43,769 nt of DNA from a virus. Its lineage: Duplodnaviria > Caudoviricetes. The notes below the pieces were generated by a model that was not told where the DNA came from, ran no database searches, and was given only the letters and a program-made list of their open reading frames with translations. The stretch lies in the IMG/VR virus record IMGVR_UViG_3300031454_000011, positions 1 through 43,769 of that record. One strand, 5' to 3'. How positions within the stretch are numbered: position 1 is the first letter of the stretch; every line of letters begins with the position of its first letter. The position numbers and the translations under genes were made by a program. Shown here piece after piece: positions 1-43,769 of the stretch.

Positions 1-127
1 TGCGGAGAATAGAAATGTGCGATTTTTCGCCTGGCTTTGGGCCTGACTACGATACCCTAGCTAAAATTGCTTACGTTACTCCTTACACGATTGAAGAATT
101 GAGCGCGATAGCTAGGGAGCGAAGTCT
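1..127. repeat. Terminal direct repeat (circularity overlap), copy 1
   Basis: Bases 1-127 are identical to 43643-43769. 127 nt is a common assembler k-mer length, and an ORF reads across the junction. Confidence 0.95.
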
Positions 128-245
128 TGAGATGGTGCGAACTTATCGAGTAGCTGAGGATGTTCTTCCAGCAATTAGAGAATTGCCGAAAGTCCAAAGA
201 CTCCGGCTAATTCAAATGATTGCTTCAGAGATGATCCACGAATAG
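1..245 (+). CDS. 3' part of a junction-spanning XRE-like HTH regulator (133 aa in total, start at 43486)
   Basis: ORF 15..245 is in frame with the ATG at 43486 once the sequence is circularised: MANGHGYTTQGVKDLAKIIKQARGFLSYRDFE...VPFSTLRRIE...PDYDTLAKIA. Confidence 0.8.
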   Translation, partial: RRIEMCDFSPGFGPDYDTLAKIAYVTPYTIEELSAIARERSLEMVRTYRVAEDVLPAIRELPKVQRLRLIQMIASEMIHE

Positions 246-255
246 AGCTACATCG

Positions 256-804
256 CTACTTAATCCGTATGCTTGTTCCGCGCTCTGCTAACCTGGCCCA
301 TTCTAGTTGTTCTCCTGCTTGCAGAGCTTCGGCAATCGCTTTTCTATCAAGCTCAATTGAGGTTACTTGAAAGCGGGCATCAATTTTTGAGTAATCGATT
401 TGCTGCGTTATTACTACAGGTAAACTACCGCCATTTTTAGCTAAATTCAGTTTATATCGTGCAGTCTGTATTGATTTAAGGTCATGCAATTGAAAAAACA
501 TCTTTAAGCGCCCCTTTAAAAGTTTGATGCGCGTTTCATCAGCTTGTGCTAGGGAGCTTAGTCGTTCCGCTTCCTTACGTCTAGCAAGAGCCGTCGCTTG
601 TAGTTGAGCTATGTAAGCGCAATATCCGTCGAGCTTGCGATCGCGCTCCTCTCCTAATTTTTCAAACCAATCATTTATCAATTGCTGCTGCTGTTCGTCT
701 CCTTCGTCCCACTCGTCGAGTAAGTCGGCAAGTGTTTCTAAGTCGTGACCGATATCAAATAAAGTCCGGCGAGTAGTTGTAGTAGAGGAATCTTCACTAA
801 TCAT
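256..804 (-). CDS. Siphovirus Gp157-family protein
   Basis: Helical coiled coil (KLDGYCAYIAQLQA...EAERL), a KNGG motif and a C-terminal ARLAERGTSIRIK typical of Gp157. Confidence 0.85.
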   Translation of the reverse strand: MISEDSSTTTTRRTLFDIGHDLETLADLLDEWDEGDEQQQQLINDWFEKLGEERDRKLDGYCAYIAQLQATALARRKEAERLSSLAQADETRIKLLKGRLKMFFQLHDLKSIQTARYKLNLAKNGGSLPVVITQQIDYSKIDARFQVTSIELDRKAIAEALQAGEQLEWARLAERGTSIRIK

Positions 805-902
805 TTTTTTTGTTCTCAGTAGGTGTTCAGGTTTGTTAGTTGAAAAATAAACTAATCAGAACTGGTTTGTTCGGATTAGTTTGTTCAGGTTAGTCAGATG
901 GC

Positions 903-1871
903 TCAGATGTTAGTCGCGCTAGGAATTGATTGCAAGTAGTCTAAAAAGTGTTCTAGTTCGCTCTCTATCAATAACGAGCGGCTAGATTTACCAAATGTAG
1001 CTTTTAGGTACGCCTTGCCTTCCTGCTTGCTCATTCCAGTACGCTCCAGTTCTACGGAGGTAGCCGCAATTAAATCAGATAAGTCTACAGGTTCAGCCGA
1101 TTTTAAAGCTGGCAGTTCTCTATTAATCAGTTGCGCTTTAACTTGGTTATCTTGCGATCGCGCTAAGAGCAAGCCAAACTCCGGGTCTATCTCTAGATGG
1201 CATAGCCAGCGCTTCATAGGAAACGTATTGCCGTTATCGTCAGTGCGGCTAATTGTTTTCTCAGTGCGGCAAAACTTGAACGGTATCTTAGTTAAATCAA
1301 AGCTGCTGTAAGCCTCCAAGTTGCCTTGGATTTCTACAATGTCGTGGATAGAGTGAGTAGTTAAGCTTACTTGTCCTGGGTAATTAAGGTCAGGTAGGAA
1401 AAACCTTAACCTACCTGTAGGCGCGCAACTCATGGGGCATTTATTCATCCCTTCAAGGGCCGCGCAGGGTATCGGTTCCTTTGATAGCGTCCCTTTCTCC
1501 GTCGTATGCAAGCTTACAAATTCACCATTACAGCGCCTTGTACAGCGCTCTATACCCTTTACTTGTTTCCATACCTCGTTATCGGTAGCAAAATTTTGTT
1601 CAGGTTCGCTATGGGCAAATCTAATCCGAACAGTGCGAGGTTTTTCTCCTAGCTCCAAATATCTAGCTTTTAGTTCGTCGTATAAGCTTCCAAACCCTTT
1701 AATCATTGCTGGGAACTCTCTAAGCCTTTCGCTAGGCTCAAATCTGAAATGGTCTAAATCCTCCCCAAAAATCTCCTTGCCACTAGCGTTGGTACGCTTA
1801 GGCGAACCCTTGTAAAGTCTACCGATTTCGCTAAATCTTGGGCGTATTTGTCCTGGTCTTACTAATGCCAT
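903..1871 (-). CDS. Gp3-like (phiC31 recombination directionality factor-like) recombination/replication protein
   Basis: N-terminal IGRLYKG...DLDHFRF, Cys-rich RRCNGE...C...C...C.PTGRLRF and TTHSIHDI motifs. Confidence 0.65.
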   Translation of the reverse strand: MALVRPGQIRPRFSEIGRLYKGSPKRTNASGKEIFGEDLDHFRFEPSERLREFPAMIKGFGSLYDELKARYLELGEKPRTVRIRFAHSEPEQNFATDNEVWKQVKGIERCTRRCNGEFVSLHTTEKGTLSKEPIPCAALEGMNKCPMSCAPTGRLRFFLPDLNYPGQVSLTTHSIHDIVEIQGNLEAYSSFDLTKIPFKFCRTEKTISRTDDNGNTFPMKRWLCHLEIDPEFGLLLARSQDNQVKAQLINRELPALKSAEPVDLSDLIAATSVELERTGMSKQEGKAYLKATFGKSSRSLLIESELEHFLDYLQSIPSATNI

Positions 1872-1940
1872 CGTTCTCCTAGGGCGATTAAAAAAAATAA
1901 AATAACCCGAACACCTTTGTTCTGGTTATTTTTGTGCTGG

Positions 1941-2183
1941 TTATTCTACGTCAACGCCAGCGACTTGATACTTAGTGTCAGCTTTGTAGCTAACACCTTT
2001 TAAAACGGGCATAGCTTGCTCCTTAACGCTGTTCTTGGCCTGCTCCCAAAGCATCTGAGCTACAGCCTCAGTGTCTTCGTCATCGTCCACACTGCCCCAC
2101 ATCGTAATGCCTAGCTCCATTGATTCGTAGTTACCTAGATTGAACTTTCTCCGGTACTCAACAGCTATCTTCCCTACTTTCAT
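1941..2183 (-). CDS. Small phage protein with a FNLGNYES motif
   Basis: 80-aa ORF with a GGAG RBS; the motif is common in phage hypothetical proteins. Confidence 0.7.
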   Translation of the reverse strand: MKVGKIAVEYRRKFNLGNYESMELGITMWGSVDDDEDTEAVAQMLWEQAKNSVKEQAMPVLKGVSYKADTKYQVAGVDVE

Positions 2184-2324
2184 TACTTACTCCAATAATT
2201 ATTATGTGTTTCTCTTGTCAACTTTTTGATAAACTGCCATGAGGGGAAGTCTATCTAAAAATTTAACCTGAGCGCGTATACCTGAACAAAATAACCAGAA
2301 CAATCGCGTTCTGATTATTTTTTC

Positions 2325-2477
2325 TTACACCCACTTTTGCTGAAACTGGATATTTTTGCCAAAGTTGGCATTTTGAATCGCTCGTTGTGCATCCCACGCT
2401 TGGTTGTAGGAAAATAATCCTGCAAAAATCCAAGTCACGCCATTATCGAAGGAGTAAAGAAGTGAAACGTTATTCAT
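2325..2477 (-). CDS. Hypothetical 50-aa protein (not in ORF track)
   Basis: MNNVSLLYSFDNGVTWIFAG...; its ATG overlaps the upstream TAA (TAATG coupling). Confidence 0.6.
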   Translation of the reverse strand: MNNVSLLYSFDNGVTWIFAGLFSYNQAWDAQRAIQNANFGKNIQFQQKWV

Positions 2478-2686
2478 TACTCGATACCTTCCTTAATAGC
2501 TGCTGTAAGTTGTTCGATTGAATCGATGTAATCTTCTGCTTCAATGGTTAGTTCGTCCGGTTCAATTGAGGAATCGTTTAAAATTTCCTCAAGTTGTGCA
2601 ATTACTTCCTTTAGGCTTGTTAAATCGCGCTTTACTGTATCTTTCATTTTTTTGCTCCTCAGTGTGTGCGAGATAAACCCGAACAA
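2477..2686 (-). CDS. Hypothetical acidic helical protein (likely start ~2647)
   Basis: ORF; a GAGGAG RBS precedes the ATG of MKDTVK. Confidence 0.65.
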   Translation of the reverse strand: MFGFISHTLRSKKMKDTVKRDLTSLKEVIAQLEEILNDSSIEPDELTIEAEDYIDSIEQLTAAIKEGIE

Positions 2687-2711
2687 CTGTTGTTCGGGTT
2701 AGGTAATTTAT

Positions 2712-3032
2712 TTAGAAAGGCGCTTCGTTGGGGTCTTCTGTTTCTTCCCAGTAGCTAGTAATTCCGAACCCCTTTAACCAGGGAGTAGTCTCAACTAGTT
2801 CGCGTACTTTTTCGATACTACGCTCAGAAACTACCACATCTAAAATCTTCCAGGTGTCAGGGATTCCATCGCGATCGCAAGTGTAACTAGCCACTTCAAC
2901 TGTATAGCGGTAAGCAGGCTTCAAGTGGAAGTTCTCAACTCGCTCTGTCAAGTAATTAACTTGTCCAGTCGTTGGGCAAAATTGCTCCCAGGTTTGCGCT
3001 GTCTGTACTGATTCGACTGATTGAGTCATCAT
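2712..3032 (-). CDS. Hypothetical protein, first gene of the leftward early operon
   Basis: 106-aa ORF with an AAGGA RBS, ending in EAPF. Confidence 0.7.
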   Translation of the reverse strand: MMTQSVESVQTAQTWEQFCPTTGQVNYLTERVENFHLKPAYRYTVEVASYTCDRDGIPDTWKILDVVVSERSIEKVRELVETTPWLKGFGITSYWEETEDPNEAPF

Positions 3033-3056
3033 AGTTTTATCCTTTATTGGTGTAAT

Positions 3057-3090
3057 GCCTTCTCTATGTCCGTAGAGGAGGCTTTTTTTT
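3057..3090 (+). terminator. Intrinsic terminator-like hairpin
   Basis: GCCTTCTCTA-TGTCCG-TAGAGGAGGC followed by T8. Confidence 0.6.
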
Positions 3091-3181
3091 GTCTCGTCTA
3101 TTTAAGTTGCTTGGGTATCTCTTCCAGGCGTACCGCTTTCCGTCTTCCCTGGTTGTTCTCGTTTCCCTTGCTTATATAACT

Positions 3182-3232
3182 AATATAACAACCTGTTAGT
3201 GTATTGTCAATAGGTTAGTGCTAATTAGTTAG
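3182..3232 (-). promoter_or_regulatory. Leftward sigma70-type promoter with overlapping operators (PL-like)
   Basis: On the minus strand, TTGACA-17 nt-TATATT, overlapped by CTAACnnGTTAG-like palindromes. Confidence 0.75.
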
Positions 3233-3285
3233 AAGTAACTGATTAGTATACAATATTGATAGTTCTAACCGTTTGGTGTTAACCT

Positions 3286-3549
3286 ATGAGTGAAAGAGTA
3301 AGAAATTTGCTGTATATGCGTAGTCCGATGATGGAGTTAAGGAAAAAGAGCGGTTTAAAAGCCGAACAAGTCGCGGTCAAGCTAGGCATAGCCATGTCTA
3401 CAGTCCGCAATTGGGAGCAAGGCAAGACAATTCCTAAGTTACGAATAGATCAGTTTGTCAAACTTTGTGAGTTATACGATTGCTCGTTAGAAGAGCTTTA
3501 CAAAGCCGTTAAAACCATTTGCAGTGAAACCGATAACCTAGTCGCGTAA
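3286..3549 (+). CDS. XRE/cI-Cro-family HTH repressor
   Basis: LRKKSGLKAEQVAVKLGIAMSTVRNWEQGKTIP is a canonical HTH_3; the gene is flanked by operator arrays. Confidence 0.9.
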   Translation: MSERVRNLLYMRSPMMELRKKSGLKAEQVAVKLGIAMSTVRNWEQGKTIPKLRIDQFVKLCELYDCSLEELYKAVKTICSETDNLVA

Positions 3550-3578
3550 CCGTTCCCCTTTTTAACTCCACATCTATT

Positions 3579-3603
3579 AGCTCTCAAAACGAGGGCTTTT
3601 TTT
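3579..3603 (+). terminator. Intrinsic terminator after the repressor
   Basis: AGCTCTC-AAAAC-GAGGGCT followed by a T run. Confidence 0.7.
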
Positions 3604-3616
3604 ATATCAATAATAT

Positions 3617-3667
3617 CTAATCAGTTAGTTCTAACCTATTGACATTAAACTAACGGGTTAGTATAAT
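3617..3667 (+). promoter_or_regulatory. Rightward sigma70-type promoter with operators (PR-like)
   Basis: TTGACA (3639)-17 nt-TATATA (3662); operators CTAATCAGTTAG, CTAACCTATTG and CTAACGGGTTAG. Confidence 0.8.
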
Positions 3668-3701
3668 AGAACTATAAGCAAGCAATAAAGGAAGCGGACA
3701 A

Positions 3702-4208
3702 ATGAAATCAATCATGCAAGTTTTTTACACATCAAAGCGCGCCGAGCTACTACTAGCGGCTAAGGGTATTAAGGCTAAGGTTATGAGAATAACGATTGTT
3801 AGACCAAGCGGTAAGCTTTACAACTGCGTCCACGTGGTTTATAGCGTAGCTGGTAGCGTTTGCAGCACGTTTCTAAGCTGCAAAGAGTTCTTAGTTAGAG
3901 CAGTTGCAAATCGCAAGGATGGCTCAAGCGAGTATTTTGTCTCAGATACAAACTACCCAAATCAATATCACGTTTACGGTAAAGATGCTGACTTATTAGT
4001 TCAGCCCGGCTACACCGTTACAGCGTTCCCCAAAGCGATCGTCTGTGAGTGTTTAGATTATCAAAAACAAGCTGCTGTCTACGCCGAGCATCCCTACTTA
4101 TGGAAGCAACTATTTAAAGAAAAGCAAATATGTAAGCACGGGTTCGCACTGTTGAAAACTCTAGGCTTTGGTAAGTTATCGACATATTTAAAAGCTCAAG
4201 CGGTCTAG
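3702..4208 (+). CDS. SWIM zinc-finger protein
   Basis: CECLDY...CKH pattern. Confidence 0.7.
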   Translation: MKSIMQVFYTSKRAELLLAAKGIKAKVMRITIVRPSGKLYNCVHVVYSVAGSVCSTFLSCKEFLVRAVANRKDGSSEYFVSDTNYPNQYHVYGKDADLLVQPGYTVTAFPKAIVCECLDYQKQAAVYAEHPYLWKQLFKEKQICKHGFALLKTLGFGKLSTYLKAQAV

Positions 4209-4256
4209 CCTACGGGGGAACCATCCCCCCTCCCAAAAATTAATAAGGATTAAATA

Positions 4257-4454
4257 ATGATTCCAGATTTGCAGCCAGAAATAATTGAAACTTACACTCA
4301 AGCGCTCGATTCTATTCTTCATTTTAAAGCCGAGACTAAAGAACTTAATAGCCAAGAAATTGAGGAGCAAATCGATAATTTAAACTGCCGCGTCAGTGCC
4401 TTGTATTTACTCGCTATGAAAAGCGCGAACATTATTTACCCATCTAATTGTTAA
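4257..4454 (+). CDS. Hypothetical protein
   Basis: 65-aa ORF with an AAGGA RBS. Confidence 0.6.
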   Translation: MIPDLQPEIIETYTQALDSILHFKAETKELNSQEIEEQIDNLNCRVSALYLLAMKSANIIYPSNC

Positions 4455-4777
4455 GAGGTAAAGTTATGGATTTTTGGGACAGACTCGATTTTATTGATGA
4501 AGTGAATTACACCTATCACGACAAAGGAGGAAAGAAAAATTTTATAAATGATTTTTGGGGGAATTTGTATCTAAGTAAGGTTAATATTTGCCTGTTTTTT
4601 GGATGGGAAAGCACCCAAGAGCCTGATTCGGATTGGATAAGTGGATTTGCTTATTTTGATGAAGAAGCGAGATGTGATGGGCTTGCACCAAGAGACTCTT
4701 GGGATTGGAAAGAAATTTGCACTACAGCAAGTTTTACAGATTGGCACTACGGAATTTTAGAAAATTGCAATTATTAA
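4448..4777 (+). CDS. Hypothetical aromatic/acidic protein (likely start 4466)
   Basis: ORF within the operon; GAGG precedes the ATG of MDFWDRL. Confidence 0.6.
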   Translation: MLRGKVMDFWDRLDFIDEVNYTYHDKGGKKNFINDFWGNLYLSKVNICLFFGWESTQEPDSDWISGFAYFDEEARCDGLAPRDSWDWKEICTTASFTDWHYGILENCNY

Positions 4778-4793
4778 ATAGGAAATAACAATC

Positions 4794-7454
4794 ATGCAGA
4801 CATTAGTAAAATTTGCTCCATCAAAATACCAGCAAGCTATTTTTGATTTTGTTACAGAAGGCAGAGGCGATGCGGTAGTTAATGCCGTGGCTGGTAGTGG
4901 TAAAACTTCTACTCTAGTTGAAGCCTCGAAGCTACTGAGAAGCGACCGCGCTTTGTTCCTAGCGTTCAACAAACACATCGCTACTGAGCTAGAATCACGC
5001 CTTGGCAGGGCGATGGCGGCTAAAACGATTCACTCTATCGGTGTCGGGTGTTTGCGTTCCTACCTTCCTCGTGTAACAGTTGACGAATCGAAAATAGGCG
5101 ACATTAGTAAGCCCTACTCAATTGAGATAAGCAACCATCTAGAGAAGGCTTACCAGTTGCAACTAAAAGCTTGGTATAGAGATCCAGCAGGAGACCCGCC
5201 CCAAGAACCTCCTAACTTCGGCGTAGCAATCGGTTTGTTTAAAAAAATTGTTCATTTTATCCGCGTAACTCTTACTGATGTTAAAGATAAAGCAGCAGTG
5301 GAGGCTATGTGCGATCGCTTTGGTTGCATCGATGAGGGAGGGGACTTGGTTCCCTTCGATACTCTTTACACTTACTTGCCTACAATCCTTTCTGAGTGCG
5401 AACGCAACGCCGAGCGAGGAATTATTGACTACGATGATATGCTTTGGCTCCCCTACATTTGGAGCTTGCAGCCTCCTAAGTACGAATGGATTTTTGTAGA
5501 TGAATGCTTACCAGGAGATAGCTTAGTTACTTTGGCTGATGGCTCCCAACTACCCATTCAAACTATTGTTGAAAATCGGATACCAATATCAGTCTTGTGC
5601 TACAATGAACAAACATCCAAGATTGAAGTTAAAGCTGTAACAGGGTGGCGGAAAGTTCCGCGTCGAGGTCGTCAGATTATGCAGATTGGTAATCTGCAAG
5701 CGACTGAAGATCATCCTATTTACACAAAAGAATTTGGATATATCTCTATGAAGTCTGCATTGACTTATGGAGATGTTCACGTAATGGTTTTAAACAGTGA
5801 AAAAGTACGATCCGAGTGTGCAGTTAACGCATCGGGAGCAGTCGATTATCGTCGGTGGGCTACTTGGCGACGCATCAATCAGCAGGGGGGTTTGGAAGGG
5901 GAAACTGTGCAATGCCAGAGTAAGATTTATCCAAGGACAAGCACAGCTACCTTACCTAGAGTGGAAACAGTCAGAGCTACAGCGATGGGTAGGCACTTCG
6001 ATATCAACGACACCACAACAGACAGAGTATGGAGGGACGGTTTACCGTTTTGCAACTTTAACTCATCCAGTATTTACAGAAGTCTGTCAGTTAATCAAAC
6101 CGAATGGTGGAAAGAAACGAATAACTCAAGCACTTCTGCCATACCTTACCGATTTAGCTCTAGCAGTGTGGTTTATGGACGATGGATCGATCGGGTACTC
6201 GGATGCACGTATAGCTACCTATGCGCTACCAAGTCAAGATTTGGATCTAGTTGCCGATTACCTGACTCAAACTGGTTTAACTTGCAAGAGGATGGAGACA
6301 ACCAAGGGCAATATTCTAACTTTCACGGCAGTAGGGATGCGATCGCTAGAGAAAAGAATTGCGCCATTTATACACCCGTGTTTAGCGTACAAGATAGGGC
6401 AAACTGCACCAGGAACATGCGTGGTTTGCAGCAAGATTTTTTTAGTTCGCAAGATTTCGTCGCCATTGCGAACACCTCAGACTTGCAGCAGAAGTTGCAA
6501 TGTGCAGCTAGGACACAAAGCGCGGAGGTTGAACAAGATGAATGGGTCTATTGCTTAGATGTGGCAGATAATCATAACTTTTTTGCTGATGGTGCTTTGG
6601 TTCACAATTGCCAAGATTTGAGCGCTGCCCAGCTTGACCTAGTTTTAAAATTGCGCGCTCCAGGCGGTCGAATGTTGTTTGTCGGCGACCCTAAACAAGC
6701 TGTGTACGGTTTTGCTGGTGCTGATAGTGAATCATTCGAGCGAATCATCGAACGAACATCTGCAACTGTATTACCTCTTAGTATCTGCTATCGCTGCCCA
6801 GCTACTCATATTAAACTCGCTCAAGCTATCGTTGCAGAAATTGAAGCCAAGGAGGATGCGACTGAGGGCATCGTCGAAGATATTAAACCTAATGCAGTGC
6901 ATGAAATGATTAAGGAGGGCGATTTAATTATCTCTCGTTGCACCGCGCCTGTAGTTAAGCTTTGCATAGAACTGATAGCCAAACGCATTCCTGCTAGGGT
7001 ACGAGGGCGCGATATCGGTAAAGCTTTAACTACAATCGTCCGTGATGTAGCCAAGCATCCTGAATTTAGTTTTGATAAATTCGGTTATTACCTTGAGGAA
7101 TACGCAGACATCAGACTCAATAAGTTAAAGCAGAAGCGGAACAGCGAGGCTCAAATTGAATCATTTAGCGATCGCATCCAAGGCATTGAGGTTTGCTACG
7201 AAGCCTTTAATGCTAAGAGCCTAGGAGACTTGCAGCGAGAGATTGAGGCGCTGTTTAGTGATTCTCGCTCCTCTGTTATCTTATCTACCGTACATCGAGC
7301 TAAGGGACTTGAGAACGAGCGCGTATTTATCCTAGAGCCTGATAAACTCCCTCTACGGTGGATAGGTCAGCAAAAGTGGCAATTAGAACAGGAATTTAAC
7401 GTTAAATACATTAGTTTGACAAGAGCTAAAAGCGCTTTATACTTCATCAGATAA
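4794..7454 (+). CDS. UvrD/Rep-like SF1 helicase precursor containing an intein (mature protein ~518 aa)
   Basis: Walker A AVAGSGKT; Walker B VDE|CQD split by the intein; VGDPKQAVYGF, CYRC, STVHRAKGLE and YISLTRAK motifs. Confidence 0.92.
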   Translation: MQTLVKFAPSKYQQAIFDFVTEGRGDAVVNAVAGSGKTSTLVEASKLLRSDRALFLAFNKHIATELESRLGRAMAAKTIHSIGVGCLRSYLPRVTVDESKIGDISKPYSIEISNHLEKAYQLQLKAWYRDPAGDPPQEPPNFGVAIGLFKKIVHFIRVTLTDVKDKAAVEAMCDRFGCIDEGGDLVPFDTLYTYLPTILSECERNAERGIIDYDDMLWLPYIWSLQPPKYEWIFVDECLPGDSLVTLADGSQLPIQTIVENRIPISVLCYNEQTSKIEVKAVTGWRKVPRRGRQIMQIGNLQATEDHPIYTKEFGYISMKSALTYGDVHVMVLNSEKVRSECAVNASGAVDYRRWATWRRINQQGGLEGETVQCQSKIYPRTSTATLPRVETVRATAMGRHFDINDTTTDRVWRDGLPFCNFNSSSIYRSLSVNQTEWWKETNNSSTSAIPYRFSSSSVVYGRWIDRVLGCTYSYLCATKSRFGSSCRLPDSNWFNLQEDGDNQGQYSNFHGSRDAIAREKNCAIYTPVFSVQDRANCTRNMRGLQQDFFSSQDFVAIANTSDLQQKLQCAARTQSAEVEQDEWVYCLDVADNHNFFADGALVHNCQDLSAAQLDLVLKLRAPGGRMLFVGDPKQAVYGFAGADSESFERIIERTSATVLPLSICYRCPATHIKLAQAIVAEIEAKEDATEGIVEDIKPNAVHEMIKEGDLIISRCTAPVVKLCIELIAKRIPARVRGRDIGKALTTIVRDVAKHPEFSFDKFGYYLEEYADIRLNKLKQKRNSEAQIESFSDRIQGIEVCYEAFNAKSLGDLQREIEALFSDSRSSVILSTVHRAKGLENERVFILEPDKLPLRWIGQQKWQLEQEFNVKYISLTRAKSALYFIR
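5505..6608 (+). mobile_element. Intein (368 aa) inserted in helicase motif II
   Basis: Block A CLPGDSLVTLADG, block B ATEDHPIY, block F/G VYCLDVADNHNFFADGALVHN, followed by Cys+1. Confidence 0.93.
5797..6558 (+). CDS. LAGLIDADG homing endonuclease nested in the +1 frame of the intein
   Basis: Two motifs, IIVGGLLGDASI and LAVWFMDDGS, plus a C-terminal CxxC...CxxxC; GTG start. Confidence 0.88.
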   Translation: MKKYDPSVQLTHREQSIIVGGLLGDASISRGVWKGKLCNARVRFIQGQAQLPYLEWKQSELQRWVGTSISTTPQQTEYGGTVYRFATLTHPVFTEVCQLIKPNGGKKRITQALLPYLTDLALAVWFMDDGSIGYSDARIATYALPSQDLDLVADYLTQTGLTCKRMETTKGNILTFTAVGMRSLEKRIAPFIHPCLAYKIGQTAPGTCVVCSKIFLVRKISSPLRTPQTCSRSCNVQLGHKARRLNKMNGSIA

Positions 7455-7464
7455 ATATCAACAT

Positions 7465-7549
7465 TTGGGTAGAGTTTATATTAACTTTACCCAACTCTAT
7501 TTATGTGAGTATATAATAGTAGTATAAGCACAGTAAAGGAACTAGATAA
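7465..7549 (+). promoter_or_regulatory. Repeated hairpin + promoter + RBS cassette, copy A
   Basis: TTGGGTAGAGTT/AACTTTACCCAA hairpin, then GAGTATATAATAGTAGTATAAGCA and AAAGGA. Confidence 0.7.
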
Positions 7550-7801
7550 ATGAATCCTCAAGTACAAATCAAACTAACAAGCGACCGCAACCTTAACTTA
7601 GACGCTTTGATGATTATGGGACTAGCGGAACGTAAGAATGGGTACGATGTAACCTCCAACAAGTTTGTTCAGTGTTGCAATGAAATCTATCAAATCTCTA
7701 GTAAAGGAGACACCCACAGACAATCGAAATTGCACTGGCTACTTAAGGATTTGATGCAAATCAATAATGTAGATTGGATTGAAACTTTACAGTACGTTTA
7801 A
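7550..7801 (+). CDS. Hypothetical early protein
   Basis: ORF directly after cassette A. Confidence 0.75.
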   Translation: MNPQVQIKLTSDRNLNLDALMIMGLAERKNGYDVTSNKFVQCCNEIYQISSKGDTHRQSKLHWLLKDLMQINNVDWIETLQYV

Positions 7802-7803
7802 TA

Positions 7804-7891
7804 AGAAGTAGGTAAGGTTTACATTAACTTTACCTACTTCTAAAAGCCTGAATATATAATAGTAATATGAGCGCAGTAAAGGGGTTAAAAA
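7804..7891 (+). promoter_or_regulatory. Repeated hairpin + promoter + RBS cassette, copy B
   Basis: AGAAGTAGGTAAGGTT/AACTTTACCTACTTCT hairpin, TATAAT at 7855, then AAAGGGG. Confidence 0.7.
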
Positions 7892-8122
7892 ATGATTAAG
7901 GTAGAGAAAACCAACGAGCAAGTAGAACTAGCTTTAGAGGTTATCAGAAAACACCGTTACGATATGAAAGAGCAAGATTGCCTTGTAGTTGCAACACGCG
8001 TTAGTCCTCGCTCTAAAGTGTTTTACGGGTTTAGATTTTGTAAAAAGAGTGAATGTTTAATTGACAGCATCATAAAAAATAGTGATGGCTCAATATCTAA
8101 AGTAGTAGCAATAGTTAAATAG
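7892..8122 (+). CDS. Hypothetical early protein
   Basis: ORF directly after cassette B. Confidence 0.7.
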   Translation: MIKVEKTNEQVELALEVIRKHRYDMKEQDCLVVATRVSPRSKVFYGFRFCKKSECLIDSIIKNSDGSISKVVAIVK

Positions 8123-8149
8123 TAACATTAACCAATAGAGGATAGGACA

Positions 8150-8434
8150 ATGACAGTAGGACAGACAATTTACAGCCAACTAAAAGCTACATCGGTTCGT
8201 GAAATGATGTGTTGGGGATTTTGCCAACCTATAGATATGGGAGATGGCTTAAAGTTTAAAGTTTCTGGCTTGAAGTTTCGAGGCTATATTTACGTTAAAT
8301 ACGACGAAGGAGCCGACCTTTACATCGTGCAACTAGCGACGATTCGCAAGAAGGAATGGAAAGTTAAGCTTGAAATTAAGGACATCTTTTTCGACGAGCT
8401 AGGGACTACTATCGATAGTTTAGTTGAGATGTAA
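8150..8434 (+). CDS. Conserved-looking phage hypothetical protein
   Basis: TIYSQL...GLKFKVSG.KF.G...YDEGADLY pattern seen in phage early proteins; GAGGA RBS. Confidence 0.75.
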   Translation: MTVGQTIYSQLKATSVREMMCWGFCQPIDMGDGLKFKVSGLKFRGYIYVKYDEGADLYIVQLATIRKKEWKVKLEIKDIFFDELGTTIDSLVEM

Positions 8435-8447
8435 TTTTATATAATCT

Positions 8448-8513
8448 TTATCCTAAGTTTACTTGCTAGACTTAGGATAAGTATATAATAGAAGTATGAT
8501 TGAAGGTAAAACA
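8448..8513 (+). promoter_or_regulatory. Hairpin + promoter cassette, copy C
   Basis: TTATCCTAAGTTTA/TAGACTTAGGATAA hairpin, then AGTATATAATAGAAGTAT. Confidence 0.6.
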
Positions 8514-8627
8514 ATGACTAATAAAACTCAAACTGATCGGACTCAATTAGTAATCTGGCTTTCCTGGGTACTAATTATTATCATGAACGCAGCAACAATA
8601 TGGGGATATTTTAATGGAAGAAATTGA
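8514..8627 (+). CDS. 37-aa single-TM peptide (not in ORF track)
   Basis: MTNKTQTDRTQLVIWLSWVLIIIMNAATIWGYFNGRN, directly after cassette C. Confidence 0.55.
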   Translation: MTNKTQTDRTQLVIWLSWVLIIIMNAATIWGYFNGRN

Positions 8628-8790
8628 GAGTTTGAGAAAAGAGATAAAGGGATTAGAACTCAAATTGATAAGTGTAGAAACAAAAATAGAAGCTTATAAA
8701 GCAGCGATGGGGCAAGTAACAAACTTAGCATTCGGGCTAATCGCAAGCGCTACGATAACCGTTTTAATATCTAATGTTTTAGGAAAATAA
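8614..8790 (+). CDS. 58-aa coiled-coil protein with a C-terminal TM segment (not in ORF track)
   Basis: MEEIESLRKEIKGLELKLISVETKIEAYKAAMGQVTNLAFGLIASATITVLISNVLGK. Confidence 0.65.
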   Translation: MEEIESLRKEIKGLELKLISVETKIEAYKAAMGQVTNLAFGLIASATITVLISNVLGK

Positions 8791-8816
8791 ATTAATCGCC
8801 TCCTATCTATCTACTG

Positions 8817-9098
8817 ATGGGGCTTGTAACTATTATGAATTGTCCTAAATGTAATTCAGGCTATATCGTTAAATCAGGCATTCGTAGGGGTAAACCTGCC
8901 TTGCTGTGCAAAGCTTGCTCCTATCAGTTTGTACAAGGCGCGTTAGTTACTGGTAGACCTAAAACTGATTCCCCTCCCTGTCCTCACTGCCAGGGGGAAG
9001 CTAGGAAACTAGGGATGGATAGGAAAGGTCGGCAGCGCTATCAATGCAAAACTTGCAAGCGGATATCGACTAATGAGACTGAGAAAAACACAATGTAA
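8817..9098 (+). CDS. Tandem IS1 InsA-like zinc-ribbon protein
   Basis: Two ribbons: CPKC...KSG..RGK...CKAC and CPHC...KLG...GRQRYQCKTC. Confidence 0.7.
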   Translation: MGLVTIMNCPKCNSGYIVKSGIRRGKPALLCKACSYQFVQGALVTGRPKTDSPPCPHCQGEARKLGMDRKGRQRYQCKTCKRISTNETEKNTM

Positions 9099-9387
9099 TG
9101 ATTGCCCATTCCTCCCTGACGGAATAAAGCTAGGGCAAAGAAAGATGGAAGAAATTTGTCGTTACTTAGTAGCAGGAGAGAATCACATCTGCCACTCTAC
9201 GAAAGATTCCGTTTGCAAAGGCGGTAGGGATTGGCAGCTTGATGTTTGGTTTGAGCTAGGCATGATTACCGCTCCTACGAACAAGGCTTTAGCACAAGAG
9301 ATGAAAAGTGTAGGAGTAGAACCAAAACAACACATTTGCAGCAATGTAGGAGAAGTTAGTGATGACCCAACTGGAATCAAAGATTAG
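9073..9387 (+). CDS. Cys-rich hypothetical protein
   Basis: CNDCPF...HICH...CKG pattern. Confidence 0.7.
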   Translation: MRLRKTQCNDCPFLPDGIKLGQRKMEEICRYLVAGENHICHSTKDSVCKGGRDWQLDVWFELGMITAPTNKALAQEMKSVGVEPKQHICSNVGEVSDDPTGIKD

Positions 9388-9537
9388 ACAGCAGGCGATC
9401 GCGTCGAAGTGCCAGCTATTCCTTAAGCAGGGAGAAAGCAAACCTCGACGAGACTGCCCTCGCTCTTGCAACTACGTCCGCTTTGCTCCTGATGGCAGTG
9501 TCTACGATGGTTCGTCCTCTTAACTATTAATATTACA

Positions 9538-9577
9538 AAACCGCCCCTACTGAGTAGCAGAGGCGGTTCTTATTTTA
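9538..9577. terminator. Bidirectional terminator-like hairpin
   Basis: AAAACCGCCCCT...AGAGGCGGTTCTTATTTT between convergent genes. Confidence 0.55.
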
Positions 9578-9811
9578 GCTTCTAACTAATGCTTTACTAA
9601 TCAGCTTAATGTCAAAATCTACTAAGCTCCAACGCTCTTTTTGTTGCTTTCTGTAATCTGGATTTAAGCTTGAATGATTCCTGTATTGGTAGCGGCAGTA
9701 ACAGGTTGTCTCGTCTCCATAAAGTAGCTCTTTCACTAAGAATGTATCGTCAATTAGTTCTACTTGGTAGTAGGTGCGGCTAGTGGTGTTTTTTAAAAGT
9801 GTAGTTTTCAT
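9575..9811 (-). CDS. Hypothetical early protein
   Basis: ORF after the inverted cassette copy D, with an AAGGAG RBS. Confidence 0.7.
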   Translation of the reverse strand: MKTTLLKNTTSRTYYQVELIDDTFLVKELLYGDETTCYCRYQYRNHSSLNPDYRKQQKERWSLVDFDIKLISKALVRS

Positions 9812-9821
9812 TAATCTTGTC

Positions 9822-9966
9822 TCCTTTGCTGCTTATACTTCTATTGTATACTCAATTATTACTAAATAGGTAAAGCGCCGATAAAGATTTGCATTTAGAT
9901 AATTTACATTAACTTTACCTACTGCAAAACAAGTGAGTATACAATAGAAGTATAAGCAGCAAAGGA
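9822..9966. repeat. Perfect 33-bp inverted repeat formed by back-to-back promoter cassettes D and E
   Basis: 9822-9854 is the reverse complement of 9934-9966 (TGAGTATACAATAGAAGTATAAGCAGCAAAGGA). Confidence 0.9.
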
Positions 9967-9975
9967 ACTAAAGCA

Positions 9976-10128
9976 ATGTATCAAGTAAGAGAATCAGCTA
10001 AGTCTAACAAACCAGAAGATAGAGGAGCGCTAGTCGAGCAATTTGAAAGTTTTACTGGTGCAAAGGTTTGGCTAGATACAAAGATGAATGCAGGAGAGGA
10101 GCGCAACCTTTATATTTGTAAAGCGTAA
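9976..10128 (+). CDS. 50-aa hypothetical protein (not in ORF track)
   Basis: MYQVRESAKSNKPEDRGALVEQFESF..., directly after cassette E. Confidence 0.65.
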   Translation: MYQVRESAKSNKPEDRGALVEQFESFTGAKVWLDTKMNAGEERNLYICKA

Positions 10129-10134
10129 TCGATA

Positions 10135-10163
10135 AAGACCTGAGCCAGTCTTAAAACGGCTCA
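10135..10163 (+). ncRNA. Putative H-type pseudoknot element
   Basis: AAGAC pairs with GTCTT and TGAGCC pairs with GGCTCA, with the stems interleaved. Confidence 0.4.
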
Positions 10164-10191
10164 ACACTTAAACAATAAAAGAGTTAAATAA

Positions 10192-10371
10192 ATGAGTAAA
10201 ATTCAACAGCAGTGCCTTAAAGAAAAAGCAGCGATGTTACTAAGCAAAAAAGTTTCAATGATTAAGAATGTTGAGGAGCATTACAACGGCGCTACGGTTT
10301 ATATGAAATCTGGTTGTATGCCTTGGATAAACATACCTTTAGAGCATTGGATAGGTGAGGAGATAGATTAA
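10192..10371 (+). CDS. 59-aa hypothetical protein (not in ORF track)
   Basis: MSKIQQQCLKEKAAMLLSKK...; fills the gap up to the convergent nuclease gene. Confidence 0.55.
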   Translation: MSKIQQQCLKEKAAMLLSKKVSMIKNVEEHYNGATVYMKSGCMPWINIPLEHWIGEEID

Positions 10372-11069
10372 TAGTTTGCTTCTAATTTCTCAAGCGTCTG
10401 TAAAGCAAATTCATCAGGCGCTTGAAGATGCCAATACTGTTTTACTCTTTGTATCCACATCCGCCAGAACTTACCTAACTGAAACTTAAATACTTGCGCC
10501 TCCTGCTCAGAATTAGCTGCAACAATTACTCCTTGCTTAATCTTTAGCCCATACATCCGATTAACCGCGCCGCAATAAGCGGCTAGTTGTAGCAAATAAC
10601 GTTCTGGTATCTCAGTTTTGGGCTGCTCTGAGGTTTTCCAGTCAATGATACTAAGCTCTCCTTCAAACTCTGCTGCAAGGTCTACAGTTCCTGCATAGCA
10701 GCCGATGTCGTGCCATATAGCAGATTCGATTAGTTGAGGATTAGTAATAAGAGGTAGGGTAGTTTTTACCGATTCGAGGTATGGATTGACTGCGGCGAAT
10801 GTGTCTGGAGTAACGTCAAATTCCATCTGTAACGCGCCCATAAACTCGTATTGCATCGCTTGGTGAAACAGCGTACCGCGATCGCAAGCTGCTTTACTCT
10901 TCGCTGCATTCTCAGGAGTCTCGCGCCATTGCTTCCATTGCTTTGCAATATCTGGGCGTGTAGCATCTTGCACACTTCCTACACCGGGAAATAGATGATC
11001 ACCTATTTGATAGAATCGTCCTGAATCAGTATAGACGTGCATAGGTTCAGGGTTGTAATGAGTGAGCAT
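10368..11069 (-). CDS. PD-(D/E)XK (Cas4/RecB-like) exonuclease
   Basis: RGTLFH, YAGTVDL, IIDWKTS and QLAAY motifs. Confidence 0.88.
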   Translation of the reverse strand: MLTHYNPEPMHVYTDSGRFYQIGDHLFPGVGSVQDATRPDIAKQWKQWRETPENAAKSKAACDRGTLFHQAMQYEFMGALQMEFDVTPDTFAAVNPYLESVKTTLPLITNPQLIESAIWHDIGCYAGTVDLAAEFEGELSIIDWKTSEQPKTEIPERYLLQLAAYCGAVNRMYGLKIKQGVIVAANSEQEAQVFKFQLGKFWRMWIQRVKQYWHLQAPDEFALQTLEKLEANY

Positions 11070-11192
11070 TGTGGAATAATTAAGAGTAAGGGAAGGATAG
11101 GCGTGGGAGGAGGCTGCTGGTGCAGGACTCGCCCCTTAGATGGGGAATTGCTGACCCGTTCGATTCGGGATTCCTTCCCTCTAATTTCATTA

Positions 11193-11702
11193 CTATTTTT
11201 TAGGAACCCAAGCTTTACCAAACTCTTGCTTTCCTGCTTGCTCTGGCATCCCAGCGCGATTATTGAGCCTTACTACTTCCTCGCGTTCCATCCCTAATCG
11301 CTTCATTAGCTCCTCTTGTGAGACTCCAGCTTCTAAAATCTCGCGAATGATTTGCGCCATCTTGAGGACGGTATGAGTTCCCCTAGCGCGATTATGTCTG
11401 ATGGTACTTAGTTGACGATGTACCAAATCAGCTTTTACTTGAACTGTAGGTACTAAACCATTAGTTAAGCGGTAGATGCGATCATCGCTACTGACTAGCC
11501 AACGGTGATAACCATCGATAATTTGATACCTTTCATTTTGTTCGGGCAAAGTAACGATTGGTTGCGTCCAGCCATCTTCTAGGATTGAGGTTTTGAGTAA
11601 TTCAAGTTCTGTAGCTTGCACTCGGTTCGGATTATAAAGGTTCGGGTCTAAATCATCTCTAGATACCCAATTCACATTAGATATAGGTTGGTTATCAAAC
11701 AC
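11193..11702 (-). CDS. ParB/Srx-like nuclease-domain protein (IbrB-like)
   Basis: PNLYNPNRV...SILEDGWTQPIV...IIDGYHRW...STIRHNRARGTH. Confidence 0.88.
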   Translation of the reverse strand: MFDNQPISNVNWVSRDDLDPNLYNPNRVQATELELLKTSILEDGWTQPIVTLPEQNERYQIIDGYHRWLVSSDDRIYRLTNGLVPTVQVKADLVHRQLSTIRHNRARGTHTVLKMAQIIREILEAGVSQEELMKRLGMEREEVVRLNNRAGMPEQAGKQEFGKAWVPKK

Positions 11703-12870
11703 CTAATTCCAGCGCCTCCTCGTAAGTAATTCCTAGCTTTTTGCATTGGGCTTGGGCGTGTTTTAGTAACTGCCCGGCTTTTCTCCCTTTCAAGTCTCCC
11801 TGGTTGATACATTTAGCTATCCACTTCCAGCTAAGTCCTGTTAATGGGTCTGGCTCGGTTTCAGGGATGGTGCGCTTAGTTTTAGATTGATGTAGTTTAA
11901 TCATTCCAGCTACGCTTTTAGCTATCTGTACCTTATCTTCCGGTTCGTATAGTTCAATTAAGGAGTAACACCAATCTCGATAACGCATCCCTGGAGGCGG
12001 TTCTTTACTCGATGTACCATACAAATCTGTTAAAGCATACCTCCAGGCAGTAGCTACCCCATCTACGCGCGTTAGCATTTTCTCCCATAGGTCAGGGAAG
12101 CATTCGGCATACTGCCATAAACCGTTAAGCGGTTCTTCTCCAAAGGGCGGTGTTACGCGCTGTAAGTTCTTTGATATACCTACCATCGCTTGGATATCAT
12201 AATGGCGGTTATAGTCCCAGCCATGAAGCTGCGGCGCTATCCAGACATCATCTATCGACCAATCATAGACAGGACTTGTTGGGTAATAATTACCATACTT
12301 CCCTGCCGCGTTTTGACCTATCCAGTTATCAGTTTCGCGCCTAGTTACGCTTTGTAATCGCCTAATACTCTCAGCCGTCCTTATCCCTCGGATGCAAGCG
12401 ACGTTACCGTAGGGATGAGGCGGATACAGTAGCGCCATGATATCCGGTACATTCATCCCAATTTGAAAACCTGAGATACTGGTAATTGCTCCTATAGGTA
12501 GTTCTCTTACCCATTTGCTCCTATCATCAGGATGCCAAGGATACCAATAAGGCTGGCTTCTACTGCAAGCATTACGATGTTTAACTGGTACGCACACCCA
12601 TTTAAAAGTTACGTCAGCGCGCGATCGCACTCGCTCTAGATACTCCTCAGTTTCAAAAGTAATTGCTTCTTCATCAATAAAGCAAACTTCTAAGGGTAGT
12701 CGATTACGCTTATGAGCTACTTCCAACGCTAAATTCAGGCAAACTGTAGAATCTTTACCGCCGCTAAAGCTTACCATTACCGTATCGAATCTATCGTACA
12801 GTAGGTTAATTCGAGCGATTGCTGCCTCATAAACTGACGAACTGGTATGATGCTTTTTTAAACTAGGCAC
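11695..12870 (-). CDS. PAPS-reductase-like PP-loop protein (IbrA/DUF3440-like)
   Basis: SFSGGKDS, GIRTAESIRR, PVYDWSIDDVW and RVTPPFGEE motifs. Confidence 0.88.
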   Translation of the reverse strand: MPSLKKHHTSSSVYEAAIARINLLYDRFDTVMVSFSGGKDSTVCLNLALEVAHKRNRLPLEVCFIDEEAITFETEEYLERVRSRADVTFKWVCVPVKHRNACSRSQPYWYPWHPDDRSKWVRELPIGAITSISGFQIGMNVPDIMALLYPPHPYGNVACIRGIRTAESIRRLQSVTRRETDNWIGQNAAGKYGNYYPTSPVYDWSIDDVWIAPQLHGWDYNRHYDIQAMVGISKNLQRVTPPFGEEPLNGLWQYAECFPDLWEKMLTRVDGVATAWRYALTDLYGTSSKEPPPGMRYRDWCYSLIELYEPEDKVQIAKSVAGMIKLHQSKTKRTIPETEPDPLTGLSWKWIAKCINQGDLKGRKAGQLLKHAQAQCKKLGITYEEALELGV

Positions 12871-13564
12871 GAGTTTTTACTCTTTCTATTTTGGATGCTG
12901 AAACGCCATCTATCATCGTGCGATTGAGCATCGGGTGGTTCTCGTCGGTAGGACCATAGTCAGAATCAGGATGATAAGCGATTACTATTAATTCCTCATC
13001 TCTCGTACTAAACGAATGATACTCATCTTTTGGAATTAGAAATGCTAACCCTGGCTCTAGTGCAATACATCCTTCTTCAGTGACGCATTCTCCCCAACCA
13101 CTGACGACAACACCTGCTCTAAAACTTGGATGGGTATGTGGCGTTTGCTCGCAATGTGGTGGGAAGTACAGCGCGTTAAGGCATGGATCGCCTTCTATAA
13201 TAGGCGGTATCAATAAGGAATCAGAACAGCCATCGATGTACCGTAACCTACCATAGGGTTCGATAGGACCGCCAAAGGTAAACATCCCTTTATATCCTCT
13301 AGCCGTAATGATTACCCCTTCACCATCCCCCCATAGCGTCCCATTGCTAGGCAAAGCACAATACATCCCTGCTCCTAAGCTAAAGGTATAGGTAGTATGC
13401 GGATTATTCCAAACAGCGCGACCTGAATAGACGTAAACAAAATGGGTAGCATTACCAGTCAGATGCTTAATTTCATGCTTCCAGGTGTGCATTGTAGTCG
13501 GGATTTCATCATCTAGGTTTACAGATGAGCCATTTAATTGATAAGTGGTAAATGATTTATTCAT
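12863..13564 (-). CDS. Cupin-domain protein
   Basis: QTPHTHPSFRAGVVVSGWG...HSF metal-binding cupin motifs; also LRYIDGCSDSLL. Confidence 0.82.
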   Translation of the reverse strand: MNKSFTTYQLNGSSVNLDDEIPTTMHTWKHEIKHLTGNATHFVYVYSGRAVWNNPHTTYTFSLGAGMYCALPSNGTLWGDGEGVIITARGYKGMFTFGGPIEPYGRLRYIDGCSDSLLIPPIIEGDPCLNALYFPPHCEQTPHTHPSFRAGVVVSGWGECVTEEGCIALEPGLAFLIPKDEYHSFSTRDEELIVIAYHPDSDYGPTDENHPMLNRTMIDGVSASKIERVKTRA

Positions 13565-14204
13565 GGTTTAAATAATCCTGTACTATTGCATCTAACGCTT
13601 CTGCTGTCGTCTCTAATCCATGCTTACTTTTTACTTCATTTATAGCTAAAAATAACCTTTCTCGCTGCTCTTGGCTCAATAAAACGTGAAATGGTAGCAA
13701 ATCTGATTGCTCTCCAGTTTTCTCTACTTCTACGCGCTTTTTATCTTCTTTGGTTGGCTCGTTTCCCATTCCTTCAAAAGCAGCTAAATCAAAACTATCG
13801 TTAACTAAAGCAAGTTCAGTTTCATTCCAGAGGTTAGTAGAGATGAGCAAGTCTATATCAGCCGTAAGTATATCTGCATCCCAGCTTAAATCTAACTCTC
13901 CAATTCGGTTATCTGAGTACGCCAGGAGTCGAGCGCGATCGTCTTCCTCTAGGTCTAAATCATCTCTGACTACTACTACTAACTTATCGCCTTGGGTATG
14001 GACTAGCTCAGTTTCTAATCCTAGTTCTAGCGCTTGCTCATAAGTCTTATTACCTGCTAAAAGCGTCCCGTTGCGATCGCATAAAACAGACCTACCCGCT
14101 CCTAGCTGCTCTAATGATTCGCGCAACAGTTGCTTGCCTCTATTCGTCCCCTTGTTAGCATTAAATTCATCAAACTTCAGAGTCAACTTTTCTTTACTAG
14201 CCAT
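13557..14204 (-). CDS. ParB/Srx-like N-terminal domain protein (type often fused to phage methylases)
   Basis: NANKGT.RG...SL..LGAGRSVL.D...LAGNKT...DNRIGEL..WD. Confidence 0.7.
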   Translation of the reverse strand: MASKEKLTLKFDEFNANKGTNRGKQLLRESLEQLGAGRSVLCDRNGTLLAGNKTYEQALELGLETELVHTQGDKLVVVVRDDLDLEEDDRARLLAYSDNRIGELDLSWDADILTADIDLLISTNLWNETELALVNDSFDLAAFEGMGNEPTKEDKKRVEVEKTGEQSDLLPFHVLLSQEQRERLFLAINEVKSKHGLETTAEALDAIVQDYLNHE

Positions 14205-14749
14205 TCTCTTTCTCTCCCTTTCCTAGGCATTACTACAAACATAAACCCGCGCCGCTCAAAGATACCATCACTCAGCTTAGGAATCGAGTTTAATTGCAGC
14301 AATTGCAGTAGGTAGGAGGTAGGTATAAGCCATTTCTGCTCATTAATCTCTCCTAGCATCCTTAAGCGCTCTTGTTCTGCTTTTAAGGGTTGCAATGGGT
14401 CTAAGGGAGGTAGTAGCTGAATTGTTGTAGGGCTTGCTACAGGTATCACTTGCGATTGGGTTATATCCCCACCTAGTACAATACTTGCACAATCTTCTAG
14501 CTTTGCCCCATTACGTTCTAAGCACTTGTTAAGGCTATCTAAAGCCTCCACTGCATCCATTGAAACGTAATAGGTTCTATTGTCCATGCCCCTTGTAGCT
14601 ACAATGCCTAAAGCATTCATCCGATTTGTTAAGGTACTACGCGATTTAAGGTTATAGCGTTTTACTAGCTCCGTTGTCGTTAATCCATCTACCATCGCCT
14701 CCAATGGTTGCACTGAATCCTCTGGAACCTGTATATTATCTACCATCAT
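14183..14749 (-). CDS. HTH-like DNA-binding protein
   Basis: TTTELVKRYNLKSRSTLTNRMNALGI; first gene of the operon. Confidence 0.6.
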   Translation of the reverse strand: MMVDNIQVPEDSVQPLEAMVDGLTTTELVKRYNLKSRSTLTNRMNALGIVATRGMDNRTYYVSMDAVEALDSLNKCLERNGAKLEDCASIVLGGDITQSQVIPVASPTTIQLLPPLDPLQPLKAEQERLRMLGEINEQKWLIPTSYLLQLLQLNSIPKLSDGIFERRGFMFVVMPRKGREREWLVKKS

Positions 14750-14870
14750 TAATCCTTTATTGCTAGTTCCACTGGCTCCATTGAAACCAGTGGAGGTACT
14801 AAGTAGATTCTAGGGGAGTAATGCTCGTTTTTGCAATTTCTTACTTTTAGCGCTTAGGAGCAATTTATCG

Positions 14871-15049
14871 ATGAGCGATGTAAAACTAATTTGGATAACA
14901 CCAGACGCGGAATCTTTGATGGGGATGAATTTGAGGATGATAGCTTAATCGACAAGTATTGTACGCACTATTCTACTTGGGAGGAAGCAGAAGCTGGGCA
15001 TTATGCAGTAGTTGCATTAATTAGGAACAAAGATGCGAGTTGTTTTTGA
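14871..15049 (+). pseudogene. Probable deletion scar: thyX-like 5' stub joined out of frame to the 3' end of another phage gene
   Basis: MSDVKLIWITPDAESLM after AGGAG resembles the ThyX N-terminus. An overlapping frame with no start encodes IFDG...YCTHYSTWEEAEAGH. Confidence 0.45.
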
Positions 15050-15144
15050 ATGAATGAGTAGCAATATACTCACTCATTCGATTTAAAGGAGCGATCGCAG
15101 CTTTAAATGTTACTTTAAGAAGAGCGCAAAATCCTAACTTTAAA

Positions 15145-15366
15145 ATGAGCGAAACGCAAACTATTGAGCTTGACCATCTGCAAGCAATTTTGACGGAACA
15201 AGCGCGGATTGCTCTAGTTAATTATGATGCGGCTCAAAAGAATCAACTTTCACTTTGTAAGTTATCAGAGATTGTAGCCTTGCAATCAAAGCAAGTAGCC
15301 GTTTTGATAGCTACCGTTGGCGATTTATTGGAAGCGCTTGAGCAAAGTAGATTCTCCGCGCGTTAA
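15145..15366 (+). CDS. Hypothetical helical protein
   Basis: 73-aa ORF. Confidence 0.55.
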   Translation: MSETQTIELDHLQAILTEQARIALVNYDAAQKNQLSLCKLSEIVALQSKQVAVLIATVGDLLEALEQSRFSAR

Positions 15367-15465
15367 TAATTCCGCTATGGTGTATGCGATCGCTCAAGTC
15401 TTAAAAACCTTTGCAACAAACAAGGAGCATTGTGTTTTTGAGGACAGGACTTGAGCGATCTATCA

Positions 15466-16143
15466 CTAGCTCCAGTTAGGACGACCAAAGCCCTGGATTA
15501 CGCCCATTGGTCTTACCCTACGTTGCACTTGTCCCCCATTTGAATTATTTGAGGCGCTGGTGTTGCCCTCAATTGTAGTAACTGTCCCGTCAGAGTTAAC
15601 TTTTTCTACAATGCCTACGTGGTCGGAGATACCATCTTTCTGCCAATCGAAAAATACTACGTCCCCAGCCTTGGGCTGCTTAAAAAACTGCCCTTTATCT
15701 CTGAACCATTTTACACCATAGGGGCAGTAAGCAAAGCCTTTAGGGGTAGTAGCAGGCAACGGCAGCCCCGCGTGGTAAAACACCCACGATACCCATGAAG
15801 CACACCAAGGCTGCCCTTGCGCCCCATACCAAGCTCCAAATTTACTTTTGTTGCTCCCTGCTGGAGATTCAGAGTAGCCTAGGGTTGATGCGGCTAGAGC
15901 TAAAACAACACTTGGAGTACACCGTACTTTTTCCATCAGTTTTTTGGCAGTAGTAGGGCCTAAGTAATCCGGCTCTCCTAAACTATTTGATTTCTTAAAA
16001 TGATAGAAAGCTGTCAATGTTTGCGGACCACACTCGCCATCTACATCTACACCAAGTCGCTGTTGAACTGCTTGAATAATGTCAAGCGATGCGTCTACTA
16101 ATTTTATCTGCGTAGTAATTGTTTCTAATATATTCGTAGCCAT
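15466..16143 (-). CDS. Endolysin: peptidoglycan-binding domain plus CHAP amidase
   Basis: VDGECGPQT binding motif; PWCASWVSW, DHVGIV and TIEGNT CHAP motifs. Confidence 0.9.
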   Translation of the reverse strand: MATNILETITTQIKLVDASLDIIQAVQQRLGVDVDGECGPQTLTAFYHFKKSNSLGEPDYLGPTTAKKLMEKVRCTPSVVLALAASTLGYSESPAGSNKSKFGAWYGAQGQPWCASWVSWVFYHAGLPLPATTPKGFAYCPYGVKWFRDKGQFFKQPKAGDVVFFDWQKDGISDHVGIVEKVNSDGTVTTIEGNTSASNNSNGGQVQRRVRPMGVIQGFGRPNWS

Positions 16144-16149
16144 AATTTT

Positions 16150-16176
16150 AAAAAAGCCCCGGTAACAAATCGGGGC
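16150..16176 (-). terminator. Terminator-like hairpin immediately upstream of the endolysin
   Basis: Minus strand reads GCCCCG-ATTTGTTAC-CGGGGC-TTTTTT. Confidence 0.6.
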
Positions 16177-16213
16177 AACCTAACTCAAATGAATACTTAT
16201 AGCTTGCCCATTT

Positions 16214-16384
16214 TTATGATTTATCTATCTTTTGTTTTACCCGCAAACTTCTAATTAATTCTCTTAATATTTCTGTCATAGTGCGCCCGTTTTGTTCGCA
16301 GTAACTAATTAGCAATATCCGCTCGTCTTCAGGCAGGTTAAAGGTTATCTTAGTCATGCCCTTGGGAGGATTGTGGCTAGGCAT
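16214..16384 (-). CDS. CopG/RHH-family regulator, 56 aa (not in ORF track)
   Basis: MPSHNPPKGMTKITFNLPEDERILLISYCEQNGRTMTEILRELIRSL fits a ribbon-helix-helix. Confidence 0.8.
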   Translation of the reverse strand: MPSHNPPKGMTKITFNLPEDERILLISYCEQNGRTMTEILRELIRSLRVKQKIDKS

Positions 16385-16391
16385 ACTAATA

Positions 16392-16467
16392 AAATATGTA
16401 GTAACTACTAACTTAATACTAACTATATATGGCTGAAATATGTAGCAACTACTAATAATATTAGTAG
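16392..16467. promoter_or_regulatory. Operator-like repeats between the RHH gene and the pilin operon
   Basis: AAATATGTAG(T/C)AACTACTAA at 16392 and 16436, each containing GTAG-N3-CTAC; also the palindrome CTACTAAT-AAT-ATTAGTAG. Confidence 0.65.
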
Positions 16468-16536
16468 CACGTTAAAACCACTGATAGGTTAATTTTTTAA
16501 ATGGGTAAGTTTTGCTTATGAACTAATGCAAAACTT

Positions 16537-17058
16537 ATGATTAATACGCTTATTTTGAAACTTGCTTTGCCATCTAAAAAAGATGGCGGCTTTACCCTTA
16601 TTGAGCTTTTAGTTGTCATTGCCATAGTTGGAATTTTAAGCGCGATCGCATTACCTTCGATGCTCGGTCAAGCTTCCAAAGCCAAAGAAGTGCAAGCTAA
16701 AACAACAATCGCTAGTGTAAACTCCGCTCAAAACGCCTTTCGTACCGAAAACACTTCCTTTGCACCAGATATAGACACTTTAGCCCTTGGGGTGCCTACT
16801 GACACGGCTAACTATGTCTTTGATGTTGTAGGAAAAGCGGACACAGCAACAATTACAGCTACACCTAAAGATAGCGCTTTAAATGGCTATGTTGGCGGAG
16901 TAGTAAGATATAGCAATGAAGGAAATAGTGCGATCGCTACAATAGTTTGTAAAACGAAAGTTTCGGGAATTACAGCGCCAGTCCCGCCTACTTTAGATTC
17001 AACCCAAACCACACCAGAAAAGGCGGCGGCCTGTGATAAATCGCAGGAGAAATTGTGA
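16537..17058 (+). CDS. pilA: Type IV pilin, cyanobacterial PilA/G-H type
   Basis: Prepilin cleavage motif G|FTLIELLVVIAIVGILSAIALP, then KAKEVQAK...SAQNAF...YVGGV and a C-terminal Cys pair. Confidence 0.9.
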   Translation: MINTLILKLALPSKKDGGFTLIELLVVIAIVGILSAIALPSMLGQASKAKEVQAKTTIASVNSAQNAFRTENTSFAPDIDTLALGVPTDTANYVFDVVGKADTATITATPKDSALNGYVGGVVRYSNEGNSAIATIVCKTKVSGITAPVPPTLDSTQTTPEKAAACDKSQEKL

Positions 17059-17417
17059 TGTCAGGACTTGACAAAACAGAATCAGTTGTTCCCTACGGCT
17101 GCGAACAATGCCCAAACAAAAGCAGTACCAATTGTGCTGTAGAAATACAGAAGGCGAGTGTGAGTCGGACTGACGAGAGATCCCAAGGCAGAGGTTACTC
17201 TTACCTAATTGTGTTTGTTATCAGCGCTTTTATGGGGCTTCAAAGCATCGATTTGAAATTTAACAAAAATGATTCTTGGGTATTTTCTACCAAAGAAGTG
17301 CCGTTTACAGTGGTCGTCCCAGGACTCGTATTAATTGCTGGAGTCATGGGATTAGATACGTCGGCGATCGCCCTTGGGATTGGTAACATCTTGACCAGTG
17401 GTAGGAGAATTGATTAA
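17055..17417 (+). CDS. Two-TM membrane protein (pilus accessory or holin-like)
   Basis: Two hydrophobic segments and an N-terminal CxxC; start overlaps the pilin stop. Confidence 0.65.
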   Translation: MMSGLDKTESVVPYGCEQCPNKSSTNCAVEIQKASVSRTDERSQGRGYSYLIVFVISAFMGLQSIDLKFNKNDSWVFSTKEVPFTVVVPGLVLIAGVMGLDTSAIALGIGNILTSGRRID

Positions 17418-17451
17418 TGGCTAACAAGAGTGCTATTTCAGGAGCTAAACC

Positions 17452-17955
17452 GTGACTTACCTAGCTGAAATAGTACAGCTTTCGCACTTTGGGCAGAAGG
17501 TACGCGCCAAGCTACTCGGCGTTAAGCGCTCTGATGGTTTATGGATACAATCCGCGCAAACCATTGTAGAACTCCCCTACTCTAGGGTTTGGCACGAGCA
17601 GCAATTAATTTTGCTTGAACTAGACAAGAGAGGGAATGTAGAGGTGGCAGTCTCTGCTAACGAGCGCTTGAATAAAGCTTTGCAGGAGTGGAGTTTAAAA
17701 GCATTCCAATTTGATACACGTAAAGGTGACCTTGATGAAAAGCATGAATCTTTAAAGTATCAATCAGCCAAACTATTGAAGCGTGAAGCCGACTTGAAAC
17801 GTCGCGAGGAACTGCAAACTATTCTTGAGAAACAGTTGCAATCTCTTGAAGAAAAAGTACAGGAGAAACTTGTCGCTGTCGAGATTCAACACGCGGCACT
17901 TACTGAGGCTTGGAAGCACGTCCATTACAAAGAACAGCAGCTAAACGAAGGCTAG
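17452..17955 (+). CDS. hmpF: Truncated HmpF-like protein (N-terminal domain plus short coiled coil)
   Basis: M.YLAE...KLL...RSD..W...LLEL....V...ESL.YQ...RE...L..AW.H matches my recollection of the cyanobacterial HmpF N-terminus; GGAG RBS. Confidence 0.72.
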   Translation: MTYLAEIVQLSHFGQKVRAKLLGVKRSDGLWIQSAQTIVELPYSRVWHEQQLILLELDKRGNVEVAVSANERLNKALQEWSLKAFQFDTRKGDLDEKHESLKYQSAKLLKREADLKRREELQTILEKQLQSLEEKVQEKLVAVEIQHAALTEAWKHVHYKEQQLNEG

Positions 17956-17984
17956 GTACGGGGGCAATACCTTTTTTTCTTTTT
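17954..17984 (+). terminator. Terminator-like element closing the pilin operon
   Basis: AGGTA...TACCT followed by a long T tract. Confidence 0.45.
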
Positions 17985-18103
17985 AGACGCTGCGGGATGC
18001 AAATTTTCGATGAGCGCCAAAAATCTAACTTTGAAAATTAGCTCGAATAGTTGAAACGTCTTTTTTGAAAAATATCTAGAACCCTAAAATTAGCTCAAAA
18101 AGT

Positions 18104-18472
18104 TCAAGGACGATAAGCAGCGCAAGCATAGTAAATCGCACTAGCTATTACGCTATCATCATCAGCTTGCTGAATCGGGAACTCGATACCATTAGGAGGA
18201 GGGGAAGGGATGTTATTGATTGCTAGTTTTTGATACTGAAAAGCTAAGGTATTACATCCTGCTACTATACGAGCGCTCGTCAATTCTTGAGCTTCTACTA
18301 ATCGCATATCAAACTTTACTAAAGTGCTGCTTTTATCAATACTCTGCTCATTGATAAAAACCGACCCGCTCGGTGTAGTTCCTAAATTTACCCATATTGG
18401 ACTAGATAAAGCTACATCGCTCATATTTATTAAACTCGTACAAACTGCTACTGCTAATAATTTTAACTTCAT
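18104..18472 (-). CDS. Secreted/periplasmic protein
   Basis: Signal peptide MKLKLLAVAVCTSLI...VALS; W..LG...F.N..SI pattern and two Cys. Confidence 0.7.
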   Translation of the reverse strand: MKLKLLAVAVCTSLINMSDVALSSPIWVNLGTTPSGSVFINEQSIDKSSTLVKFDMRLVEAQELTSARIVAGCNTLAFQYQKLAINNIPSPPPNGIEFPIQQADDDSVIASAIYYACAAYRP

Positions 18473-18582
18473 TTTCTTTTACTGTTTGCTTATGCTACAA
18501 GCGTAACTAACGCATCATTAAATACATATCAGTAGCAGTACGGAATTACAGTTAAGATACGATAAAGATTTTTGGTAAAACT

Positions 18583-19098
18583 ATGGCAATTGGCAAGTAC
18601 GGTATTAGTCGATTTCAAAGCGCAATTGAAACATCAAAATTGCCGCCACAAGACCAACAAAACCCCGTTTACAATAACAACTCAAACAGCAGCGCAAACA
18701 ATACCTATCCTTATAATCCGCCTAAGCAGATGGCGCAAGAGCCAGTAATTACAGGCAATGATGGAGCGCAATCATCAAAACCTGAGCCAGCCGAGCAAAA
18801 CTATGGCAGTGGCGTTCTAAAACTGCAAGCGAAACTTGCTAACCTATCTTTGCAGCGCGACGTACAGCAACCGCAAACGCTTCCAAATCCTGATACTAGC
18901 GGAAATATGAGCATCTCTAAACAGCAAAACAATATGCAAGATGCTAATTACAAAGAAATGATTCCTTACTTGCAGAAGCAAGCTAACAAAGATTTTAATA
19001 GAATGGCGCTCTATTCAGCGATGTCTAACTTAGGTAGCTCAATTAGTGGCGCAAATGCTCGTTACCAAGAGTATTGGAGCGGAGGGTTAGTTAAATGA
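18583..19098 (+). CDS. N/Q-rich low-complexity protein, possible internal virion protein
   Basis: Amino-acid composition; coupled to the downstream repeat protein. Confidence 0.6.
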   Translation: MAIGKYGISRFQSAIETSKLPPQDQQNPVYNNNSNSSANNTYPYNPPKQMAQEPVITGNDGAQSSKPEPAEQNYGSGVLKLQAKLANLSLQRDVQQPQTLPNPDTSGNMSISKQQNNMQDANYKEMIPYLQKQANKDFNRMALYSAMSNLGSSISGANARYQEYWSGGLVK

Positions 19099-20105
19099 GT
19101 TTTTTAGCAGGAGCAGGATTAAACTTACTAGGCGGATTGTTCGGCGGAGGTGCGCGAAAAAAGGCGGAAAAACGCGCTGCTCAATACCGCCAGAAAGAAG
19201 CAGCGCAAAACTTTGGCTATACCCAACAACTTCAACAGGGACAACTAGGCTCGGAGGAGCGTAGAGCAACGGAAGCACAGCAAGGAGAAACAGGTAGACT
19301 TGGGATGCAAATCGGTTCTACCGAACTTCAGCAAGGTAGACAAATTGGCTCTACTGAACTTCAACAACGTAGGAGTATTGGAAGTCAGCAATTAATGCAG
19401 CGAGTTTCTGAAGCTGGGCAAACAAGCAGACTAGGGATGCAAGAATCCGGTTTAGCCAGTCGTTTAGGGGCGCAAATTGGATCTACTGAGCGTTTGCAAG
19501 GTAGAGATATCGAAAATCAGCAATTAATGCAGCGACTTAGCGAGTCTGGTTTAACTGGTAGACTAGGAATGCAAATTGGTTCTACTGAGCGAATAGCAAG
19601 TGAAGCTCAAACAGGTGAGACGCAACGGCTAGGAATGCAAGAAAGCGGATTAGGAGCGAGGCTTGGTTTGCAGCTAGGCAGCGAGGAACGTAGAGCAAGC
19701 GAAGCTCAAGCTGGTGAGACGCAACGGCTAGGAATGCAAGAAAGCGGATTAGGAGCGAGACTCGGTATGCAAACAGCATCGACTGAACGCATTGCAACTG
19801 AAGCGCAAACTGGAGAAACTGGTAGACTCGGTATGCAAACAGCATCTAGTGAACGCATTGTAGGAGCGCAACAGGCTGGAGAAACTGGTAGGTTAGGGAT
19901 GCAAACAGCATCGACTGAACGTATTGCAACTGAAGCGCAAACTGGAGAAACTGGCAGACTAGGTATGAATTTAGAAAATCAGCGATCGCTCCAAAAATCA
20001 AGCTTTGAAAATCAATCGCGCCAGAAAGCTCAAGATGCTGCTAGAGCTAGATTATCGTTTGGAGGTAGGTATGGGGAGCAGCGAGGGCAATATGGGAGGT
20101 ATTGA
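19095..20105 (+). CDS. 11/22-aa repeat protein, putative DNA ejection/pilot protein
   Basis: Gly-rich hydrophobic N-terminus (LAGAGLNLLGGLFGGG) followed by many GETGRLGMQ-xxS-TERIA-xEAQ repeats. Confidence 0.65.
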   Translation: MSFLAGAGLNLLGGLFGGGARKKAEKRAAQYRQKEAAQNFGYTQQLQQGQLGSEERRATEAQQGETGRLGMQIGSTELQQGRQIGSTELQQRRSIGSQQLMQRVSEAGQTSRLGMQESGLASRLGAQIGSTERLQGRDIENQQLMQRLSESGLTGRLGMQIGSTERIASEAQTGETQRLGMQESGLGARLGLQLGSEERRASEAQAGETQRLGMQESGLGARLGMQTASTERIATEAQTGETGRLGMQTASSERIVGAQQAGETGRLGMQTASTERIATEAQTGETGRLGMNLENQRSLQKSSFENQSRQKAQDAARARLSFGGRYGEQRGQYGRY

Positions 20106-20300
20106 GCTTTCACTTATTACTATTGTTACTACTGTTGCTATTGCTGTTATTGTTTTTATAGTTCTGCAAAAATCCTAAAACCTAAATTGACCTGAAAAGT
20201 TAGAAAATGCCACTATAGGATTGAATCATAATGAAATGTAGAGAGAACTCTGGCTAAAGCAAGAAATAAGCAGCACAAAGTAGATAAATTCCGCTCTGAA

Positions 20301-20831
20301 ATGTCAATGCAGCAGAGGAAAGCTTTTGATGAGTATTGCCGTTTTAACCGCACTAATACCGATATTTGGCGTTATTTGGTAGCTCAAGGTTATTTAATCT
20401 CGTTAACTGCTGTAGACCATTGGCGGCGCGATACTTTCCCAGATGGAGAGCAAGCAAAGGTACTTAACGGGCTTGCTCAGGTTTACGATGGTCTAGAGGG
20501 CGATCGCTCTTTAATTACGATTGAAGGGATAGCACTCTCTTTAATCCGCCAGCTAACGCAGACTTATCAGCAAGCACCCAACAAATTAGACCCAGACATT
20601 TTAAAACTGTTTGCGCTACTCCCTGGCTTTATGCGAGAAGCAAGAAGTGCAGCAGCGAGTCGTGAGGAAATGAAGTACATCAAAGATAGGAGCGCTTTAG
20701 AGCTTGCAGGCGCTCAGAGGATGGCTGATATACTTGTACAAACTTTTGATGGTACAAGCTTCGAGGATGCTTTGAAAGAGGCAACACAAGGCGCGATGAT
20801 GCAAGTAGAGCAAGAGGTTAAGGGGTTATGA
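20301..20831 (+). CDS. Putative terminase small subunit (Mu gp27/DUF3486-like)
   Basis: IWRYLVAQGYLISLTAVDHW HTH-like segment; lies upstream of the large terminase. Confidence 0.5.
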   Translation: MSMQQRKAFDEYCRFNRTNTDIWRYLVAQGYLISLTAVDHWRRDTFPDGEQAKVLNGLAQVYDGLEGDRSLITIEGIALSLIRQLTQTYQQAPNKLDPDILKLFALLPGFMREARSAAASREEMKYIKDRSALELAGAQRMADILVQTFDGTSFEDALKEATQGAMMQVEQEVKGL

Positions 20832-21049
20832 TGATTCATCAACAGTTTCTAAGGAAAACACTATCGCTTCCTGTAATGATAGGAATCAGTTTATTTGCAC
20901 CTAAGCTGATGCTTGGAGGTGGAATAATAGGGATTATTGCAGGGATAGTATTCTTCAGCTATTTAATTACAATCTATCTTTATTCAATCAAGTTGCACAA
21001 AAAGCTAAAGCAGCAAATACGTAAATATGGACAACCAACAGATATATAA
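20828..21049 (+). CDS. Small membrane protein
   Basis: Hydrophobic segments and a basic C-terminus. Confidence 0.55.
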   Translation: MMIHQQFLRKTLSLPVMIGISLFAPKLMLGGGIIGIIAGIVFFSYLITIYLYSIKLHKKLKQQIRKYGQPTDI

Positions 21050-21443
21050 AAACTACGAACGCGGAGCTAAATCTTATGCAAAAGTAGCTAATCACATACC
21101 GCCTCGGATTATAGAAAGCGCTTACAGGTTTGCGCTTACGCACTCTAATACCCCTACAGAGCAGCTAGAACTTGACTTTTGCCCGTTGCGGTGGAGGGGC
21201 GATCGCAATTTTGTAGATATCCTAGCTAATTCAACGGTTCGAGAATGGATTTTTGAAAACGTTGCATTTTTAGCTACCGCACCAGAAAAAACTCGCACTC
21301 TACTTAACAATTGTTACCTAGACGCAACAGCAGAAGGGGAGGAATTTAGGAAGCAGATTTTTTATATGGTTTGCATGGCATTAGTAAGCGTAGTCTACGT
21401 TAAGAAACACTTAGCTTTTAGCAGTGAAATAGGATTGAACTAA
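21027..21443 (+). CDS. Hypothetical protein
   Basis: 138-aa ORF coupled to its neighbours. Confidence 0.65.
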   Translation: MDNQQIYKNYERGAKSYAKVANHIPPRIIESAYRFALTHSNTPTEQLELDFCPLRWRGDRNFVDILANSTVREWIFENVAFLATAPEKTRTLLNNCYLDATAEGEEFRKQIFYMVCMALVSVVYVKKHLAFSSEIGLN

Positions 21444-22042
21444 TGAAATACTGGCTAGATACAGAGTTTATTGAGGATGGCGTGACAATCGACCTTATTA
21501 GTATTGGGATTGTTGCGGAGGATGGGCGCGAGTTTTACGCTTGTAATAGAGAATGTCAACTTGAGAAAGCTTCGGATTGGGTATGGAGTAATGTTTTAGA
21601 GCCGATTGGTTGCCAAAAACTCGACGACACAGCTTTTTTGCGTCCTATCGAACCGCTCGTTTGGAAGCGTAGATCAGAAATTGCATCTGAAATTATTGAG
21701 TTTGTTTATGGCACTGATGAAAGACCAACAACCGAAGGCTATTTAGATACCAAGCCTGAATTTTGGGCTTATTACGCAGATTACGACTGGGTAGTTTTTT
21801 GTCAGCTATTCGGTACAATGATGCAACTGCCTCAAGGATTTCCGATGTATTGCAGAGATTTAAAGCAATGGTGCGATACCTTGGGCAATCCTAAGCTACC
21901 AGAACAAGGCAAAGGAGAACATAACGCTTTAGCCGATGCTCGATGGAATAAACAAGCTTGGGAGTTTTTAAGCGAGTATCAAGGTAGAGCAATCTTAAAA
22001 ATTGAGGAAAATCTAATTAAACTTGCTGGAGCGATGGAGTGA
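21443..22042 (+). CDS. DEDDh 3'-5' exoribonuclease (Rv2179c-like)
   Basis: LDTEF...LISIGIVAEDGREFY, YADYDWV and HNALADA motifs. Confidence 0.88.
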   Translation: MKYWLDTEFIEDGVTIDLISIGIVAEDGREFYACNRECQLEKASDWVWSNVLEPIGCQKLDDTAFLRPIEPLVWKRRSEIASEIIEFVYGTDERPTTEGYLDTKPEFWAYYADYDWVVFCQLFGTMMQLPQGFPMYCRDLKQWCDTLGNPKLPEQGKGEHNALADARWNKQAWEFLSEYQGRAILKIEENLIKLAGAME

Positions 22043-22247
22043 TATGGATGAGTTAATCATTGATAGATTGCTTACAGGCGCTAAAATTATCCGTAGGTAT
22101 CAATCAAGTGCAGATATAGCAACTGGGCATGATTGCATCTTTTTCGGTAACTACGATACTAGAGAAGAAATGAAGCTGGACGAGCAGCAGCAGATGGAGG
22201 ATTTGGGATGGTACGAGGACGAGGAAGCTTGGACGTTAAATATCTAG
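22023..22247 (+). CDS. Hypothetical acidic protein
   Basis: ORF with ATGHDCIFFG...LGWY. Confidence 0.6.
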   Translation: MLERWSDMDELIIDRLLTGAKIIRRYQSSADIATGHDCIFFGNYDTREEMKLDEQQQMEDLGWYEDEEAWTLNI

Positions 22248-22248
22248 A

Positions 22249-23727
22249 ATGCCAATCCGTACTCATAGACCAGCGCTAGTAAAAGCTAAGAATATGGTAG
22301 CAATCGCATCGGTAGAAAATGCTCCACCCGAAGCGATCGCAGCGCGTAAAAACTTTGCAGAATTTCGGCGGTATGTTTGCAAACATGAAAGTTACGAACA
22401 TCATGAGGTATGGGATAAAGCTTTAAATACGGGTAAGGATAGTAAATGCCTCAAGGGAATAGCGGGTAATAACACACTAATACTCGCGCCTCGTGGTAGT
22501 ACCAAATCAACCTACCTAGTAGAGTGGGTAGCTTACCAGATAGGACAGCAGACCGCTCCAGATATACGTTTATCAATCAAAATCCTCTATGTCTCCTACA
22601 CAATAGACATCGCTATTCAGAAGAGCGTACAGATTAAGCAAATCATCGAATCTCCCGAATATCAGCGCGTGTTTCCTTGGGTGAGGAAGGGGGAGAAATG
22701 GGCCGATAAGCAATGGGTAATAGATCGGAAGGTAGCTGGACTCTCTACTATTGATGAGCCATACACATTAGCTTGCAGTGGTCTAAAAGGTGCGACTACT
22801 TCAAAGCGATCGCACTTGATTGTATTAGATGATTTGATCAAGTCTCCTAAGCAAATAGAATCACTCGCTATCCGTGAGGAGATGTCGAGTAACTGGACAA
22901 CCGTTATCCTTCCGACGATGTTTGAAGGAGGTAAAGCAGCGTGTCTTGGGACTAGGATGACTCCCGACGACATTTATCAGACAGATTTTATCCCTGCTAA
23001 GGGTTGGCAACAGCTAATACAGTCTGCAATTGTCGATAATGAGCTAGGAGAGGAATATTCTTACTGGCAAAGTGGGCAATCACTCGGCTTTTTGCAAGAA
23101 ACTAGAGAATTAGACCCTGTAGCGTTCAGTTTTCAATACCAGAACAAAGTTGTTCGGGTTAGCGAACAAAGTATAGATCCCTTATGGATTACGAATGGCG
23201 AAGTTCCAGACATTGAAGAATTTGACGCTTTAGTAATGGGCGTAGATTTATCAACTTCACTCAAAGAACGTGCTGATTATACCGTAATGGTACTCGGAGG
23301 AAGAGTCGATAACCGTTTCTATATCCTCGATATGCGTAGGATGCGAACCATCGGCAATATTGAAAAGCTAGACGACATGATTGAGCTATGGAGCGATTGG
23401 GGCAGCGCTAGAGTAGATATTTGGGTAGAAGCTGAAGCTTATCAAGGTAGCATCGCCGGAGATTTTACATCTCATGTTATTAATACGCGCAAAGTCTACG
23501 ATTTAACCTGTACCCCGGTAACTCTTAAAGGGGACAAATTAACTAAGCTACGCTCTGTAACTGGTTTATTCCAAAACAAGCTCATTACCTTCAACCAGTA
23601 CGCTATGCTCGGTAGGCTCAAACATGAACTGATTAACTTTGGCTCAACTGACCACGATGATTGCGCGGATGCTCTAGTTTTATGTCTGCACGGATTGCGC
23701 CAGCGCAGAAAATTGGAAATTGCTTAA
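22249..23727 (+). CDS. terL: Terminase large subunit
   Basis: APRGSTKS Walker A, IVLDDL Walker B, GTR coupling motif, and GVDLS / HDDCADAL nuclease motifs. Confidence 0.93.
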   Translation: MPIRTHRPALVKAKNMVAIASVENAPPEAIAARKNFAEFRRYVCKHESYEHHEVWDKALNTGKDSKCLKGIAGNNTLILAPRGSTKSTYLVEWVAYQIGQQTAPDIRLSIKILYVSYTIDIAIQKSVQIKQIIESPEYQRVFPWVRKGEKWADKQWVIDRKVAGLSTIDEPYTLACSGLKGATTSKRSHLIVLDDLIKSPKQIESLAIREEMSSNWTTVILPTMFEGGKAACLGTRMTPDDIYQTDFIPAKGWQQLIQSAIVDNELGEEYSYWQSGQSLGFLQETRELDPVAFSFQYQNKVVRVSEQSIDPLWITNGEVPDIEEFDALVMGVDLSTSLKERADYTVMVLGGRVDNRFYILDMRRMRTIGNIEKLDDMIELWSDWGSARVDIWVEAEAYQGSIAGDFTSHVINTRKVYDLTCTPVTLKGDKLTKLRSVTGLFQNKLITFNQYAMLGRLKHELINFGSTDHDDCADALVLCLHGLRQRRKLEIA

Positions 23728-23736
23728 AAAACAGAG

Positions 23737-23786
23737 TGTTCAGGTTATGTTGTTCAGATTAAACCTGAACAGATTAAACCTGAACA
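23737..23786. repeat. Cluster of four AA(C/T)CTGAACA motifs (two inverted, two direct)
   Basis: TGTTCAGGTT, TGTTCAGATT, AACCTGAACA, AACCTGAACA; the same motif recurs at 824-2700. Confidence 0.75.
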
Positions 23787-23881
23787 CCTTACTTTTACTC
23801 ATATTTTTTTTCATTAATAGCTTTGAGTAGTACAAATGTGCTAACAAAGAAGCACACTAACCTACTTTGTAAAGGCAGCCA

Positions 23882-24247
23882 GTGAGAAAGAAGCCTAAAG
23901 AGAGATTTAGAGCGATCGCAGCAGCCGTAACTACCTGGGCGGGTTCTCCTCCAGCTACGATAAGTGCGATTTTAAGTATTTTGGCTTGGGCAGCGCTCGG
24001 CCCAGCTATGAAATTTAGCGAATCATGGCAACTCTGGGCAAATACCGGAACTACGATCGTTACTTTCTTGATGGTTTTCTTTATCCAAAACTCGCAAAAC
24101 CGCGATTCTAAAGCGATTCAAGTTAAACTTAATGCAATTCTAGCCGGGCTTGATGGAGCAAGTAATAAGCTGATAGATTTAGAGAATCAAGCAGAAGATG
24201 AGCTAGATGAAGCTGTAGAAGAAATTAAACAATTTAGAGAGAAATAA
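23882..24247 (+). CDS. Low-affinity iron permease (Fet4-like) family membrane protein
   Basis: WQLWANTGTTIVTFLMVFFIQNSQNRDSKAIQVKL signature. Confidence 0.85.
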   Translation: MRKKPKERFRAIAAAVTTWAGSPPATISAILSILAWAALGPAMKFSESWQLWANTGTTIVTFLMVFFIQNSQNRDSKAIQVKLNAILAGLDGASNKLIDLENQAEDELDEAVEEIKQFREK

Positions 24248-24255
24248 GGATTAAA

Positions 24256-24705
24256 ATGGGTATATTCGATATTTTCAAGAAATCAGAATCCGAACCCGAA
24301 CCAGAACAAACCGAACCAGAACAACCGCAAATAGAACCAGAAATTTTACTAGCACCCGTCGCGCTAGAACCTGAACAGCCACAACCAAAGGAGCAAAAAA
24401 TGTCAGAAGTTTCACAACCCCCTACTTCGTCAGAGTTGCCGCCAGGACACCCGGGAGAGCCTACAGCAGCAGCAAGTTCTAGTACCGATATAGGAGCAGA
24501 ACAGAAGACTACTGAAGCTGTAGTACCTGTTTTTGACCCTAATAAGGTAGAGCAGCTACCTAAGTCCTATATCGATACTCAAGTAGAAGTTACGGATAAG
24601 GCAGAGCAGCTTACTGAAGATAGAGGAGAAAAAGCGACTGAGGAAGTTAAAGCAGCCGAGCAAGTTCAAACTTTTGAATCTAAGTTAGAGAAAGGAGCAG
24701 AGTGA
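24256..24705 (+). CDS. E/P/Q-rich disordered protein
   Basis: Amino-acid composition; AAGGA RBS. Confidence 0.7.
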   Translation: MGIFDIFKKSESEPEPEQTEPEQPQIEPEILLAPVALEPEQPQPKEQKMSEVSQPPTSSELPPGHPGEPTAAASSSTDIGAEQKTTEAVVPVFDPNKVEQLPKSYIDTQVEVTDKAEQLTEDRGEKATEEVKAAEQVQTFESKLEKGAE

Positions 24706-26957
24706 GCTTAGAAGCATTAATTGATAGTGCAGTAAATAGAGATGGGAAGAGTGGCGGCGAATCTACTGTAGTCGCGGTAGATTTGCAGCAAAAAATTGAG
24801 TTTTCAGTTAGAGGCGGCGCGATTGAATTTTTTCCTTTACAGGATGATGAAAAAGATACGAGACGGAAGTTTATAAATAAAATTTTCAAGGATAATCGTC
24901 TTAGCCAGCGCTTAGAATATGCAATGGCATTGTTTCTAACTAAAGGCGAAATCTTGTGGTTAGTTTTGCCTGATGACGAGGGGAACTATCTAATTGAGTT
25001 TTTTCACGGCGGAGCTACAAATAGCGATCCTGAGTACAAAGTTTTTTATAAATCAGGCGGTCGTAAAATTGATAGCGTAATCATTACTTACGCTTACAAA
25101 ACTAGCGCTCCCTTTGGCAATTTTGAGATTGAGCGCTGGGTAAAATTGACGCTAACTGAGGACTGGATTGAGCAAGCCGATTTACCAAGCAAACCGAGTT
25201 TGTCAGGAAGTATTAACGCGCTGTCCTCTGATGGCGCTCCCGTAAAAACTGAGCGCTATCCTAACCCGTTCGCGCCGACAATCCCTGTCGTCATCTCAGC
25301 AAATAACCCTAAACGGACAGGACAGCCAGGCACCTCCGATTATCACTGGCTAAAAAATCAAATTGAAGGTCACGAGCGCGATATCGGACATATCCGGCGC
25401 AATTTAAAGTTTTTTGGTAATCCTACGTTAGTTACTACTAGATCGCCTTCTGAAGTTACTGAAGCCGCAGACAGAGGTTTGCACGTCCCTACCTGGTCAT
25501 CGCAGCAAGGCTATACCGATGGGTTCGGCGATGGCTACTCGCGGAGTAGTAGAGTAGCTGACCCGCTTAGTCGATACGCGCCAGGACAAGGCGGCGGCGG
25601 CAACGAGCGAGTAGCACAAATTATCGGAGGAGTAGCAGAAGGTGAAAGATTTGGTTACATCATGCCTGACCCGGTTACAGGCGACCTTAGCCAGTTTGCG
25701 CGCCAGGAGCGTGAGCTTATCCATTATGCTCTTGGCGGTATTGACCCGCTCGGTATGTCGTCTGGAGCTACAGCTTTCGAGATTAAAACACTTTTTGGAC
25801 GAGTTGAAAATACAGCAGACGGCAAAGCAGACGGACTCTACACGCATGGATTAACGCTAGTTTTTGAGCAAATCCTTTACTTTGAGGAGAAAATGTTCAA
25901 GGATTCTCTATTCGTAGGGATGATTGAAGCTGAACCAAAGAGATGGCCCAAACTTGTAGATCCCTCGCAAATATCTGACGAAATCTCTCAAGTAATTTAT
26001 CAAACATACCTTGAGGGAAAAATAAAGCTATCTCAAGAACCTCAAGGGATAATGCCACTAGGCGATCGCACTGTTAACTGGAGATATACACGCCCAGTCT
26101 TTAAAAATTCTACTAGAGAGATGTTAGACCTTAGTATCGCGGCTCGTAATGCTAGAGAAGATGGTTTATCTCAAGAGTATTGTCTGAGGTTGCAACACCC
26201 AGATATGACTGATAAAGAAATCCAGAATGTGATGAGCGGATTTAGCCCCAGAGTAGTAGAAGGAGCTAGTAATTCTATCTCAATACTAATACAATTGTAC
26301 CAACAGTTTATGCAACTTCCCGATCCACTAGATCCAACAATAGCTTGGGGAGCGCGATTAAATGTTGGGGAAATGCTCGAACAAGGATTGTTAACTTTAT
26401 ACAAAGAACTAGCTTATGGTAAACCAAAATACGATCCAGCCCAGTCCAGCCCAACAATTAATGCAAGCGCCGCCGAACTACGGATACCAGGGGGAAGCAG
26501 TAGCATACAGCCAAGCGCCCCAACAGCAGCAGCCGCAGCCGCCGCAGCAGCAGCAGCCGCAGCAATACCAAGCTACTTACCCGCAGATCCAGCCGCCTCA
26601 ATGGTCGCCTATGGCTTACCCGCAACCGCACCAATTCCCAACTCAGCAGCAACCCAGCCAGCTTACGGAACTGGGCAAGATAGTAGACTTCTTTCGGGAA
26701 CGGGACAGCCGTACGCAATCCCCGCTCCAGGCGCAACCATCAACCCAACCGCTAGATCAGTTCAGCCCTATGGGTACGGCGCAAATGGTAGCAGTTCCCA
26801 GTCAGGCATTCCATCAGGAGTACCAGCAGAATTTATCAGCAATCCCCTCTTATGGAGTCTCTACGCCCCTCAGTACGGCTACGGCTACTCCGATGGCTCA
26901 GATGGTTCCACAGGTTCAGTTGCTAACTCAAAGCGTCGCTCCTCCAAGCGTAAGTAA
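24702..26957 (+). CDS. Probable portal protein
   Basis: Size and position between terminase and scaffold/capsid; NLKFFGNPTL motif; low-complexity tail. Confidence 0.7.
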   Translation: MSLEALIDSAVNRDGKSGGESTVVAVDLQQKIEFSVRGGAIEFFPLQDDEKDTRRKFINKIFKDNRLSQRLEYAMALFLTKGEILWLVLPDDEGNYLIEFFHGGATNSDPEYKVFYKSGGRKIDSVIITYAYKTSAPFGNFEIERWVKLTLTEDWIEQADLPSKPSLSGSINALSSDGAPVKTERYPNPFAPTIPVVISANNPKRTGQPGTSDYHWLKNQIEGHERDIGHIRRNLKFFGNPTLVTTRSPSEVTEAADRGLHVPTWSSQQGYTDGFGDGYSRSSRVADPLSRYAPGQGGGGNERVAQIIGGVAEGERFGYIMPDPVTGDLSQFARQERELIHYALGGIDPLGMSSGATAFEIKTLFGRVENTADGKADGLYTHGLTLVFEQILYFEEKMFKDSLFVGMIEAEPKRWPKLVDPSQISDEISQVIYQTYLEGKIKLSQEPQGIMPLGDRTVNWRYTRPVFKNSTREMLDLSIAARNAREDGLSQEYCLRLQHPDMTDKEIQNVMSGFSPRVVEGASNSISILIQLYQQFMQLPDPLDPTIAWGARLNVGEMLEQGLLTLYKELAYGKPKYDPAQSSPTINASAAELRIPGGSSSIQPSAPTAAAAAAAAAAAAAIPSYLPADPAASMVAYGLPATAPIPNSAATQPAYGTGQDSRLLSGTGQPYAIPAPGATINPTARSVQPYGYGANGSSSQSGIPSGVPAEFISNPLLWSLYAPQYGYGYSDGSDGSTGSVANSKRRSSKRK

Positions 26958-27672
26958 TGAGGTTGCGAATTTACAAAATGCCAATCAGCAGTTGAATGAT
27001 GCAGTAATGCAACTAAAGCAACAACTGCAACTAGCAAACATGGGGTTAGAGGTAGCTACTGAGTTTAGCCAAGGGCAGCATCAATTAATCAACTTGCTTT
27101 CTACTTTTGTGATGGGAGAAACAGCTACTCGTGAGCTTTCCGAAGGACAAGATAAGTTAATTGAGTTTCTAGCTGATTTACTTAGCGATGCAGATTACTT
27201 GCTTTACTGGGCTTTTGAGATTTGGCATCAAGCAAAGCCATCTCCTCAATTTATGGAGATACTTAGCGATGCTTACCTAAAACTTTCAGAGATGCACCCG
27301 CCACAAAATCAGCCCAGTAACGAGCAAAGCGCATTAAATCGAATTGCTCAAGGTCAGCAATCAGTTAACCAGATGTATGCAAACCCTTTGCAGCCTGCTC
27401 AAACTGTTCCTGTCCAAGTTGGAATTCAGCCATCAAATGAACTCATGCAATTATCACAGATGGCAGCAGCACAACAGCAACAGCAGCAGCAATTACAAGG
27501 TTTCATGCGCCCCTCGGTTCCTGCTCCTCCGATACCTTCCCAAAATGGAAATGGTAACGGATGGAATGGAGTAAGGCAAAATATGCAAAGTGGTAATACT
27601 TTGCAAGCATTGCGAGAGGTCGGTCAGTTGTCGGCTACTGATTGGCGTGAAATGTTCAGTACACAAAACTAA
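26416..27672 (+). CDS. Q/P-rich putative scaffolding protein
   Basis: Low-complexity ends around a helical core; lies upstream of the capsid gene and overlaps the portal by 542 nt. Confidence 0.6.
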   Translation: MVNQNTIQPSPAQQLMQAPPNYGYQGEAVAYSQAPQQQQPQPPQQQQPQQYQATYPQIQPPQWSPMAYPQPHQFPTQQQPSQLTELGKIVDFFRERDSRTQSPLQAQPSTQPLDQFSPMGTAQMVAVPSQAFHQEYQQNLSAIPSYGVSTPLSTATATPMAQMVPQVQLLTQSVAPPSVSNEVANLQNANQQLNDAVMQLKQQLQLANMGLEVATEFSQGQHQLINLLSTFVMGETATRELSEGQDKLIEFLADLLSDADYLLYWAFEIWHQAKPSPQFMEILSDAYLKLSEMHPPQNQPSNEQSALNRIAQGQQSVNQMYANPLQPAQTVPVQVGIQPSNELMQLSQMAAAQQQQQQQLQGFMRPSVPAPPIPSQNGNGNGWNGVRQNMQSGNTLQALREVGQLSATDWREMFSTQN

Positions 27673-27704
27673 TGTTCAATACACAAAACTAAGGAGTAAA
27701 AATA

Positions 27705-28127
27705 ATGAATCCAGCAACTCTTTTACAAGCAGCGACTAAATTTGGCGTTACGGTTGAGGCTGCTAAGGGAATCGCCGAACATCTGATGGGTGGAGGCTAT
27801 GGTAATTCAGACCAGAATGCTCAAAACGTAGGTTTTGCTCAAGGTCAAACTCAAGCAGGCTACGATGCTAGTAGAGATAATACCCGCTCTGCTAACGATA
27901 GGTTAATGAATGACATGACTCAAATGAATGACCAACGGTTCAATCGTGGCGTTCAAACAGGTAATATGCAACGGCAAGCTGACTTTACAAACAATATGGC
28001 TATGTCCGATCAGCAATCTCGCTCTAACTTAGCTGCTCAAGCAATTCAATCTTACGATAATGCTAGGCAAGCTAATAACCAGTTTATGCAAACTCTAAAT
28101 CAAGCTGGCGCTGGCAGAATGTATTAA
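27705..28127 (+). CDS. N/Q-rich helical protein, possible internal virion protein
   Basis: Strong AAGGAG RBS; amino-acid composition. Confidence 0.65.
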   Translation: MNPATLLQAATKFGVTVEAAKGIAEHLMGGGYGNSDQNAQNVGFAQGQTQAGYDASRDNTRSANDRLMNDMTQMNDQRFNRGVQTGNMQRQADFTNNMAMSDQQSRSNLAAQAIQSYDNARQANNQFMQTLNQAGAGRMY

Positions 28128-28136
28128 ACATTAAAA

Positions 28137-28172
28137 AGCCTCAAGGTTTCGCTTCACCAAACCCTTGAGGCT
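28137..28172. terminator. Hairpin upstream of the capsid gene
   Basis: AGCCTCAAGG...CCTTGAGGCT flanked by A runs. Confidence 0.5.
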
Positions 28173-28241
28173 AAAAAACTGCCATTCCTGACATTAGTAT
28201 AGCTAGTACAAAGGTACTTATCAGGGAAATAGGCTTAAAAA

Positions 28242-29423
28242 ATGACATTTGATGATGATTTTCCGTTAATTTTAATCCGCGAACTTGTTAGACCGCGCCC
28301 TCAGTACATCGCACGGTATGTCGTGCAACCTCAGTTTATTTGGGATGCTGCTTTGCAAAGAGGTAAGCAAGCTCAGATGGATCGGTATAACTACTTTGGT
28401 GATGATGGTAGCTTGACCTACGAATCGAGGATGAGACAGCCTAAGCAGATATTAGGTACTTCTAACCAACGTCAGATTACCAAAGAAAAGGTAATGGTGA
28501 CGATTAACGAATTTACAGGGCCATCTAAGGGAGACCCTAACGATCCGAATGCGCCTGGTAACTTAACGCTCGACTACGAAACAATCCAGTTAGCGCAACG
28601 GATGCTGTACGACCCTACGGCATTCGATAACCCTAACCTCGCTTACCAATTCCATCAAAGTATCGGTTCTCTTACGCTGCTAGATGATTATCAGCGCTGG
28701 CAGGATAGGGTATATATGAATATGCTCCTCAAGAGTACCTATACTTATAATCCTAGCGATGTTCCTGACGGTGGGACTTACCTTAATGGGCCTCCAAAAA
28801 TCGATATTCTTACCGATTTAAATACGATCGCCGAGCAGATGGAAACTAGAAACGTACCTAAGTTTGATGATGGCTATTACTACGGAATGTTGTCGCCTCG
28901 GATGCTAAAGCATTTCAGACAAGATCCAGATTTCCGTAGGATAGCTGCAACGGCTGTAAGCGTTCCGAGTGAGTACGTGCAAGACCCGCGCATCTTTGCT
29001 CCTGCTGTCATGCCTCCTGCTAACATTAACTATCAAACGCAACCTAACCAGTTAATTTTTCAAGGTATGGGCTTTAACCAATCTGCGTTCGGTAACAATG
29101 TGATGCCAGTCGGTATCATTTACGAAGGCTTCCGGTTGTTTATGAGTAACAACTTACCCAAAGCTATAGTACCGCTTACCTATACTAACTCCTCCAACCC
29201 AACTCTGCATCCTACCGGGCTTGCTAACCGCACCGCTCACTTGGGTGTCTTCTTCGGCAAAGAGAGTATAGGGGAGGCGCTAGGGACTCATTTGCCTACA
29301 CGGGTTAAGAAGAACGAAAATAGTGATTACGGACGCTTCCTTATTTTAATTTGGCAATGCTTTATGGGAATCGAATTACTGAATCCCTCGTTTGTACAAG
29401 TCTCGAGAACTTTTGGTGATTGA
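28242..29423 (+). CDS. Major capsid protein
   Basis: 393 aa; position; HK97-like segments (RNVPKFDDGYYYGMLSP, EGFRLFMSNNLP, FFGKESIG, DYGRF). Confidence 0.8.
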   Translation: MTFDDDFPLILIRELVRPRPQYIARYVVQPQFIWDAALQRGKQAQMDRYNYFGDDGSLTYESRMRQPKQILGTSNQRQITKEKVMVTINEFTGPSKGDPNDPNAPGNLTLDYETIQLAQRMLYDPTAFDNPNLAYQFHQSIGSLTLLDDYQRWQDRVYMNMLLKSTYTYNPSDVPDGGTYLNGPPKIDILTDLNTIAEQMETRNVPKFDDGYYYGMLSPRMLKHFRQDPDFRRIAATAVSVPSEYVQDPRIFAPAVMPPANINYQTQPNQLIFQGMGFNQSAFGNNVMPVGIIYEGFRLFMSNNLPKAIVPLTYTNSSNPTLHPTGLANRTAHLGVFFGKESIGEALGTHLPTRVKKNENSDYGRFLILIWQCFMGIELLNPSFVQVSRTFGD

Positions 29424-29495
29424 CTATTGAGAATATTCTCAATAGTACAATAACTTAACGTATGTATCTATTGTAACATAGGAGATGTCTGCATC

Positions 29496-30143
29496 ATGGC
29501 AAACCGCATCGATCCAAGTAGTGTAAGTCAGCAACCGCTTTATGGTTGGGCAAACCAATGTGCAATGCTCGAAAAGGGATTAGATACTTTTCAGTTCGCA
29601 GGATGGGCAAAGCTCGATACAACACTGCGGACAGAATTTGATATCGTTCTTCCCTCACATCAAAAACGCAAAGCTGATAAACCGTTTCTGATACCTACGG
29701 GAGCAACTATCTACCGGATAGCTTTAAGATTGCCTAGAGCCTTAAGGCAAGACGAGGATACTAAGTATGGATTGCTAGAGAAAGGTGCAACCATCATCGG
29801 TACAACTGGAGAAGTTTTAAAAGTAGCTAGTACAACCGCCGCTCATACCGTCACGGCTCCCGGAATCATCTCTGGCGCTAATACTTACACGCCTAACGCT
29901 AGTGCGGTACTTGCTGTTAATGAATGGCAAGCGCTTACAGGTCAGTTAGCTACTCTAGCGGCTGATACTACTTTTAAGCTGTATGTCTCTAACGCTGGAA
30001 ATACAGCAGCAGGGACAGGGATTAGAGTAAGCAAAGGCGAAGCTTATGTGCTTTGTGAAGTCTGTTACAAAATGGCTGCTGAGGCGCTTGATTTCGAGCG
30101 TACTGGCTACCCTTCAGCGCCGGAAGCAATGGTTAAAAGCTAG
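29496..30143 (+). CDS. Virion structural protein (decoration/minor capsid-like)
   Basis: Directly after the capsid gene with an AGGAG RBS; beta-rich and T/A/G-rich. Confidence 0.6.
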   Translation: MANRIDPSSVSQQPLYGWANQCAMLEKGLDTFQFAGWAKLDTTLRTEFDIVLPSHQKRKADKPFLIPTGATIYRIALRLPRALRQDEDTKYGLLEKGATIIGTTGEVLKVASTTAAHTVTAPGIISGANTYTPNASAVLAVNEWQALTGQLATLAADTTFKLYVSNAGNTAAGTGIRVSKGEAYVLCEVCYKMAAEALDFERTGYPSAPEAMVKS

Positions 30144-30151
30144 GAATTAAA

Positions 30152-30289
30152 ATGCGCTTAACTGAATCTGAAATTAATACTATCAAGACCTGGCTAGCTC
30201 AAGGCAAGTCAACTAAGGATATTAGCGAAAGGTTTAATGTAAGCGCATCAACTATAGCCAAAATTAGAGCATCAAGTTACAAAGGATAA
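30152..30289 (+). CDS. 45-aa HTH protein (not in ORF track)
   Basis: MRLTESEINTIKTWLAQGKSTKDISERFNVSASTIAKIR. Confidence 0.7.
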   Translation: MRLTESEINTIKTWLAQGKSTKDISERFNVSASTIAKIRASSYKG

Positions 30290-30292
30290 TTT

Positions 30293-30529
30293 ATGAGCCT
30301 ACCAATTGAAGAATATTTTAGATACCATCCACCAACAACAATAGAGCGTAAGCGCAAACATAAACGCATCAACTCTTTGGCTTTAGAGTTTGCCAAAGCT
30401 ATCGATGTGGAGGTTAAAGATGAGGATTGCAAGAAGATGGCTATGTTTGCAATCCAACAAGCTCGGATGTTTGCAAATCAGGGTATTACTGTAGATGAAT
30501 TAGAGCAAAAAGCAGTAGAGGAAGCATGA
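30293..30529 (+). CDS. Acb2/Tad1-like helical hairpin protein (candidate nucleotide sponge)
   Basis: F.YHPP...I..LA.EFA..I...K..A...IQQARMFAN.GI pattern. Confidence 0.55.
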   Translation: MSLPIEEYFRYHPPTTIERKRKHKRINSLALEFAKAIDVEVKDEDCKKMAMFAIQQARMFANQGITVDELEQKAVEEA

Positions 30530-30927
30530 TTATATTAGCTTTTACAGAAGGAGCGGAAGCTTGGCAAGTATCGATGAATCGCGTAGTGACATTAGGTAAA
30601 GCATTCCTAAGCGCGAATCATATTACTTGGCAAGCTCAATTTGGGGACGAAAAGTTTACAGTATCCGATACCGATTTGCGTCCTGTCCCGCAGCTAGAAA
30701 AACCACTAGAAGAAGGCGATCGCATACAGATTAATAAAGTACCTGCTACAGTTATCCGTGATGCGTTTCCAGGGATGCCAGGCGGTAAAGGAGTAGTAGC
30801 TAGAAAAATTGTAGAGGAGCGCAATAAAGGCGGCCCATTCACTACGATTGATGACCTTGTAGCGCGAATGGGATTAAGTCAGGTTAACTGGCAGGAAGTT
30901 GGAGCAAAACTAGATTTTAGCTTTTGA
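30526..30927 (+). CDS. Helix-hairpin-helix (ComEA-like) DNA-binding protein
   Basis: IQINK...PG...VARKIVEERNKGGPFTTIDDL. Confidence 0.8.
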   Translation: MIILAFTEGAEAWQVSMNRVVTLGKAFLSANHITWQAQFGDEKFTVSDTDLRPVPQLEKPLEEGDRIQINKVPATVIRDAFPGMPGGKGVVARKIVEERNKGGPFTTIDDLVARMGLSQVNWQEVGAKLDFSF

Positions 30928-30965
30928 CATACTCCCCGTCATAAATGAGCAGCGAAGTGTAAGCT

Positions 30966-31424
30966 ATGCCTAGCTTTAGCGAGATTGATAAATCTAGAAC
31001 CCGTTTCCATCTTAACTACGCTGCCGATGGCGTAGCAGATGGCGATGCTGACAGACTTGAGAAGGAAATGAGTAAGATTCGAGATAATACACAACTTAAC
31101 TACTTACGCTTTATGCTGGATGCGTTAGACGAAGCTTTTGCTCAGTTAATGTCCGGCGGTATCTATGATTCAAGACAGCTTATTCAAGGTGATATTAACA
31201 GATCGACTGTAGTTGATACTCCTAACGATTTTAGGATTTGGAATGAGATGTACTTGAAACGGACTGACCAACTAGCTAATCAACTTAATGTAGCTAACTA
31301 CCAACGCCCTGAAGCAGCGAGAACTAGATTTATGAGACTTGGTAGCACGTATAGTTTTACTGTTCCTGGCGTTGCCGATACTTGTACAGGCGATCGCATT
31401 GAACTATCAGGGAGTTATACATGA
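30966..31424 (+). CDS. Putative head-tail adaptor
   Basis: DKSRTRFHLNY helical protein in the structural region. Confidence 0.5.
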   Translation: MPSFSEIDKSRTRFHLNYAADGVADGDADRLEKEMSKIRDNTQLNYLRFMLDALDEAFAQLMSGGIYDSRQLIQGDINRSTVVDTPNDFRIWNEMYLKRTDQLANQLNVANYQRPEAARTRFMRLGSTYSFTVPGVADTCTGDRIELSGSYT

Positions 31425-31906
31425 CCTATTCTAGCGCTGCAATTAACGCTCCTCCTAACACTTCACCGATTTTCATCAAGCGCCCTATCCTTGAATCTAT
31501 CCAGTTGCAAACTGAGGTAGTAGGGAGAGTACCAGGCGTAGCTATACCTATCCAACTTTATAGCGCTGGAGGAGCAGGAGGACTCATTGAAACTATTGAA
31601 GTTGTAGCCCTCGGAGCTAACGTACAGACTGTATTACGGCTATATTACTCTTTGCCTTTAGGTAGTGGCTTCAAACTGTTTAGAGAAACGCTGTTACCTG
31701 CTGTAGCAACAGTAAGTAACGACAACATCATTACAGGCTATCCCGTTAGAGTAGCGCTACCTAAAATCATGTTTCCAGCTAGCCCTAACCCTGCAACTCC
31801 TAACGATGGGTTACGAGTACCGAACGGGGTAGAGATTGCAGCAGCGCTCGGAACAGCAATCGCATCTGGCATAATTGTAAGTTGCTTTGGTGGAGAATTT
31901 AGCTAA
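31421..31906 (+). CDS. Virion structural protein
   Basis: Beta-rich, NTSPIF...VLRLY...GGEF. Confidence 0.6.
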   Translation: MTYSSAAINAPPNTSPIFIKRPILESIQLQTEVVGRVPGVAIPIQLYSAGGAGGLIETIEVVALGANVQTVLRLYYSLPLGSGFKLFRETLLPAVATVSNDNIITGYPVRVALPKIMFPASPNPATPNDGLRVPNGVEIAAALGTAIASGIIVSCFGGEFS

Positions 31907-32196
31907 TGATAAAGGGAAAGGTAACTAAGAAAGTTTTACGCGCTAAGTACAAAAACTTTCTATCTTCTCCTTACTGGGCTAATGTTCGCGCTGCTGTAAT
32001 TATGCGAGATGGTAGACGTTGTACTAAGTGCGGAAGTATTAAAGATTTACAAGCTCATCATAAAACTTATGCTCATCATGGCAACGAGCATCTGCACCTA
32101 GGAGATTTGGTAACACTGTGCAAAAAATGTCATAAGCAAGTGCATAAAGAGCAACGCGCAAGGGTTAGCAATGCCAAAAAAGCTAGGCGGAACTGA
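31906..32196 (+). CDS. HNH endonuclease
   Basis: RDGRRCTKCG...LQAHHKTY...LVTLCKKCHKQVH. Confidence 0.9.
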   Translation: MIKGKVTKKVLRAKYKNFLSSPYWANVRAAVIMRDGRRCTKCGSIKDLQAHHKTYAHHGNEHLHLGDLVTLCKKCHKQVHKEQRARVSNAKKARRN

Positions 32197-33454
32197 TGAT
32201 TTTGACCCTAAGAAACAAAACCGTATCAATGATTTTAAAGAAGGTAGACGGTTCAGTTTTCGCGTCCCTGGTAACGTACCGCAGCCGGATACTGAGTGCG
32301 GCAAATTAGAAATCCCAGATTATACAAGAGAGAATAAGGGGAAGATCGGGAGAGGCTCAGGTGATGCTGTCCTTTATTCAGGAGAGCAGTTAGAAAATTA
32401 TAAAAAGCAATATCCTCGCTTTGAAAAAGCAATTGATTTAGTACCTGATGGCAAGATTAAGCGAGATGGAAATCAAGTTTACTTGTTTTGCTCCAAAAAT
32501 AGCCCTACAGGGTACTGGGAAGTTACTTTACTTACAAATACTCCTACCTACTTTATAGAGGCGGGAGAGCCTTTAACTATCATCTGCCCCATACCCTTTA
32601 AGATTACTCAAGTCCTATCAAATGGAGAATCTTTTAAATGGACACAGCTAGAGGGCGGTAGGCTTGCAGTAGTAGATCCTGATAATACAATCGACCCCAC
32701 ACTACTGATACTAGATAACATCAGAGATAGCCGGCCGATTAGGTTTGAAATTGCAGTAGAGCAAAATTTATCAGTTAAAGATACCCTGATTATTTATACT
32801 ACGCCGACGAGTGATTTAGATGGCTTAAGTTACGAAACGCCAATCGCGGCTCCTGATGCTGCACCGACAAGAAAAGTTCCGTGTATGGTTATACCTGCTG
32901 CACCATTACCGCAGCTATTGCAGATAGCTTATCAATTCAATTCAGTTAACACTCAAGTAACGACTTGGAATTTACCACTGGAAGGGCAAGAATACTTAAT
33001 AGAAACTATTTGGCAACAAAACACAACAGGGCAATACCTAGATGTACAAAAGTTTCCTAAAAGTAGCTATCGTGCTTTTACAGCTAACTTAAATACTCAC
33101 TATCGCATCTTAGCTAATTTCAACACTCACGGACATTTATCAGTTAGTGATAGCTGTAGATTTTATTTTACTAATTCTAATAAAGGAATTGCTGGCGATG
33201 ATATTTTAGATGGTTTATCATTTGTTAGGCTTAAAACTAATATTACAAAGTTACCTTTAGCTCGAATTCTTTTAACTGCGCCAACTGATACTTGTAATGG
33301 CATATCAGCAACGGAATTGAAAAATAATATTACTAAGTTACCTCTTAGTGGAAAGCTTTTAAAAGCACCTATCGATATTTATGATGGAATCTCATTTGTT
33401 AAGTTAAAAACAAGTGTAGCTAAAATTCAGTTAGGAGGAATGATAATCACATGA
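32171..33454 (+). CDS. Tail/structural protein with an Ig/PKD-like segment and C-terminal repeats
   Basis: FKWTQLEGG; three D..DG(L/I)S...LK.N.ITKLPL-like repeats. Confidence 0.6.
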   Translation: MPKKLGGTDDFDPKKQNRINDFKEGRRFSFRVPGNVPQPDTECGKLEIPDYTRENKGKIGRGSGDAVLYSGEQLENYKKQYPRFEKAIDLVPDGKIKRDGNQVYLFCSKNSPTGYWEVTLLTNTPTYFIEAGEPLTIICPIPFKITQVLSNGESFKWTQLEGGRLAVVDPDNTIDPTLLILDNIRDSRPIRFEIAVEQNLSVKDTLIIYTTPTSDLDGLSYETPIAAPDAAPTRKVPCMVIPAAPLPQLLQIAYQFNSVNTQVTTWNLPLEGQEYLIETIWQQNTTGQYLDVQKFPKSSYRAFTANLNTHYRILANFNTHGHLSVSDSCRFYFTNSNKGIAGDDILDGLSFVRLKTNITKLPLARILLTAPTDTCNGISATELKNNITKLPLSGKLLKAPIDIYDGISFVKLKTSVAKIQLGGMIIT

Positions 33455-35970
33455 AACTACAAGGTTCGGTTGAAATTCAAGTTAGAGATTCTCGGACTGG
33501 AAAGCTAAAGCAGACAATTAAGCAAGATAACCTAATTACTAATACTGCTCACTCTGGACTATTAGAGTGGGGAGTAAGAGGAATTTTCAATTTTTATGGA
33601 ATTAGTGGGAGCGGCTACGAAACGTTTATATTTATCAGTTCTTCTCAAGCAACGCCAAACCCTGCTCTTAATCCATCAGGTATTCTCGCTGTCGCTTATA
33701 CTCCTGCTGGCGTAACAAAGGCAACGTTCAACGATTCTTCTCCTTCTATTTTTGGACAACTCCAAGGCAGAATTGACTTTACTGGAACTGCTAGAACATT
33801 TTATACTGTTGGGTTAAGAGAAGGCAGAGACACAACAATTCACGCTTATTTATTACTTGATACTCCTTGTACTCAAGGAGCCTTTGATATATTAGATATT
33901 TTCTACAGAATCCAATTTCTTAATACCGCAGGGCAGGGATTACCAAAACAAGCATTGATTGATTTTGGTAAAGCTAGCTTCAATTTCAGTTCATTTGATA
34001 TGTCGCGCTACTGGACTTCAGTTTGCAGCACTCCAAGTAATAGTTACCCTTATGAACTGTTTAACTTTGCTGAAGATTTAGGGACTTCCTTTGATTTGTT
34101 TTTCAACAGAGTTAGTAGTGGTCCAATAGTAGGAACAAGAGTTCTTAGCCATTTTAAATTCAAAATGTCTTTTTCCTATGACCTTAACTCTCTTATAGGA
34201 TTAATTTTTAATTCAATTTTGCAAGGTAGATCGGGAACAGGTAGGGGGATTTACACCTGTAAAAAATTAGAGAATCTTAGTTCACCCTTTCAAAATTTAT
34301 TTAGCCACTCAGCAGATGCAACCGTACCCTTCTTTGATTCCCTGAAGCTTGCAAGTGGTAATGGTAAGGTTTTACTTAACGGCACTTGGACAAACAAATT
34401 TCCTGAGCTTTACAAGCTTACAATCGTTGCTGATGGCGCAACTGGGATTGCAACTTATAAATGGAGTGTACGCAGACATCTAGGATTTAATGGCAATACT
34501 TATAGCGATCGCGCTGTTGGTTGTCCTTTTCGCAATCCTACTACGCCAGCAGCAACAGGAATGCACGGCTGGAGAGATGAAAACAATGACGTATTGCAGT
34601 ATTCCAGCACTCAGATTGTCCAATACGATGATACTGGAGTTACCCTACTTGATGTCTTAGATGGTAGATATCAATCTTGGGATGCTAGTACCCTCCCAGC
34701 GCTACCCGTAACGCAAGCTAGGCAAGTAGCTGTAGATTTAGCTAACAAACGAATTTATGTGGGTTGTAGACTCACTGGGCTATGGCTGATTGATGTTACA
34801 GCTAATACGGTTACTCAAATCAAAAATACTCCTTGCTATGGCGTGGATGTGGGGAGAAATGCGATCACCTTTGCGCTCTTTGAGGGAGGTTTGTATCGCT
34901 CCTCTGATTGGATTACGCCGCTAGCGTTTACATACGCCGGAATTACAGACGGGAATTGGAGTAGGGTACAGTTTCTAAAAGCTGATCCAGAACACATCGA
35001 GGATAGGTTGGCACTGGTGATGACTGTGCCGAATACTAGCAATAGGCGCGTAGTGTGGTGGAACGCGGCAACAGGGACATCTGCAACAGGACTAGAGGGT
35101 ACAACCATCAAGCCTTGGTCAGCTTCCCTTGATGTATCAGATACTGGCAGTTTCTGGGCTAGTGGCGTTGGTCGGTTAACGTATGGCTCAACTACTACAG
35201 CTACTCTTGGAACTACGCTTTCTACTCAATCTTTAACATCTTTAGCGTTTGGTACTGATAACTTCTACAAGATTAGTTTTTATAAAAACTTCTTAATTGG
35301 TCAATCAAGTATTGTTACTAGCGCTGGTGCAGTGCAAAATACTTATACTTCCCTTGGCTCAAAAGCTTTCATCTTACACATGGATGGAGGGATTGCGCTG
35401 ACTAATAGAGAAATGCGATCGCTCTTTACAGATAACGTGTATGGCTATGATAATTACGGTTGGAATGGCACTACTTGGGAACTAAACCACGCTGGGGCAA
35501 GAACTACCCATAGCACAAATGAAATTTTAGGTAATGGTATTACTGCTAGATTTGAAAATGGAGCTAATGCACCCCACTTTATAGCAACTGATTACTACAC
35601 TCAAGGAGTGTGCAACGGGGTACTTAAAGATAACGCAACTACCTTGTACTACGAATCTGCATGGTACTCAAAGCCAGCACAATTCAACCATCCAGTGCAA
35701 GCAAATGTGACTGTACCTGCTGCTGCACCGTATCAAATAACCCTAAGCGCTGCTAGTGAAATAGCTTTTATCCGCATTGAAACTGATTCACCAGAACTCA
35801 TCAAACTGACATTGAACGGTCAACCAGTAACCACAGTGTACATTGGTGGCACTACTCCACCTGGGCTTAACGAGATTAGAGTAGATGCCTCTGGCAATGG
35901 GATAATTGAATTCAATAGCGCTGATGCAGGTAAAACTGTAGGAGGTATTTATTCGTTTATTAAAAACTAA
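33451..35970 (+). CDS. Large tail protein with beta-propeller-like repeats (receptor-binding candidate)
   Basis: 839 aa; N-terminal KLQGSVEIQV...QDNLIT; blade-like VAVD...RIYVGC...GLWLID segments. Confidence 0.65.
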   Translation: MKLQGSVEIQVRDSRTGKLKQTIKQDNLITNTAHSGLLEWGVRGIFNFYGISGSGYETFIFISSSQATPNPALNPSGILAVAYTPAGVTKATFNDSSPSIFGQLQGRIDFTGTARTFYTVGLREGRDTTIHAYLLLDTPCTQGAFDILDIFYRIQFLNTAGQGLPKQALIDFGKASFNFSSFDMSRYWTSVCSTPSNSYPYELFNFAEDLGTSFDLFFNRVSSGPIVGTRVLSHFKFKMSFSYDLNSLIGLIFNSILQGRSGTGRGIYTCKKLENLSSPFQNLFSHSADATVPFFDSLKLASGNGKVLLNGTWTNKFPELYKLTIVADGATGIATYKWSVRRHLGFNGNTYSDRAVGCPFRNPTTPAATGMHGWRDENNDVLQYSSTQIVQYDDTGVTLLDVLDGRYQSWDASTLPALPVTQARQVAVDLANKRIYVGCRLTGLWLIDVTANTVTQIKNTPCYGVDVGRNAITFALFEGGLYRSSDWITPLAFTYAGITDGNWSRVQFLKADPEHIEDRLALVMTVPNTSNRRVVWWNAATGTSATGLEGTTIKPWSASLDVSDTGSFWASGVGRLTYGSTTTATLGTTLSTQSLTSLAFGTDNFYKISFYKNFLIGQSSIVTSAGAVQNTYTSLGSKAFILHMDGGIALTNREMRSLFTDNVYGYDNYGWNGTTWELNHAGARTTHSTNEILGNGITARFENGANAPHFIATDYYTQGVCNGVLKDNATTLYYESAWYSKPAQFNHPVQANVTVPAAAPYQITLSAASEIAFIRIETDSPELIKLTLNGQPVTTVYIGGTTPPGLNEIRVDASGNGIIEFNSADAGKTVGGIYSFIKN

Positions 35971-36443
35971 TGGAAACAATAATAATTAACGATTACATCA
36001 GTTTTTTAAAAATCGATGGCAGCATCAAATCTGTACAGATTAATCACGATGGTATCTGGCACAATGTCCCCTATAACTCGGATACATATACCTTTAATGA
36101 ATCAGACCCGCTTACTCAAGAATTGCGACAATGGGAAGCTGTTAACGGAGCGTTAGACCTACCTTTACCGCCTCCGCCTCCCAATGTTTCAGGACTAGCT
36201 GATACTATACGAGGTACAGAAGTATTTGCTAAGGTGTACGCTGAAGTAGAACTTCCAAACCCCAAAGTGGTAGCAGCTTTCACCATCCTCATTCCTACGC
36301 TTAATAGTAGTAATCCCAACCTTAAGGATTTGCGATTCTCTCTGGAGGGGCTACGCGCAGGAATGGGGGATTTATTAAATACAGAAGATATTGAATTTAT
36401 AAATCAAGCGCTAGCCGATAACTTCTTTAACTACAGCATCTAA
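35970..36443 (+). CDS. Tail fibre accessory/chaperone, paralog 1
   Basis: Follows the tail protein; C-terminal domain similar to 38370..38840. Confidence 0.55.
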   Translation: METIIINDYISFLKIDGSIKSVQINHDGIWHNVPYNSDTYTFNESDPLTQELRQWEAVNGALDLPLPPPPPNVSGLADTIRGTEVFAKVYAEVELPNPKVVAAFTILIPTLNSSNPNLKDLRFSLEGLRAGMGDLLNTEDIEFINQALADNFFNYSI

Positions 36444-36451
36444 CTCCTACT

Positions 36452-36736
36452 ATGAAATACTTTTGCAATTGCCCAGACTTCCAAAAACGAGCAGCTAAAA
36501 ATCCAAATTCTCCATACCTAGCTGAAAACATCGGTAGGGATTGGAGTAATTCTAATGCTGGGCTAGAACCAGGGCAATATTGCAAACATATCTGGGGAGC
36601 AATTTTAGCTGAAGGGAAGCTTAAAGAAATCGGTATACCGAGCGATCTAGCTATCCCAATTGTGGAGCGTAAAAAGCCTAATAATCTAACTCCGAGATTA
36701 CAATCGGATGTAACAAGGGGCGATTATTTTGGGTAA
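36452..36736 (+). CDS. SWIM zinc-finger protein
   Basis: YFCNCPDF...CKHI. Confidence 0.7.
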   Translation: MKYFCNCPDFQKRAAKNPNSPYLAENIGRDWSNSNAGLEPGQYCKHIWGAILAEGKLKEIGIPSDLAIPIVERKKPNNLTPRLQSDVTRGDYFG

Positions 36737-36742
36737 TAAATT

Positions 36743-37351
36743 ATGGCTATTGGAGTAACTTACTCGTCTAGGGAGCGCGCGACGGCTGAGGCTATTGTAG
36801 ATGAGATGATTCTTAGAGGAGTAGGAGTAGGCGGAGGCGGAGGTATTAGCGATGCTACAGCAGCAAATCAGCTATCAGAAATAGCAAGACTTGACGCTAT
36901 TAATGGCAAGCTACCATTGGCTTTAGTTAATGGCAGATTAGTTGTAGATCCTAGCGGTGTAACTCAGCCGATTAGCGCCATTGCTTTTGGTAATACAAAC
37001 GATGCTGTCGCTACTACCGATACAGGAATATTTAGCTTAATTGCTTTGATTAAGCGCTTGCTCTCAATAAAGCTTCCTAGCGCTCTAAGTAACGATAGGT
37101 TGAAAACTGAATCTTTTGCAACGGTAACAGCGCGTACTACTTCTTTTCTTAATACTTCGACCACCGGAACAATTGCAGCAGGAGCAAGTTCAGTAACGAT
37201 AGCCAATGCTGGAGGTGCAGCAGGTACGGTAAAAACTGTATCTTTGCCAGCAAATAGCTCAATTAGTTTCTCAGCTAATGGCAACGATATTCTTGATGAG
37301 ATCTCGTATAGTGCCACGGGTACAACTTTCTTGATAACTACGATGGTCTAA
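36743..37351 (+). CDS. Tail fibre/collar-like protein
   Basis: DATAANQ and VDPSGVTQPISA fibre-type repeats. Confidence 0.6.
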   Translation: MAIGVTYSSRERATAEAIVDEMILRGVGVGGGGGISDATAANQLSEIARLDAINGKLPLALVNGRLVVDPSGVTQPISAIAFGNTNDAVATTDTGIFSLIALIKRLLSIKLPSALSNDRLKTESFATVTARTTSFLNTSTTGTIAAGASSVTIANAGGAAGTVKTVSLPANSSISFSANGNDILDEISYSATGTTFLITTMV

Positions 37352-37352
37352 A

Positions 37353-38348
37353 ATGCCTACAAATATTTCACTCCCAAGCCGAGCCACTTCTTCTCCGTTC
37401 GATCCTACTGGCTCCTTAGCTGCTACAAATGTCCAAAACGCGATCGCAGAATTAGCAGCAGAAACAATCGATTTATCCACTAATCAAACTGTAGGAGGAG
37501 TGAAAAGTTTTACTTCTCCCCTTAAAGCTAACGGGTATTATTATGCAAATAATCCTCTTAACGTTGAGCTTTTTCGTGATATATCAGCTACACCTAATAC
37601 CTTTACAGAAATAGGTAACTTCTATACAGACAATGGTGGTATTACATTACGTTTATCTTTAGTAGTCAATAGTGTAAGTTTTGCAGTAGCTAAAACTTAC
37701 ACTATTGCAACAGTATATAGTCCTTCTGATACTGGATGGATGAGATTATTACCAGACAAATCTAACGTTTATTTATTTTTTAATGACTGTGATATAGATA
37801 TTAGATTAATTACCCATAGAACTTATTTAAGAGTGAGGCGTACTGGTACTACTAATACTGTTGACCCAGGTGAAGCAAAGATTAGAATTGAATCTACTGG
37901 AAATACGACAGGAACATTCACAGATACTTCAGCTACAGGTGTAGATAGTGCAGTAACTAATGAACTTCTATCTGGAATATTTACAAGAAATGGAATAAAT
38001 AGAATAAATAATTTGACTGTAGATACAGTCAACACCTGGACATCTGTTACATTTCAAAATAGTTGGGCGAATTTTAACTTAGGACACGCAACGGCTGCTT
38101 ATCGTAAACTCCCTGACGGGACAGTAGAAGTGAAAGGATTGGTTTCAAAATCGACAACACCTGCTCCAGGAGAAGTCATATTTACTTTGCCAGTAGGTTT
38201 TAGACCATTAGAACTTAGAATATTTTCGACTCTTTCTATTGATGCTTTAGGAAGGGCAGATGTAGAAAGTAACGGTAATGTAAAAATGAGCGTAGGTAGC
38301 GGAGGGTGGTTCAGCTTGCAAACTATTAGATTCGTTGCCGAACAATAA
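37353..38348 (+). CDS. Tail fibre protein
   Basis: LAATNVQNAIAEL, NQTVGGVKSF and C-terminal YRK..DGTVEVKG...IFTLPVGFRP. Confidence 0.8.
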   Translation: MPTNISLPSRATSSPFDPTGSLAATNVQNAIAELAAETIDLSTNQTVGGVKSFTSPLKANGYYYANNPLNVELFRDISATPNTFTEIGNFYTDNGGITLRLSLVVNSVSFAVAKTYTIATVYSPSDTGWMRLLPDKSNVYLFFNDCDIDIRLITHRTYLRVRRTGTTNTVDPGEAKIRIESTGNTTGTFTDTSATGVDSAVTNELLSGIFTRNGINRINNLTVDTVNTWTSVTFQNSWANFNLGHATAAYRKLPDGTVEVKGLVSKSTTPAPGEVIFTLPVGFRPLELRIFSTLSIDALGRADVESNGNVKMSVGSGGWFSLQTIRFVAEQ

Positions 38349-38369
38349 TTAACAATTAACCTGAAAAAT

Positions 38370-38840
38370 ATGGCAGTAAGAATTGACGAGCGCGGTCTTT
38401 ATATTCCTGGTTCTGATCTAGTAGATTACGAGGAAGAAGATACAGAAGAAATTATTACTACTCCTGTACCTGACGGCTTTTGGTGGCCCCGTTGGGGAGG
38501 TACAGTTTGGGTTGAAGGATTAAGCGAGGAAGAGATTAAACAAAGAATTGGCACAAAAATAGCTGATTGGCAAAACTTGACCGCTACTATGCGCGGCACA
38601 ATGCCTTTTATTAAGCTATTTTCTATAGCTCAAGAGTTTAGCGAACGCGGTGCAATAGCAAATGCTGTTTTTACTTTGCTCATGGCTACGCTTACCGCTT
38701 CCCACAATAAAGCAGATTTAGAATTTACCGTACTAGCGCTGCCCTCTATAATGCAGGGGGTTTATAACAACGCGGATATTGACATAATCAACGTTGCTTT
38801 AGATACTAACGGTTTTACAATCGTGTTGCCTAGTTATTAA
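38370..38840 (+). CDS. Tail fibre accessory/chaperone, paralog 2
   Basis: TPVPDGFWWPRWGGTVWVEG motif; follows the fibre gene. Confidence 0.6.
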   Translation: MAVRIDERGLYIPGSDLVDYEEEDTEEIITTPVPDGFWWPRWGGTVWVEGLSEEEIKQRIGTKIADWQNLTATMRGTMPFIKLFSIAQEFSERGAIANAVFTLLMATLTASHNKADLEFTVLALPSIMQGVYNNADIDIINVALDTNGFTIVLPSY

Positions 38841-41057
38841 CTACCACTCCAAAAACTCGCTCTTATAGTAGAGGTCATAGCCGTTGTAAGTGCCACTAAT
38901 TTGCAACTTGACGTGTACCGCTATGCCTCCCTCCTCCTCAACGTAGCCAATTACAATCGCTTTAGCACCATCGAAGTTTTTAGAACCCGCGTTAATGGTA
39001 ACTACTGTTCCTACTTTTGGTTGATTATCAAGAGCAACAGTAGGTACAACAGTAGGAGCAGTAGGAGCGGACTCTTTAGCTTTATTAGGCTTTGACGCTA
39101 ACGGCACAAATCCTTTAGCTCTGGTATCAGTTGGGGCTGGGGTCGGTGTTGGAGTCGGTGTTGGGGGGGGTGTTGGTTCCTCAATCTGAACATCGGTAAC
39201 TTGAACATCTGCAACCTGGGCATCAATTATTTCTGGTTGAGTTTCCGGCATTGCAGGAGCGTAATAAACTTTATACCGAATAGCTCCGGTCTCACGCTGC
39301 TTTACTCGTTCCTCGCTAAGTAGTAATCCTTTTTGTTTAGCTCGTTCGCAAGCCATCCTTACAGCGTCTCTAGTTGCTCCCTCAAACTCATGGCGTAGCT
39401 CCTCTGGCTCGAACTTTACTCCGCGATGATTTTCCATGTATTGCAGTAATCTAGCGCCTAGGGGGAGCTTACCGCCCAAATCTTCTGTCCCAATCTCGCC
39501 TAGATGCGCCCATGAGTAATCATCAGGATTAAGTTCTAGTTTGATAGGAGTAACAAAACCGCTCCTAGATTTTTCCGGCTCTAAAATTCTTTGAGTAAGC
39601 GGCAAACCTTCAACGCGATCGCCTTTTCTCAAGTGCCATACTTCAGAAACGTTATTGTAAATTGCTGTAGTTCCTCTAGCTCCACCGCCTTTATTCTCGT
39701 GGTGCAATACCATAAAGGTGCAGCCAAACTCGTTAGCCATATCGCGCAAGTCGTATAGCTTAGAGGCGTAACTAGCATCTTTCTCGTTATCAATTTGGCT
39801 ACGATTAGCAGAACTGAAAGAGTCGATCATTACAAAATCATAGCCATCTTCAGCAATGAATTTTCTTAAATCCTTCATTCTGGTAAATTGCCAATCGGTG
39901 CAAATATGTACGCTACCTTTAGGCAAACTAGCAAAATCAGCAATCGTTAAGCGCTCTCTAATATCGATTTCAGGCTCGTCAGTTTGGACGATTAATACTT
40001 TACCCTGCTTGGTTGGGTAGCCGTTCCAGTAAGTACCGCCAGCGATCGCTTTACAAATATCGTAGGCTAGTAGCGTTTTACCTACTCCTCCATTAGCATA
40101 AAGACAAATTGTTGTCCCCTTCGGTACATAACCGCCGATAATCCATTCTCGCTCTATCGCTCCTGTTAGTAAAAATTCCTCAGTTTCAGTTCTGATTGAT
40201 TTCTTTTTGGTATCAACCTTCATCTGAATGATTTGCTTTAAATCCTTTTTCGACATCTTATAATGTCGAGCAATCATTGATAGCTCCCATTCTAGGCGCG
40301 CTTCTCCATCTTCCAAGTCTTCAAAGTTTTTCATCATCTTGACCACTGCTGCTTGCACCTGGTCAAATGATGGCTTATCTCCTGCTGCTCGTGCAACATC
40401 TGCTGCGTCCATTATCTTTGTAGCTTCAGGCGCTGAACTCTCCTCTAACTCTCTAATAATCGCTTTAGCTTGAGAAATCGCCGCAACGGAGTCAATGCTA
40501 CCGAGTTCGCCTATCCTTTTGAGTTTTTTGGCAAATTGTGACTTTTTCCAGCCATTAATTAAAAATTTAGCGTGTTCAACTAAATTAATAGAATGAACAA
40601 TTCGACCGACTAACTGAGCTATTTTACTTTTGCCGCCTACGTCTTCTAACTCTCCTTTATTCCTTAGCTCTAAGGTTACAGTATTCAAGTTTGGCTGAAG
40701 TTCCTGAGCTTCTACGTTTCTGATTGCTTGGTAAATTTTGCGATGGCTAGAGACCGAAAAAGCTTCTACTGGTAGGTTTTCGCAGTGTGGCAAGTTTTCA
40801 GGAGCTAAAAGCAATTCACCTAATAAAGCTTCTTCTGTCTCAATTACTTCCAAATTTGGCGTTGCAGATGTTACATTAGTCATTATCATTTTTTGTTTTT
40901 TGCATCCCTTTAGTAAGGATGCTTTTTTTTTGCTAGGGTGGATAAGTGAATGTTGCGTGTGTTGCATCTGTTGCATAATCCGAACACTTTGGGTTAGAAT
41001 TGTGAGTGCTAACAGATTAGGACACAGCTTGCGTCCTTTTAGGGACACATCAATCAT
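38841..41057 (-). CDS. Replication protein: DnaB N-terminal-like domain plus RecA-like AAA helicase (likely start ~40889)
   Basis: EEALLG.LL...F...HRKIY DnaB-N; ANGGVGKT Walker A, MIDS Walker B, LHHENK...RGTTAI, EKSR. Confidence 0.85.
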   Translation of the reverse strand: MIDVSLKGRKLCPNLLALTILTQSVRIMQQMQHTQHSLIHPSKKKASLLKGCKKQKMIMTNVTSATPNLEVIETEEALLGELLLAPENLPHCENLPVEAFSVSSHRKIYQAIRNVEAQELQPNLNTVTLELRNKGELEDVGGKSKIAQLVGRIVHSINLVEHAKFLINGWKKSQFAKKLKRIGELGSIDSVAAISQAKAIIRELEESSAPEATKIMDAADVARAAGDKPSFDQVQAAVVKMMKNFEDLEDGEARLEWELSMIARHYKMSKKDLKQIIQMKVDTKKKSIRTETEEFLLTGAIEREWIIGGYVPKGTTICLYANGGVGKTLLAYDICKAIAGGTYWNGYPTKQGKVLIVQTDEPEIDIRERLTIADFASLPKGSVHICTDWQFTRMKDLRKFIAEDGYDFVMIDSFSSANRSQIDNEKDASYASKLYDLRDMANEFGCTFMVLHHENKGGGARGTTAIYNNVSEVWHLRKGDRVEGLPLTQRILEPEKSRSGFVTPIKLELNPDDYSWAHLGEIGTEDLGGKLPLGARLLQYMENHRGVKFEPEELRHEFEGATRDAVRMACERAKQKGLLLSEERVKQRETGAIRYKVYYAPAMPETQPEIIDAQVADVQVTDVQIEEPTPPPTPTPTPTPAPTDTRAKGFVPLASKPNKAKESAPTAPTVVPTVALDNQPKVGTVVTINAGSKNFDGAKAIVIGYVEEEGGIAVHVKLQISGTYNGYDLYYKSEFLEW

Positions 41058-41064
41058 AACTCAT

Positions 41065-41316
41065 ATGTGTGCAGAAAGTAAGAAAAACAAAAAAGAATAT
41101 TTTCTTTCTCTTTCGTACAGAGATTTAGAGGCTGTTACGGGGGTGTATTATGCAACTTGGCATAAATGGTTCGCTAGGAGAAGAAGCCCAACGATTGATA
41201 GTTTAGAAGAGGCTGCAAAAACGTTAGATATGCCACTCCTAGAATTTGTAGAAGCTTTTAAGGAACGTCGAGATAAGACGATAGCAGCGAACGCGCAGAA
41301 GAAAGTAGCAGCATAG
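41065..41316 (+). CDS. Cro/XRE-like HTH regulator (3' part of track ORF 40738..41316)
   Basis: LSYRDLEAVTGVYYATWHKWFARRRSPTIDSLEEAA; divergent from the replication gene. Confidence 0.78.
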   Translation: MCAESKKNKKEYFLSLSYRDLEAVTGVYYATWHKWFARRRSPTIDSLEEAAKTLDMPLLEFVEAFKERRDKTIAANAQKKVAA

Positions 41317-41329
41317 TTCTAAGGGCATA

Positions 41330-41527
41330 TTATGTTCTTTTCCGAGCTAAGGCTTTACGTTTTTGGTAGCCAGGGAGGTGCATTAAGTACCTCAATATGG
41401 TGGAGACATGAAGGTCTAGAGCTTGGGCAAGTTGGGCTGAACTCATTTCGGGATGCTCGTGGTAGAACTTGATTACTTTATCTTCAGTCTTTCTTCTCAA
41501 TTCGTATTTCTCCAGTTTTCCAGACAT
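41330..41527 (-). CDS. Small HTH protein
   Basis: HPEMSSAQLAQALDLHVSTILRYL. Confidence 0.75.
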   Translation of the reverse strand: MSGKLEKYELRRKTEDKVIKFYHEHPEMSSAQLAQALDLHVSTILRYLMHLPGYQKRKALARKRT

Positions 41528-41774
41528 ATTTTTCGATTCCTGCTCCTACAAATAACTTGACTTTCCAGCCTGTTAGTCTCTGATGGGGGTCTTTATTCTC
41601 GTTCGGCGAGAGTAATACGACTCCAGGAACCCATTTACCTCCGTGCAGTACCTCTACTTCTGTATCAGGCAAGGGCGGAATAGTAGAAATTGGTTTAGTT
41701 ATACTTGCTAAATCTAGCTTTTCGTTCATTAGTACACTAACTCCACTCATTAAAGGATTTGTAAGCAAGTTCAA
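41484..41774 (-). CDS. Hypothetical SH3-like protein
   Basis: VEVLHGGKWVPGVV. Confidence 0.6.
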   Translation of the reverse strand: MNLLTNPLMSGVSVLMNEKLDLASITKPISTIPPLPDTEVEVLHGGKWVPGVVLLSPNENKDPHQRLTGWKVKLFVGAGIEKYVWKTGEIRIEKKD

Positions 41775-42081
41775 GAGAGGATGTATCGTTACTACTTACG
41801 CGCTGATAGCCTATGAAGTGAGGATTTTCGGATGTTTGCTCGACATAGGGCGGTTTGTTGTCTACAAATACCATCCCTACAGCCGTCAAAGGGATATTAT
41901 CGCAATCGTGAGCAATTTCCCAAAAGATTACAGGGCGCGTAATAATTCCATTTTCAGCATTTGCAAACACTGCCTCCCATCCTATAGCTGGAATAATGTC
42001 ATAAACTTCTGATTTTTCCGCTTCCTCATTAAAAAACGCGCACCAAACCATTTTAAAAAGGTTAACTAAATTTTTAATCAT
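41737..42081 (-). CDS. Hypothetical protein
   Basis: IIPAIGWEAVF...PVIFW pattern; coupled ORF. Confidence 0.65.
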   Translation of the reverse strand: MIKNLVNLFKMVWCAFFNEEAEKSEVYDIIPAIGWEAVFANAENGIITRPVIFWEIAHDCDNIPLTAVGMVFVDNKPPYVEQTSENPHFIGYQRVSSNDTSSLELAYKSFNEWS

Positions 42082-42334
42082 TTAGCTTACCTCTCTCTTT
42101 TCCGTTAGTGTCCGCTCTTGGGTTCAAATGCTCTAACAACTCTCTTTTTTCTGCTTCTAAAATTGCTATTTGCCTCTGCTGCAAAACTACTCGTTTTTGA
42201 AAAGATTGCAATGCTTCCCTGTCCTGCGCTCTGCAATTTAGCAATACCTCATACTGCTGATTTAGCTTACGAATATCTTTCTGCAAAGATGTGACATCAG
42301 CTACTTGTGTAGGGGGAGCAACTTCATTTATCAT
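42074..42334 (-). CDS. Coiled-coil protein
   Basis: Heptad-rich 86-aa ORF. Confidence 0.65.
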   Translation of the reverse strand: MINEVAPPTQVADVTSLQKDIRKLNQQYEVLLNCRAQDREALQSFQKRVVLQQRQIAILEAEKRELLEHLNPRADTNGKERGKLND

Positions 42335-42420
42335 AAGGTTGGTTGTCTATGATGATTAAAGATCGAGAGATCGAGAAATCAGCGCTCCTACCTGATTTAG
42401 CCTCAAGTAGAGCGCTGATT

Positions 42421-42624
42421 TTAATTATTTGTCGGTACAGCGCATGGGTGGGTAATTCCTTGCTGTTTCAACCATTCCGCAACAATTGCGCTTAGTAGCT
42501 CTTGTTGGGTCGTGTCTCTTCTTAAAGCTTCAATCCGCAGTTGCTTCTGTACATCCTTGTTTATTCTCGTCAATACTCGATTATTCACGGGTATAGCTCG
42601 TTGTATGTATGTTGTGTGCTGCAC
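42421..42624 (-). CDS. RHH-like regulator
   Basis: TRINKDVQKQLRIEALRRDTTQQELLSAIVAEWL. Confidence 0.7.
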   Translation of the reverse strand: MQHTTYIQRAIPVNNRVLTRINKDVQKQLRIEALRRDTTQQELLSAIVAEWLKQQGITHPCAVPTNN

Positions 42625-42664
42625 GTACGACTACTGTAGTCTTTCCTTTTTAAATAAGTAAATT

Positions 42665-42718
42665 AGTAAATATACTGAACCTTCTTGAAATCTTTATAAA
42701 ATGTTCAGTATATTTACT
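42665..42718. repeat. Perfect 16-bp inverted repeat with a 22-bp spacer in a divergent intergenic region
   Basis: AGTAAATATACTGAAC ... GTTCAGTATATTTACT. Confidence 0.85.
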
Positions 42719-43417
42719 GATGCAATAAATCTTAGAGAAAGATATGCTTTAAGGTTTACAAAAAATATGGGTTTTAATAGTGGTGGAGTAAGCACTTTGC
42801 TAGAGAGCTTAAAGCTGCAACGAGTCTGTATATTGTTATCTGTTAGTGAGGGTATAGATAAGGATCGGATGGAATCTAATTTTTTTGAGACTTTTAAGCA
42901 AATGGAGATTTGTGCTAGGCAGTTTTTGCTAGTGCAGGCGGTTCACGAAGTTGTTAACTTTTCCCAGTCAGAAATTGCTGATAATTTTGATTTTCCTGAT
43001 TTATTACGCGCATTAAGCGAATATACGTCAAGGCAGGAAAAAAAAGAAAGTGATGTTAGTAATGTCAGTTCTAACTGGGGAGCCATCAACCACTTTTTAG
43101 AAGTAGCTGTACAAAAACTGGAACGCCATGTAGTAGACGAAACTATTACTCCTCTGCGCTCCTTACCTTCATTAAACGAAACTAAAATGTTTGCCGAACA
43201 GTTCAGACGGCTTTTGATGGTTGAATTTATAAGCATTTGGGTAAAAACGCTCGAACACGAACGTTACCGTTTTTCTGATTTGCTCACTTCATTAAGTAAA
43301 TACGCTTATCAACAAACAGAACTTTTTCCAGAAAATTCAAGCGTTTGGGAAGTTGTCGCTACGCTCCTACAGACGGCAGCAGTTGAAGCCCAGCGTCAAG
43401 GTGATAATTTACCGTAA
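42701..43417 (+). CDS. Helical protein with an internal domain duplication (start probably ~42869)
   Basis: F(P/S)DLL..LS.Y..Q...SS.W..(I/V)...L..A occurs twice. Confidence 0.65.
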   Translation: MFSIFTDAINLRERYALRFTKNMGFNSGGVSTLLESLKLQRVCILLSVSEGIDKDRMESNFFETFKQMEICARQFLLVQAVHEVVNFSQSEIADNFDFPDLLRALSEYTSRQEKKESDVSNVSSNWGAINHFLEVAVQKLERHVVDETITPLRSLPSLNETKMFAEQFRRLLMVEFISIWVKTLEHERYRFSDLLTSLSKYAYQQTELFPENSSVWEVVATLLQTAAVEAQRQGDNLP

Positions 43418-43485
43418 CCTTACGACCTCTTAGAATATTATTGTTAACCTGTGTTACACAATAAACGCAGGTATCAATAAAAAAG

Positions 43486-43769
43486 ATGGCTAATGGACAT
43501 GGATACACAACGCAAGGGGTTAAAGATTTAGCCAAAATTATCAAGCAAGCGCGTGGCTTCCTGAGCTATCGCGATTTTGAAATCTACTTGAGCGAACGAC
43601 TAGCTGAAAACGGAATTAAAGGCAAAGTTCCATTTAGCACATTGCGGAGAATAGAAATGTGCGATTTTTCGCCTGGCTTTGGGCCTGACTACGATACCCT
43701 AGCTAAAATTGCTTACGTTACTCCTTACACGATTGAAGAATTGAGCGCGATAGCTAGGGAGCGAAGTCT
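43486..43769 (+). CDS. 5' part of the junction-spanning XRE-like HTH regulator
   Basis: Open from the ATG at 43486 to the end of the window; continues to the TAG at 243-245. Confidence 0.8.
   Translation, partial: MANGHGYTTQGVKDLAKIIKQARGFLSYRDFEIYLSERLAENGIKGKVPFSTLRRIEMCDFSPGFGPDYDTLAKIAYVTPYTIEELSAIARERS
43643..43769. repeat. Terminal direct repeat (circularity overlap), copy 2
   Basis: Identical to 1-127. Confidence 0.95.

Follow-up and report, generated by a model that had tools for sequence, protein, structure and literature searches.

Inteins that carry a homing endonuclease outside the frame of the host protein have been described. In a cyanobacterial dnaX intein, a LAGLIDADG nuclease is encoded out of frame, and dN/dS was calculated for both frames (Phillips, DeSimone and Gogarten, bioRxiv 10.64898/2026.09.14.751524). 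That preprint credits the out-of-frame idea to Gorbalenya (1998) and takes the 1998 case to be an alternate frame, whereas a second preprint describes it as antisense (bioRxiv 10.1101/2025.01.02.630785). This second preprint reports actinobacteriophage inteins with out-of-frame and antisense nucleases and proposes invasion by free-standing nucleases (Gosselin, Arsenault and Gogarten, bioRxiv 10.1101/2025.01.02.630785). The ShiLan element is an out-of-frame HNH nuclease in a phage methylase without an intein (Arsenault et al., PMC11855218). In fractured genes, a free-standing nuclease lies between the two parts of a split intein, and the 3' end of the nuclease overlaps the downstream gene by 6–69 bp in 15 of 26 loci (Dassa et al., PMC2677866).

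The window studied here is the whole 43,769-base stretch of DNA of one virus record. It is probably a complete tailed phage, because terminase, major head, helicase/primase, and endolysin genes are present and the ends of the record overlap by 127 nt. We infer a cyanobacterial host because the closest relative sits in a Nostoc sp. JL33 MAG. The single listed sequencing run that contains the record is a rock metagenome. One gene of this phage, which matched Pfam UvrD-helicase (E 3e-16) and UvrD_C (E 1e-12) as well as the DNA helicase family phrog_1967 (E 5e-78), is open for all 886 codons in the ORF list and translation, including an intein inserted at the Walker B motif. Intein-free relatives read ..DE directly followed by C/A-QD.. 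at the corresponding position, and the C-extein is 44–47% identical to helicases of seven genomes of the Nostoc sp. JL33 family. A nuclease gene in the +1 frame runs from intein codon 98 to a TAG made by the Leu-Asp codons of block F, 53 nt before the end of the intein. An earlier note, made from the letters of the window, had described this uninterrupted helicase frame and a complete two-motif LAGLIDADG enzyme running from just after block B into block F, and both descriptions held. We think it probable that the locus is a Walker B intein of a phage helicase with a nested +1 homing endonuclease, which is likely to have its own translation and is predicted to spread by cutting intein-free alleles.

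Features of the nested intein locus (positions are those of the window)
Feature	Positions	Strand	Evidence
UvrD/Rep-like (SF1) phage helicase precursor gene, 886 aa	4794..7454	+	ORF, Pfam and PHROG matches
N-extein, Walker B Asp-Glu at its end	4794..5504	+	translation; empty-site relatives
Intein, 368 aa, class 1 type (Cys1 ... His-Asn, Cys+1), host frame open throughout	5505..6608	+	Pfam and profile matches
N-terminal splicing domain with blocks A and B (Thr67-x-x-His70, 5703-5714)	5505..5796	+	alignment, pN/pS
Polar host-frame linker of about 250 aa overlying the nuclease, predicted disordered	5796..6545	+	composition, pN/pS, pLDDT under 50 (shallow alignment)
Nested two-motif LAGLIDADG homing endonuclease gene, 253 aa, GTG start, +1 frame	5797..6558	+	Pfam, profile, model, pN/pS
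Asp25 of nuclease motif 1, aligned with I-SceI Asp44	5869..5871	+	invariant in 9/9
Asp129 of nuclease motif 2, aligned with I-SceI Asp145	6181..6183	+	invariant in 9/9
Cys-rich nuclease tail (CxxC ... CxxxC)	6418..6498	+	conservation
C-terminal splicing domain, blocks F and G; shares last nuclease codons and TAG stop (6556-6558)	6546..6608	+	
C-extein, first residue Cys	6609..7454	+	identity to helicases

With its open host frame, a nuclease in another frame between the splicing halves, and selection on that nuclease, the locus is a non-canonical out-of-frame intein. Like the dnaX intein, it has a nested LAGLIDADG gene on the same strand, a host frame that is open and predicted to be disordered, omega that is low for the nuclease frame and high for the host frame, a Walker B DE/C insertion site, and the same Pfam family. 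By contrast, the nuclease of the Nostoc dnaX locus, also on the same strand, is in the +2 rather than the +1 register (in L246, host 1–3186 and nuclease 435–1442), is 27% identical to the window's nuclease over 198 aa, and has a long N-terminal extension instead of a C-terminal Cys-rich tail; its host gene is a chromosomal clamp loader, whereas elements of the window's kind occupy phage helicases and terminases. The window lacks the defining features of the dnaX out-of-frame lineage, as register, host, and nuclease tail all differ. The two types formed separate supported clades in both nuclease and splicing-domain trees, and an AU test did not reject a joint clade of the two (p 0.41).

The actinophage inteins also combine an other-frame nuclease with an open host frame, and their patchy distribution was taken as continued homing. 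They comprise antisense LAGLIDADG, antisense Vsr-like, and frame-3 endonuclease VII-like cases; a same-strand +1 LAGLIDADG gene falls outside the four types given there, and helicases fall outside the four hosts of those types. The ShiLan element likewise nests a nuclease that starts with GTG and lacks a ribosome-binding site in an open host frame, but it has no splicing domain and encodes an HNH enzyme in the third frame. Fractured genes resemble the window in placing a nuclease between intein halves, and the window's nuclease overlaps block F; they differ in their broken host frames, trans-splicing, and GIY-YIG or Vsr-like nucleases. The novelty implied by the earlier note for the layout itself is lost, as an out-of-frame LAGLIDADG gene in an intein is already in the dnaX preprint (bioRxiv 10.64898/2026.09.14.751524). 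The layout is published, and the window adds a different register and host range; what we add is a clade in the +1 register, an explanation from the genetic code for the greater ease of +1, and split inteins found at this very site. A search of titles and abstracts, with most subscription journals and bioRxiv supplements outside its range, found no +1 LAGLIDADG intein in phage UvrD helicases.

Class 1 inteins have Cys or Ser at position 1, TxxH in block B, a terminal His-Asn, and Cys, Ser, or Thr at position +1. All of the class 1 residues are present in the window (C1, T67, H70, H367, N368, and Cys+1), and C1, T67, and H70 are invariant in all nine aligned clade members. Cys at +1 also occurs in five of nine empty-site helicase homologs. 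Class 3 inteins lack a nucleophile at position 1 and have Trp at B12, Cys at F4, and Thr at G5; this class was ruled out by Cys at position 1, Ile at B12, and Val at G5. The Cys at block F position 4, a class 3 feature at a position where the intein consensus usually has Asp, was found in eight of eight complete clade members. Pfam Intein_splicing matched at E 3e-8 with 33.9 bits, slightly below its cut-off of 35.8, and a profile of the N-part of the intein matched the solved inteins NrdJ-1, Spl DnaX, and DnaB (best E 5e-9). A canonical full intein with its nuclease in frame with the splicing domain was ruled out by the +1 register, and a fractured gene or split intein at the window by the single 886-aa frame. 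We found no Rfam match for an intron or structured RNA at E up to 1 across positions 4500–7700.

The nuclease matched Pfam LAGLIDADG_2 (PF03161) at E 5.5e-29 with 101.7 bits (cut-off 25), and its profile matched I-SceI and PDB 6x1j at E about 1e-19. An AlphaFold2 model of the nuclease had a mean pLDDT of 86.4. By sequence profiles, it is assigned to the monomeric, two-motif LAGLIDADG endonucleases of the I-SceI type. Lys107 and Lys199 align with I-SceI Lys122 and Lys223, and both lysines are invariant; in I-SceI, these lysines and the two motif aspartates have catalytic roles. Cys208, Cys211, Cys230, and Cys234 of the tail are invariant in seven of seven close homologs, the number of repeats varies among relatives, and the tail is likely to bind zinc. 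A viral scan with a single protein as query gave no match, and alignments were needed; annotated phage and plasmid records held only distant relatives, at most 31% identical. The position of the stop codon in block F was dismissed as a selected feature, as it is about as frequent in in-frame controls and thus uninformative: 14 of 16 nested members have a +1 stop 44–56 nt upstream of the end of the intein, but so do 11 of 13 in-frame inteins of low GC (and 6 of 20 inteins of the dnaX type).

Multiple lines of evidence establish that the feature is real and selected. First, the openness of both frames is not chance, as the earlier note had argued. When the nuclease protein was held fixed, codons were redrawn from phage usage, and host-frame stops were counted, recoded genes had 15.4 ± 3.1 stops (minimum 5) and were stop-free in 0 of 20,000 trials; the analytic log10 P of a stop-free host frame was about –8.5. 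The controls with GC up to 0.58, which comprised 147 intein-less and 12 in-frame nuclease genes, included none that was stop-free in that frame; three high-GC in-frame nuclease genes were stop-free there. Second, an ordinary in-frame intein converted to this layout by two compensating assembly or sequencing indels, the worry raised with the original observation, is very unlikely, with a chance that we place close to nil. The nuclease does occupy the usual place of in-frame intein nucleases, but an in-frame gene would be expected to show numerous stops once shifted (the median for in-frame controls of low GC is 25), and the window has none. Moreover, a Logan contig of one listed run (depth 226) was identical over positions 4700–7500, with 0 other letters and 0 gaps. 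Because that run is probably from the same sample and may be the source of the window, and consists of contigs rather than reads, homologs provide the stronger evidence against assembly error: fifteen other distinct loci have the same offset, and the 13 best profile matches among 1.84 billion proteins are stand-alone without exception, with lengths of 253–334 aa.

Third, comparison of homologs separated the two frames, carrying out in the form of pN/pS the two-frame selection check that had been proposed. In the nuclease frame, pN was 0.17–0.36 and pS was saturated at 0.73–0.87 in 11 of 11 pairs of nested members (window versus L086, 0.25 and 0.74). In the host frame, by contrast, pN of the linker exceeded pS in ten pairs and was about equal to it in the eleventh. 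Divergence at fourfold sites of the nuclease was about that at extein fourfold sites, and pN was far below pS in the splicing domain and exteins (N-terminal splicing domain of window versus L086, pN 0.22 and pS 0.84). The linker sequence looks free, with stops alone forbidden, because of this combined pN/pS and fourfold-site pattern; by these measures, the nuclease sequence is under purifying selection and the linker is apparently constrained only to be stop-free. The proposal of a nested gene within a host frame purged of stops is thus borne out by the shared layout, the recoding experiment, and pN/pS. The locus is a clean natural example of approximately 250 codons that are apparently read in two frames, one selected for its sequence and the other only for its lack of stops.

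The composition of the linker also sets it apart: Ser, Thr, Asn, Gln, and Arg make up 41% of its residues versus 22% in the exteins. In an AlphaFold2 model of the host-frame intein, made from a shallow alignment, mean pLDDT was 39.8 and exceeded 50 only at residues 1–54 and 345–368; this model is weak evidence for a floppy linker because block B was unresolved too. We considered the possibility that the linker is a functional domain, such as a splicing regulator, with sequence selected in both frames. It is long, it is present in all members, and its host-frame identity between members is 23–41%, but this identity follows from the first and second codon positions of the nuclease. Host-frame pN at or above pS in every pair and fourfold sites of the nuclease as saturated as those of the exteins make such a domain highly improbable, as do the low pLDDT and a Pfam search of the host-frame middle that matched no family, in keeping with the original impression that this segment lacks recognizable motifs. 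It is improbable, if slightly less so, that the nuclease is a silent or dead passenger or that the intein fails to splice and leaves a non-functional helicase gene. The subthreshold Pfam intein score, the Cys in place of the usual Asp in block F, and the decayed relatives L168 and L361 would suit such decay; pN far below pS in nuclease, splicing domain, and exteins and the retained acidic and lysine residues that match I-SceI would not, and avoidance of ~15 expected host-frame stops makes sense only if the precursor is read through.

The genetic code favors one register. With the nuclease in +1, a host-frame stop requires a T-ending nuclease codon before a codon that starts with AA, AG, or GA. 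Every T-ending codon has a C-ending synonym, so such stops can always be removed synonymously, which makes the +1 register easy to maintain. Across 17 nested cores, each of the 361 pyrimidine-ending codons in this context ends in C, and 64% of pyrimidine-ending codons elsewhere end in T; the absence of T among the 361 is a consequence of how the class is defined, and what matters is how large the count is. For 92 of 156 intein-less nuclease cores, the amino acid sequence itself would impose one or more stops if the register were +2.

How is the nuclease expressed? An ATG or GTG lies 19–20 codons before motif 1 in nine of nine clade members, at intein codons 95–101, and the host codon at this start ends in T in all nine. 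Given the host amino acids, the product probability of this start-codon conservation is about 2e-4, a value inflated by our having picked start codons by position. In 12 of 15 members, the RNA around the start ranks within the weakest-folding 25% of the gene (window, 0.22), and the mean folding peaks at +3.8 kcal/mol at the nuclease start; L019 and L209, the starts of which are unclear, were left out. Shine-Dalgarno sites were not enriched at nested starts (2 of 16 members, null mean 1.45). Four of the 16 members have a TAnnnT box 6 nt before the start (p 0.03 against a null mean of 1.8), in a test made after the pattern had been seen and with all four in one subgroup; L002 and L167 carry this –10 box. 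The window has no –10 box at leaderless spacing and none inside the intein. A built-in leaderless promoter was therefore rejected, the box being absent from the window and confined to one subgroup, and is a lead at most.

The best reading of these sequence patterns is that the nuclease may be translated by internal initiation without a Shine-Dalgarno site. The main rival is +1 ribosomal frameshifting near intein codon 98, which would produce a fusion of N-extein, N-intein, and nuclease with no separate start. An A-run follows the start in seven of nine clade members (xTG AAA A), and no Shine-Dalgarno site is conserved, both of which would fit frameshifting; Lys, however, is a common second codon after bacterial starts. 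In the window, the +1 frame is open for just one codon upstream of the GTG, so any frameshift site would be confined to that spot. We judge frameshifting to be unlikely, as it would make a start codon unnecessary, yet ATG or GTG is kept in place in every clade member with a T-ending host codon, and weak folding centered on the start suits initiation.

Of 269 classified loci whose nuclease is related, 18 showed nesting in the +1 frame; these reduce to 16 distinct loci, window included (L007 repeats L006 and L251 repeats L086), plus truncated L167. Of the remaining classified loci, 22 rows were +2 at the dnaX-type site, 45 were in frame, and 180 had no detected intein. Host genes of the +1 loci were UvrD-like helicases, SF2 helicases, and terminases. 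The window, L086, L001–L005, and L166 form one clade, with support of 99 in the nuclease tree and 98 in the splicing-domain tree; in the nuclease tree, this clade also takes in truncated L167 and broken L168. We read the hosts of L003 and L005, which had no Pfam host match, as terminase-like; the other clade hosts are UvrD-like helicases. A clade that spans helicases and terminases offers a test of nuclease retargeting among Walker B sites and of nuclease entry into inteins. AU tests rejected neither a single clade of all +1 nucleases (p 0.36) nor one that also took in the dnaX nucleases (p 0.44).

Several results bear on mobility. The window and L086 are 67% identical in the N-splicing domain and 61% in the nuclease versus 27% and 44% in the exteins. 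The helicase was present as a family-level match in 12 of the 201 genomes of the Nostoc sp. JL33 family; nine of these were empty at the intein site, one had the intein, and two were not parsed. The C-extein of L086 is 69–71% identical to intein-free alleles and groups with them, and a clade of this C-extein with that of the window was rejected (AU test, p 3e-5); L283, one of the empty alleles L276–L283, was left out of this conclusion, as its long branch looks like a truncated row. Because the element trees match and the exteins group with intein-free alleles, element and host histories differ, and the element is probably mobile, with the separate histories that homing predicts. The closest relative is about 60% identical, so the pattern does not speak for recent homing, and patchy loss could yield part of the extein pattern. 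The phage's own genome contained no second empty site; the best 24-nt matches had 6–8 mismatches, and the top two were the intein junctions.

We propose the following cycle. Ribosomes would read the 886-residue precursor, the splicing halves of which would fold around a floppy loop of ~250 aa, and the precursor would splice to give a predicted helicase of 518 aa. Free nuclease would come from other ribosomes that start at the GTG at 5797, where the mRNA is weakly folded and lacks a Shine-Dalgarno site. This nuclease would cut the empty Walker B site of the helicase gene of a co-infecting or resident genome, and repair would then copy intein and nuclease together.

Broken forms of such inteins exist at the DE/C site. 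L214 has a split intein there, in three ORFs, with a related nuclease gene between the halves; in L023, the nuclease is fused to the C-half and the N-half is separate. In the trees, neither locus pairs as a sister with the clade of the window, and a frameshift error could account for L023, so we suggest only as a hypothesis that trans-splicing is a viable route to nesting. A broader proposal, which we advance tentatively and regard as possible but doubtful, is that +1 nesting is common in uncultured-virus inteins and arises as fractured split-intein loci close up. A free nuclease would land between the halves as trans-splicing sustains the host gene, and host-frame stops would vanish singly by synonymous T-to-C changes, always possible only in +1, until one frame was restored; L214 and L023 would be stages, and LAGLIDADG, HNH, and Vsr-like nucleases would have been delivered independently.

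Because gene callers hide nested nucleases, inteins with long featureless linkers are likely to have been misread as degenerate. A viral scan by splicing domain found 79 loci, with both ends present in 35 distinct inteins, 19 of them mini-inteins, after removal of a duplicate row that covered two inteins of L360. Of the 16 long inteins, 11 had a +1 ORF of at least 150 codons and none had such a +2 ORF, a +1 share that is biased upward because nested members served to build the query and five of these eleven are re-finds. Of the six new +1 ORFs, two encode LAGLIDADG enzymes, two HNH, and one DUF559, and one had only a weak zinc-finger match.

All eight complete members of the window's clade (the window, L001-L005, L086, and L166) have a cysteine at block F position 4, encoded at 6552-6554 in the window. 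Cys1 is also present in these eight inteins but, despite the block F cysteine, the remaining class 3 marks are absent. Four clade loci (L002, L004, L166, and the truncated L167) have a TAnnnT box 6 nt 5' of the nuclease start codon, extended by TG in three of the four, and these motifs could represent a leaderless promoter used by one subgroup.

Nested arrangements of other kinds occur in related loci. The +1 nested ORFs in the inteins of L298, L351, L360, and L323 match DUF559, HNH (two), or, weakly, a zinc finger (one). In L013, L019, L029, and L015, the +1 nested intein is not inserted directly after the Walker B Asp-Glu but on its N-terminal side, at a distance of two or four residues. The divergent host gene of L271 carries an intein with +2 nesting, a relative of the cyanobacterial dnaX intein.

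In two loci, the intein halves lie in separate ORFs. The split in L214 sits at the DE|C site, directly after the Walker B Asp-Glu, and the splicing domain pairs with that of the mini-intein L292; by our reading of its sequence, the interrupted ATPase is probably RarA/MgsA-like. The two-ORF layout of L023 may be a genuine split or may stem from a frameshift error.

Other relatives look decayed or are short. L168 (1-1662) belongs to the window's nuclease clade, but stops interrupt its host frame and a transposase-like ORF, which we read as putatively IS630-like, occupies the expected place of block F; this locus looks like a dead copy. The short intein L291 is sister to the nested L013/L019/L029 inteins, and the short intein L361 is sister to nested L353. 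L361 retains a 91-codon remnant of the +1 nuclease and is likely to represent a stage of decay.

Features of the window and of two related loci
Feature	Location	Strand	Description
PAPS-reductase-like and ParB-like genes	window 11695-14204	(-)	one cluster
Virion structural ORF (portal position)	window 24702-26957		751 aa
Gln/Pro-rich ORF	window 26416-27672		418 aa
Fractured ATPase gene	L214:1935-4558		N-extein + N-intein; free LAGLIDADG ORF; C-intein + C-extein
Terminase-like gene	L023:1731-4390		ORF 1 with N-intein; next ORF a fusion of nuclease, C-intein, and C-extein

Besides the intein/nuclease pair, the window contains another long same-strand +1 overlap (26416-26957), formed by the final 180 codons of the virion structural ORF and the start of the Gln/Pro-rich ORF. 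Recoding of this overlap gave P values of 0.07 with the 751-aa protein fixed and 0.002 with the 418-aa protein fixed. Elsewhere in the window, the PAPS-reductase-like/ParB-like cluster is possibly a DNA modification module.

Follow-up and report, generated by a model that had tools for sequence, protein, structure and literature searches.

Three genes lie on the plus strand of the locus. They encode a prepilin, a small protein with two membrane segments (2TM protein) and a 167-aa protein related to the cyanobacterial pilus protein HmpF (mini-HmpF). They are preceded by a candidate promoter, two direct repeats and a divergent gene for a likely ribbon-helix-helix (RHH) regulator, beyond which a predicted terminator and an endolysin gene are located (Table 1). 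All open reading frames (ORFs) were found where the initial annotation had placed them. The window, that is, the whole stretch of 43,769 nucleotides analysed here, represents an entire virus record with direct terminal repeats, its first 50 bases occurring again at 43643.

Table 1. Positions of the genes and sequence elements of the pilin module and its immediate neighbourhood.
Feature	Position	Strand	Remarks
Endolysin gene	15466..16143	-	CHAP, Pfam E 2e-16; PHROG endolysin E 6e-36
Predicted terminator	16150..16176	-	GC hairpin and T-run, separating the endolysin and RHH-like genes
Likely ribbon-helix-helix regulator, 56 aa	16214..16384	-	divergent from the pilin operon
Two 20-nt direct repeats	16392-16411, 16436-16455		GTAG-N3-CTAC palindromic core; candidate operator
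Host pilA-type (SigF-type) promoter match	16482..16511	+	TGATA-N16-GGGTAAGTT; predicted
Prepilin, cyanobacterial PilA (Pilin_GH) type	16537..17058	+	full-length, 18-aa leader, E5 intact
2TM protein, 120 aa	17055..17417	+	family not matched; holin-like size and position
Mini-HmpF, 167 aa	17452..17955	+	homologous to HmpF residues 1-180
Doubtful terminator	17956..17984	+	T-run after a weak hairpin, -3.1 kcal/mol

Genomic setting of the module

Based on Pfam and PHROG matches, the window encodes a terminase, a major head protein, tail proteins, helicases and the CHAP endolysin. For one virion structural protein, the sole cultured match was to Synechococcus phage S-EIVl (30%). The HIP1 sequence (GCGATCGC) is present in 29 copies compared with 0.3 expected and, because of this richness in HIP1, we take the host to be a cyanobacterium on general knowledge. 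A tyrosine integrase was looked for across the window and none was found, so residence in the host is an assumption for this phage. Among the related loci described below, the L015 record is classified as a provirus and L134 adjoins an integrase. The endolysin, which also shows a weak match to a peptidoglycan-binding domain, is encoded divergently from the pilin module, and an endolysin gene occupies the equivalent position in L002, L015 and L175. Its relatives in IMG/VR were located at seven loci, none of which carries parts of the module.

Several other features were observed in the window. On the minus strand, genes for a ParB-like protein, a cupin, a PAPS-reductase/DUF3440 protein and another ParB-like protein follow each other (11193-14204); this row resembles the IbrAB-type pair and might serve in DNA modification or defence. 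The plus strand carries a gene for a UvrD-like helicase with an intein match (4794-7454), a gene for a 336-aa protein with repeated GETxRLGMQ-type units (19095-20105), which has no family match and is possibly an ejected (pilot) protein, and, straight after the terminase gene, a gene for a low-affinity iron permease family protein (23882-24247; Pfam E 1e-40). Two further long plus-strand ORFs (24702-26957 and 26416-27672), read in different frames, share ~540 bases; the true start of the latter may be located further downstream, or a frameshift may occur.

Pilin, membrane protein and regulatory elements

The prepilin matches the Pfam families Pilin_GH (E 1.4e-26) and N_methyl (E 1.2e-9), and the intact G|FTLIE cleavage site recognized in the initial annotation is confirmed at residues 18-23. 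It has the features of a major pilin, namely a short leader, the G|F site, E5, a hydrophobic N-terminal helix and a globular head. Over the N-terminal 55 residues, it shares 60-67% identity with host pilins, whereas host pilins share 86% with one another; its head shows 26-40% identity to host heads, compared with a host-host mean of 38%. A search of IMG/VR with the window pilin by itself yielded no relatives. Among 80 IMG/VR pilin loci, four are HIP1-rich full-length matches, and mini-HmpF is encoded in one of these four records. In the other three, the promoter core described below is likewise absent from the 350 bases 5′ of the pilin gene. The HIP1-bearing phage or provirus records L179, L180 and L181 (at ~4900-5500) encode a host-like PilA pilin and lack both mini-HmpF and this core.

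The start of the 2TM ORF overlaps the pilin stop codon (GTGA), suggesting translational coupling, and its two hydrophobic segments begin near residues 51 and 82. This agrees with the coupled two-segment membrane protein postulated earlier.

The divergent RHH gene of the initial annotation stands in part. The ORF is present at its position, and a similar small ORF is found in its place in L002, L015 and L175, but the profile match to RHH comes from the L002 copy only and stays below the cut-off (RHH_1, E 0.002; 18.3 bits compared with a curated cut-off of 20.5). The window protein, to which the L002 homologue is 51% identical over 39 aa, has no Pfam match at E 0.01 (DUF6290, E 0.012). Judged from these similarities, it is likely a ribbon-helix-helix regulator.

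The operator-like repeats reported upstream of the operon proved to be real, since none of 300 shuffles reached the 20-nt repeat at 16392 and 16436, and its core occurs nowhere else in the window. A comparable repeat is present in one of three relatives (L015; 3/300 shuffles). The repeats do not represent NtcA boxes because their spacing is N5 instead of N8. Elsewhere, an inverted repeat (18444-18463 / 18520-18539; TACTGCTA / TAGCAGTA) separates two divergent genes; it is similar to the GTAG/CTAC-rich candidate operator, and the regulator might bind here as well.

The predicted terminator that separates the endolysin and RHH-like genes has counterparts consisting of a hairpin and T-run in L002 and L175, and L015 shows a hairpin without T-run at this place. 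The terminator-like element at the end of the operon, as assumed before, is doubtful: its hairpin is poor, the terminator scan did not call it, and no T-run follows the mini-HmpF gene in L002, L003 and L015.

Mini-HmpF is homologous to the N-terminal part of HmpF

The suggested resemblance of the 167-aa protein to HmpF was borne out by a profile comparison: mini-HmpF matches the NCBIfam model of HmpF, NF038350, with E 2.8e-14 over the N-terminal third, residues 1-166 aligning with positions 1-180 of 553. Its score of 52.4 bits is below the NF038350 cut-off of 200, and the protein is therefore not an HmpF equivalog. HmpF homology was also detected in all 11 close homologues of mini-HmpF. Identity to the nearest full-length HmpF is 28%, and mini-HmpF and the HmpF N-terminus share YLAE, W32, a W/S-L-x-x-Q stretch and an AW-x-x-L motif (near residue 167; in the window mini-HmpF near residue 153). 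In the AlphaFold model (mean pLDDT 83, pTM 0.40), residues 1-68 are predicted to form a small beta domain and residues 69-166 a single long helix. A fold search of the PDB at E 0.001 gave no match; its weak top rows were mostly ribosomal and single-strand-binding proteins, which we take to be OB-type barrels and treat as a lead.

HmpF (NF038350; Pfam PF28019), with about 550-590 aa, is homologous to phage mini-HmpF over its N-terminal 180 positions, whereas the 167-aa phage protein lacks the remainder and does not adjoin a chemotaxis-like system. As described in PMC12288463, hmpF mutants form no pili, and HmpF has Hfq and PilT as interaction partners and sets the active pole. The protein is reported to move to the leading pole (PMC12288463, PMC9239167). 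HmpF homologues were described to interact with themselves and each other and to co-purify with PilB (PMC7002697). The initial annotation had tied HmpF to filamentous, hormogonium-forming cyanobacteria, but according to the same source its distribution is wider and not confined to such hosts (PMC7002697).

Searches for relatives of mini-HmpF in IMG/VR (with the close alignment and, separately, with subfamily A8), by a GTDB pattern scan, and among INPHARED phages and PLSDB plasmids found none. A word-index search, which is a weak method, gave no longer forms, but a later profile search recovered them. Among 1.84 billion representatives this search yielded 176 matches. The best 150 of these include full-length HmpF, which is thus recovered by a profile of the short proteins, as well as many short proteins with 26-38% identity to their nearest full-length counterpart. 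The short proteins kept in the group share 26-44% identity with full-length HmpF and frequently stop after the same motif. An origin of the short matches as mere HmpF fragments at contig ends fits only some rows with 44-85% identity, and these likely fragments were excluded from the short group.

Phage-type proteins are distinct from short host paralogues

In one cyanobacterial order, 388 of 401 genomes contain a match, most of them two, and in a second order at least one match is present in all 57 genomes; the second copy is the short paralogue described next. A tandem pair of frames, each of full-length HmpF size, was observed in G596:C59. Most cyanobacterial genomes searched also harbor a short chromosomal HmpF paralogue of 139-179 aa, which has valS as a neighbour in most cases read (L100-L103, L158, L161, L163, L165, L167, L169, L172 and L177). 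No published name or description of this paralogue was found, in searches not aimed at it alone. Other chromosomal derivatives of the HmpF N-terminus are lineage-specific, comprise 140-290 aa, and are located near dnaK/proS or nif-like genes or carry a different C-terminal extension (L159, L160, L162, L164, L166, L168, L170, L171, L173, L174 and L176). Short HmpF-like proteins are thus not restricted to phages but are also carried by host chromosomes, and since hosts have a short HmpF paralogue of their own, a short form need not be inhibitory.

Like phage mini-HmpF, the host paralogue consists of the N-terminal domain and a short coiled coil. Unlike mini-HmpF, it forms a separate branch (100/99), lacks the AW motif (0/7) and resides in a housekeeping neighbourhood. 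The window protein scores 53.7 bits on a profile of full-length N-termini and 13.9 bits on a paralogue profile, which together with the tree rules out that it is the valS-linked host paralogue. This unrooted tree contains 30 rows, picked without the long branches seen earlier. A branch with 100/99 support sets apart all phage-type rows (five with known context, six without); the valS-type proteins form another branch (100/99) and the full-length N-termini a third (62/86). Topologies that place the L134 subgroup in one or the other host class were rejected (p-AU 0.008). Phage-type short proteins are highly diverse among themselves, and long-branch attraction among the fast-evolving rows may contribute to their branch. 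Two of the 401 genomes were found to carry phage-type copies; they belong to the same family of 28. For genomes with three or four matches, 20 regions surrounding the additional copies were listed; one is phage-type (L175) and the others listed look chromosomal.

Conservation of gene order

Apart from the window itself, nine loci that carry a phage-type mini-HmpF were examined; L003-L006 closely resemble L002 and do not count as independent. The entire order, with the endolysin and RHH-like genes divergent from pilin, 2TM and mini-HmpF genes, is present in L002, L015 and L175, and mini-HmpF identity to the window is 46% in L002 and 35% in L015. Across these three loci the order remains constant despite exchanges of endolysin type and 2TM family. 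The linkage in related phages, named as a check in the initial annotation, is therefore found. The short contigs L003 and L004 carry pilin, 2TM and mini-HmpF genes in this order, and the upstream region is unreadable in L005 and L006. At positions 1-340 of L006, the mini-HmpF start is inversely duplicated, probably by misassembly.

A different arrangement is found in L133 and L134, two prophage-like stretches of one genome, in which the genes for 2TM, mini-HmpF and endolysin lie on one strand without a pilin gene; the mini-HmpF gene of L133 is broken. Hence, two of the seven non-self loci with readable upstream region lack the pilin gene and the promoter directly upstream. For the dedicated system of pilin and HmpF proposed earlier, the linkage in several loci is favourable, but L133 and L134 do without the pilin.

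A homologue of the window 2TM protein is present in L015 (hhalign 98.6%), and a second, unrelated 2TM family occupies the slot in L002, L175, L133 and L134. Neither type matches a holin family. A search of IMG/VR with the 2TM alignment gave no relatives, and the atlas gave no usable match. The protein shows the traits of a class II holin in being small, having two membrane segments and lying close to an endolysin, and among the 80 ORFs scanned, no other one up to 220 aa long had two hydrophobic segments called. The 2TM and mini-HmpF genes adjoin an endolysin gene in all six long loci, which represent four endolysin types. In L134, a tail fibre gene and the 2TM, mini-HmpF and endolysin genes follow each other on a single strand.

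The pilin operon is preceded by a pilA-type promoter motif

A bipartite motif, TGA(T/C/A)A-N16-17-GGGTAAGTT, was identified upstream of all four pilin operons with a readable 5′ region. The downstream box lies 34-41 bases before the pilin gene or, in L002, 170 bases before an inserted HNH gene, and the variants TGATA, TGACA and TGAAA are found 16-17 bases further 5′ across the four operons. The inserted HNH/AP2 endonuclease gene (L002, 5564-6538) is located between the pilA-type promoter and the pilin gene. In shuffled spacers, the frequency of the 9-mer GGGTAAGTT is 0.0003-0.0015 each. Upstream of 16 host pilin loci examined, GGGTAA is present in nine and both boxes in eight. Searching 1.82 Mb of loci with the two-box pattern, which had been defined after the sequences had been seen, gave 19 matches: 8 at host pilin genes, 5 rows from 3 related operons, and 6 elsewhere. 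Within the window, the match at 16482 is the only one on the plus strand, and the single minus-strand match lies inside the pilin gene. By itself, GGGTAAG shows no enrichment (7 in the window compared with 3.8 expected); it is the position and the second box that carry weight.

All four operons contain a –12 element GGTAA within GGGTAAG (16503-16511 in the window). The window sequence TAGGT shows one mismatch to TAGGC, the –32 element of Synechocystis pilA1, at a roughly matching distance. An exact match to a SigJ box was absent. For Synechocystis pilA1, a –12 element GGTAA with an overlapping TAAGTT has been described, and only SigF is reported to read this promoter (PMC2532724). In Nostoc punctiforme, pilA is described as the sole characterised hormogonium gene stringently dependent on SigF, and the SigF regulon as very small (PMC6495340). 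Because the phage motif matches both the host pilin promoter and the SigF-specific core of pilA1, the phage operon is likely expressed alongside host pili. The pilA-type promoter thereby gives independent support to a pilus-related role of the module. Within the open-licence literature in PubMed Central and bioRxiv, no use of a SigF promoter by a phage was found.

Discussion

Phage pilins are already known, including from marine cyanophages. The marine Synechococcus phages ACG-2014f (PHROG 3433) likewise encode a pilin, but pilins of this type match the N-terminal third only and belong to genomes of ~200 kb, whereas the window pilin is full-length; no mini-HmpF match was found in the phage collection that contains ACG-2014f. 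P-FimU and P-PilA are prophage type IV pilin-like proteins that are described to enter the host pilus; P-FimU stops adsorption of related phages, phage FimU proteins keep twitching intact, and PilA-like genes are reported in Xylella prophages and other phages (PMC12952977). In the main text of that paper, “cyano” has no occurrence. The module described here differs from these proteins in its major-pilin type, its cyanobacterial phage, its operon with a homologue of a motor regulator, and its host pilA-type promoter. The prophage proteins Tip, Aqs1 and Zip are reported to bind PilB or PilZ and thereby lower pilus assembly, leading to superinfection exclusion (PMC11656802). Going by their descriptions, they are set apart as small peptides of Pseudomonas phages, whereas mini-HmpF is homologous to, but shorter than, an activator of the host itself that is specific to cyanobacteria. 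No phage-encoded HmpF homologue was found in the open-licence PubMed Central and bioRxiv literature. In marine Synechococcus, cyanophages are described to bind pili (10.1101/2025.09.20.677514).

By analogy to P-FimU and to Tip and Zip, the module could interfere with the pilus as a phage receptor and thereby exclude superinfecting phages, using cyanobacterial parts; we favour this reading, with chances that we regard as evenly balanced. Host SigF would read the operon along with host pilA, at a level set by the RHH-like protein, and processing of the phage pilin would fall to the prepilin peptidase of the host. The processed pilin would enter or jam the fibre, altering the surface that phages bind. 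Since ~400 C-terminal residues are missing from mini-HmpF, whose N-terminal beta domain is retained along with the first coiled coil, it would compete with HmpF, either for HmpF itself or for its motor partners, lowering pilus activity. From the pilin-less prophages L133 and L134, mini-HmpF would appear late with the lysis genes and damp pili before release. Receptor interference is supported by the conserved order of the endolysin and RHH-like genes and the divergent pilin, 2TM and mini-HmpF genes, together with the promoter. It is weakened by the lack of a pilin in L133 and L134, by the lack of mini-HmpF in three of the four HIP1-rich pilin records, and by the phage pilin head, which is hardly more divergent from host heads than these are from one another. 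A holin-like 2TM protein in a SigF-driven operon is also hard to reconcile with a harmless lysogen.

This last point leads to lysis as a function. The 2TM protein could be a holin and mini-HmpF a lysis accessory that, for example, places or times lysis at cell poles or septa, which we consider unlikely; a pilin and SigF-type promoter added in some lineages, tying lysis to the piliated, motile stage, is an equally doubtful extension. Unrelated holin families commonly fill one slot, as the two 2TM families do here, and the constant place of 2TM and mini-HmpF beside four types of endolysin, the single-strand arrangement of L134 and the uniqueness of the 2TM protein among the 80 ORFs all point to lysis. 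However, neither 2TM type matches a holin family, the endolysin gene lies on the opposite strand in four loci, in three of them behind a predicted terminator, and the retention of an intact pilin is left unexplained.

The intact, cleavable pilin and its host-type promoter also fit a cassette that alters host behaviour, with mini-HmpF as a switch uncoupled from the Hmp chemosensory system and the pilin supporting or modifying pilus function. Gliding, biofilm formation or DNA uptake might then be changed in favour of the phage; for both the switch and its outcome, we judge the probability to be low. The short paralogue retained by hosts suggests that a short form may act positively, yet a coiled-coil protein that has lost two thirds of its length is more often non-functional, and the late, pilin-less arrangement fits poorly. 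HmpF is described to determine the active pole (PMC12288463), and twitching is kept with phage FimU proteins (PMC12952977), both in line with altered behaviour, but the phage pilus proteins described so far act in exclusion (PMC12952977, PMC11656802). That the genes are independent captures in a variable region beside the endolysin, without any joint function, appears very improbable. Pilin without mini-HmpF in three of four records, mini-HmpF without pilin in L133 and L134, the broken L133 copy and the HNH gene inserted in L002 would agree with it. Against it, order, coupling, RHH-like gene and promoter persist while mini-HmpF identity drops to 35% and neighbours are swapped, and the phage-type proteins make up one branch.

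A resident cyanophage could also be wired into the SigF pilus programme of its host and take over the motile, dispersing stage, with mini-HmpF and pilin halting or redirecting movement or lysis being timed to this stage, which we put forward tentatively as a somewhat unlikely possibility. If true, this would represent phage control of cyanobacterial developmental behaviour, going beyond receptor masking.

If receptor interference is true, it would extend pilus-directed defence of phage against phage to cyanobacteria. The design would be new in that the host's motor activator serves as the source of a decoy and is combined with a replacement major pilin, both activated by the host's pilus sigma factor. 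It would implicate type IV pili as receptors for HIP1-rich cyanophages, which lack a close cultured relative in the collection searched. The natural truncations of 130-170 aa in phages and about 140-180 aa in the host paralogue would bear on how HmpF activates the pilus motor, and mini-HmpF might provide a tool for turning off cyanobacterial motility.
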